Origin: Guillardia theta CCMP2712
Lineage: Eukaryota; Protista; Cryptophyta
Reading direction: 5' to 3'
Assembly (NCBI RefSeq): GCF_000315625.1
Contig: NW_005434483.1
Location: forward strand, 42,569 to 92,934
DNA length: 50,366 nt
Every line of letters begins with the position of its first letter. Position 1 is the first letter of the stretch. The notes under the pieces are model-generated. The model was not told where the DNA came from. It searched no databases and saw only the letters and a list, made by a program, of their open reading frames with translations. Of the stretch, positions 1 through 50,366 are shown piece after piece. The position numbers and the translations under genes are program-made.

Positions 1-588
1 CTTCGTTTCCGTTCCTGATGAGTCTCCACAGATCTTAAGGGCAGCGAGCCAGTGCGGGCTGGTGAAGAGGAAGGGAGCGAGTGCTGCTGAAGAAAAGATG
101 ACGAGCAGGTACGAGAAGATTCCCGCTTACCTGCTGTATGGTGACCCTCCTCCTCCTCCTCCTCCTCCCCCTCCCCCTCCTTCTCTCCCTCTCCTCCTTT
201 CCTCTCCCTACTCCTCAGATTCCACTGGAGGCAACCCTACAAAGTTCGGGCGTCAAGCATGGAGATATGCTGTCAATCGTGTCAGGATGATCAACTACTC
301 TTCCTCCCTCCGTCTGCGATCTTCCACCTTCGAACACCTCCTCCTCCTCCTCCTCCTCCTCCTCCTCCTGACCATCATCGTCGCCTTGAAGCGATCCAAC
401 ATCATTCTCAAACATCCAGCCTGCAAGAATCTCGACATTTCTCGATCCCGTCGCCTGCCATGGCTGTGAGAGGCGCCTGGGACAGCACATGAACGGGCCT
501 GCATGGCGAACATGACTTGCTCCTTGGTGAATCCCAGGTCCTTCATGGCAGTGAAGATGCTTTCATCGTCTTGTGGGTTGTGCTCCAT
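1..588 (-). CDS. UBA-domain protein, N-terminal part (3' end probably runs off the window)
   Basis: Removing a 44-nt GC-AG intron (498-455) gives MEHNPQDDESIFTAMKDLGFTKEQVMFAMQ/ATGSRNVEILAGWMFEN, a typical UBA pattern, followed by a poly-Glu tract. Downstream exons were not resolved. Confidence 0.7.
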
Positions 589-907
589 GGCAGATCCTGC
601 GGGTGCAGTGAGAGATCAGAGCTCAACATGTCACAGCAGGAGCCATGCATGACTCTCCACTGCCTCCAACCTCCTCTCTCCTCCTCTCAACTTTCTTTCA
701 TCCTCTCCCTCCTCCCTTTTCTCTTCTCTCACCTTTCTCCTCGCTCCTCTCTCCTCCTCGTCCTTTCACTTCTTTCATGTCATCCTCATTCTCTCCCTCC
801 CTCTCTCCTTCCCTCTCTCCCTCCCTCCTCTCCCTCCCTCTCTCCTTCCCTCTCCTCCTGCTCCCTCGCTCTCCTGCTCTCCTAGCTCGCCATCACTGTC
901 GATATCA

Positions 908-2482
908 TGCTAGCAGACTCTCTGAGGCAGGCTTCCTCTCTCTCGGTAACTTTCTCCCCGTCCCTTTCTGTACGAGCCGGACCGACCGGCCATGGCGATC
1001 GCACTTGAAGAGCAAGTGCCAGCGCCTTGAGGAGGTGGAGGAGGAGAGTTGAGACTGTTACCTTGTCATCTTGCTGTGTGATCTTGTAACAAGCTCGTCG
1101 CGGTCTCACCAGTCACCATGACCGAGCTTCTCTTTCCCATCTTCAACGAGTACATGTCCACAACAAACGCTGCCGCAACCGCCAGCGGCGCAAGGATCCA
1201 GGCGTTCGATCTATCCGTCACGCGCGAAGACGCGAGCATGCTTTCCCTTCCTCGCCCGCTCTCAGACGCGGTCAGGGGCGAGAGGCCCCGGGCAGAGGAG
1301 CCTCGCCCGCTGTCGTTTCCTCTCAGCGACAAAGGCAGGCAGGCTCGGAGGTCGGAGAACAACTTTGACGTCGGCGAGAAGGTCTCAGCAGCCCTCCAGG
1401 TGAGGCCCAGCTACCAGCGGAGAATCGGGACCTCCGGGCGTCAGATCTCTCGAGACTCGCCGAGCTTCAGGAGGTTCATGGAGTACAAGGCGGGTGCGAG
1501 CTACGTCAACGACATCCTTCCTAGAGCCGTCAGGGCAGAGGCGCGAGACATGGGGACGAGCACGGACCCAGAGGATGTGCTGCCGGAGCTCTCGGTGGAC
1601 TCAGCAGACACGAGCGACCGACACTCGGACGGCCTGGAAGTTCCAGAGGGGATGACGATGCAAGCAGTCGCCGAGATGCTGCTGGAGCAACGAGCTGAGA
1701 ACAGCTCAGGGGCTGCGGAAGTAAGCGCAGGAGATGCTGCCCTAGGTCTCTCCTCCTCGTGCACCAGCGTGTGACTGATAACGCTTGACAGAGGCCGAAG
1801 TTCCTCCCGAACGTCACCTCCGAGCGGTTCAGATCCTCATGACTTGCCTGCTGAAGTGGTCGGCTCAAGCTCGCGGTGATCTCCTCCTTTCTCTCTCTCT
1901 CTCTTCCTTTGTGCTGACGGCTCGTCAGCCGCGAGCCTGGTCTTCACTCTCGAAGTCTGGAAGGGGATACTCGCATCCAAGAGGAGGCGCGCGATGGTGG
2001 TACGGCGGAGACTACATCGAGCGCTGCTGACGGAGATTCTAAACGCCTGGCTGAGGCCCGTACACCAACGGATGATCCAGAAAATCAGGTTCCAAGAGCT
2101 CAGTCGCCGTGCCCACCTCCTCCAGACGGTCCGAGCCTTCAACGGATGGAAGATTGTTGCTTTCCGCCTGCAGTTTGCAAGGAATTTCGAGTCCAAGTAT
2201 CTTCACAAGCACCATGACCTAGTCTACACCTTCTTTCTCATGTGGTCTAAAGCTACCTTTGGAGCTGTCTACACCGCCAACCAACTCATGACTTCGGTAA
2301 GTACAAGACTCAACACCTCGTGCTGTTGCTGTGTGACCTTCTTGTAGTCAGAGACTGTTGCTGGCAAGGCGCTGCGGATGAAGATCAAGTTTCACTTCTT
2401 GACTCGCCTGGAGTTCTTTCGCTCTTGGTTGAAGCTTTCTAGGAAGAAGAAGCATTCTTTCCTTCAGTGCTTTTTCAAGTGA
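908..2482 (+). CDS. Multi-exon protein with C-terminal Sfi1-like (centrin-binding) repeats; start uncertain (908 or 1118)
   Basis: Spliced exons give recurring LLxxxF/LxxW motifs (ILMTCLLKW, LVFTLEVWK, LLTEILNAW, VRAFNGWK, LVYTFFLMW, LEFFRSW), several about 33 aa apart. Stop TGA at 2480-2482. Confidence 0.6.
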
Positions 2483-2565
2483 TGAAACTTAGACATAATG
2501 GATATTAACATGGAATCTTGTCAGAATACATCACGCCCCTACCATCGCTGTATGTTACATCCTCC

Positions 2566-3321
2566 TCAAACCATCACATGGCTACGAAAGTAAGACATCA
2601 TCAGAGGAAAAAACCAGACAAGCGCTGTCTGCTTCACTCTCGCGCCTGCATTCAGGTTGCAGCTATCCCCGCTGCAGCAGCCGAAGTTCATGCTCTGCAA
2701 GCGGCACGTTCAGGTTCCGAGCTCATGGCAGACTCTTTGCTTACGAGAGCGCTCGGGCATCTTTGTGGTGAGTAGGACAAGCCCAGGTAGCATGTCGGAC
2801 AGCAAAACTTGGGTCCTTGGCCATTGAGGTTGTACTGCCAGCATTCACTCGTTGCCCTCCACGGGTTGACCTCACCTTAGTCCAGAAGGCATCGTCAGTT
2901 GACCACGAGCAGTCGCAGACCCGCTGGACGTCGAACATGCCTCCATTGAACGACGTGTACTGCTGACACTGCGCTGCTGACGCGCAGCCATACCTGCAGA
3001 CGTCTACGGCACCTCAGCTACTGACAACAGAGCATCGTTACTAGCGCACCTATAACTATCAGAGACCCGTCCGTTGAGTTGGTGAACTCCATTCTCTCGC
3101 AGACAAACTGACACTGAGACTCCAGCGAGCTGTTGCAAGTCATGACAGGAACATCCGCTACTCGGCTGAAGGAATCGCCCGTGTAGCACTTCAACCCATC
3201 AACCCGCCCTGCCTGCCATCAGGAGCCATAAGGGAGGGATGCGAACAATCTCACCTGCTTGGAGGAGGAGGAGGAGGAGGAGGTAAGGAGAGCATAACGA
3301 GCAAGAAAAGTCGGGCGGCAT
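2566..3321 (-). CDS. Cys-rich Ly6/uPAR (three-finger)-like secreted protein, probably GPI-anchored; 5 exons
   Basis: Manual splicing gives a signal peptide (MPPDFSCSLCSPYLLLLLLLQAGRVDG), then LKCY...RYGC...CCSGDSCN, then a hydrophobic tail (GARVKQTALVWFFPLMMSYFRSHVMV*). Phases are consistent, with one GC-AG intron at 2940-2876. Confidence 0.7.
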
Positions 3322-3349
3322 CGACCCAACTTTCTTTCGCTATCCTTCC

Positions 3350-4074
3350 ATGAATACGGTTACCCTTTCATCCCCCTCATTCACTATCCAGGTCCCCCAC
3401 ATCCCCCCTCATTCCCTCTCCCTCTGTCTTCTCATCAATGCAGGCGCTTGCAGGGTACGCGACCAAGTTCGAGGTGGTGCGGGCAGGGGCGGGCCAGGTC
3501 GTCAAGAAGGGCTCGACCGTCACCGTCCATGCTACCGGCACGGTCAAGGAGTCGGGCTACAAGTTCTGGAGCACCAAGGACCCAGGACAGTCTCCGTTTG
3601 AGTATCAGGCGGGAGTCGGGGGGGTCATCACAGGATGGGACCAGGTGCGATCGGATGAGCCCGTATGGCGTATGCTGAAACTTAGAAAGTCGACTAGAGG
3701 ATGTCGTGAGAGTGGTAGAGGATGTCGTGAGGGTGGTAGAGGATGTCGTGAGGGTGGTAACAGGAGGCGCAGGATGGTGGGAGAAGATTAGAATATTTTG
3801 AGCAATCTCATTGTTGCGATGCACTCTTGCTGTGTGATATCGAAATGCTCGTTCCGCTGATTCTTCTCTCAGGGCTGCTTGGGCATGGCACTCGGCGAGA
3901 TTCGCCGCCTCGACATTCCCGCACACGAGGGGTATGGGGCGTCAGGTTTCCCAGGTGTGAGGCAGAGCAAGGGACAAGTTTGAGCTGCCAGGCTCTGACG
4001 ATGACGTGGCAGCCTGGAAGATTCCTCCGAACGGGAGCCTCATCTTCGAGATTGAGGTGCTCAAGATCAAGTGA
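3350..4074 (+). CDS. FKBP-type peptidyl-prolyl cis-trans isomerase (start 3350 via a micro-exon, or 3438)
   Basis: VTVHATG...FWSTKDPGQSPFEYQAGVGGVITGWDQ/GCLGMALGEIRRLDIPAHEGYG...IPPNGSLIFEIEVLKI: FKBP signature motifs across GT-AG introns. Confidence 0.92.
3695..3757 (+). repeat. 21-bp minisatellite x3 in an FKBP intron
   Basis: TAGAGGATGTCGTGAG(A/G)GTGG in three tandem copies. Confidence 0.9.
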
Positions 4075-4099
4075 GAGTGCGAGAAGGCTGCTGGAGGTG

Positions 4100-6781
4100 G
4101 GGGCGGCAAGTATCAGGTCCGATCGCGTCCTTGCGGTCAGTGGGGGAAGCACGTCCATGGGGACCTTGAGTTTGAACCTTTACTTCCTTGATTGACTGCT
4201 GTCGTTTATCTCAACACAACTCCATCTCTCCTTGCCCCACCTACACCCCAGGGCCGAAAGTGACGAGACCTGTTGGCACGCGTTAGAACAGAAGGGACTA
4301 GAGGAATGCGGAGGACTGACGCTTCCTCGGCTCGTGCGGGTTGCGGTTCCTGTCAGACAAGCGTCAGTACCTCCTCCCTGACTGTCTCCTCCTCCTCCTC
4401 CCCCTCCTCACTTGATGTGCTCCGCATGAGATCCGGACTTCTTGAGGAGCTGAAAGCCACGTCAACGCCGAAACCGGCAGAGCGCATGCGACCGAACCGA
4501 TTTGCGGGGCTTTTGGGGAGGAGGATGATGACCTGGCGTATGGCCGACGTGCCCATAGTACCAGCCTTCCGGCTCGTCTTCAGCACTTGAAGTTCGCGAC
4601 AGGGTCTCTGGTAGAATCATCCTAGCAAGAGATGAGGAAAAAGAAGTTCACAGGGGCAGCGCTTACAGCCCGTCGCTTTCCCGCCGCGGGCTCTGGAGGA
4701 GCAGTGAGATGATATTATGTCACAGTGAAGAAGGGGGGAGGAGGGGGGATGGAAAAGTCAAGGCAGAGGAAGGGGAAAGATGAGACTCACTCTCATGATC
4801 GATTCAGAGCTCGAACCCATGCCGGTTTGCCATCCCTGCTGTGACGTCAGAGACGAGCGAGCGCGGCAACAAGATAACTTACATTGGGTGATTGTTTGGA
4901 TGTCAGCAGACTATCCGTCGGTTCCTCGTCCTACCGAGCCATCGAGTGAGGATAATGTCCTTCACGGGAGTACAATGCTGACCGTTAACATCATGGGAGC
5001 GAGCTTGAGAGAATTCCAGAAGTTGGGGTCAAACACGCTTGTCTTCCCATCGAATTTGACTCTTTGCCGTGAAGCCAGCTTCTTGGCCCTGAGATTCGTT
5101 GTTACAATCCGCAGCATCAGGCCTCATCCTCCTCCCACTTTATTGTCCCTGCTACAGGGCAAGAGTCTTCGAAGTCTGCCATGATTTCCTGATGATGGCG
5201 AGTAAATACAAACTCATCATCAACCCCTCCCGCGCACTTTTCCGTTGGGAAACTTGAAGTTCCCTCTCCCAAAGATCAGCCCGTTCTTCCACTCCTGACA
5301 CAGTCGTTAGGATAAAATGCAAAAACGAGAAGCGAGATCTACCCCTTGATATTCTCCAAGGCTCGGTGAATACCAAAAGCCCTGCCCGTGATATTGTCCA
5401 TCTGAACCAGCTCGTGTCAGCTACCTGCCAGCAGACTAATTCAAATCATCTCACTCTTCCATTCCCCCTCATAACGAGTTCCGTCTTCTTTCTGTGCCCA
5501 AGGACAGTCAGTCCCCAGAAATAGAGAGTTTCGGCTGCAACAAGCCGACCTGTATCCGATGAAAACCATCCAGAATCCTGGAATCTCGGGAGTGGCACTC
5601 GCAAAAGAATCTCGGACTAGCTTTTTGGGGGGGAGGATGCAGAATGACAGGATTGACAGAAACTGGACAGAGATTCAACAACAAAGGTGTAGGGTAAAAC
5701 TGCAGCAGGACCTTTCAGGACGGTTTGCTTCAAAGGCGTGAGATTCTTGTCGAAGATCGTTCGCTTCCCATCGAAGGTCACCTGGTGGTTTCACGGGTGA
5801 ACATTCGCTCCAGATTCCAACCCGCGTCTGATTTCACCTTAGCTCTCAAGCCGTTGGCTTTCGTCAACAAGCCGGCGATGGGGCAGCCTCCTCTGAACTT
5901 CCCCTCAAACATCTGTCGGGCGAGCAGCGTGAGTAGGGAATGAGTTGGAACGAAACTTCAGCTGACATCTCCGTCGGGGAATATGAAGATCCCACTGCCT
6001 TGAAACAGTCCATCTGCAACTATGTGATTCTCTGCCTCCTTCATCAGCTATACCGTACCTCTCCACATCCCATCGTACGTCCCGCTGTCCTGGTGGGACC
6101 ATCTGCGCACTCTATCAATGCGCTGGCTGTGGAAGTTTGCTGCTCCTTCACCTTCCGTTCCCCTCCCACTTCCCCTGAACCCACTCCCCATTGTAAGAGG
6201 AACCGTCCTTGTTGTTGATTCTATGTGCTCCCTCCAGCTTCTCTGCTGAAATGCCATGACAGCTGCGGAGGAAGTTCATGGACGAGAGCAGGCGAAGGAA
6301 AACTCCTTACCAGCAGCAGTGTGCCCCAGATGTACCGCCCGACACGAAGTCTTCAGTGACGAAGTAGTCCACCGCTTCCTCATCTTGGTCATCATCCTCG
6401 TCGTCAGCTTCCTCTGAGATTCCAGCAAGCTTGGCTCTGGTTTTCAAACAAGAAGCAGTGTTAGTCTGCACTCTCACTCTGAGCGTCCCATTCCAATCTT
6501 GTGCTCACTTCTGCATGTCGTCCTCGTCTGAAGAGAGATCGTTCATAGCAGGAATCTGATTTGGCGCCAGCGAGGTGCTCTCCATCTTCAGCTGCGTCTG
6601 AGTCTGCATCAAGGATCCAAGATCCATCTTCTCTTCCTCCAACCCGTTTGACTTCTCTTTACCCGTTTCAAAATAGCTTCCTGACCCGATCCCATTCATC
6701 ATAGTGATTTGATTATCGTCACCACCTGCACTCCAAAGTCAATCCTGATCCTGAAAACGGATCCCTTGGTCGTTGACTCAT
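4100..6781 (-). CDS. Multi-exon MORN-repeat protein with an acidic N-terminus; both ends approximate
   Basis: Exon translations include DSGTYDGMW, DGLFQGSGIFIFPDGD, MFEGKFRGG, DGTRYEGEWK, GQYHGQGFWY and WKNGLIFGRGNFKFPNG, matching the MORN consensus. Confidence 0.7.
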
Positions 6782-7764
6782 ATGCTAGCGCAAATTCCCC
6801 TCCCCAACCCTTCCCTCTCCTTCCCGCTGGATCTGTTCTCTGTCAGTGCCTCCAATCTGCATCCGTATTCAAACCTCTCACGATCTCGCGCGCTTTACTT
6901 ATTGCCCTGTATCCCCGTCTCCCCACTATCACTGCCTTCTCCTGCCCTTTGATTCTTGTCTGTCCAGCACCGTGGCAAGTATCCTTGAACCCTCAGCCCT
7001 GGCTCTGACAAAATTATTACTAAGACTATGAGTGCACTGTCAAACTCTGACTCTGACTCTCTGACTGTCTGACCTGCACCTGACCTGATCGGACTTTTCT
7101 GCCCGTACATCCTCCCCATTCTTCCCCATCCTCGGCGCTTCCCCTCCATGGACTCCAGCGCGCCGCTCTCAGGCGGCAGTTTCGCTTACCCCAGGCATTC
7201 AATCGCGGCACTGACACAAGAAGCCAAGTCCCTGGCAAAAGTATTGGCGAGTCTATAATACCCCTACCCGTATCTTCTACTTTTATTGGTTGAGAAATTA
7301 CCCCGTACTTGAAGAGCAGCTGAAATTGAGTAGAGCCAACTACAAATGGAGCATGGATTGACAACTTGCAAGAAAACAAAAAGAAACATTATAAGCGAGA
7401 TATTATAAAATGTTTTGAACCATATGTATCTGAGATTTGTATACAAACCCTCTGGATAATAGTTGATATCTGTACCATGATTGATTAGTGACTAAATAAT
7501 CTATATGAAGATCATCTAGAAAGGGCACTGAATTAAAATGTACCAGAGTGGGCATATACAAGTCAGCTAAAATAAAAGGAACAATGGGGAGATTGTACGA
7601 AGATTGTAATTATTAGCTAAACAACACAAAACATAAAATTTTTGAATTCTAAATTTTGATTGTAATTATCAGTATGGTACACCAAAGGGTCTGCCAGGTA
7701 CCGGCGATGAGTGTAGGGTACTACTAGGCTAGTACCCGTAAACAACACTTCAATGATACCATTG

Positions 7765-8310
7765 TACTGGCCGGCGCTGGTACCATTGTACTGGCCGGCG
7801 CCGTATCCGGGTGCCGCCACTGCCGTACGGTCCGGCGCCGCCGCTCCGACGGAGACTGTCCGGGCCCCGGCGGCGGGCCCCCGAGCTCCGCTGAGGCCCG
7901 GCGCTCCGCGGGCGTGACTGACACCGGGTGCCGGGCCCGGGCCCCGGGCCGGGTGTCACTGCCGTCACAGGCTGGCCCGGGCCAGCCCGGCTGGTGCCAC
8001 CGTGTGCCACCCGGCCGGGCCGCCCCGGCCCGGCCGTGCCGCGCCGACGGTCCCGCCGAGGCTCCCGGAACTTGCATCGGACTCCTGAAGTTCAAGTTCG
8101 AGGTGACAGCCGCAACCGTCAGTTTGCTAAGCCTTCAACGACTACTAGGCTCAGTAGTACCCAGGGCCCCCGGTGACTCGCCCCACCCCGGGCCCAAGGG
8201 CCGCCCGCCGGGCCCGCCGCGGCCGCGACGGGCCGACGGTCCGATCCGCCGTGACTGAGTCCGGCCCGAATGGTGTCGGAGGCGGGCCCACTCCTTCGCC
8301 GGCGAACCGA
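7765..8310. other. GC-rich intergenic island 1
   Basis: Abrupt GC-rich block dense in CCGG, GGCC, GTGAC/GTCAC, CTGAG/CTCAG and GTAC, between AT-rich flanks. No credible ORF. Confidence 0.75.
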
Positions 8311-8976
8311 CGAACAAGTTGGCAGAGGTGAAGATCTTCTGGTACGTGGTGGTAGGCCCGTAGAAACTTCTACGACCCTTTTCTAAGCTTCCGTAGCAGA
8401 ACACAGTTTTAAATTGTACCGCATGTCCCATAGTATGATGATTTGTTGTTATTATTAGCTTTTATCAATATACTTGCTAGCCAAATATGACATTTATTTC
8501 ATAAATTATTGAACAATAGTTATACACTGTACAAATGTTTGATCGACGAATTGTGTTGTTTGTACTACAGATTTTCGATTGAGACTATACAATACTTTTA
8601 TTATAACATCGCGCTTATAGAGCGCCGCGATTCCTGGTAAGCAAGAGACGAGGATGTAGGGGGTGGGGTGGAGTGTTGGAAAGGATGGTCAAGAACAGGT
8701 GGGTGGTATTGAACTATCAGTGACAGTGGTGGGGTAGTAGACATTTACGAATGAGGAACATAGGTACGGTGGGGTAAGTCTCATATCGTACAACCATAAA
8801 ACTAAATTGGAAATAGTAGGGTAGGGTGATGTGACTTTTCTAGTGCCAGAATCTTGGGGTGGGTGCAGGGTTGAGGTGACGATTTAGGTAGGGTAGTTAT
8901 TTTGAGGTGGGGTAGGTCGGGGTGGGGTAGTAGAAGAAGACAGGTGGCCTTTGCTGCAGCAAACAGCGAACGAAAG

Positions 8977-9260
8977 GTAGCACATGCCACGATGCCGCGC
9001 AACTTGTTCTTCCGCTAGTCTTTGTTGATGCCCTGTATAATGCGCATGCGATATGTTCTTCTGAATGAGATGGATAAATTGACGATTGTCTTTCTGTTTG
9101 TTTCTTGTGATCGTTCATTCTCCTTTGGTTGCAACCTATGTCTTGTTTGTTTTGACTTGGTTTGTGCATGCTCGCAACAACATGTTTTGATGGTAGCCTT
9201 CCCTTATGATTTATCTTCAAACATTTTTTCTTTCAAATCAATTCACTGAGTTTTCTGTAG
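8977..9260 (+). other. Probable 5'-UTR intron of polyubiquitin, ending immediately before the ATG
   Basis: Candidate donor AAG|GTAGCA at 8977, T-rich body, acceptor TTTTCTGTAG|ATG. An intron in this position is common in polyubiquitin genes. The donor is inferred. Confidence 0.6.
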
Positions 9261-9950
<690 letters not shown>

Positions 9951-11079
9951 GTTGGTGTATCAGTAAAGTGTCCAATAAGAATTATTTCATAGCGTGATTC
10001 CACTGATTTCATTTGAGTTTGATCATCGCACGTACGGAAAAAATTGTTTGCATGATTATGTGGTACTTCGCAAAATTGGGAATATTGGACCGAACTGTTT
10101 GATGGCATTGGAATCTAAATGTTACATGTAGGACACTCTGAATGTGCTTTCGTGCTCACCAACTCGGACCCGTCGTCTTCCGCATTCCTTGTTATCTCTC
10201 TCTTCCTAATTAACTGTGAGCGTCTGGAGAGGCTGGAGCTACAGCCTATTCCAAACTGGCAACACCACTCCTGCTGTTGCTTGTTGCTTTCATTTCCCCT
10301 CTTCTCCCAGCCGGTCCTGCCTTGAGATGTCATTTTGATCAGAGGACGAGAGCAGAAGCTTCATGCCTGCCAGCCTCCCTGCCAAGGGTTCACGATGCCT
10401 TCCGTGCATCCAGCTCCTCCAACCCAAACTCTCATGCTCACATGTTCGTGCCTGTTCGCATCAGGTCTGCTGTGCATGTCACTATACTCGAATTCCTGCC
10501 CATGGTCCTTTTTACCCTCTCCTAATCCTGCCTTCCCATTTCCCCCACTTCCTTACCTTCCCCTTCCTCCTTTCCCTCCTCGTGCATCTTCCTCGCCTTG
10601 CACCACCTCTTGTGCTCCTACCGCACAGGTTCCTATCCACCTGCACCTCCTCCTCCTCCTCCTCCTCCTCCTCCTCCTTCCCCCCCCCCTGCTACTACCA
10701 CTCATCTACAAGATATGATCCTTCAACAACAAGGCTTGTTGTGCATTACCCCTACCCCCTTCTTGCATGCCACCTGAATCAAACACCCTGTTATTGACGC
10801 AGAATTAAAGTAGTAAGTAGGGGTACTTTTGTAACCCCTACCCCACCGAATCTATGTCGCAACATCGAATCCTGTTGCAGGAGGCCACCGGGGGTCATCA
10901 GAGGACCCACCTTGTACCCGATAACCCCACCCTCAATTACACCATGAAACAATCTCATAGTACCCCTACTATAAGGCTACATCATGACATCCCACCGGTT
11001 CATGAGGATACCCCACCCCCTCGGTAATTTCCCCCGACAAAGTCTAGCAAAAAAACAACCCAGCCCTTCCATTCCTTGC

Positions 11080-11184
<105 letters not shown>

Positions 11185-11517
11185 GCTTTTGATTGTCTCT
11201 AGTGTTCGTTGCCCATTTGATCAATCCCTTTCTCCCGAGTCCTACATACCAATTACTCTGCCCAACACGAAAGTATTGTCTCTCGTGAACTCTGTTGCGA
11301 ACTGCGAACTCGCAAGCAAACTAGTTGTGGCTACTGAACTTCAGACAAGCCTCTGTGCCGCTTCCTTCGATCTTGAATTTCTGCTGGTCATTTCCAATCA
11401 CACGCATATCAACCCGTTATCGATCTTGTCTTGTCCTTGCCAATTCAAAACAGAAAATTTGCTATGCGAAAATTCCATGGAGCCAGAGCTCTCAGCCTCA
11501 TCCATCGTTCTTGGCGA

Positions 11518-13364
11518 ATGAGGGCATCACGAACTTTCTCGCACTCACTGACAAGATCGCTGTCAACGCATGCTCCCTCTCCCTTCGATCCCTCGCCAGA
11601 GCATCGGCACCTGAGGGAGGTGGTCCGGGACTTTGCGGAAGCAGAGGTGGACCCTCAGGCTCAAGAGTTCAACAAGGAGGAGAAATTCAACCTGAAGCTC
11701 TTCCAACGCCTCGGCGAGCTGGGACTGCTAGGAGTGACAGTGCCGGAGGAGTATCATGGTTCCGGCATGGACGCGACGGCAGCATGCATCATCCACGAGG
11801 AGCTGGCGGCTGCGGACCCTGCCTTCACCCTGAGCTACCTAGCGCACTCCATCCTGTTCGCCAACAACCTGGCGAGGAACGGGAGCGAGGAGTTGAAGCA
11901 TGCGTACCTTCCTAAGGCGTGCTCTGGCGAGCTGGTGGGAGGGATGTGCATGTCAGAGGCAGAGGCTGGAACCGATGTGTTGGGTATGAGGACACGAGCG
12001 GAGCAGACAGGGCCGGAGGAGTTCAGCATCAGCGGGCATAAGATGTGGATTACCAATGGGACGTTGGATGGTTCGACTACAGGAGACGTCTTCCTCGTGT
12101 ACGCTTCGAGCAAGTCTCCAGAGGCCTCCTCCTCCTCGTCCTCCTCCAAGAGCTTTAGTCTCTTTCTCGTCGAAAAGGGAACGCGGGGCTTCACGCTCGG
12201 GCAGCAGATCAAGAACAAGTGAAGGAGGAAGGAGGAGGTACGGCCGGTGTCTGAGGCCTGTGGCAGGTGTGGGATGCGAGCTTCCATGACAGCTGAGCTT
12301 GTCTTCGATGACTGCAGGATACCAGCTAAGAATCTCGTTGGCAAGGAGGTAGCCATTGCCTTCCACCTCCCCTTCCCCTCCTCCTCTCTAGCGCTCCTCT
12401 CTTAGCCCAGGGCTGCAGGGCAATGCAGTCTACTGCATGATGAGAAATCTCGAGCTCGAGCGCCTGTGTCTTGCTGCGATGAGCTGCGGAATCGCCCGAC
12501 GGTCAGTAGACAGGAGGAGGAGGAAAGGGAGCAGGAGGAGGAGGAGGGATGAAGGGGATGGAGGAGAAGGAAGCAAGAATTCTGATTTGCTACCAGCTGC
12601 GTCGAGACGATGGCTCGATACGCCAGGGACAGGAAGGCATTTGGGAAGCCCATCGGCCAATTCGGACAGGTGACGCGCCTCATCCTCCCGATCCTAATAG
12701 ATCTCTCCTCCTGCTCCTGCTTGAACTTCATCTGCTTCTGCTCTTGCATCGTTCATTTATGTTGTCTTCTCTTCTTTCTCTTCCTCTCAACGTCGTCGCA
12801 GGTTCAGAGGCTGGTGGCTGATGGATACGCCAAGATGAGCGCGGGAAGAGCCTTCCTCTACTCGGTGGCACAAAAGCTCAAGCTGGATGCGGTCATCCTC
12901 TACTTCCTTCTCCTCCACCTCCTCCTTCTCCTCTCACCTGTCCTCAGACTCTCCTCCTCCCCTCTCACCTCCTCGTCCTCGACCATGGAGGGTCCGCGTG
13001 ACAAGTCGCTTCAGGATCCGAGCGAAACCAACGAGAGGATGCAGACAGACGCGGTGAGACAGAGGGGCTGAGGGACTGGCTGCTTCTTGACGCGCTGATG
13101 CCTCCTCCAGGTCAAACTCTTCTGCGGGGAAATGGCGAAAAGCGTGGCAGACTCAGCCATGCAGGTCAGGAGGAGGAGGGTGGAGGAGGAACGAGTGAGC
13201 GAGTGAAGCAGGTTCTAGGAGGGAACGGCTACCTGGCAGACTACCAGGTGGAGCAGCTCTGGAGGGACTCGAAGCTGCTGGAGATCGGAGGAGGGACGAA
13301 TGAGGCACACCAGAAAAACATCATGCTTGACTTCCTTCGCAAGCAAGTCATCGAGATTCCTTGA
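11518..13364 (+). CDS. IVD: Isovaleryl-CoA dehydrogenase, mitochondrial (multi-exon; alternative start 11464)
   Basis: Motifs MCMSEAEAGTD, KMWITNG, MMRNLELERL (catalytic Glu in the IVD position), RKAFGKPIGQF and LWRDSKLLEIGGGT. The N-terminus is Arg/Ser-rich, like a mitochondrial presequence. Confidence 0.88.
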
Positions 13365-13456
13365 GATCTTTATATACACGCAAAACACGCAAGGAAAGCT
13401 CCGCATGCTCCAACGCTATCGTGAGGTTCAGAGGAGCTCAATCTTGGCTTATGGGC

Positions 13457-15001
13457 TCAAGAGGAAGGGACTCCCGCCCACACGTAGTGCAGGGAGTGAG
13501 CTCCTTGCCCGTTAAAGCGGGAGGACGCGCATCGGGTGTAGGCTCCCATGTTGGAGAACCAGAGCCAGTCGCCGACCGAGAGGTCGGGAAGGCGCGTGCA
13601 GCCCATGACCACGTCGATGCTGTCACAGGTGGGCCCGAAGAGCTTGGTGGGGACGAGGAAGGGAAGGTCCGCCTTCTTGCCCAGCACTTGCGGGGTCAGG
13701 ATGGCATGATCGAACACGACACAGTTGAAGGACCCGTAGCATCCGTCGCTGATGTAGAGAGCCACGTCCGGTGTCGAGTCAACAGAGGTCTCCTCGGCCT
13801 TCTTGAAGCCAGAGTCCTCCTCCTCCTCGACCTCCTTCCCTGCCCTCGCTCCGAACGACTCGATCTCCGCAGTGCCCGTCAGCTGATCTGCTGTGAGCTG
13901 GCGCTTGGCAATAACAGCGACGGCGTAGGTGTGGCTGGCAGCGACCATGTAACGCCCAGGCTCGGCGATGATCTGAACGCCGGAGGAGGGAGGGAAGTAG
14001 TGGTCGATGGCGTTGGCGAGAATCTCCGCCACCTCCCTGAAGGTGAAGTGACCGTCATCAGAGCCGGGGAACCCTCCGCCGCAGTCCAGAAGGAAGGGAG
14101 CGAAGCCGTAGGCCTCGGCCATGTCGAAGGCGTCGCGAGCAGAGGCGACGGCATCGGAAAAAGCCTTGACGTCTCCACATCCTGACCCTACGTGGAAGCT
14201 GAAGCCTGCGATGTCGAGCCCGAGGGTCTTGGCAACCTGCAGAAGCTTCTCCCACTCATGCTGTGCAGCTCCAAACTTGGAGTTGAAGCGGCAGACAGAC
14301 TTGGAGTCGTCGACGGCGATGCGCAGGACGATCTGAGCAGCAGGGAAGATGCTTGCGATCTTGTGAAGCTCCTCCACATTGTCTGCCGTCATCTTCCTCA
14401 CCCCTTTGTCCTTGGCGTAGCGGAGCATCGCCTCGGCCTTGCATGGGTTCGCGTAGATGATGCGCTCCGGTTCCACTCCCATGTTGAGTGCGAACTCAAT
14501 CTCGGGCTTTGACGCGCAATCGAAGCCGCAGCCTGAGAGCGCGAGGAGCTTGCAGATGAAGGAGTCGTTGTTGCACTTGATGGCGTAGAAGGGCTGTACC
14601 CGCGGCATGAAGCTCTTCCAGTCGTTGAGCTTCTTCAGCACCATGCTGAGGTCGATGATGTAGAAGGGATCTTGGTCCTCGGACTCCGCACAGATGTCCA
14701 TGATGAGCTCGGCTGTGTTGTAGCCTGAGGGAACCACCCGCACGCTGTTCTCTGCGAGGACCATCTCCACTCCCTTGGAGCTTACGAAGGTGTCGAGACC
14801 CCACGAGTCTTGGATGGAGATTTTGTCCTCCAGGCTGTGGGCCAAACTGTCGGACCCGTTGCCTGACTCGTCACTCGTCTCCGACAGAGCCTCATCGAGG
14901 GTCTTGACAGGCACTAGAGGAGACTCGGAGATGATCTCTGTCACGATGGCCTCCTGGATCGTGGTATCATTCTCGATGACCGAAATTTCTTGTGCGTCCA
15001 T
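13457..15001 (-). CDS. ODC: Ornithine decarboxylase (fold-type III PLP enzyme), intronless, 514 aa
   Basis: PFYAIKCN (PLP lysine), FHVGSGC, DCGGGFPG, AEPGRY, DGCYGSFN, GPTCDSID (catalytic Cys) and MGAYT. First ATG at 15001. Confidence 0.93.
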   Translation of the reverse strand: MDAQEISVIENDTTIQEAIVTEIISESPLVPVKTLDEALSETSDESGNGSDSLAHSLEDKISIQDSWGLDTFVSSKGVEMVLAENSVRVVPSGYNTAELIMDICAESEDQDPFYIIDLSMVLKKLNDWKSFMPRVQPFYAIKCNNDSFICKLLALSGCGFDCASKPEIEFALNMGVEPERIIYANPCKAEAMLRYAKDKGVRKMTADNVEELHKIASIFPAAQIVLRIAVDDSKSVCRFNSKFGAAQHEWEKLLQVAKTLGLDIAGFSFHVGSGCGDVKAFSDAVASARDAFDMAEAYGFAPFLLDCGGGFPGSDDGHFTFREVAEILANAIDHYFPPSSGVQIIAEPGRYMVAASHTYAVAVIAKRQLTADQLTGTAEIESFGARAGKEVEEEEDSGFKKAEETSVDSTPDVALYISDGCYGSFNCVVFDHAILTPQVLGKKADLPFLVPTKLFGPTCDSIDVVMGCTRLPDLSVGDWLWFSNMGAYTRCASSRFNGQGAHSLHYVWAGVPSS

Positions 15002-15649
15002 ACCAAGCAAGGTCAAGGATTCGTTTGTGTGGATTTCCTAAATTTTCGAAAAACTTGAAGCAAAACGAAGGGTTGTGCGGAGGGATCACAAAATCCGACG
15101 GGATCCAGTGACGCTTTTGACGAGAAGCTGGAGTTCGCTTGTTCAAGCACAAGCAAGGACAGCAGTAGAGATCGAGGAGGTGGAGCAAAGAGCCAAGAGC
15201 TGAAAGCGCAAGGAGCAGTGTCAACGGGGAGGCGGAGCGTGCGGAGAGACGGTGCGCAGAAGTTTTCTTGATCCCTGTCGGGGGCGCGTGAAGTAAGAGG
15301 GGGAGAAGCGAAGGTGGGGAATTACCACAATAAAATTGCATGTATGGGCCTATTTTAAAATACAAATCGGAAAAGTTCACAAAAATGACGATCGAAATAT
15401 CAAATAAAAGAGAAATGTTTGAATGAGCGTGCTGAAATTTGGGCACTGTCAGGACCCTTTCGATTGTAAACCTTTATTTCTTGACTTTTAAAGGCGGATC
15501 TTCATAATGTTTATATTAATTTTAACATCTTAAATTGTTTTTATTACCCTGATGCTAGATTGAATAATCACTCAATAACATGTGCAGTCGTCTTTTATAA
15601 ATATCATATTTCAATGTATAAAATGAGTAGTAAAATTCAGTCCTCAACA

Positions 15650-16640
15650 TGTACTACCCCTACCCCCAAGGTTCTAGCTAAGTAGTACCCTACCCCAGAC
15701 TTTTGCAATCCATACCACCCCCCTTGAGCTTCACATTCTTGTGCTCCTCCCCCAAACAAATCTCCCTTCTCCACCCACCACCATTGTACCCACCCTTCTC
15801 TTATTTTTGGTACCCCACCTCCAAAATCCTCACTTCTTGTCTAGTTCAACCGGTCAAAGACCCCGATTGTTGCCGGATTCAATTTTGACTACCTTACCCT
15901 ACCACCCTACCGTACTCCGTGTACCCTACCCTATAGGAAATAAGCACCAACTTACTTGGACACCCCACCCTCCATCTCTCGTTTTCCACCCCCATTGCAC
16001 CCCAACTCTACACTCTGATGGGTCCATCGCGCATTCATTCAAACTCTGCCACCATTTCCTGCCCCACCCCTACCTTCTACCTCACTACCCTACTATTGCC
16101 CTCACCCTACCCACGTCTGGGTGCTACCCCTAGGGAGGCTAAATGACCCCTGGCACCCTCTTGTCCACCTCCCCGATATCCAATTCCCCTTCTAGCTTCC
16201 ATCCTAAAGCACCTCTCACTCAACTACCCCCTGCATGACACAGTACCCCACGAACGAACAGCTCTTTGCTTGTTCATCTTGGGAGTACCCGTTATATTCA
16301 GTGAAAATACCCCCACCCTAGACAATAATAACCCACCCCAATCTGAAGAGTACCCCTTAATTCACTTCAGGTACCCCATCACTGTCGGGTGACCTCGCCG
16401 CATGCGTCTACTCTGCCCATCGTCGTCATCACGCAGTAGAGGACTACATGCGACCCGCAAAGCCATCACCCACCCTCCTCTTTGAACAACCCTCTGCCTT
16501 CTTGTTGTCCACTTCAAACACACCGGGTCCTGTCGCTAGATATCGATATTCACCGGTGGTGATCAAAGAGCGAGATTTGGAACCCTGACGATGACTACCC
16601 CCCGGATCCGATCAATGGGTACCCCCTGACCCACAACCAT
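15650..16640. promoter_or_regulatory. Cluster of TACCC(C) motifs upstream of ODC (putative regulatory)
   Basis: Many TACCC/TACCCC words on the + strand (GGGTA on the ODC sense strand) in non-coding DNA. Function is inferred. Confidence 0.4.
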
Positions 16641-16659
16641 CGCAATTATTCCCCCAAGT

Positions 16660-17232
16660 TTGAAGTTTCCCCGGGCATGCCGAGCACAGCGGCAGGAGAA
16701 ACTTGGTGACCGTTCGATCAAACCCGGCGGCCTCCGACGGACTGCTCCGAGGCCGGCGCTCTCGACCGTGCCGCCCCCGCGGCCGCGACCGAGTCAGGGC
16801 CTCACGGTAGTGACTCAGCGGCTAGCCAGCCGCGTCACCGGGTGACCGTAGGCTCTCCCGAGTCCGTGACTCCGCGGCCTCTCCGGGCACTGAGGGGGGT
16901 CCACTTCGATACGTGACTTCAGGCCGGCGAGAGGAGACGATCTTTGCGTCCACCTGAGTGCACCCGGTGACCGTCGGAACTTCTGCCGCCGCCGCATGAT
17001 ACTGTATCCGAGTATCACGGTATCCTGAGTCCCGGGTCGTGCTGCTCGACGCACGACGGTCAGACCGGGCGCCGCGGCGGCTTCCGAGCCTGGCAAGTTC
17101 AAGTTCTCAACCCGAGCATCAGGCCCACGGTGATCCAGGACTCGGGAGCTGTTTGCGCGCGGCCCGGCCGGCGAGGGTAGAGCTTCACACTGAGAGTCAA
17201 GTTCAGACCGTAGGTCGCCGCCGGCCATCGTG
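16660..17232. other. GC-rich intergenic island 2 (left half of an island split by the TIR element)
   Basis: Same word vocabulary as island 1. Shares AAGTTCAAGTTC (17095-17106) with 8088-8099. Confidence 0.7.
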
Positions 17233-17235
17233 ATG

Positions 17236-19853
17236 CATTCCATGGTATTTTCTAATGCTCGCTTTTGATCATTTTCGAGCGGGGTACCTCAGCCCAGGAT
17301 TTTTGAATGGTCGGCGCACCGAAAATTTGTACCAGAAACTTCGATAATGGTTGAAAGTATGTTTGAATCGGGGACCGTGTCGAGCAGTTTTAGGTTTACA
17401 AGTATTCTTGCTTCCTCCAAACAACAAGGTTTCAAACATTAAAACTATTTTTGACCTTACACGCTTTTACACGCCTGGGGGGTGCATATACAACCAAATC
17501 GCCTGCCCTACCCTTCCCCCATTGCTGCATCCCCACCCGCCGGCGCAGGCGGCGTTTGTTTGAATCCAAGATGGCTCTCAGCCAATGGCTCTTTCATCGT
17601 ATTCAAGCTCCAGGCCATCCAAGGTTGGATCATGTGTGAATGTTTGTACTTTTTGCGGCATACTGCAAGACGACATTTCAAACAGCTCGAGCTTGTTTTT
17701 CAAAGGAAGCTGTAGGAATCAGCATCGCCATGGATTCCAGGGCCTAGGGCTGTTTTCGAATCCTTTTGATGCTCATTGTAAGATGGAGAATTGCTCGTTT
17801 TTGGTGATCAAGCATCCACAACCCTCTTTCGTATGATTGAGCTTCGAGCACATCTCTGACTGTAGAGTTGTTTGGTGTCAAGATTGTTTCTCGTAAAGGA
17901 TCTCTCTGATTAGGCAATTTATTGTTGTTTTGGTTGGCATTCTACAAGACCCATACTTCCTCCTCTCTGTGTCAACCAAGCACATAAGCATAAGGCATGT
18001 CAGTCGTGTAGGCAACTTGATTGCAAATAGATCGCAAGTGTAAGATCGATGAACTATTCAACGCCATGAATGCCGGATGTGAATGAACTTCCCTCAGGAC
18101 TTCTCAGTATCAGAACCAGCGAGCTAAGACATAAGGTAGAGTCTCCATTGAATATCATTCCTGCGAATGTAATGTTTTTATCAGTTGTGGGGAAGAGAAG
18201 CATGGAGACAAGCGGGTGCCCAAGCGAATAGGAGCATCTTGCGGATGTAGGTTTGGACAAAGACGGCGATGATTCCGAGGTTGTGAAACAGGCAGCGAAA
18301 AGATGCTGAGGTTTTCGGAGTTCATAAACATGGCTTGTGACGAGCATGTCACACGTAAAGCGATGGAAAACAACAAACAAAAATTGTAAAGCAATCGAAA
18401 GCAACGAAAATCAATGGAAAACAACAAACAAAAATTCTTCTCAAAGGTCTCACTCTTTGACTTCAACCACTGATTGAACATCTTTTTGACCTCGGTCATA
18501 TCTCGACAAATCCGATTGTACTCCGCCACTGAACAGAAAGTTGTTTGCGCCATCTTTTCAACGAGTGGTGCCGGGTTTGCAATCGAGAAGTGAGAGATTT
18601 CACAGTATTTATTATTTTCGATGTCGTCTTCATGAAAAAATATATACCCATGCACTCTGAAATTATCGTGGAGATCATCGTTGGCATGCTCCAACATGCA
18701 AGGAAAGCTGAAGAAAAACATTTTTGGTATAGCATTTATTTCATCCGTATCCTTGTAAATTGATTGATAACAATCACGGTTTCCAACTTTGTTCAAAATT
18801 CTTTTCAGGGCCACACAGGGCACTCGATTAGTTATAATGGTTTCGTCTACATGTTCCAAGAGGACTCGATTGTACATGATGTACACTTCGACAACCTGTG
18901 CATCTGAGTGCAGCGATTTGATCATGCCCAGTCGATTCACTTCAACGCCCCTGTGATCTTCACACTGATATTGAACCCCTGTGCCAGGCTCAAGTATGAT
19001 ATTCAAATTACTGCCTGGCTTTTTCCAGTACATCCTGGGCAAGTCTCGATCATCAACTGACGTATGCAGGTTCATTCGAGCTTCAAATCTTCAGGTGTCT
19101 TTGACTCATCACAAGTCTCTTCCTGCTCCAAGAATGTATCGAAATCTTCCTGCCTTCGCCTTCTCTGAATTCCATTTGTTGCTGATACACGACGGTGAAG
19201 ATTCATTTGTTTGGTGTCTATAACTGGAGCGCAAGGGAAAGGGAAGCAACGGGGAGGGAGGGGAGCAGGGGGGAGGGAGGGAGCAGGGAGGAAGGGAGGC
19301 GAGCAGGGGGGGAGGGAGGGAGGGAGAAGAGCATGGAAGGAGGAGGGGAGGGATACTTGCAATGGAGATCTCAGGATTTTTAATGAAAATTATTTGCTCT
19401 TTGATCGGGGGCAAGGGGACCTGTGTTTCGGTGGCACCCTATAGACATAGGGTAGGTATCCATATAAAACAACCGGTGTAGAAAAAAAAGATTGCCGTTG
19501 CTAGCTGGCATACGACTCCTTGATTTGAAAACAAAAATACTTATTGGCTAGATTTACTACACTCGTCAATGGCTGACACTAATAAGATTTCATGAGCGTG
19601 TATCGAAATATACGAATAACCCTACCCCCTCCATATTAGACAAACATACCGGTACACAGGGCAGAGAGCAGCCAAGAGGCGTGTAAGCCGGAACTCAAAT
19701 GCTTAAAACGAATATAAAAGAGTACTGAGTGGTACAAATCATTCTGGTACAAAATTGACTAAAAACTGTATGCTTATGATCAAATTAACAGGTACAAGTG
19801 TTTGTTAAAAGGATATAAGTTTATAATTGGGCATTAGAAAATACCATGGAATG
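17236..19853. mobile_element. Non-autonomous TIR DNA transposon (CA...TG ends, 3-bp TSD; CACTA/CMC-like)
   Basis: CATTCCATGGTATTTTCTAATGC at 17236-17258 is the exact reverse complement of 19831-19853. ATG flanks both ends (17233-35 and 19854-56). The AT-rich interior interrupts a GC island. Confidence 0.85.
18155..19075 (-). CDS. Unknown ORF carried inside the TIR element, possibly degenerate
   Basis: 306-codon ORF in AT-rich DNA with no recognisable DDE transposase motif. An internal 51-bp-period duplication repeats NFCLLFSI. Confidence 0.45.
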   Translation of the reverse strand: MNLHTSVDDRDLPRMYWKKPGSNLNIILEPGTGVQYQCEDHRGVEVNRLGMIKSLHSDAQVVEVYIMYNRVLLEHVDETIITNRVPCVALKRILNKVGNRDCYQSIYKDTDEINAIPKMFFFSFPCMLEHANDDLHDNFRVHGYIFFHEDDIENNKYCEISHFSIANPAPLVEKMAQTTFCSVAEYNRICRDMTEVKKMFNQWLKSKSETFEKNFCLLFSIDFRCFRLLYNFCLLFSIALRVTCSSQAMFMNSENLSIFSLPVSQPRNHRRLCPNLHPQDAPIRLGTRLSPCFSSPQLIKTLHSQE

Positions 19854-19856
19854 ATG

Positions 19857-20260
19857 CACTGAGGACCGTCTTTAGTACTACGGCTACGAGCTGGTGCAGG
19901 CGAGGCGGCACCAGTGGTGCGGCTCAGTGTCTCCCGGACCGTGACTCCCCTAGTAGTACTGTTATGACCTCAGGCCCGGTCAGTGGAGGCCTCAGTGAGC
20001 CCCGGCCCGGGCCCGGGCCCGCCGGTGGCCGCCCGGTCCGACGGTCACTGCCGGGCCCAGTCACGGTGACCGCGGCGTACGGCCCGGGACTCACCGTAGG
20101 CTGACCGTCGTGGTTGAACCGCACCCGGCCCGGCCGCCCGCGGCATTGTACGGTCTCCGGTGACCGGGCCGGCCCACCGTGCCGGGGAGTCGGTGCCGGC
20201 GGCGGCAGTGGCCCGGCATCCGAGTCACATGATCACACCGTCCGATCACTCGGAACTCGC
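19857..20260. other. GC-rich intergenic island 3 (right half of the split island)
   Basis: CCGG/GGCC/GTSAC/GTAC-rich block starting directly after the TSD. Confidence 0.7.
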
Positions 20261-20733
20261 AAGAGCACAAGTTACTCAAAGTTAACTTAAAAATCAGTAC
20301 GAGGACAATCAGGAGAGTAAAACTTCTAGTCAGGTGACGGAGGGCAAAATTTACTCAAAGTTAAGTTAAATAGCATTTGGAACGATATGATAATTTTCAG
20401 CTTATAGTACCAGTAAATACAGTTGATAATTTGATTGCGGCAGTCCAGATCGTACCGAGCTTATGGTATCTCGTACATCTCCTTACAAATATTTAAAATT
20501 TGGCCTCTTCCAGATGCGACCCTCCTTTGCTGGTGTACAGAATACTATTGGGGGTGATCAATTGATGCAGAAGAATTGAGGTAGGGTTCTTGATGAAGGG
20601 AAGAGGAGGGGTATTTTTAGCATGACGGTTCGGGTAAATCAACAGGGGCAGTTCGGGGTGTGTCAGAGGGTAGGGATGTCAGTGAAATGGGTGGGGTGGT
20701 TGGTCTACACAACAACAATGTTTGATGGAGTTA

Positions 20734-21764
20734 TGGCGATGTGGAAGCAGGGGACGACGTTGACGTTGATATGGCTGAACCTCGTGGCTGTTGATGGCTT
20801 CATGCAAGTTTCGCAGTCTTCTCAGGGTCCGATCTCTTGTCGCAGTTGTTACAGCAAGCTTTCTGGCGATTTATTTCCTCGCTCGTCGATGTTGACGTCA
20901 TCGATGTACGAATGGGATAACGTAAACAGGCACGGGCCGTACTCCCAAGCGCACAGATATGGGCATCAGGCGATGGATCGCAATCGAGTACATGCACTGC
21001 GCATGTGTGACCGAGATTTCTTCGGTCCCAACGAATGCTCAGTTAGAAGCGAAGCAGATTGCTCCACGCCCTACCAACTGAAGCAGGATTCATTTGATCT
21101 AATCAGAAATATCCCGCGCAATGCGTTGCCTGAGAATATTCCTCTGAAGAATCTCTTTGGTGTTCATCTCAAGGAACAACAACATCCGGAACATTCTCTT
21201 CAGGTAACAAAGAGTGCCAAGAAATGTGCGCCTCTGACCCTTTTACAGCATCGAATCAAGATCTTCGCATCTGATGTGGAAAGAGAGATTGCATTCTGGA
21301 CTCGAGGACTTGGCATGACCGTCTTCACGGAAGAATCCTCAATATTGCTGAGCTATGATGATATCACTGCTTACTACACTTCCCCGGAGAGTCGAGGCAA
21401 CGGACATCGAGATGAACCGTCGAACATATTGGAGCTTGTCGAAGGCAACCAAGTGGACAAGACCAGGAACCCTGAGCTGAAGCAGCAACTCTACATTCAG
21501 ATTCCTTTCCGACCTAACCTGCTGGATGATATCAAGAAGGTCAGTGCTGCGGTTGTGCTTGAAAAGTTCTGACTGAAGTTGCGGTTACAGACTGGTGGCT
21601 CGATTGCAAGCAGAAGCAGAGAATTGCCCTTCGATCTCTATTCAAGCGCCACAAATGCTGGCAAGAAGATTTCCATCTCCTCTCCTGCAGGCCAAGAGGT
21701 CTATCTCAAGTTGTCGAGCTTTGCTCTCCCTGTCTCCCCAGTTCTCCTGTGTAATCCAAACTAA
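20734..21764 (+). CDS. Plastid-targeted VOC/glyoxalase-like protein (2 exons)
   Basis: Signal peptide ...LVAVDG|F followed by a Ser-rich transit region. VOC-like motif HRIKIFASDVEREIAFWTRGLGM. Intron at about 21540-21590. Confidence 0.6.
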
Positions 21765-21789
21765 TCTTGAGTCTCAAGATTGTGTACAT

Positions 21790-22501
21790 TACTAAATGCT
21801 GTATCATACTGCCTGTCTGTCGGAGCATTCCTTCGACCCTCTCCTCGATCAGCTTGACTTCTGACGTTCACCTCGTTGGGCTCAGCAGAGGGCCGCAATC
21901 ATCGGCATGCGTTCACTTGGAGCTGTGCTTCACCTCTTGGAAGATCTCCAACATCTTCTCCTCATTCACATCTCGAAACACTTCCAGTGGTCCTCCCGGA
22001 AATTCTTCCACTGCAACCTGACAGGTTGAGGTCAAAAGAATGCAATCAGAGAGAGGCAGAGACAGTCAGGACAGGAATAGCAAGAGGAGAGGTTCAACAG
22101 GTTCGAAGAGAAGAAAAGCGCAAAGAAGACAAGCCGCATCTGGATAATCAGAAGCTTACCGCCGGGCCTAGTCCACACATCCCCAAACAACCTGTAGATT
22201 TGCAAGTAATGCCCTCCGGTTTGTTGGAACGAGCATATTTCAACAGATCAGATGAGCCACAGCTATCGCAGTCATCTCCTGTGCATACCAAAATCACTGA
22301 TCCACTGTCTTGCGACATTTTGATCTGACGCTGAAAAATCGAACAATTACATCTGCATCGCGACCATGCTTGTTTCACATCGGTGCTTCTCTTCATGGGA
22401 AAATGTGGTTTTGAGGAGTGCAATCGGAAAGGCGCTGCATTGAAACATTGGCAACAATGAATCCAACTGACGAAGGCGAGGAGAAACTGATAGACTTTCA
22501 T
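21790..22501 (-). CDS. Plastid-targeted thioredoxin-like [2Fe-2S] ferredoxin; 3' end approximate
   Basis: VCTGDDCDSCGS...STGCLGMCGLGP fits the C-x4-C...C-x3-C pattern of Trx-like ferredoxins. Signal peptide ...CQC|F. Confidence 0.75.
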
Positions 22502-22611
22502 ACTTCTTCCTGGCCAATCCCTTCTGATTTATCGCTTCTAACTTGTGTCCTCCCCCTCCCCCCCTCCTCCTCCCTCGCCTGCTCTGATTTGCTTGTCGGC
22601 CTCCACAGCTC

Positions 22612-23070
22612 ACTGAGTCAGTCCGATCGAGCCGCCCGGCCGCCGGCCGGGGTACGGTCCGACCCGGGCCGGCCCGGCCTGCATATCACTCAGGATACAG
22701 TGACTGGCCGCGGCCAGGCTACGAGTCAGTGCCCGGCGCTGCCGGGCCGCCGGGCCGCGCGGCCCGGGACTCCCGGCGGAGTCCGGAGGCGGCGGAGATC
22801 CGGGCCGTCGGATCGGACGAGAGTGTCACGGTTACGATTCACCGTGCGGCCCGGCATGGTGAGGCCGGTCAACGGTTCCGCTGGCCGCCGATACCGTACG
22901 GTACGGTCGGATCGGAGCCCCGGACGGGCCGTCGGAAGTTCCGAGCGACGAGCCTGTCCGACGGTCGCGCCGCCCCGGGCCTGGACTCCGGGAGGCTTCC
23001 GAACTTGAAGCTCGGAGGCTCGGACGATTAACCATTAGTACTTGACAAGTTCACTGAGTCAAGTCACTCA
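22612..23070. other. GC-rich intergenic island 4
   Basis: Same CCGG/GGCC/GASTC/CTSAG/AAGTT vocabulary, between the ferredoxin start and the COG5 stop. Confidence 0.7.
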
Positions 23071-23126
23071 TGGTAGGCTCATTCACTCAGGGTATGTACA
23101 GGTTTGACTCTTCATCCTCCATCCCT

Positions 23127-26386
<3,260 letters not shown>

Positions 26387-26398
26387 TTAGGACGGCAG

Positions 26399-27680
26399 AT
26401 GCCTCCCAGGTATCTCACGAGCATGATGAAGACGGGGAGGATCAAGCGCGTCAAGGTGTCTCATCTCATCCCTCACATCCCCTGCCTCACTGCCAGCAGG
26501 CTCTCACGCGGCAGTGGATCTCCAGCAACGGCACCCACCCCTCGCCTGACGACTTCCTGAACCTCCTCAAGCTCGCATCGCCCAGCAGAATCCCGGTGAG
26601 CCTCAACGAGAAGGTTCGCTCTGACGTGCCTGCAGCTGGTGCAGGAAGTGATCTGGATCTATGAGAGCTCCGAGAGCCTCGAGGTCGAGGATGGGGAGAG
26701 GATGCTGGTGGAAGCTGTCCTCCTCTACCTCCTCCACGTCGAGGGGCTGCAAGGTTGCTCCTCTCACTCGCTCCTTGTTCGCTGAGGCGACATGCAGACA
26801 TACTGCGAAGTGTCGACAAGCATCTCCGTCCTCCTCGCCGACTTGGCGTGACAGCAGAGACGCTCAAGGCCATCCTGCAGGTTCACTCGCCTCGCCGTGC
26901 TGTGATTGTGAGCCCTCGCAGGACATCACGGAGGAGCCTGTCAGCGACGAGGCGGTGGAGGCTGCGCATGGGATGTACCGCGAGCAGCAGCAGGAGGAGC
27001 CGTCGGCTCCAGACCCTCCCGCCCTCGCCCGCGCCGTGTCTGCGACCTTGTACCTGAGGTACAGGAAGGAAATCTGGTCGTCCCGCTACAGCAGGGAGGC
27101 GACGGCCTTCAGGCGGGGACAGCTTTACGTGGAGGGCTGGCTAGCGAGAATGCGCGGGTTCGTGAAGAAGTCGCTGAGACAGCAGAAGCCAAAGTCCAAG
27201 TTCCTCCTGCAGGCCTCCAGCAGCGTGCGGCAGCAGTCGACGGAGAAGTACGGGGTCACGGGGATCTGGGCAGGAAGGCAGCCGATGGAGGTGAAGGGGG
27301 TGGGAGGGGAGGAGGGCAGGGGTTGACGCTCGAGCGTCCTTGCTTCAGGTGAGAGGGCCGGAAGGGGAAGCAATCGTCTTGTGCGACTGCGGCTGCGGCG
27401 TCTCAGCTCCGGTAGACGTGGAGGGTCGAGGGGGTGAGAGCTGATGCTGATGGGGCTCAAGGCCGCAAGCTTCTACTGGCGCCTCACGCGATGCCCTCGG
27501 GATGGCCCCTCGCAGGTGAAGAAGAGGAGAGAAGGCGAGAAGGGGGAAAGAGAGGAGGAGGCCGAGGAAGACTGACGAGAGGAGCAGGAGTTCCTCGACT
27601 CCTTCCAACTCTCTGAGATCGAGTCAGGTCATCGCTTCCTCGTCCGCCAGTACCAGCCCTCCGCCCTCATCCGCACCTGA
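26399..27680 (+). CDS. Hypothetical multi-exon protein; ends approximate
   Basis: Phase-consistent GT-AG exons (MPPRYLTSMMKTGRIKRVK/ALTRQWISS...). No family recognised. Confidence 0.5.
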
Positions 27681-27739
27681 CTCCCTCCCTTGATACTTGT
27701 AGCCTCAAGTTACCTGCCTCTCTCTCCTAGTGAACTCCT

Positions 27740-28035
27740 GGCAGCACCGCTCACTCACTTGAAGTGCCACCGCCACCGTACTCAGAGGTCTCTCAGCCTG
27801 ACCCACTGCCTACTATTTTTAACTCCCAGTGATTATCATCCGCCGGGCCCTCAGCGGAGCTGAGCCCGGTCCTGGAGGCCCTCACTCAGAGCCTCGGCGG
27901 GCCCTGCCGGGGCTCAGTGTGCGGCCAGGCGGCGGCAGCCCCGGCCGGATATCCGGGACTGCCAGACTGAGAGGCCCGGCGCCGGGCGCCGCCCGGCGCG
28001 TGCGGCAGTTGTGCGACGGTCACTGCTGACCGTGT
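27740..28035. other. GC-rich intergenic island 5
   Basis: CCGG/GGCC/CTCAG-rich block between tandem genes. Confidence 0.6.
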
Positions 28036-28100
28036 GCGGAGGGACGGAATGTGTCAGAGTGGGGATGCGGACCATTCGGTTCTCACCAATTGCGCGTGCC

Positions 28101-29345
28101 ATGGGAGGGAAGAAGGCGAGGGAAGAGAGAGAGAAGGGGAAGGAGGAGGAGAGGGAGGAGAAGCGAGGAAGAGGTGAGAAGACCATCGTTCGAGCTCTCA
28201 CCTCTGACGGCCTCAAGTTCTTCGTTGAGGTGAAGGAACGTGCTCGTCCCCTCAAAGTATCGCACGTGGTGGAGGCTATCATGTTGGAGCATAGGAGGTT
28301 GACGAGCAAGCTTCAGCCCTCCTCCTCTCCTTCCAAGAACGTCCTGGTTGTTAAGACCAGCGGCGATTTCATCGTCTCCCAGGACATTTCGTTCGCCGGC
28401 GTTGCAGAGGCGAATGGATTCGAGGGCTGCTGTCCTACCTTGGCCATAGTGTTCCAAGAAGATGTGGAGTCGCTGGCGAGAGAGCATCAGGAGGACTTAA
28501 TGGCTGTGGTGAAGAGACTTGAGCTGAACAGCTCAGAAGGACGACTGCTCTACACTGCTTCCTCGCATACCTCCATCGTCCCTGCTAGCTCGGCCGCTAC
28601 GTTAGCCCCCAAGAAGTCGGCGGAGGTGAAGAGTGTGGTGGAGAGGCATGTGCCGAAGGAGGAGTGGAGGTCGCTTCCTCAAAGTCTGCAGCGGAAGATA
28701 GAGGAGCTGAAGGCAGAGGCCATGTTCAGCAGAGACATCGACCAGAGGGCCCTCAACAAACTAGTTCGCGTCCATCGCGCCATCGCATTCCGAGCCCTGG
28801 ACAAGTTTTGCTCGCATGCTGGCTCAGATCTGCCCAACAAGTCGAAGCTCCTGGTGGACCTGATCAATCAGTGTGAGAAGGAGAAGATCCTCAACAAGAG
28901 CGAGGAGGAGACCATGGAGGCCGGCGACAAGAGAGGCATCGTACACATCTCCTCCTCCTCCTCCTCCTCCTCCTCCTCCTCCTCCTCCTCCACTTCCTCC
29001 ACGGCCTCTGCTGCCGATCGCCCTGGTGGAGCGAAGAAACAAAAGAGCGACAAGGAAGCGAGAGGACAGGAGGCGTTGAACGTCAGAGAAGCGGGGAAGG
29101 GGAAGGGGAACGTGAAAACTGACGTTAGCAAACCTGCACAGCCGCTGAAACCTCCCAAGTCGAAGAAAGGGGAGGAAGACGCCCCGCAAAAAGTTGCAGG
29201 AAAACAAACGAAACAAGACATTGCTGTTGAGAGCAAGCTGAAAGCAAATGATATTGAGGAGGAAGACGAGTCGGAGGAGGCGGAGGGAGAGGAGGACGAA
29301 GGAGTGTCGGAGGATGAGGACGAATCGGAGGAGGAGGAGGTTGGA

Positions 29346-29380
<35 letters not shown>

Positions 29381-29387
29381 AGAGGAA

Positions 29388-29423
<36 letters not shown>

Positions 29424-31149
29424 GATGTTGGTGATAAGGAAGAGGACGAAGAAGAGGTAGGAGAAGAGGAGGAGGAGGACGAGGACGACGAAGAGGATAC
29501 AAAGAAACCAGCCAAGAATGCGAAATCGAATAAAGTCGTAGCGCAAGGAAAGGAAGCAAGAGCAATACACGTCAAGTCGAAGGGTAAAAACAAATCTGAA
29601 GAGGAAGAGAAAGAGGAGATTGAAGTTGAGGAAGCAGAGCAAGAAGAGGATCAGGAAGATGACGTTGAAGTCGACGGCGACGGGGACGACGAGGATGATG
29701 AAAACAAGGTGATGTAGGATAGAAACAGGACGAGAGAGGTGTGCACGTGTGTTGTTGACTTGATACGCAGAAACACGACGATGAAAAGCCAAGAGTTGCA
29801 CCGAGACGAAAGGAAATTCATCAAGGCAAAGGTTCAAAGCGACCCCTCAACGATGATGACGAGGATGATCATGATGAGGACGAGGATGCAGGGACAGCCA
29901 ACGAGGATGTGGATGAAGATGCGACGACAGACGGGGAGGGGGAGGACGATAAAGTTTCTTCTTCCAAACAGAAACCTAAGGAAGTTCATGAGGTCACCAA
30001 CAAAGGGAGAAGCGCTAGCGAGCGCAAGGGCAAGCAGGAGGGGGAGGGACAGGCGAACAAGATGCGGGGAACGAGGAAGAAGGCTCAAGGCGAGGACGAG
30101 GCTGCTGTCCAAGAGGAGCATTCAGGAGAAGACGAGGAGGAGAAGAAGCTGATCGCGGTCAAGCAGCAGCTGCAGGAGAAAGTGAGAGAGATGGAGACTG
30201 AGGAGAAGGAGGGAACGATGGATCGAAGTATGGGGGGCAAGAACAAGAACGAGAACGAGCTGCCTGCTGCAGTGCAGCATGAGCTGCACGACGCAGTGAG
30301 AGGAGGAAGGTTCCGAGAGTCAAGGATCAACAAGGTGTCTCTGTCATTCTTCAAGTCGCTCTCCCCTGCCGACGCCTCGAGGGTCTGCAAGATGATCAAG
30401 GAGGTGGAGCCGCGCAAGTACTCCAACGTGAACTTCTGCATCAACGACATCATGAGCAAGATGCGGCCGAGCGGAGCAGGCGAGAAACCTGAGGCGGCAG
30501 AGAGCAAAAAAGCTCGCAAGGTGGAGGTGATCAAAGTGCGTGCGGAGGAGTCGGAGGAGTCAGAGGAGTCGTCCAGCGAGAATGAGGAGGCCGAGGGAAG
30601 GGAGAAGCTTGCGGGACGAGGTACCTTGCTCTCCTGCCTCGATGCGACTCTGACTCTGATTAGCTCGCGCTGCGACAGATGGAGCTGACAAAGAGGAGGA
30701 GAAGGAGGAGGACGACGAGAAGGATGAGGAGAAGGATGAGGAGGGCAAGGAGGAGAAAGGCCAAAGCAGCGACGACGACAGCGACGAGGGACTGGAAAGG
30801 TTCGCAGCTCGACCGGTCGAAGTGAAGGAAACTCCGATGAGGAAGGAGAAGACGACCTCGCCCTTCGCTACCCCTGCCTCTCAGGTACGAACTTTTCTCT
30901 CGTCGCAACCCCTCAGAACCTCCTCCCTCTCTTTGCCTCCCCCTCTCCTCCCCTGCCCTTGTTCCTCACACAGAGAGGCAGATCAAGGAGGCGAAGCCGA
31001 GCACGAGCAAGAAGGCGCATCACACCTTCGAGTCGTCCATCAACTCGGGTGTCATCTACTCTGCCTTCTCCGATGGCTCTGCGACCTCCAAGAGCACGTC
31101 GAGGTCCAAGAGGTCCACGCGAGGAATTGACAAGGCAGGGAAGAAGTGA
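28101..31149 (+). CDS. Large Asp/Glu/Lys-rich protein with two hnRNP-Q acidic-domain (AcD/NURR)-like helical domains
   Basis: LPQSLQRKIEEL...DIDQRALNKL...ALDKF...DLPNKSKLLVDLI and LPAAVQHELHD...INKVSLSFF...YSNVNFCINDIM resemble the hnRNP Q/R N-terminal domain. Long acidic tracts. Stop at 31147-31149. Confidence 0.6.
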
Positions 31150-31177
31150 AGCGATCAAGTCTCTTCATGTCAAGACA

Positions 31178-32229
31178 TCACGGGAAGAAGATCAAGCACA
31201 AGGCGATGAAGGTTCCGATCATGAAGAGCAGCCGAGAGAGAAACTCCTGCTGCGCTGCTTCCTGCTGCTCCAGCGCTGTTTGCGTGCCTCCGGGCACTGT
31301 TGAGTTGAAATTTTCTGTAAACCAGTCAAGGAAGAGAAGAGGGAAAGGGGGGGGGGGGGGAGAAGAGAAGTGGATAGGGAGGCCAGGCCGCTACCTTGCC
31401 GATGGTTTACACCTGCTTGCATCGCTGGCGCCTGCGCATGCGAGTGAGATGAAGCAGGAGGGTCACAAGTCGCAGACAAAAGCGAGTCCGAAGAGCGACG
31501 GAAACAAGCCCACGTTAGTGACGATCTGCGGGTAGCCGTTGCCCGGGGTGAAGGTGCCCTGCCAGCCCTGGAAGAACCCGCTCCTCTGAGGCTCCGGACG
31601 CTCCCCCGCCGGTCGTTGAGGGATGGACGGGTCCTCAGGGATGCAGTTCCTTACGATCCAGTCAGCTCAGATGTTGGGGAGGGGGAGGAAGAGAGCGAAG
31701 GAGGAGGAGCAGGCTTACCTTGGGTCGGTCTGAGAAGTCTCGCCCACGTAGAGGGGGATGACTTTGGCTTTGCTGACGTCACCGCCGGGGATCTCGATGC
31801 CGGCCTTGCACACGGGGCACTGAGAGTCGTCTCGATGAAGCATCAGCCACTTGTAGATGCACCCCCAGCTACCCACCAGGTCAGACTCACAGCAGAGAGA
31901 CAAGAGCAGCACCAGTACAAGTGACCGCAAACTGTCGCGATGGGCTTGTCCGGCGAGTTCAAGCAAATGTGGCAGATGAACCTTGACTGCCCCTCGCTCT
32001 CCCCTGCCGACGCCGACGCGCTTCTTGCTGGAGCCTTTCCTGCCCCCTCCTTGACGCTGTCGTCCATCTCCTCGCCATGCCGGTGGGAGAGACCTGGTGA
32101 TGAGTGATTGTGCAACGAGCTCGAAGAGCTCAGCACGTCCGCGGCTTCTCTCCCGCTCCTCTCTGAGCTCTCCATCATAAACCTGCCGCTTCGGTCAGCC
32201 CTTTGGACCATCCTGCGACTTTCTTCCAT
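31178..32229 (-). CDS. RNF5/RNF185/RMA1-like tail-anchored C3HC4 RING E3 ligase
   Basis: FICHICLNSPDKPIATVCGHLYC/WGCIYKW...CPVCKAGI...VIPLY, then IPQRPAGERPE, then a C-terminal TM segment FLSRLLFMIGTFIALCLIFFP*. Confidence 0.88.
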
Positions 32230-33029
32230 GACATGTCCATGAAATGCCTATCGTATCACGGTTGCCTGCTCCTTTCTCTGCCTGATCTATGAATGGTTTT
32301 GGAGTTGTTTGACAGCAGTTAGATTGATTGATACAGGTGCTACAAATGTTGTGATTCAAATCAGCCATTTGCAACAAGCAACAAGATCCCTCAGTATCCC
32401 GAGCTAGTCATCTTTTCAGACTCATGATGTTGTTCTGCAACTCTCAACGATATGATACATCTTCATCCTGTCTTCTCTGCTTTACTTGCTCTGCTAAGTT
32501 GCCTGGCGGTAATCGAGCGAATCATGCAACCCTTGAGGCACGACACTTCATCCTCATCATCTACTTGTGGCCCCTGTATGCAGCATTGATTGCATTCGAG
32601 AGTTACACATTCTATGACCTCATCATATCACTTGCTGGTTACCTTCTAAAGCGGTCCTTATTTCTCTCCTCCCTGTTGCACGACATCGCCTTGCAAGGCA
32701 TTTCCATCTCCTCTCTGACCGGCACCCTTCTCGTCTTCTTGCTCGCATCCCTCTCAGCTCTCTCCCTGATACTTCACATAGCCTGCATCTCTTAGCTCTC
32801 CTACTACTACTACTACTAGTCCTACTAGTCCTACTACTACTACTACTCCCCACCTCCTCCTCCTCCTCCTCCTCCTCCTACTCCTCCTCCTCCTCCTCCT
32901 CCTCCTACTACTCCTCCTATTCCTACTCCTTCGACTCGGACTCGACGTATTCCGCCTCCCTCTCGGGGGGGGCATCCCCCTACTGCTCGCCATGCAACAC
33001 CCCTAACTCTCGCTCCTACCTGAACTCCC

Positions 33030-33129
33030 NNNNNNNNNNNNNNNNNNNNNNNNNNNNNNNNNNNNNNNNNNNNNNNNNNNNNNNNNNNNNNNNNNNNNNN
33101 NNNNNNNNNNNNNNNNNNNNNNNNNNNNN
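33030..33129. other. Assembly gap (100 N)
   Basis: Run of N. Confidence 0.99.
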
Positions 33130-33540
33130 CCTCCCTTTGCTCTCCCCCCTTCCCCTTCTTTGATCGCCTTTGCGGCATCGCGACCCTCCCTGCCCCTACC
33201 CCCACCCCCCCACCCCCCTCTTCCCTAAATCGAAACCTGCCCTTTGATTCCTGGTACAATTCGGCCCACCCTACCCCCCCTGAAGAACATCCAAGGAAGC
33301 ATCACACGATCGTATTCACCGTCCACCCCCTTTCACCCACCACCCCACCTCCCCATACCACCCTGTTTACAGACTCTGTAGCCCTTCTTTCCGGAGGGGT
33401 AGGGGTACCCACCATGATGACAAGTTTTGAAGGGATGGGGCGATGGGGGGTAGGGTAGGCTGTGCTAGCTTTTAGTTTCGGTGAAGCCAGGGAGTCGGGA
33501 ACGTTGGAGAGGTCTGCCATCAGCAGCGGTTTCAGGCGCA

Positions 33541-36500
33541 ATGGGGGGGTGGAAGGAGGTGAGGGCATCGCTGCATGGCAACGAGCAGGCGATGCTGGAG
33601 GCGATGCTGTCGGCTGTGAGCATCAACCCCGACCAGCCTCTCTACCCCCTCCACTTCGCCTGCGCCAACGCTGACCTCGGGCTCGTCAAGAAGCTTCTCG
33701 AGTCTCGCAGCCAACAGGTCAACCAGCAGTTCGCCGACCTCCCCAACGGCTCTCGTCCCCTCCACTGGGCCGTGTGCTCCGGTAGCAGCGCCATCGTCCA
33801 GTACCTCCTCGCAAAGCATGCAGATGTTAACCAGCCCAACAAGAACGGCTCGACGCCTCTCCACCTCGCATGCCAGGGAGGCTCCGTCGAGATAGTCACT
33901 AGGTTAGTGCAGGCAGGGGGGAAGACGAGCGTGAGAGACAAGCACAACAAGCTGCCTCTCGACTACTGGATGAAACATGGCGAGCCATCAGCAAGATCCG
34001 CTGAAGCAGCCTGGAAGAGTTTGCAGACGCTCCTGGCAGACGACTCGTCACACCAGCAGTACAAGGCAGAGAAGTTGAAGGAGACGATCTCGGATGCCTA
34101 CGATCAGCTTCAGGAGGAGGCTGCTCGCTCGGTTGAGCTGCGTGACAGTCCTGACTTCCTCTCCCCTTCTTCCTCTCCTCCTCCTCCGGCACGAGACAAG
34201 ACGAAGATTCACTTTCAGGTGGGGCACAGGGTCTTCTCCTCATCCAGGCACGTCTTGATGCGGCACAGGAGCTCGAAGCTCACGAGCCTGGTAGAGCAGG
34301 CAGAGACTGAAGCATGCGAGAGCCCGCGCTTGACTCCCACTGCTGGACTGCATGGCGCGTTCCCGGAGAGGGACGGAGAGCTCTTTGGCAAGATCCTCAC
34401 CTTCCTCGAGAGCGGGCGGGCGCCGCACATGAGGAGTGAGAGGGAATGCAGGCAGGTGATGAGGGAAGCGAGCTTCTTCGACCTCCCTGCCCTTGTCAAG
34501 CTGTGCGAGAAGATCCTTGAGCAGTGGCACTTCCGTAAGGTCACCCCCGGCTGCTCCCTCGCCCTCGCCATCGACGAGGCAAAGGACGGCGAAACTCTCT
34601 TGCTCGCTGCTGGTCACTACAAAGAGAATCTTGTGCTAAGAAAGAGCGTCACGTTGAGAGGAGAAACGCAGCTCAGGTAGATCCTTCGCTTGCCTCTCCT
34701 CCCCCTCCGTGATTCCTAACCCCCTCTGCTCTCGAGCTCCGTCCTCCTGCACTTCATCGTTCGTTTCTGTTCTCTCCTCCCTTGCTGACTGCATCGCTCG
34801 CAAGGGATCATGCTGATTCGATGCTCGGCTCGAGAAGTCTGCATGGTGCCTACCACGGCGACCCTCTTCACCACAAGTTTGTTGTGCTGCCGGCCGACGT
34901 GCAAGGGGAAGGGAACGATGGGAATGGACTACAACGGAGGATGCGAGGAAGAGCAGAGGAGATCTGCAGTCGAGCGGAGTTCATTGGAGCACGGGAGGAT
35001 GACGGGAGAGAGTTCTGCTGCCTCGGCCATGTTGTGATCAGCGCGAGAGAGCCCGACCGGCCGGTCATGGTGATCGAGGAGGGATCTGTGCTGGTGTCCG
35101 ACCTCATCCTGCTGCGTGCCGACGAGGATTCGTCGAGTCTCTCTCCTCCCTCCTCTACCATCCTCGTGCAGAGCAAGGGTCTGCTCCTCATGGAAAAGTG
35201 CCTGGTGGAAAGCCAGGTCAACTCCTCCCCCTCCTCTCTTCCTCCCCCTCAGCTGCCCGCTGCCTCTCCCACCCTCTCACATGTTATGCGAGCCAACAGG
35301 GGGACGTCGCTCTTGAAGTCAGGGGGGGCGGAAGAGCCAACGTGAAAGAGGTGACAAGCTGCATCTTTGTCGCTCGTCCTGCTGACCCTCCACCTCCTCT
35401 CCCCTCTCTCAGTCTCACCTCTCCTCCGGCGTCTCTTGCCTTGGCAGCCTCACGCTTGACGACTGCAGAGTCGCGGGAGGATGCGGAGTGACGGTGGCAG
35501 GAGAAGGAGACGCGTCAGTTAGGAAGACTCGAGTGACAGGAGCGAAGGAGTTTGGCATTTACGTGAAGGTGAGGAGGAGGCGGCGGTGGGGTTGGAGGTT
35601 GACGGGAAGGAGGAGGGGGATGGGAAGGGCGTCTGGGAGGGGCTGAGATTAAGGGCCTGGCAGGACGAGGGGAGTGGAACTTTCAGTGCAAACGAAGTGT
35701 CAGGATGTGGACGATCGGGGGTGGCCATCGCAAGCAGAAGCAAAGAATGCAGCCTGAGGATCAACAAGTCGTTTGAGAACAGAGAAGCCGGTGCCTCTCA
35801 TCATCGCTGCTTCTTACTCCCCTTCCATCCTCCCTTCTCCCCTCTCTTCCTCCCCCCCACCTCCTGCACCTCGTGGCGCATCTCATCTTGTCTAGGTGTG
35901 CTTGTCTTCAACGGGGCATCCCCAACCATCTCAGGGGGGCAGCTCTACAGGAACCAGGTGTCGCTTGCTGCTCCTTGGAAGCTGCTGCTAACGCAAACCC
36001 CTCGCTCCTTGCCAGCACGCGGGTCTCGTCAGCATTGCTTCCTCCCCGATCCTCTCGGCCTGTGAGGTCTGGGAGAACTTGGGGTGTGGAGTCTTGTTCG
36101 ATCGAGGGAGGTGAAGCAGGAGGACGAGGCGGCGAGTCCTTGACCTTCCCAGCAGCAGCGGAATGATGAGACAGTGTGATGTGAGTAGAAACCACAAGAG
36201 CGGGATCCTTGTGAGGAACCTCTCGAGGTGAGCGAGACCTAGACTGAGGCTCTCCTTGCCCTCCTTCCCTCCCTCTTGTTGCAGAGCACGTGAAGCTTGC
36301 GCAGCACGAGCATCGAGGACTGCAACATCAGCCATGGCCTTCACTGCGGAGTCGTCGTCACTGATCGCTCATCTCCCTTACTCTCCGACTGTCACATCCT
36401 CGCCAACCGCCGCGTTGGCTTCGCAGTCGGCAAGCGATCTCGCCCCGTCGCCTCGAGGTAGGGGCTCGAGGCGGGCTCGGCTTGGAGCTTGTGACGGGCG

Positions 36501-37889
36501 GTGGGTCAGGTGTGTCATGGAGGAGAACAGCATCGGCCTCTGCGTGTTTGACCAGTCGGGCGGAAAGTTTGCAGATTGTCGCGTCACGAGGAACAGAGGA
36601 GTGCAGGTCCCAAGTCTTGAGCTCCCCCTCCTCTCACCTGCTCCTCCTCTCAGGTTCAGGTCACTCGCTGTCGGCTAGACGGCCCTCTCTTCACCTCCTG
36701 CCTTGTCACTGGGGGTCCGTCCTGCGGCTTCTTGATCAGAGGAGCTGAGAGTAAGCTGGAGGACTGCGAGGTGTCTTCGCAGGCTTCCTTTGGGCTCCTA
36801 GCCGAGGGCGACGCGACACGAGTCAAGTGCGACAAGTGCAGGATAAGCGACAACGGGGGGGGGGGGGTCTGCGCGCTGGACGAGGCGAAGCTCGAGCTGA
36901 CTAGGAGCAGCGTCGCTGACAACAAGGAGGTGGGGGCCTGCTGCAAGGCTGCTGCCTGCCTCGAGGTCACCAGCTGCTCCTTGGAGCGAAACGTCGGGCC
37001 GGGGGTCTGGTTCGCGGGGGGGGGGACGGGGATGGTGGAGAAGAGCGAAGTGCGGGGGAGCCATGGCTTCAACGTGGTCTGCGACAGCTCCTCTGCCACC
37101 GTCAGAGAGTGTCAGGTGGTGGCCGGGAAGGAGGGAGGAGTGCTTTGCTCCGGAGGAGGAGGAGGCGTCTTCTCGCGCAACAGCATCTCAGGGAATCGTC
37201 CGGCTGGCTTCATCGTGAGCAAGGGATGTAACCCGTCCGTGTTTCACAACTCAATCGTTCGCAACGAGCCCTACGGCATCTTCGTGCTCGAGGGAGGACT
37301 AGGTCACGTGTATGCTAACGTGCTCGAGGAGAACGAAATGGCGCCTGTGCTCCTGCATGGTACTGCGAGGAGTGTGGTCGCCGACAACAACATCGCAGGA
37401 GGAGCCAACGGGGTTCTCGTTTGCTGGTCCGATGGCGAAAACAAAATCCGCAACGTTTCGTCCCTCGAGATGCAGAGAGTTGGATTCGGCCAACCAAGTA
37501 TGGACATGCCGGTAAGGAGACATTTAAGGCAAGAAAGATGAGAGATGAGAGATGAGAGTTGGTGCGGAGTGATCAGGTGTGACGAGCTTGCAGACTGTGA
37601 GAGAGAGGCTGTTGGACCTCAAGGACGTCTCCATCAAGGAGATGCTCGCCTCTCTCCGAGCCCTTCAGTCCGACCAGCAGGTACCGAGTCAGCTCTCACG
37701 GGCTACACGGGTGACGACAGGCGATGGCAGAGCAGGAGGAGTTCTCAAGCTCAAGCTACTGAGGGCGCGCAAGAGTCGCTTCCTGACAGGCGCAGCCAGC
37801 CTCAGGTGTCTGAAGCCCTGGAGGACTGCATCGATGACGCTGCTCCTGCTAATGAGGTATCACGGCCCGGTGCCTCGAGGCCCGAGTGA
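33541..37889 (+). CDS. Ankyrin repeat + KCTD-type BTB + right-handed beta-helix (PbH1/CASH) protein; 3' end approximate
   Basis: Ankyrin motifs PLHFAC, PLHWAV and TPLHLAC. BTB motifs IHFQVGHRVFSSSRHVL...ERDGELFGKILTFL...EASFFDLPAL. Beta-helix start LAAGHYKENLVLRKSVTLRG followed by many N-x-x-x-G turns. Confidence 0.8.
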
Positions 37890-38220
37890 CTCACGCCTGA
37901 CCTTCAACGGTCGTAGGTTTGGATGCCACATGCTGCCGCCGCAAGCGGCGGACCATCGGACCGGGCCGGGCCCCCTTATGACACGAGTCCCGACTCGGAC
38001 GATGCGGCCGCGCAGAACACTAAGGAGACTTGAGTACTAAATCACCAGCATAACGTCACTGAGTGCCCAACACTGCAAAGATAACGACCATAACCGAACT
38101 CTGATTCCTCTCGTCCACCAGTCACTGTCAGTACTAGTGACTTGACTCGATGTCGGAAACTTTGAAGCCAGAAGTTCAGTTTTAACTCAACGGTTGTCTC
38201 GGTCTGCGCCGGTCCAGTCA
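37860..38220. other. GC/palindrome-word island 6
   Basis: GAGTGACTC, CCGG, AGTACT, CTGAG and AAGTT words at a gene boundary. Confidence 0.5.
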
Positions 38221-38519
38221 GCACTTACACGAGGCGCCACCAGGACAATTAGCTAGCTTGACAGCTGTAACAACCCTCTCTGCAACCCTGTGCAATGCCT
38301 GGCAGCGCGAAGAAGAGAGAGGAGGAAGAAGAGGAAGAGGAAAAGAGAGAAGACAAGACAAGGGGAAGGAGAGAAGACAAGACAAGACAAGACAAGACAA
38401 GAAGAAGAGAAGAGAAGAGAGAGAAGAGAAAGGACACAAGAGAAGAGGAAGAAGGGGATGGTAGACGATGTTTGTAAGCTCGTGACGTATCGTCAGACAG
38501 GAAGGATTGAGACGCGGGG

Positions 38520-40699
38520 ATGAAGGTCTGGCATGTTGCCCTACTAGTGTCGACGCTCTGGCTGTATGCGGAAGGCTTCACTTTCCTGTCCCCTCTCAGC
38601 CTCGGCATCTCGCGTCCTCAAAGAGGATTGAGTCGCTGCCAAAGAGCCCCGGGTGGCTCCTGGACGCGAGGAGGGAGAAGCAGACTTCACGCTTCGAGCA
38701 GAGGAGCCTTGGGAGTCTTTTCCGAGCCAGACCCTCCACCTGAGAACATCCTCAAGGCAGTAGATAGAGCAGGAGGAAGAGTTACGGTTGCCGATGTCGC
38801 AACTTCTGCTGGAGTGTCGTTGAACGAGGCCAAGAAGCAGGTGAGAACACCGAGAGTCTGCTTCTGTCCTCTCACTCTTGTCTAGCTCAACGTGCTAGCT
38901 CAACTTGCCGACGGGAACCTGGAGGTTCGCAAGGGCCCAAGGAGATTCCAAGACGTGAGCTTTATTCGCAGGTGTCCAAAGACGGCGAGCTCGTCTACGT
39001 GTTCTCGGCAGGGTTCAGAAATGAGCTGCTATCTCGCTCAGCCAAAAAGAGAATCCAACAAGGATGGGACAAGGTGCCTTGTTGCAACATGTGAGTCGCA
39101 CTGAAACTACTCAGGTTGCCCCAATCTTATTCTACATGGTCAAAGTTTCGTTTGGGATTGCGCTGATCTCTTCCATTGCTCTCATCTTCACTGCCATCCT
39201 TGTGCTGCAATCATCTTCTCGAGATGATCGAGATGATCGTCGAGGTTTGTTGTGAGACGGGTGCAGACAGGAGTAACGAGGATGTAGGATACTCGTCAGG
39301 CGGAGGTTTCAGCTTCTACATGGGCCCTTCCTACTGGTGGGGACCTTCGCCCTTTGACATCTTTTACTTCAGCTCGTCTTCTCCGTACGGGGTCAACCGA
39401 TACGACAACCCTTCGCAGCTTTCTTTCCTCGAGTCAGTCTTCTCGTTCCTCTTTGGTGATGGCAATCCAAACGCAAATTTCGAGCAGCGGAGGTATAAAG
39501 CCCTAGCCAACTTGATCCGAGCCAAGGGTGGAGTTGTGACAGCAGAGGAAGTGGCTGGATACCTTGATCCTCCCGCTGAGCCCGACGAGGACAAGCTGGT
39601 TGATGAATCCTTCGTCCTTCCTGCTCTCACTCAGCTGGGGGGGATGCCGGAAGTGACTGAGAGTGGCGACATCGTGTATGTGTTCGAGGATCTTCAGTTG
39701 TCAGCAGCGGCAGCAAACGACCAGGGGTGGGAGAAGCTTTCCTTGCAAGAGCTGACGAAGCTCGCGAAGAGCGAAGGCATCTCGACAAGAGGGGTCTACG
39801 AGAAGGATGACCTGCTGGCGGTCATCCGAGCAGCTCGAGAGACGAGAAGCGTAAAGAGCAATCAGGAAGGAGATCGGGTTGCGACTTATCTCGACGAGAA
39901 GCCCTTCCAGTTTAGCTTGGCGACGTCAGGGCAGGTGAGGAAGAGGGATGCGAAAGCTCTTACTGAAGGGTTGGGAAGCAACTGGCGGTCGGAGCTCTAG
40001 CGGCTGTCAATCTGTTCGGGGCTCTCTACCTAGGTGAGAGGAGAGGTCGACAACTTGAGTCAAGTTGCTGCCAGGGAACCTCTTTGCGTCGCCCTACCTT
40101 GTTGGACGAGAGCTGATCGGTCTGCTGGGATTCGTCAAGGCGATTTACCCCTTGCTGGTGCTTCCTCTAGAGCTTGAGATCTCAGTCGCTGATGCTGCGC
40201 TAGCTTGCTTACGGAGTCGCTTTCGTGGCTGTACCGGCTGCTCGATACTTGAAGCTGCAGGCAAGTATGACAGGTGGTAGATGATGTAGGAGGGGAAAGA
40301 AAGTGAAAGAGATCCATCAAGGAAAGCGCTGGGAGGAGGACAAGTGGACTAGCGCTGATGGTGATGCAGGCTGATAATCGTAAGATCGAGAAGAGAAACC
40401 GTCTTCGCGCTCTTTGGGCCTTCGCATTGCGCAAGGTTGGAGAAACATATGCTGTGGCAGAGAAAGTTTACGAGCATGGCAGGGAGGCCGAAACCTCGAG
40501 AGGAAACTGACAGAGGCGAGGAAGAGGTCACAAGGCGTGAAGTTGATAAAGGAACAAGACATCGAGTACACTACAGGAAAGAGCATCGAAGAACAAGGTG
40601 CTGATATAAGCTTGATGTTGACAAGCTTTGATGTGCGAGTGAGCAGGCCTCGACCTCAAGGCATGGGATGCCAAGTATCTCAACAAGGATGAGAAATGA
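38520..40699 (+). CDS. Plastid-targeted At5g03900-like membrane protein (multi-exon)
   Basis: Signal peptide ...YAEG|F. Segments AVDRAGGRVTVADVATSAG...LEVSKDGELVYVF, FLESVFSFLFGDGNPN and GGMPEVTESGDIVYVF match my recollection of this cyanobacterial/plastid family. Confidence 0.8.
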
Positions 40700-40760
40700 C
40701 GTGTCTCATCGGCAACAAGTCAGTCTCCACTACTCCTTCGCTCACTCTGTCGCTCTTATA

Positions 40761-43700
40761 TTACAACCATGCTGGCTTCCTCTTACTCCTCTCGCTCCCA
40801 GTGCTCACTCCCTTCAGCTTAGGCTCGTCGATGTCGACTAGAGCATGCAAAGAGAACTCTCTCTTCTTTTCCAAGTCCATGAGCTGAGAGATACTCCCTT
40901 TCAACCCCCCCGGCTTCGTCGCCATTTCATCCGGCAACGCTGTCTTGCGCTCATCGTCACCTTCGTCTCCATCCCCGTGCTCTTCATCTGCTGCATTCCC
41001 CAACTCGGAGAGAGCTCTCGCTGGCTCTGCCGAGCTTTGCGGCTCTTCTTGCTGCTCCTCCTGCCTCTCGCCGGAGCTGCTCGGCTGCACGTTCAAGTCA
41101 TCGACCTGCTCCGAGTCCGAAGCGAGAGCAGAGGTGTACGAATCCTTGCGCTGCGGCATCGCTCGAAGCATGTCATTCTCTACTTGCAGGAACTGCAGTC
41201 GGTCTTGAACCTCCTTGAGGGTCTGCAGGAGCTCCTCCTTCTTCTTCTTCTCCTCTTCGACGGCAAACTTGAGCCGCTCCAGGTCATCCAGCATCTCATG
41301 CAGCTCCTCTTGAGCCACGGGCTCTTCCTCCTCTGAGGTCAGGTTCTGCGCCGAATCTCGAAGCGTCTGGGCGTGAGACAGGAGGGCGAGCAGCTCGTCT
41401 TCACTCAGTTCTTTCAGATCCTCTGCGCTCTCATACTTGAACTTATGCTCCATCGCGGCTTGTTGTACAAACGTTTCTTCATGGGCCTCCAGCATGGCCT
41501 CCAGCGTATCTCTGACTGACACCCATCGAACCATCGCCTCCATTTCCCTCAACTTCATCGCTCGCCGCAGGGTCTCAGCGTCAAGGCCGAGGATGCCGAC
41601 AGAGCCGACAGACATGCCGGCCTCTTCGGCGATCTCCGCGAGTTCATGCCCAGACTTCAACCCATAGGTGACCATCTTGGCGATGAGCTTCTCGTCCTCG
41701 GAAGAGTTTCCGATGAGAATCTCGCGGCAGGCTTCCTTCGAGGTGTTGGCATCTTGCATCTTGCGTTTAGTCGTCAGCAGGTTGAGCACGTTCACTTCAT
41801 GGAACTCGTCTTCTTCCCTCTCCTCCCGTCGACTCTCTTTCAGCTTCTTCATTCGCCACCGTTGAATCCACCCCTTGACAAGAGCCTGCAAGATGCTCTG
41901 CGCCACTTGCTCGCTGATCGCCAGGTCCCTCTTCTTGTTGATCACGCGGAATTGCCGAGGGACGAGGTCGTGCATGTCGGACCAGTAGATGGCTTTTTCT
42001 ATGAAGTCGTCGAATCGCACGTACCCTCGTTTTGTCTCACTGCGATTGCTCCTGACTTTGATCGAGTCCAATGAATCATGAAGATAGTTGAAAACCCTGA
42101 TCACAAGCAGTCAAGTGAGCAAGCCTTCCATGCAGGTCACCTGGTCTTGATTCTTCTCCAAAGAGGCTGCTTGCTGACATCCTTGCGTTCGTCCTGCCAT
42201 CCGTCAAGCAAAACCATCAAGACCAATGCAGTACCTGGTGTGATGTCCCCGTAGTCCTGTTTCTCAAGATATTTGAAGCTCTAAACACTGTAGTGATCAT
42301 GTAAACACCCTTTCCCACCTCCATCTGTTTGTCAGCGAGTTGTCTGAGGTCTTCTCGAATCTTCAAGCATCTCAAACGCCTATGCTTGACGCTGTTGTAG
42401 CCAAGAGGATCTCCTATTACCTTCAACAAAGATCCGATCCTCTCAAGTTGTACGAAGCCTTGAACATCAGGAGACGCATAGAGGTCCATCCACACGTAAG
42501 ACACTGCTTTGATGTCCTTGTCTTTCACAAGCTCTTCTTCCTTTTGAAGGCAATAGTTGAAATTGTTGAAGATGATGCCGAAGAAAAGATGGATCATAGA
42601 GTACTCACAGACCAGATTGTAGAGCATGAAGAAGACGTAAGAGAATATCGGATTTCCGCAATCAGAGTAATACTCCGTTGCACCATGATAATATACTGAT
42701 ATTCTTGGAGTGCAAGAAGGAAGGGACACAGTACAATCGTCCATGATGTCTTGCCATGGCGCTCCAAGTAAAATTTGTATCAAAGCAAAGAATGCATTCC
42801 CAAAGCCTGAGAAGTTCAAGCCCGGGCCCAACGTACTTCCAAAGCGAACATTACCGAGAAATTGATGTCCCAAGACCGCAAAGATGGAGGCGACAGCGAC
42901 GAAGACAACCATGACATTGAAGATCTGAGCCAAACTCATCGTAAGAGTGTCGAAAAGAACCCCGACCATCCTGATTTCTGAAGCAAAGGTGCTGATGACT
43001 CTGAAGAGGCGAATTACCCTCAGCAGCTGCGTCAGCGATCGCATCCACGGCAGTAAGATGTAGAATGCGATGGTTAGAATGATCATCAAGAAATCAAACA
43101 GAGTCGCAGAGTCTTTCAAACAATACTCAAGTCCGTATCCAAGCAAGTACAGGCTGAATTCAACGCACATGAAACCAAAGAAAACATCATTCTGCACAGC
43201 AATCAAGAAGGAAAAAAGTGGAGAAGCGTTGGAATGATCGGTCGCGATGAAGAGCACATTTATGCTTATACAGCAGATCGTAAAGATTCGGAACCAGTAA
43301 GTTTGAAGGATTCTCTGCAGACTAAGTGCAAGTGGATGGGATAATGGTTTCATTCTCCTTGTTGGCCAATTGTATCGAATCAATTTCTGGATTACCCCCC
43401 ACTTGAAGTCACTCTTACTTTTCCTTGCTGCCTCTGATCCCTCAAAGCCTAGGCAGATGAAAGCGATGATCAGCTGAAAGACGATGAAAGAGTTGACGGT
43501 GATAACAACCACTAGGAATGCTGAAGCCTCGACCTCGGAAAAGTTTGATACTGGTTGCAGGCCTCGCTTGTAGGCATTCTTGGCTAGTTTCCAAATGCTA
43601 GACCATTTCAACATGGAGATGCGGTACAAGGTGAGGCAGGAATGATGGAAGGAGTTGAAGTCATACGGAGGAGACGACCAGACCCTCGGAAGGGAAATAA

Positions 43701-46700
43701 ATTCCGGAGTCAAGAAGATACCGGTACACTCAACCTGTCCCTCCCCTTTCAATCCGTCAAGGCTCGTGTCATTGCAAGCGAAGAAGAGTTGACTGAACAA
43801 AGACATTCCAAACACTGCAAAAACCTGTAAAGCAGCAAGTCAAACAAGAGACATGACTTGCCTCATGAACTCACCATGCAGTTAACAAAGATGAGGATCA
43901 GGACGTATGTGATTGGTTTAGCTGAGTGCACCAGTGCATTTAGAATGTCTCGGATCCCCTCATTCCGCCCGACGATTCGCAGAAATCGAAAGATCCTGAC
44001 GATTCTGAATACCTTGGCAGTATTGCGCCCTAGGTATGCTCCCAGCCCCACAACGTCGAGAAACGATGCCACGGAGATGAGGAGATCAGCTCTGTTTGCA
44101 CTCGTTTGCCAGTAAGCGGGATGATGATTCCATCGTGGAATGAACATCCCATACGCCAATATCTTACACAAGGCCTCGAAAATAAACACAATGGTGCATG
44201 AGAGATCAGCATATTGTCGAAATTGCTTTTCAAATGTTGACTGATAGATGGTCAACGAAGAACTAGAATAAAGGAGGGCGCAGCTTATGAAAATGCAAAT
44301 CATCACCAATGCTTCCATCGCCATTGTGTTTGTGACAATCAGACATTGCTTGGAGAGTTTGTTGAAGAACCATTCCATGTCACGTGTGACCTTCCAATGC
44401 TGCGTCTCTAAACGTTGATGATAAAAACTCAATCTGCGCACAGATTTGGTAATCGTATCGAAATTCTTTCGTACGATTCCTGATGCATCAACATGGGAGA
44501 GGTTAGATTTTACTTTTCTTGCAGCACTGAAAAAGTGTGAATACACTTTTCGAGAGAACATTTCAAGTTTCGTACGCGTCTGAAGCCAAAATAATCCCCA
44601 TTGAAGCATTGGCTGTTTTGCATTGACGTATTTAATCAACTTGTCCTTCTCAATGCAGCCAACAACTGAAATTTCTTCGAACGCTAAGTTGATGATGTCT
44701 TCTGAGATCTTGTCTTCGCTAACACCAAAATGTTTTGAAAGGTATGCGATGGCTTGTTGGTTGTTGAAGATCAGATTCTCGCTGTCGTCCTTGTCTTGAT
44801 CAATCGACATGGACAGCGAGTCCAAAGAATAAAATTGAATCAAAACACTCAGAAACAAAGTGAATATGATGATTTGCCCTATGAAATAAGCAAATATGAA
44901 GAAGAGGGCAACCACCAAAGCGAACCCAACATCACATTCAGAGCTCAGTCCAGTGCAAACAAGGTACATTGAGTTGTACATCAAGTGAGTCCAGTTGTCA
45001 CCAGAGATGATATGAAAGAGCAACATGAAACCATTCCCAAATGTCGAAAAGTACGGTTCTGTCGCAGTTTCAAATCCCTGAAACACGGATCGTCCTAGAG
45101 TGATATACCCAAGAAAGAACATACCAGCAAATATGCAGACATTTCCAAACAAAGGAGCACAGTGAGCCGTGGTTTTTAGAATATGCCAGATGGAAACAAG
45201 AAGAAGGAGATGTGCGAGCCTGTAAAGTCGAAAGACAGCAGCATCCCTCAGAAAGCTTGTGTCATTCGCACTTAGCCCAAGGCTTTCAGCCAGAAATGAC
45301 ACGGTACATATCATCGTAATCAAGAATTCATAAATGTTCTCTCCGACCTCAAAGTGTCGATGCAGGGAACCGTCACATAGAACTTGCATGGTCCAGTTGC
45401 AAAGGAAGTATATAGCGAAGGCATTCTGGACAGCAACATCTAGGGATGCAAATCCAGAGTTGAAATACTGAGGAACAAAAAAAGCTATTGAATTCGCCAA
45501 GATAGATAAAGTAAGAACAAGGTGATATCCTCGTGAGCGGAAGAACACTGACAAGAATGCTTCGAGCGTGCGCTCCTCCTTCTCTTCTGATTTCTTGGCT
45601 ATTTCAATCATTTGAGCCACATTCCGATCATTCACTGGGGCTGCCACGACAGGCTCCTCATCGTCATCATCCTCTGGCTCAGAAAGCTGCTGCTCTCCTG
45701 CTGCAGCTCCGTCCTGTTGCTTCTCGGCAGCATAGGATGCTGGGAGCTCGGGGTGAATCTTGTGGGAGGTTGGAGGATGAGGTAATGGTCGGCTCTCTCG
45801 CATTTGAAGGAGGAACGTGGTCAGCGACGCGATAAAGATGTTCAATATGAACTGACGAAGAAAGACCATGACAGCCAACAAGTATACAAGGGAGATGATG
45901 GCTAGACCTGGCTCTGACTGATAGGTGGCCCACAGGATGGTTGAAGGGTCATCACGACAGAGTGTCTGAAATATCGACAGGAAGGCATCTACAAAACAGT
46001 TAGTATGAATTTTAGCCCAAAGTTCGAATCACATGGAATCATGTCATAGTTGACAAAACCAAACTGTGGGTTTCCAACGTAAAGACATGCTTGCATAGGC
46101 CCACAGTTGTTGTTGAGTCCCAACGAGGTCATTCCTTCATCTTCATATTGTTTGCACCATTGAGGGGGCCATCTGATTTGAAGCGTATCTGCCCAAACCT
46201 GAGAGTGCAATCGTCATAGACCAATGGTAGAGAGACAAGGGGAGAATTACACATCTCCGCTGAAAGGATAGACTATACAGGTTGATTCCAATTACTGCGA
46301 AGATTATGAAGGAGAAGATCAGCATGAAGCATAATATTAACGATGAAGAGATAAATTTTGTAAGTGCTTGAAAAATTACTTCCAATTCCATAAAAAATTC
46401 TAGTTTTGTCAAGGGCTTCAAAAGTCGGAACAGTCGAAAGGCACGAAATGAGAAAGAGATATCGAAGTACAGCGCAATGGTTTCGATTAGACAAGATACA
46501 GTTACAAAAAAGTCAATCTTGTTAAACGCATCGTAGCGGAAGTATGAGAATTTGCTTTCAAAGAAACCACTTGCTATTGATTTGATAGCAATCTCGAGCG
46601 AATAAAGGCCCACAAAACAGAAGCTTGTCCAGATAGGAAAAACAACTCTGCACTTAAGTTGAGTGCCTGAGCTGGTTTGACATCCAAGCACATGCTCTTG

Positions 46701-47250
46701 AAAATCTGGCATAAGCAACATGAAATGAAACAGTGTGACCGACATCCAGAAACATTCTGCCACATAGCTGGTAGAGATCAGAATGCATAGGCGCCGTGTG
46801 TTTGACTGAACTGTGCAGCCAAAGAGGTTCTTCTCTGGGAAATCTTGGTGCGTGAGTTTGATACAAGGCATGCACATAACCTCATGATGCTCCCTTGCGT
46901 CTCTCTCTGCCTGCTCGATCACCTTTCGTGCTCGTGTTGCAGCATCCAACGTGTCGTCGATGTTGATCACCCCCACTTTGTCGTTGTGCAGGAGCTTCTG
47001 ATCCACTTCCACCAATGTCTGGTAAAATGATGAGCATAGAACAACAAGACAAGTGAAAAATCACCGCAGCAGATCGCTGAAAGAAGTCATGAACCTAGAA
47101 AGAAAGGTGAGGTCACGCATACAAGAAGCGGCAACACACCTCCACGTCTCGCGTCTCTCCTTCACTCTCTTTGATTGAGTGCAGTGACGAGGTGGCTTCA
47201 TGTTGGCTTCTGAATCGATTGAGAGCCGTGAAGGCTCCCCATCGCACCAT
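40761..47250 (-). CDS. Four-domain voltage-gated cation channel alpha subunit (Nav/Cav superfamily) with IQ motif
   Basis: Four S4 segments (FRAFRLFRLLK, AAVFRLYRLAH, KVFRIVRIFRFLR, LLRVIRLFR), four P-loops, IQ-like ILQALVKGWIQRWR and a coiled-coil tail. The start at 47250 is reached via two small phase-0 exons. Confidence 0.92.
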
Positions 47251-47476
47251 CTTTCCTTTCTCACCCCACCGTCATCCCCGCATTATCACATGCTCAACCG
47301 CTATCCCTTGCCATCCCCCGCTACCCGAGCCTACCAGGCTCAAGACTGGTATGGGTAGGGTCAGGGGTAGGGTACAATTAGGACGGGTACTTTTAGAGGA
47401 CTTTTACATGGTGGGGTGGTAGAACTGTATATTGGTTAAGTGACACACTATGACCAATGGTGACCCAAAAATTTAC

Positions 47477-47900
47477 GGCGACCTTCTTCGCCTCAACGAA
47501 GAAGGTCGCCAGAGGATGTTTCTGGGCACGGAGAGATCTCGAGCAGTGAACGTCCAGGCTATGAGGAGAGAGCAGCGTCCGGGACATCGGCCTGCTGCTT
47601 GTTGCTTGATTGCCTGACCCTTAGGCTGCTTGTCTGAGCGGCTTCGCGCTTGGGCTGGCGGTGCCGCGTCTGGGTGCCAGCAGTGCTGGTTCTTTTCGGG
47701 CTTGTGTTTTGTGTGTGATTGTGCAGCTTCACCTTCTGCCAGTAAATCCATTGCCTCCGTTGCTGCACATCATCTCCAGACCTGCAAACGCCAATCCTCC
47801 AAGCTTCCCACGGCGAGGGGAGACGCGCATGACAAGAGGAGTCACATTGCGCTGCGCAGGGGGAGGAATGAAGTGCTCATGAGTCCTGCGTACGGTCATC
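47477..47900. mobile_element. Scrambled fragments of the same retroelement family as 49660-50330
   Basis: About 47591-47729 is an inverted near-identical copy of about 50178-50318. 47495-47518 is a direct copy of 49735-49758. A HHLQTC zinc-knuckle-like peptide is on the + strand at about 47765-47790. Confidence 0.7.
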
Positions 47901-49659
47901 AGGCATAGCAGCCGGGGCAGGTGGGATCGCCGCGCAATCTGCAGCCGGTGCAGGAGCCCTCACACGACGGTAGAGGATCGCTCCAGCATTATGAACCATT
48001 CCATTGGGTTCTCGACTGGATTTGTTTGTACCAGGCTAGCCTGTTTGTACCGAGGTATAATTGAGTTTTACCGGGTTCAAGGATTTTTGTATCAGGATCC
48101 CCTTTTCCCCTCCGTACTAAGTTTGTACTGTCAATGTCAGCAATTCCCGTGGGCTGGCAGAGCTCCCTCGACTATCACCTCTACACCACCCGTATGTTTC
48201 AGAAGAGATGAAGTCAGGGTAGGTAGTCTGAATTCAGGAGTGGGCGAGAATCATAAAAGTCTTGGGCATTCTGGTAGTGGAATTGACGCTGAAAAGCAAT
48301 CTCTTCGATTGCCGTTAGGATTCGAACGCGTGGTCAAACAGCACCCACCTGAGCTAGAGTCTTATACTCGAGGGGGGTGGCCGCGATGTGGGTTTGAATC
48401 GCCACGCCTTTGACCCCATTATTTCCACTCCAAACCTCCTTGTCGCGTAGGGTGGGTCACACTCTCGAGCGTTGCGAGTTTTACGGTTCGAATTTGACCA
48501 AGGTTCACCCTCTACCCCCCAGTCTCTGAATTTCAAATGGGAAAATGATGGGTAGGGGGTCCCCCCATTTGTCTCCACTCCAGCCCCCCCCTCCCTCGAC
48601 GAACAAGAGATGGTGAGATTGTCCCATTGACGCGCGTAAGGACGATAATGAACAATGTGAGACTTCGAATCCAACCATGCATTGATATGCAGGAAACGAA
48701 GATACGGTTACTTGTCTATTTGTGATGACTTGGTCTCTTCTGTGAAATTCATTGTCTCTTCTGTGAAATTCAAGAAGTAGCAAGAGATTTGAACTCAACA
48801 TCTCTTCCTCAACATAAAGCCAATGCAACATCTCTATCATTACCACGCTGCCTCAAATTGCACTAAAACCACTTAGATCACTTAGCTTAGGCCGAAGATG
48901 ATGTCAAAGCTGAGCAAAAAATTCAAATTCTTGCACAATGACGATTCATTCAAAATGTTCAAGTGTAATTTCAGAATGGACAGAAGATGGCATAGCAACA
49001 GCCGATCTCAGCATGTATTTTGAAACTGTGATGGTAAGCAAAAACATCATACGAAATAGTGTCTACCTTGTGTTTCTCTCTGTCTCATGGTCTACGGTAT
49101 CCTTCGTGGCACAAACCCATGTGGCCAGTGAGTTGCATCGGGAACACTGTAGATGTGCTGATTGGACAATGGCAGGTACATGATATGGTTGGCGATATTC
49201 AGAGTTTTAAGAAGATAATCGTTTGTATCAGATGCTTGCTTCAGACGTGTCGATATGAGATTCCTTTCTACGCTGATAATCACGGCAGTGAATCGTATCA
49301 TCGTGTTACTGCGGCATTGCCGATGATGTTGATGAAGCATGTTTCATGACAACCCGTGCAAATGCTTATTCTCTCTGCAAATCCTGTCTCGCAATTGCTC
49401 CAACCATGCAATTTCAGGAAAGTGTCTTGCACACTCCGAGATAGTATTGCATGTTTGACATCTAGGCTGTGATACCAGGGATCAAGCGATATATAGAGTA
49501 GGCAGAGGCTGTATCAGTCATGCAAACTTGAATCTGCGTAACAACAGTTTCTGAAGATTGTTTATTTGTTTATTTGCCAACAAATAAAAGATTCTTCACC
49601 ATGATGGTGATTACTGTGGTCCCTTGTATACAACAGCTCTGAAGCAGCACTGTCCTGGT

Positions 49660-50330
49660 AGTAGCGGCTCACAGAACACAAAGCACGCAAAGGACAGGAG
49701 GAACTTCGGGAGGCCGAAGTCGTGCGCCTCCGCAACGAAGAAGGTCGCCAGAGGATGCTTCTTGAGCAGTACGAGGGCTTGATGGCGGACGTGACGTTGG
49801 TCCACCCTTACATTGGTAGCTCTGCCGACCTGACCAATGACATAGGATTTACTGGCAGAAGGTAAAAAGTGCCTCAAGCAACCAAGTGGGGGGAGGTCAA
49901 CCTCGACGCCCTCCATGTTGCAGCGTCTGAGAAGATTCGCAAACATCGCGCTGCATATGCCATGACTACTCCTCCTCGAGCGTTCATCCCTCTTGCCATC
50001 TCGACGGACGGTACCCTGCATCCTGACACCCTCCGCATCTGGTATCTCGCGGACATCATTGCTCAGCGCTCAATGCCTCTTGAGGAGAGATATAGGATTT
50101 ACTGGCAGAAGGTAAAAAGTGCCTCAAGCAAAACAAAGCAGGAACAACCTAAGCCTCCAGGCACACAGTCCACAGCGAGAAGCTGCACAAACACACACAA
50201 AACACAAGCCCGAAAAGAACCAGCACTGCTGGCACCCAGACGCGGCACCGCCAGCCCAAGCGCGAAGCCGCGCAGACAAGCAGCCTAAGGGTCAAGCAAT
50301 CAAGCAACAAGCAGCAGGAGCATGCAGGAG
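49660..50330 (+). mobile_element. Degenerate 3' fragment of an RLE-type (CRE/R2-like) non-LTR retrotransposon
   Basis: LMADVTLVHP...LHVAASEKIRKHRAAY...AFIPLAISTDGTLHP matches the restriction-like endonuclease motifs DVTxxHP, E-K-x-x-K and FxPLAxxTxG. It is interrupted by an in-frame stop. Confidence 0.7.
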
Positions 50331-50366
50331 GAAGAAATCGGAGACATATGAACCAACTTCAGTGTA

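What the first reader, a model, noticed from the sequence alone, without database searches (positions are those of the whole stretch)
42760..45953. Algal four-domain channel with a sodium-channel-like D/D/K/A selectivity filter
I aligned the P-loops by eye to Nav1.5/Cav. DI FQTLCRD (Asp 45953-45951) matches FRLMTQD, and DII FHIISGDNW gives Asp (44999-44997). DIII LYRISMLKW (Lys 43608-43606) matches LQVATFKGW, and DIV IQILLGAPW (Ala 42762-42760) matches FQITTSAGW. The DIII Lys plus DIV Ala are the established determinants of Na+ selectivity in animal Nav1 (DEKA), whereas typical Cav-type channels use all-acidic rings. This could be convergent Na+ selectivity in an alga. The pore is also divergent: the DI Trp is replaced by Pro, DIII has a one-residue deletion, and the III-IV linker has no IFM motif.
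Basis: partly seen in the sequence, partly recalled or inferred. Interest (0 to 1): 0.75.

Follow-up and report, generated by a model that had tools for sequence, protein, structure and literature searches.

The report
Algal channel with Asp/Asp/Lys/Ala pore
The alga Guillardia theta has an intact, expressed four-domain voltage-gated channel gene whose pore ring reads Asp/Asp/Lys/Ala, the closest match outside animals to the sodium-channel DEKA ring; it is a diverged member of a lysine-bearing channel family already described in cryptophytes, and its ion preference has never been measured.

Summary

They belong to an 8-exon gene (47250-40761) with seven GT-AG introns of 41-52 nt. Its translation is identical to a 2055-aa MMETSP transcript protein (P0153), so the gene is transcribed and spliced.

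Pairwise HMMER and a 76-sequence alignment put these residues in the selectivity-filter columns of Cav/Nav.

The gene is not an isolated oddity. It sits (SH-aLRT 99) in a protist clade with a Trp-less domain I, a one-residue-shorter domain III loop carrying Lys, and Asp-Glu in domain IV. This D/D/K/D type was reported for Guillardia and oomycetes in 2018 (PMC5824947). G. theta has at least nine such paralogues.

Only this gene and a 96%-identical metagenomic orthologue have Ala-Pro in domain IV, a derived change on a long branch. dN/dS is about 0.26-0.33.

The Lys and the Ala arose independently of animal Nav1. Sodium selectivity is plausible but untested. Because of the deletion, the exact position of the Lys side chain is uncertain.

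The scan has noted other non-canonical four-domain channels elsewhere in this genome, but not this one.

The parts
47140..47250 (-). Exon 1 with the start codon (ATG at 47250-47248); N-terminal cytoplasmic region
   Evidence: Splice search that reproduces the N-terminus of transcript protein P0153; the model's translation equals P0153
47065..47094 (-). Exon 2 (30 nt), flanked by introns 47139-47095 (45 nt) and 47064-47019 (46 nt)
46251..47018 (-). Exon 3: N-terminal region and domain I S1-S5. S4 has R239/R242/R245/K248 at every third position
   Evidence: Pfam Ion_trans; sequence
46033..46198 (-). Exon 4: domain I extracellular turret. Preceded by intron 46250-46199 (52 nt) and followed by intron 46032-45989 (44 nt, TACTAAC branch site)
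43875..45988 (-). Exon 5: domain I P-loop and S6, all of domain II, II-III linker, and domain III S1 to the first half of S5
   Evidence: Pfam Ion_trans; identity to P0153
42235..43824 (-). Exon 6: rest of domain III S5, DIII P-loop and S6, III-IV linker (no IFM), all of domain IV, and the proximal C-terminal domain. Preceded by intron 43874-43825 (50 nt)
42141..42193 (-). Exon 7 (53 nt), between introns 42234-42194 (41 nt) and 42140-42097 (44 nt)
40761..42096 (-). Exon 8: long acidic, coiled-coil-like C-terminal tail and the stop codon (40763-40761); no Pfam domain
45951..45953 (-). Domain I filter codon GAT = Asp371 (context CRDDP; Pro where Trp normally is)
44997..44999 (-). Domain II filter codon GAC = Asp689 (context SGDNW)
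43606..43608 (-). Domain III filter codon AAA = Lys1136 (context SMLKW; the loop is one residue shorter than TFEGW)
42760..42762 (-). Domain IV filter codon GCG = Ala1418 (context LGAPW; relatives have GDEW)

Best explanation
[quoted passage not shown] It is a fast-diverged paralogue within the protist Lys-bearing D/D/K/D clade.

Shown:
- The gene is intact, spliced and transcribed.
- It has four Ion_trans repeats.
- S4 helices in domains I, III and IV carry four, five and three basic residues at every third position. Domain II has two Arg plus a His.
- By homology the pore ring is Asp371/Asp689/Lys1136/Ala1418.
- The Ala (with Pro next to it) replaced the family's Asp-Glu on the branch leading to this gene.
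- The ring is kept in a 4%-diverged orthologue under purifying selection.

Inferred:
- Depolarisation moves the S4 helices and opens the S6 gate.
- The ring has net charge -1, as in animal DEKA. The family's D/D/K/D ring has -2 and Cav's EEEE has -4.
- Such a ring cannot hold Ca2+ tightly, so the channel conducts monovalent cations, most likely with a preference for Na+, and little Ca2+.
- In this marine flagellate that would give a depolarising Na+ current separate from Ca2+ signalling.

High Na+/K+ discrimination like that of Nav1 is the least certain step, because DI lacks the pore Trp and the DIII loop is one residue short.
For: - Gene model and expression: the exon translation is identical to MMETSP transcript protein P0153.
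- Family: Pfam finds four Ion_trans repeats at E = 7e-97. PDB hits to Nav1.5, Cav1.1 and Cav1.2 have E about 1e-32. Foldseek matches the AlphaFold model of exon 6 to Cav1.x, NALCN, NavPaS and Nav1.7 at E about 1e-15.
- Ring assignment: HMMER DIII-to-DIII alignments, paralogue and relative motifs T-[LFIV]-K-[WY] against T-F-E-G-W, and the MAFFT alignment of 76 rows. Within the short-loop clade this same column alternates K/E/R/Q/N, as a filter column would.
- Clade placement and derived Ala: tree with SH-aLRT 99-100.
- Constraint: orthologue L020 is 96% identical in DNA, keeps Lys and Ala-Pro, and gives dN/dS 0.26-0.33.
- Lys as the key to Na+ selectivity or permeability in DEKA, DKEA, EEKE and EKEE rings: PMC5824947 and PMC6259924.
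Against: - No electrophysiology exists for any member of this clade.
- The DIII loop is one residue short. AlphaFold places Lys as the last loop residue directly before the P2 helix (loop Met-Leu-Lys), so its side chain may sit between the canonical ring and ring+1 levels.
- DI lacks the conserved pore Trp and DIV has Pro at ring+1, so pore geometry may differ from Nav1.
- Other Nav1 features are absent: there is no IFM, and DII does not have Glu at ring+4 (it has His).
- The long stem branch (1.46 substitutions per site) and a moderate dN/dS are also compatible with partly relaxed constraint.
- The AlphaFold model covers only domains III (pore) and IV, at mean pLDDT 74.
Confidence: 0.55

Rival explanations
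1. The channel is a poorly selective monovalent-cation channel that passes both Na+ and K+ and may be blocked by Ca2+. Functionally it would be nearer to NALCN (EEKE) than to Nav1. The Lys excludes Ca2+, but the altered pore (no DI Trp, short DIII loop, DIV Pro) does not discriminate Na+ from K+.
For: - Lys-containing rings in NALCN give Na+ permeability without high selectivity (PMC5824947).
- The pore departs from Nav1 at DI, DIII and DIV.
- NALCN is among the best structural matches.
Against: - NALCN has charge-poor S4 helices and is voltage-insensitive. This protein keeps three charge-rich S4s.
- Sequence similarity to NALCN is much weaker (E about 1e-18) than to Nav or Cav (E about 1e-32).
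- The ring charge (-1) equals that of DEKA, not EEKE (-2).
Confidence: 0.28
2. The ring is really Asp/Asp/Leu/Ala. If the DIII alignment is anchored on the P2 Trp, Leu1135 takes the filter position and Lys1136 lies at ring+1 in the outer vestibule. There it would act as an electrostatic gatekeeper rather than as the Nav1-type ring lysine.
For: - AlphaFold gives a canonical three-residue loop Met-Leu-Lys between P1 (59-70) and P2 (from Trp74 of exon 6), with Leu in the middle. In DIV, Ala is the middle residue of Gly-Ala-Pro.
- Low-scoring cross-domain HMMER alignments put Leu opposite Glu.
Against: - All significant homologous-domain alignments and the 76-row alignment put Lys opposite Glu.
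- Paralogues read S-A-M-I-S-L-F-R-V-T-T-F-K, matching Cav S-A-M-M-S-L-F-T-V-S-T-F-E residue for residue up to the Lys.
- Members of the clade that lack Lys have E, R, Q or N in that same column.
- DSSP helix ends are only good to about one residue.
Confidence: 0.1
3. The gene is a decaying or non-conducting paralogue. After duplication it lost pore function (hence the loss of acidic DIV residues and the long branch). It persists as a voltage sensor or scaffold, or is on its way to becoming a pseudogene.
For: - Long stem branch of 1.46 substitutions per site.
- No orthologue was found outside Guillardia-like DNA.
- dN/dS rises to 0.5 in the proximal C-terminal part.
- DII S4 is charge-poor.
Against: - The 2055-codon frame is open across 8 exons and all splice sites are intact.
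- The gene is transcribed.
- dN/dS is 0.26 in the membrane part. Lys and Ala-Pro are kept in the orthologue, and there are no indels over 3187 nt.
Confidence: 0.07

Closest known systems
Lys-bearing D/D/K/D(G) four-domain channels of Guillardia (WSC VIII) and oomycetes (WSC VI) in Pozdnyakov et al. 2018 (PMC5824947)
   Same: - Same clade (SH-aLRT 99).
- DI has Asp and no Trp. DII has G-D-x-W.
- DIII has T/S-x-K-[WY] with the one-residue-shorter loop.
- DII S4 is charge-poor.
- The paper's Guillt6 corresponds to the C89 locus. S4 strings like those of Guillt7 occur in L003, L005 and L008. These loci are paralogues of this gene.
   Different: - DIV reads Gly-Ala-Pro-Trp instead of Gly-Asp-Glu-Trp. 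Both the ring Asp and the ring+1 Glu that the paper notes in all Lys-bearing cryptophyte and oomycete channels are gone.
- This gene is not among the paper's ten Guillardia sequences.
- It sits on a long branch, at 39% identity or less to any paralogue.
Animal Nav1 sodium channels (DEKA ring)
   Same: - Four-domain architecture.
- Lys in DIII and Ala in DIV.
- Ring net charge -1.
- Short III-IV linker of about 55 residues.
- Charge-rich S4 in DI, DIII and DIV.
   Different: - Independent origin: not in the Nav clade.
- DII has Asp rather than Glu.
- There is no IFM inactivation motif.
- DI lacks the pore Trp.
- The DIII loop lacks the Gly after Lys.
- DII ring+4 is His, not the Glu described for Nav (PMC6259924).
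NALCN sodium-leak channel (EEKE/EKEE)
   Same: - Lys in the ring among acidic residues.
- Four domains.
- Among the best Foldseek matches, at E of order 1e-15.
   Different: - NALCN has three acidic ring residues and charge-poor S4s.
- Its sequence match is far weaker (E about 1e-18 against 1e-32 for Nav/Cav).
- It lies in a different clade.
EukCatB single-domain Na+-selective channels of haptophytes, also present in cryptophytes (bioRxiv 10.1101/2020.04.29.068528)
   Same: An algal route to Na+-based excitability that is independent of animal Nav1.
   Different: EukCatB channels are homotetramers of one-domain subunits with no ring lysine, and they have been measured. The present channel is a four-domain protein and has not been measured.

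Membership tests
[quoted passage not shown] | Four tandem six-helix Ion_trans repeats in one polypeptide | tested here: met
   Pfam PF00520 matches four stretches on P0153 at E = 7.4e-97; each large exon also matches
[quoted passage not shown] | S4 helices with basic residues at every third position | tested here: met
   DI has R239/R242/R245/K248. DIII has K1017/R1020/R1023/R1026/R1029. DIV has R1332/R1335/R1338. DII has only R612/R615/H618
[quoted passage not shown] | Significant sequence and fold similarity to solved Cav/Nav channels, with a P1 helix-loop-P2 helix pore loop | tested here: met
   phmmer E about 1e-32 to Nav1.5, Cav1.1 and Cav1.2. The AlphaFold model shows P1-loop-P2 in DIII and DIV. 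Foldseek E about 1e-16 to Cav1.1 and Cav1.2
Protist Lys-bearing D/D/K/D clade (Pozdnyakov 2018, WSC VIII/VI) | Lys in the DIII filter column, within the one-residue-shorter T/S-x-K-[WY] loop | tested here: met
   S-M-L-K-W here; T-L-K-W, T-F-K-Y or T-I-K-Y in 8 G. theta paralogues and in 19 of 29 clade members
Protist Lys-bearing D/D/K/D clade (Pozdnyakov 2018, WSC VIII/VI) | Phylogenetic placement inside the clade | tested here: met
   The 29-row clade has SH-aLRT 99 and the 11-row subclade 99 (quick IQ-TREE search, no bootstrap)
Protist Lys-bearing D/D/K/D clade (Pozdnyakov 2018, WSC VIII/VI) | Acidic DIV filter residue with Asp/Glu at ring+1 (G-D-E-W) | tested here: not met
   G-A-P-W here and in orthologue P0001. 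All the other clade rows have Asp or Glu in the DIV ring column
Animal Nav1 (DEKA) sodium channels | D/E/K/A ring | tested here: inconclusive
   The ring is D/D/K/A. Three of four residues are identical and DII has Asp for Glu. The exact position of Lys is uncertain because of the DIII deletion
Animal Nav1 (DEKA) sodium channels | Descent from the Nav2/Nav1 lineage | tested here: not met
   Four of the five rows with Glu in DIII and Ala in DIV (read by me as Nav2-like from their DEEA-type motifs; the library gives no names) form a separate clade at the root. P0049, with E/A, lies elsewhere. The gene is nested among protist channels
Animal Nav1 (DEKA) sodium channels | IFM-type fast-inactivation motif in the III-IV linker | tested here: not met
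   The linker at aa 1187-1241 has no IFM; the nearest motif is S-D-F-K-W
Animal Nav1 (DEKA) sodium channels | Na+-selective permeation | not testable with these tools
   Needs electrophysiology
NALCN | EEKE/EKEE ring together with charge-poor, voltage-insensitive S4s | tested here: not met
   The ring has two acidic residues, not three. Three S4s are charge-rich. The sequence match is weaker

The most novel reading that the evidence does not exclude
This is a truly Na+-selective, voltage-gated four-domain channel that reached a DEKA-like ring (Lys in DIII, then loss of the DIV acid) independently of animals. It would be the first four-domain sodium channel in a photosynthetic eukaryote. Its D/D/K/D paralogues in the same cell would preserve the intermediate step.
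Probability: 0.3. Interest if true: 0.8.

Novelty: new variant of a known kind. Interest (0 to 1): 0.5.

Why it matters
According to the literature read here, four-domain Na+-selective channels are known only from animals. There the DIII (or DII) lysine is the decisive step away from Ca2+-permeable ancestors.

The cryptophyte/oomycete Lys-bearing clade is a published but unmeasured candidate for a second origin. This paralogue goes one step further: it has lost both DIV acidic residues, giving the same ring charge as DEKA.

It sits in one genome beside at least eight D/D/K/D paralogues. That offers a natural series for testing what the fourth ring position and the ring+1 residue contribute.

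It also shows that the public gene model is truncated, which is probably why the 2018 survey missed it.

Tried and rejected
- **Word-index search, exon 6 product.** Only three hits, because candidates are limited by length. The HMMER representative search was needed.
- **Word-index search, P0153 region 1064-1500.** It returned the NCBI model and then mostly animal Cav1. It was not useful for the protist clade.
- **JGI metagenome contig scan for further orthologues.** None found.
- **Structure route to settle Lys against Leu.** Only exon 6 (530 aa) could be folded. The full protein exceeds the 1200-residue limit, and the tools return no coordinates or residue-level superposition. The model gives helix boundaries only. 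Foldseek does not separate Cav, Nav and NALCN.
- **Foreign origin or odd composition.** The low G+C (42-46%) of the membrane exons was considered. It was rejected because paralogues L002 and L006 are similar and the gene has normal spliceosomal introns.
- **Literature search for 'DDKA' with 'selectivity filter'.** No papers.
- **Membership of Nav1 and of NALCN.** Both rejected (see the membership tests).
Full report
**What is there.** The finding lies in a gene on the minus strand from 47250 (ATG) to 40761 (stop).

Six-frame reading showed three long open frames joined by short gaps with canonical GT...AG ends. A look-up of the 90% cluster of the nearest database hit returned P0153, a 2055-residue protein from an MMETSP transcript assembly. 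P0153 is 100% identical to the window across exons 6, 7 and 8 in tblastn, and it also revealed two small 5' exons.

The final model has 8 exons: 47250-47140, 47094-47065, 47018-46251, 46198-46033, 45988-43875, 43824-42235, 42193-42141 and 42096-40761. The seven GT-AG introns are 41-52 nt long, and one has a TACTAAC branch site.

**The joined step.** In a script I made one yes/no comparison: the translation of this model equals P0153 exactly. Exons were searched by window reference, and the full-length product was used only as the database protein P0153, by its id.

**Organism and public model.**
- The genome is Guillardia theta CCMP2712. The NCBI protein on this contig is GUITHDRAFT_148154 (P0190), on a 92,934-base contig. 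The window's own contig, C191, spans at least to base 92,934.
- That public model has only 1740 residues. It lacks residues 80-303 (domain I S1-S5) and 851-941 of the transcript-supported protein.

**Checking the observation.**
- The protein has four Ion_trans repeats (E = 7e-97). Its best solved relatives are Nav1.5, Cav1.1 and Cav1.2 (E about 1e-32); NALCN is weaker (E about 1e-18).
- The significant domain III to domain III alignments with Cav1.1 and Cav1.2 place Lys opposite the filter Glu and the one-residue gap opposite the following Gly.
- Domains I and II align without gaps, Asp opposite Glu. In domain IV, Ala aligns opposite Glu or Asp.

**Relatives.** A search of the gene's own genome found at least eight further paralogous loci of the same type, at 26-39% identity (the nearest 39%).
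- All eight read T-[LFI]-K-[WY] in domain III, with the same length, one residue shorter than the T-F-E-G-W of Cav.
- All eight read G-D-E-W in domain IV.

The HMMER search of 1.84 billion representatives gave 3322 hits. The nearest form the same family. Where domains I and II are available they read x-D-[SG]-x-Y (no Trp) and G-D-[SN]-W. Named members are cryptophytes: Hanusia phi, Hemiselmis rufescens and Teleaulax amphioxeia.

**Alignment and tree.** A MAFFT alignment of 76 rows independently places the gap after the Lys. In the maximum-likelihood tree:
- The short-loop clade of 29 rows has SH-aLRT 99.
- Within it the filter column alternates K (21 rows), E, R, Q, N, G and P, as expected of a ring position.
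- The window gene plus P0001 (support 100) sits on a long stem (1.46 substitutions per site) inside an 11-row subclade (support 99).
- Every other member of the clade, and its nearest outgroups, is acidic in domain IV. The Ala is therefore derived.
- Four of the five rows with Glu in DIII and Ala in DIV, which I read as Nav2-like from their motifs, form a separate clade. Both the Lys and the Ala therefore arose independently of animal sodium channels.
- The tree was a quick search with SH-aLRT support only, and its root is imposed.

**What is already known.** Pozdnyakov et al. 2018 (PMC5824947) report D/D/K/D(G) filters in Guillardia (their clade WSC VIII) and in oomycetes (WSC VI).
- They note that all such channels have Asp or Glu at ring+1 of domain IV.
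- They name them candidates for Na+-selective or Na+-permeable channels.
- Their ten Guillardia sequences have S4 strings different from this gene's. Guillt6 maps to the C89 paralogue, and Guillt7-like S4 strings occur in L003, L005 and L008.

The family is therefore in print, but this paralogue is not, probably because its RefSeq model is truncated. No paper in the library holds 'DDKA' together with 'selectivity filter'.

Other relevant statements from the literature:
- Helliwell et al. state that Na+-selective voltage-gated channels had not been described in eukaryotes other than animals, and they describe single-domain Na+-selective EukCatB channels in haptophytes (bioRxiv 10.1101/2020.04.29.068528).

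**Constraint.** P0001 comes from a 3187-nt metagenomic contig (ENA ERZ930064, L020).
- The contig aligns to the window without any gap at 96.0% DNA identity, introns included.
- It keeps S-T-L-K-W and G-A-P-W.
- Nei-Gojobori dN/dS is 0.26 for the membrane part of exon 6, 0.33 for the whole exon, and 0.25 for exon 8, at dS about 0.1. This indicates purifying selection, though not strong.
- No more distant orthologue was found.

**Structure.** AlphaFold2 on the exon 6 product with a 27-row alignment gave mean pLDDT 73.9.
- In domain IV, helix P1 ends at Leu353. The loop is Gly-Ala-Pro, and P2 starts at Trp357. Ala is the middle loop residue, as the ring residue is in the canonical T-G-E-A-W reading (my own knowledge; no solved structure was inspected here).
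- In domain III, P1 ends at Ser70 and the loop is Met-Leu-Lys. P2 starts at Trp74, so Lys directly precedes P2.

By homology Lys is therefore the ring residue and the ring+1 residue is deleted. By distance from P2 it could sit between ring and ring+1, with Leu1135 nearer the canonical ring place. The tools give no coordinates and the full protein is too long to fold, so this stays open. I rate the Leu reading at about 0.1. Foldseek matches Cav1.x, NALCN, NavPaS and Nav1.7 about equally well.

**Mechanism.**
- Shown: an intact, expressed four-domain channel with charge-rich S4s in domains I, III and IV and a D/D/K/A ring by homology.
- Inferred from established knowledge of DEKA, DKEA and EEKE rings: a ring of net charge -1 with a lysine cannot bind Ca2+ tightly, so the channel should pass monovalent cations, probably favouring Na+.
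- The degree of Na+/K+ discrimination is uncertain because of the missing domain I Trp, the short domain III loop and the domain IV Pro.
- There is no IFM motif, so any fast inactivation would work otherwise.

**Verdict.** This is a new variant (D/D/K/A) of a known, unmeasured kind (the cryptophyte/oomycete D/D/K/D channels). Earlier agents of this scan noted other non-canonical four-domain channels on other contigs of this genome (S/S/R/D, K/D/D/D, T/S/D/D, E/A/D/D, T/S/S/A). None of those is this gene or this ring.

Noticed in passing
window 40761-47250 (minus strand): The public NCBI model GUITHDRAFT_148154 (P0190, 1740 aa) lacks residues 80-303 (domain I S1-S5) and 851-941 of the transcript-supported 2055-aa protein P0153. 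The RefSeq annotation of this channel is therefore truncated.
   Followed up: yes
G000 loci L002-L008, L015 (contigs C3, C4, C29, C128, C38, C87, C104, C89): G. theta carries at least eight further paralogues of the Lys-bearing clade, all with T-x-K-[WY] in domain III and G-D-E-W in domain IV. The 2018 survey listed ten Guillardia channels, and only two of them (Guillt6 and Guillt7) have S4 strings matching loci of this clade.
   Followed up: partly
P0002, P0003, P0011 (metagenomic relatives, about 33% identity): This subclade has domain III A-F-K-I-G-W, so the alignment places Gly in the ring column and the Lys two residues earlier. Its domain IV reads G-D-E-L-E without the pore Trp. This is another unexplained pore variant.
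   Followed up: no
P0034 and P0049 (hits of the representative search): P0034 has Arg in the domain III ring column and G-E-P-W in domain IV. P0049 has a normal-length E-G-W loop in domain III with Ala in domain IV (G-A-N-W). These are further protist rings with a basic residue or an Ala.
   Followed up: no
window introns 47139-47095, 47064-47019, 46250-46199, 46032-45989, 43874-43825, 42234-42194, 42140-42097: All seven introns are very short (41-52 nt) and GT-AG. The one at 46032-45989 carries a yeast-like TACTAAC branch site.
   Followed up: partly
window 39176-40000 (+): A 274-aa open frame converges on the channel gene's 3' end and has no Pfam match. It was not examined further.
   Followed up: partly
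L020 (ENA ERZ930064, run ERR2281809, project PRJEB17505): A metagenome holds a contig 96% identical to G. theta over 3187 nt with no indels, introns included. This points to a second, very close Guillardia lineage in the environment.
   Followed up: partly
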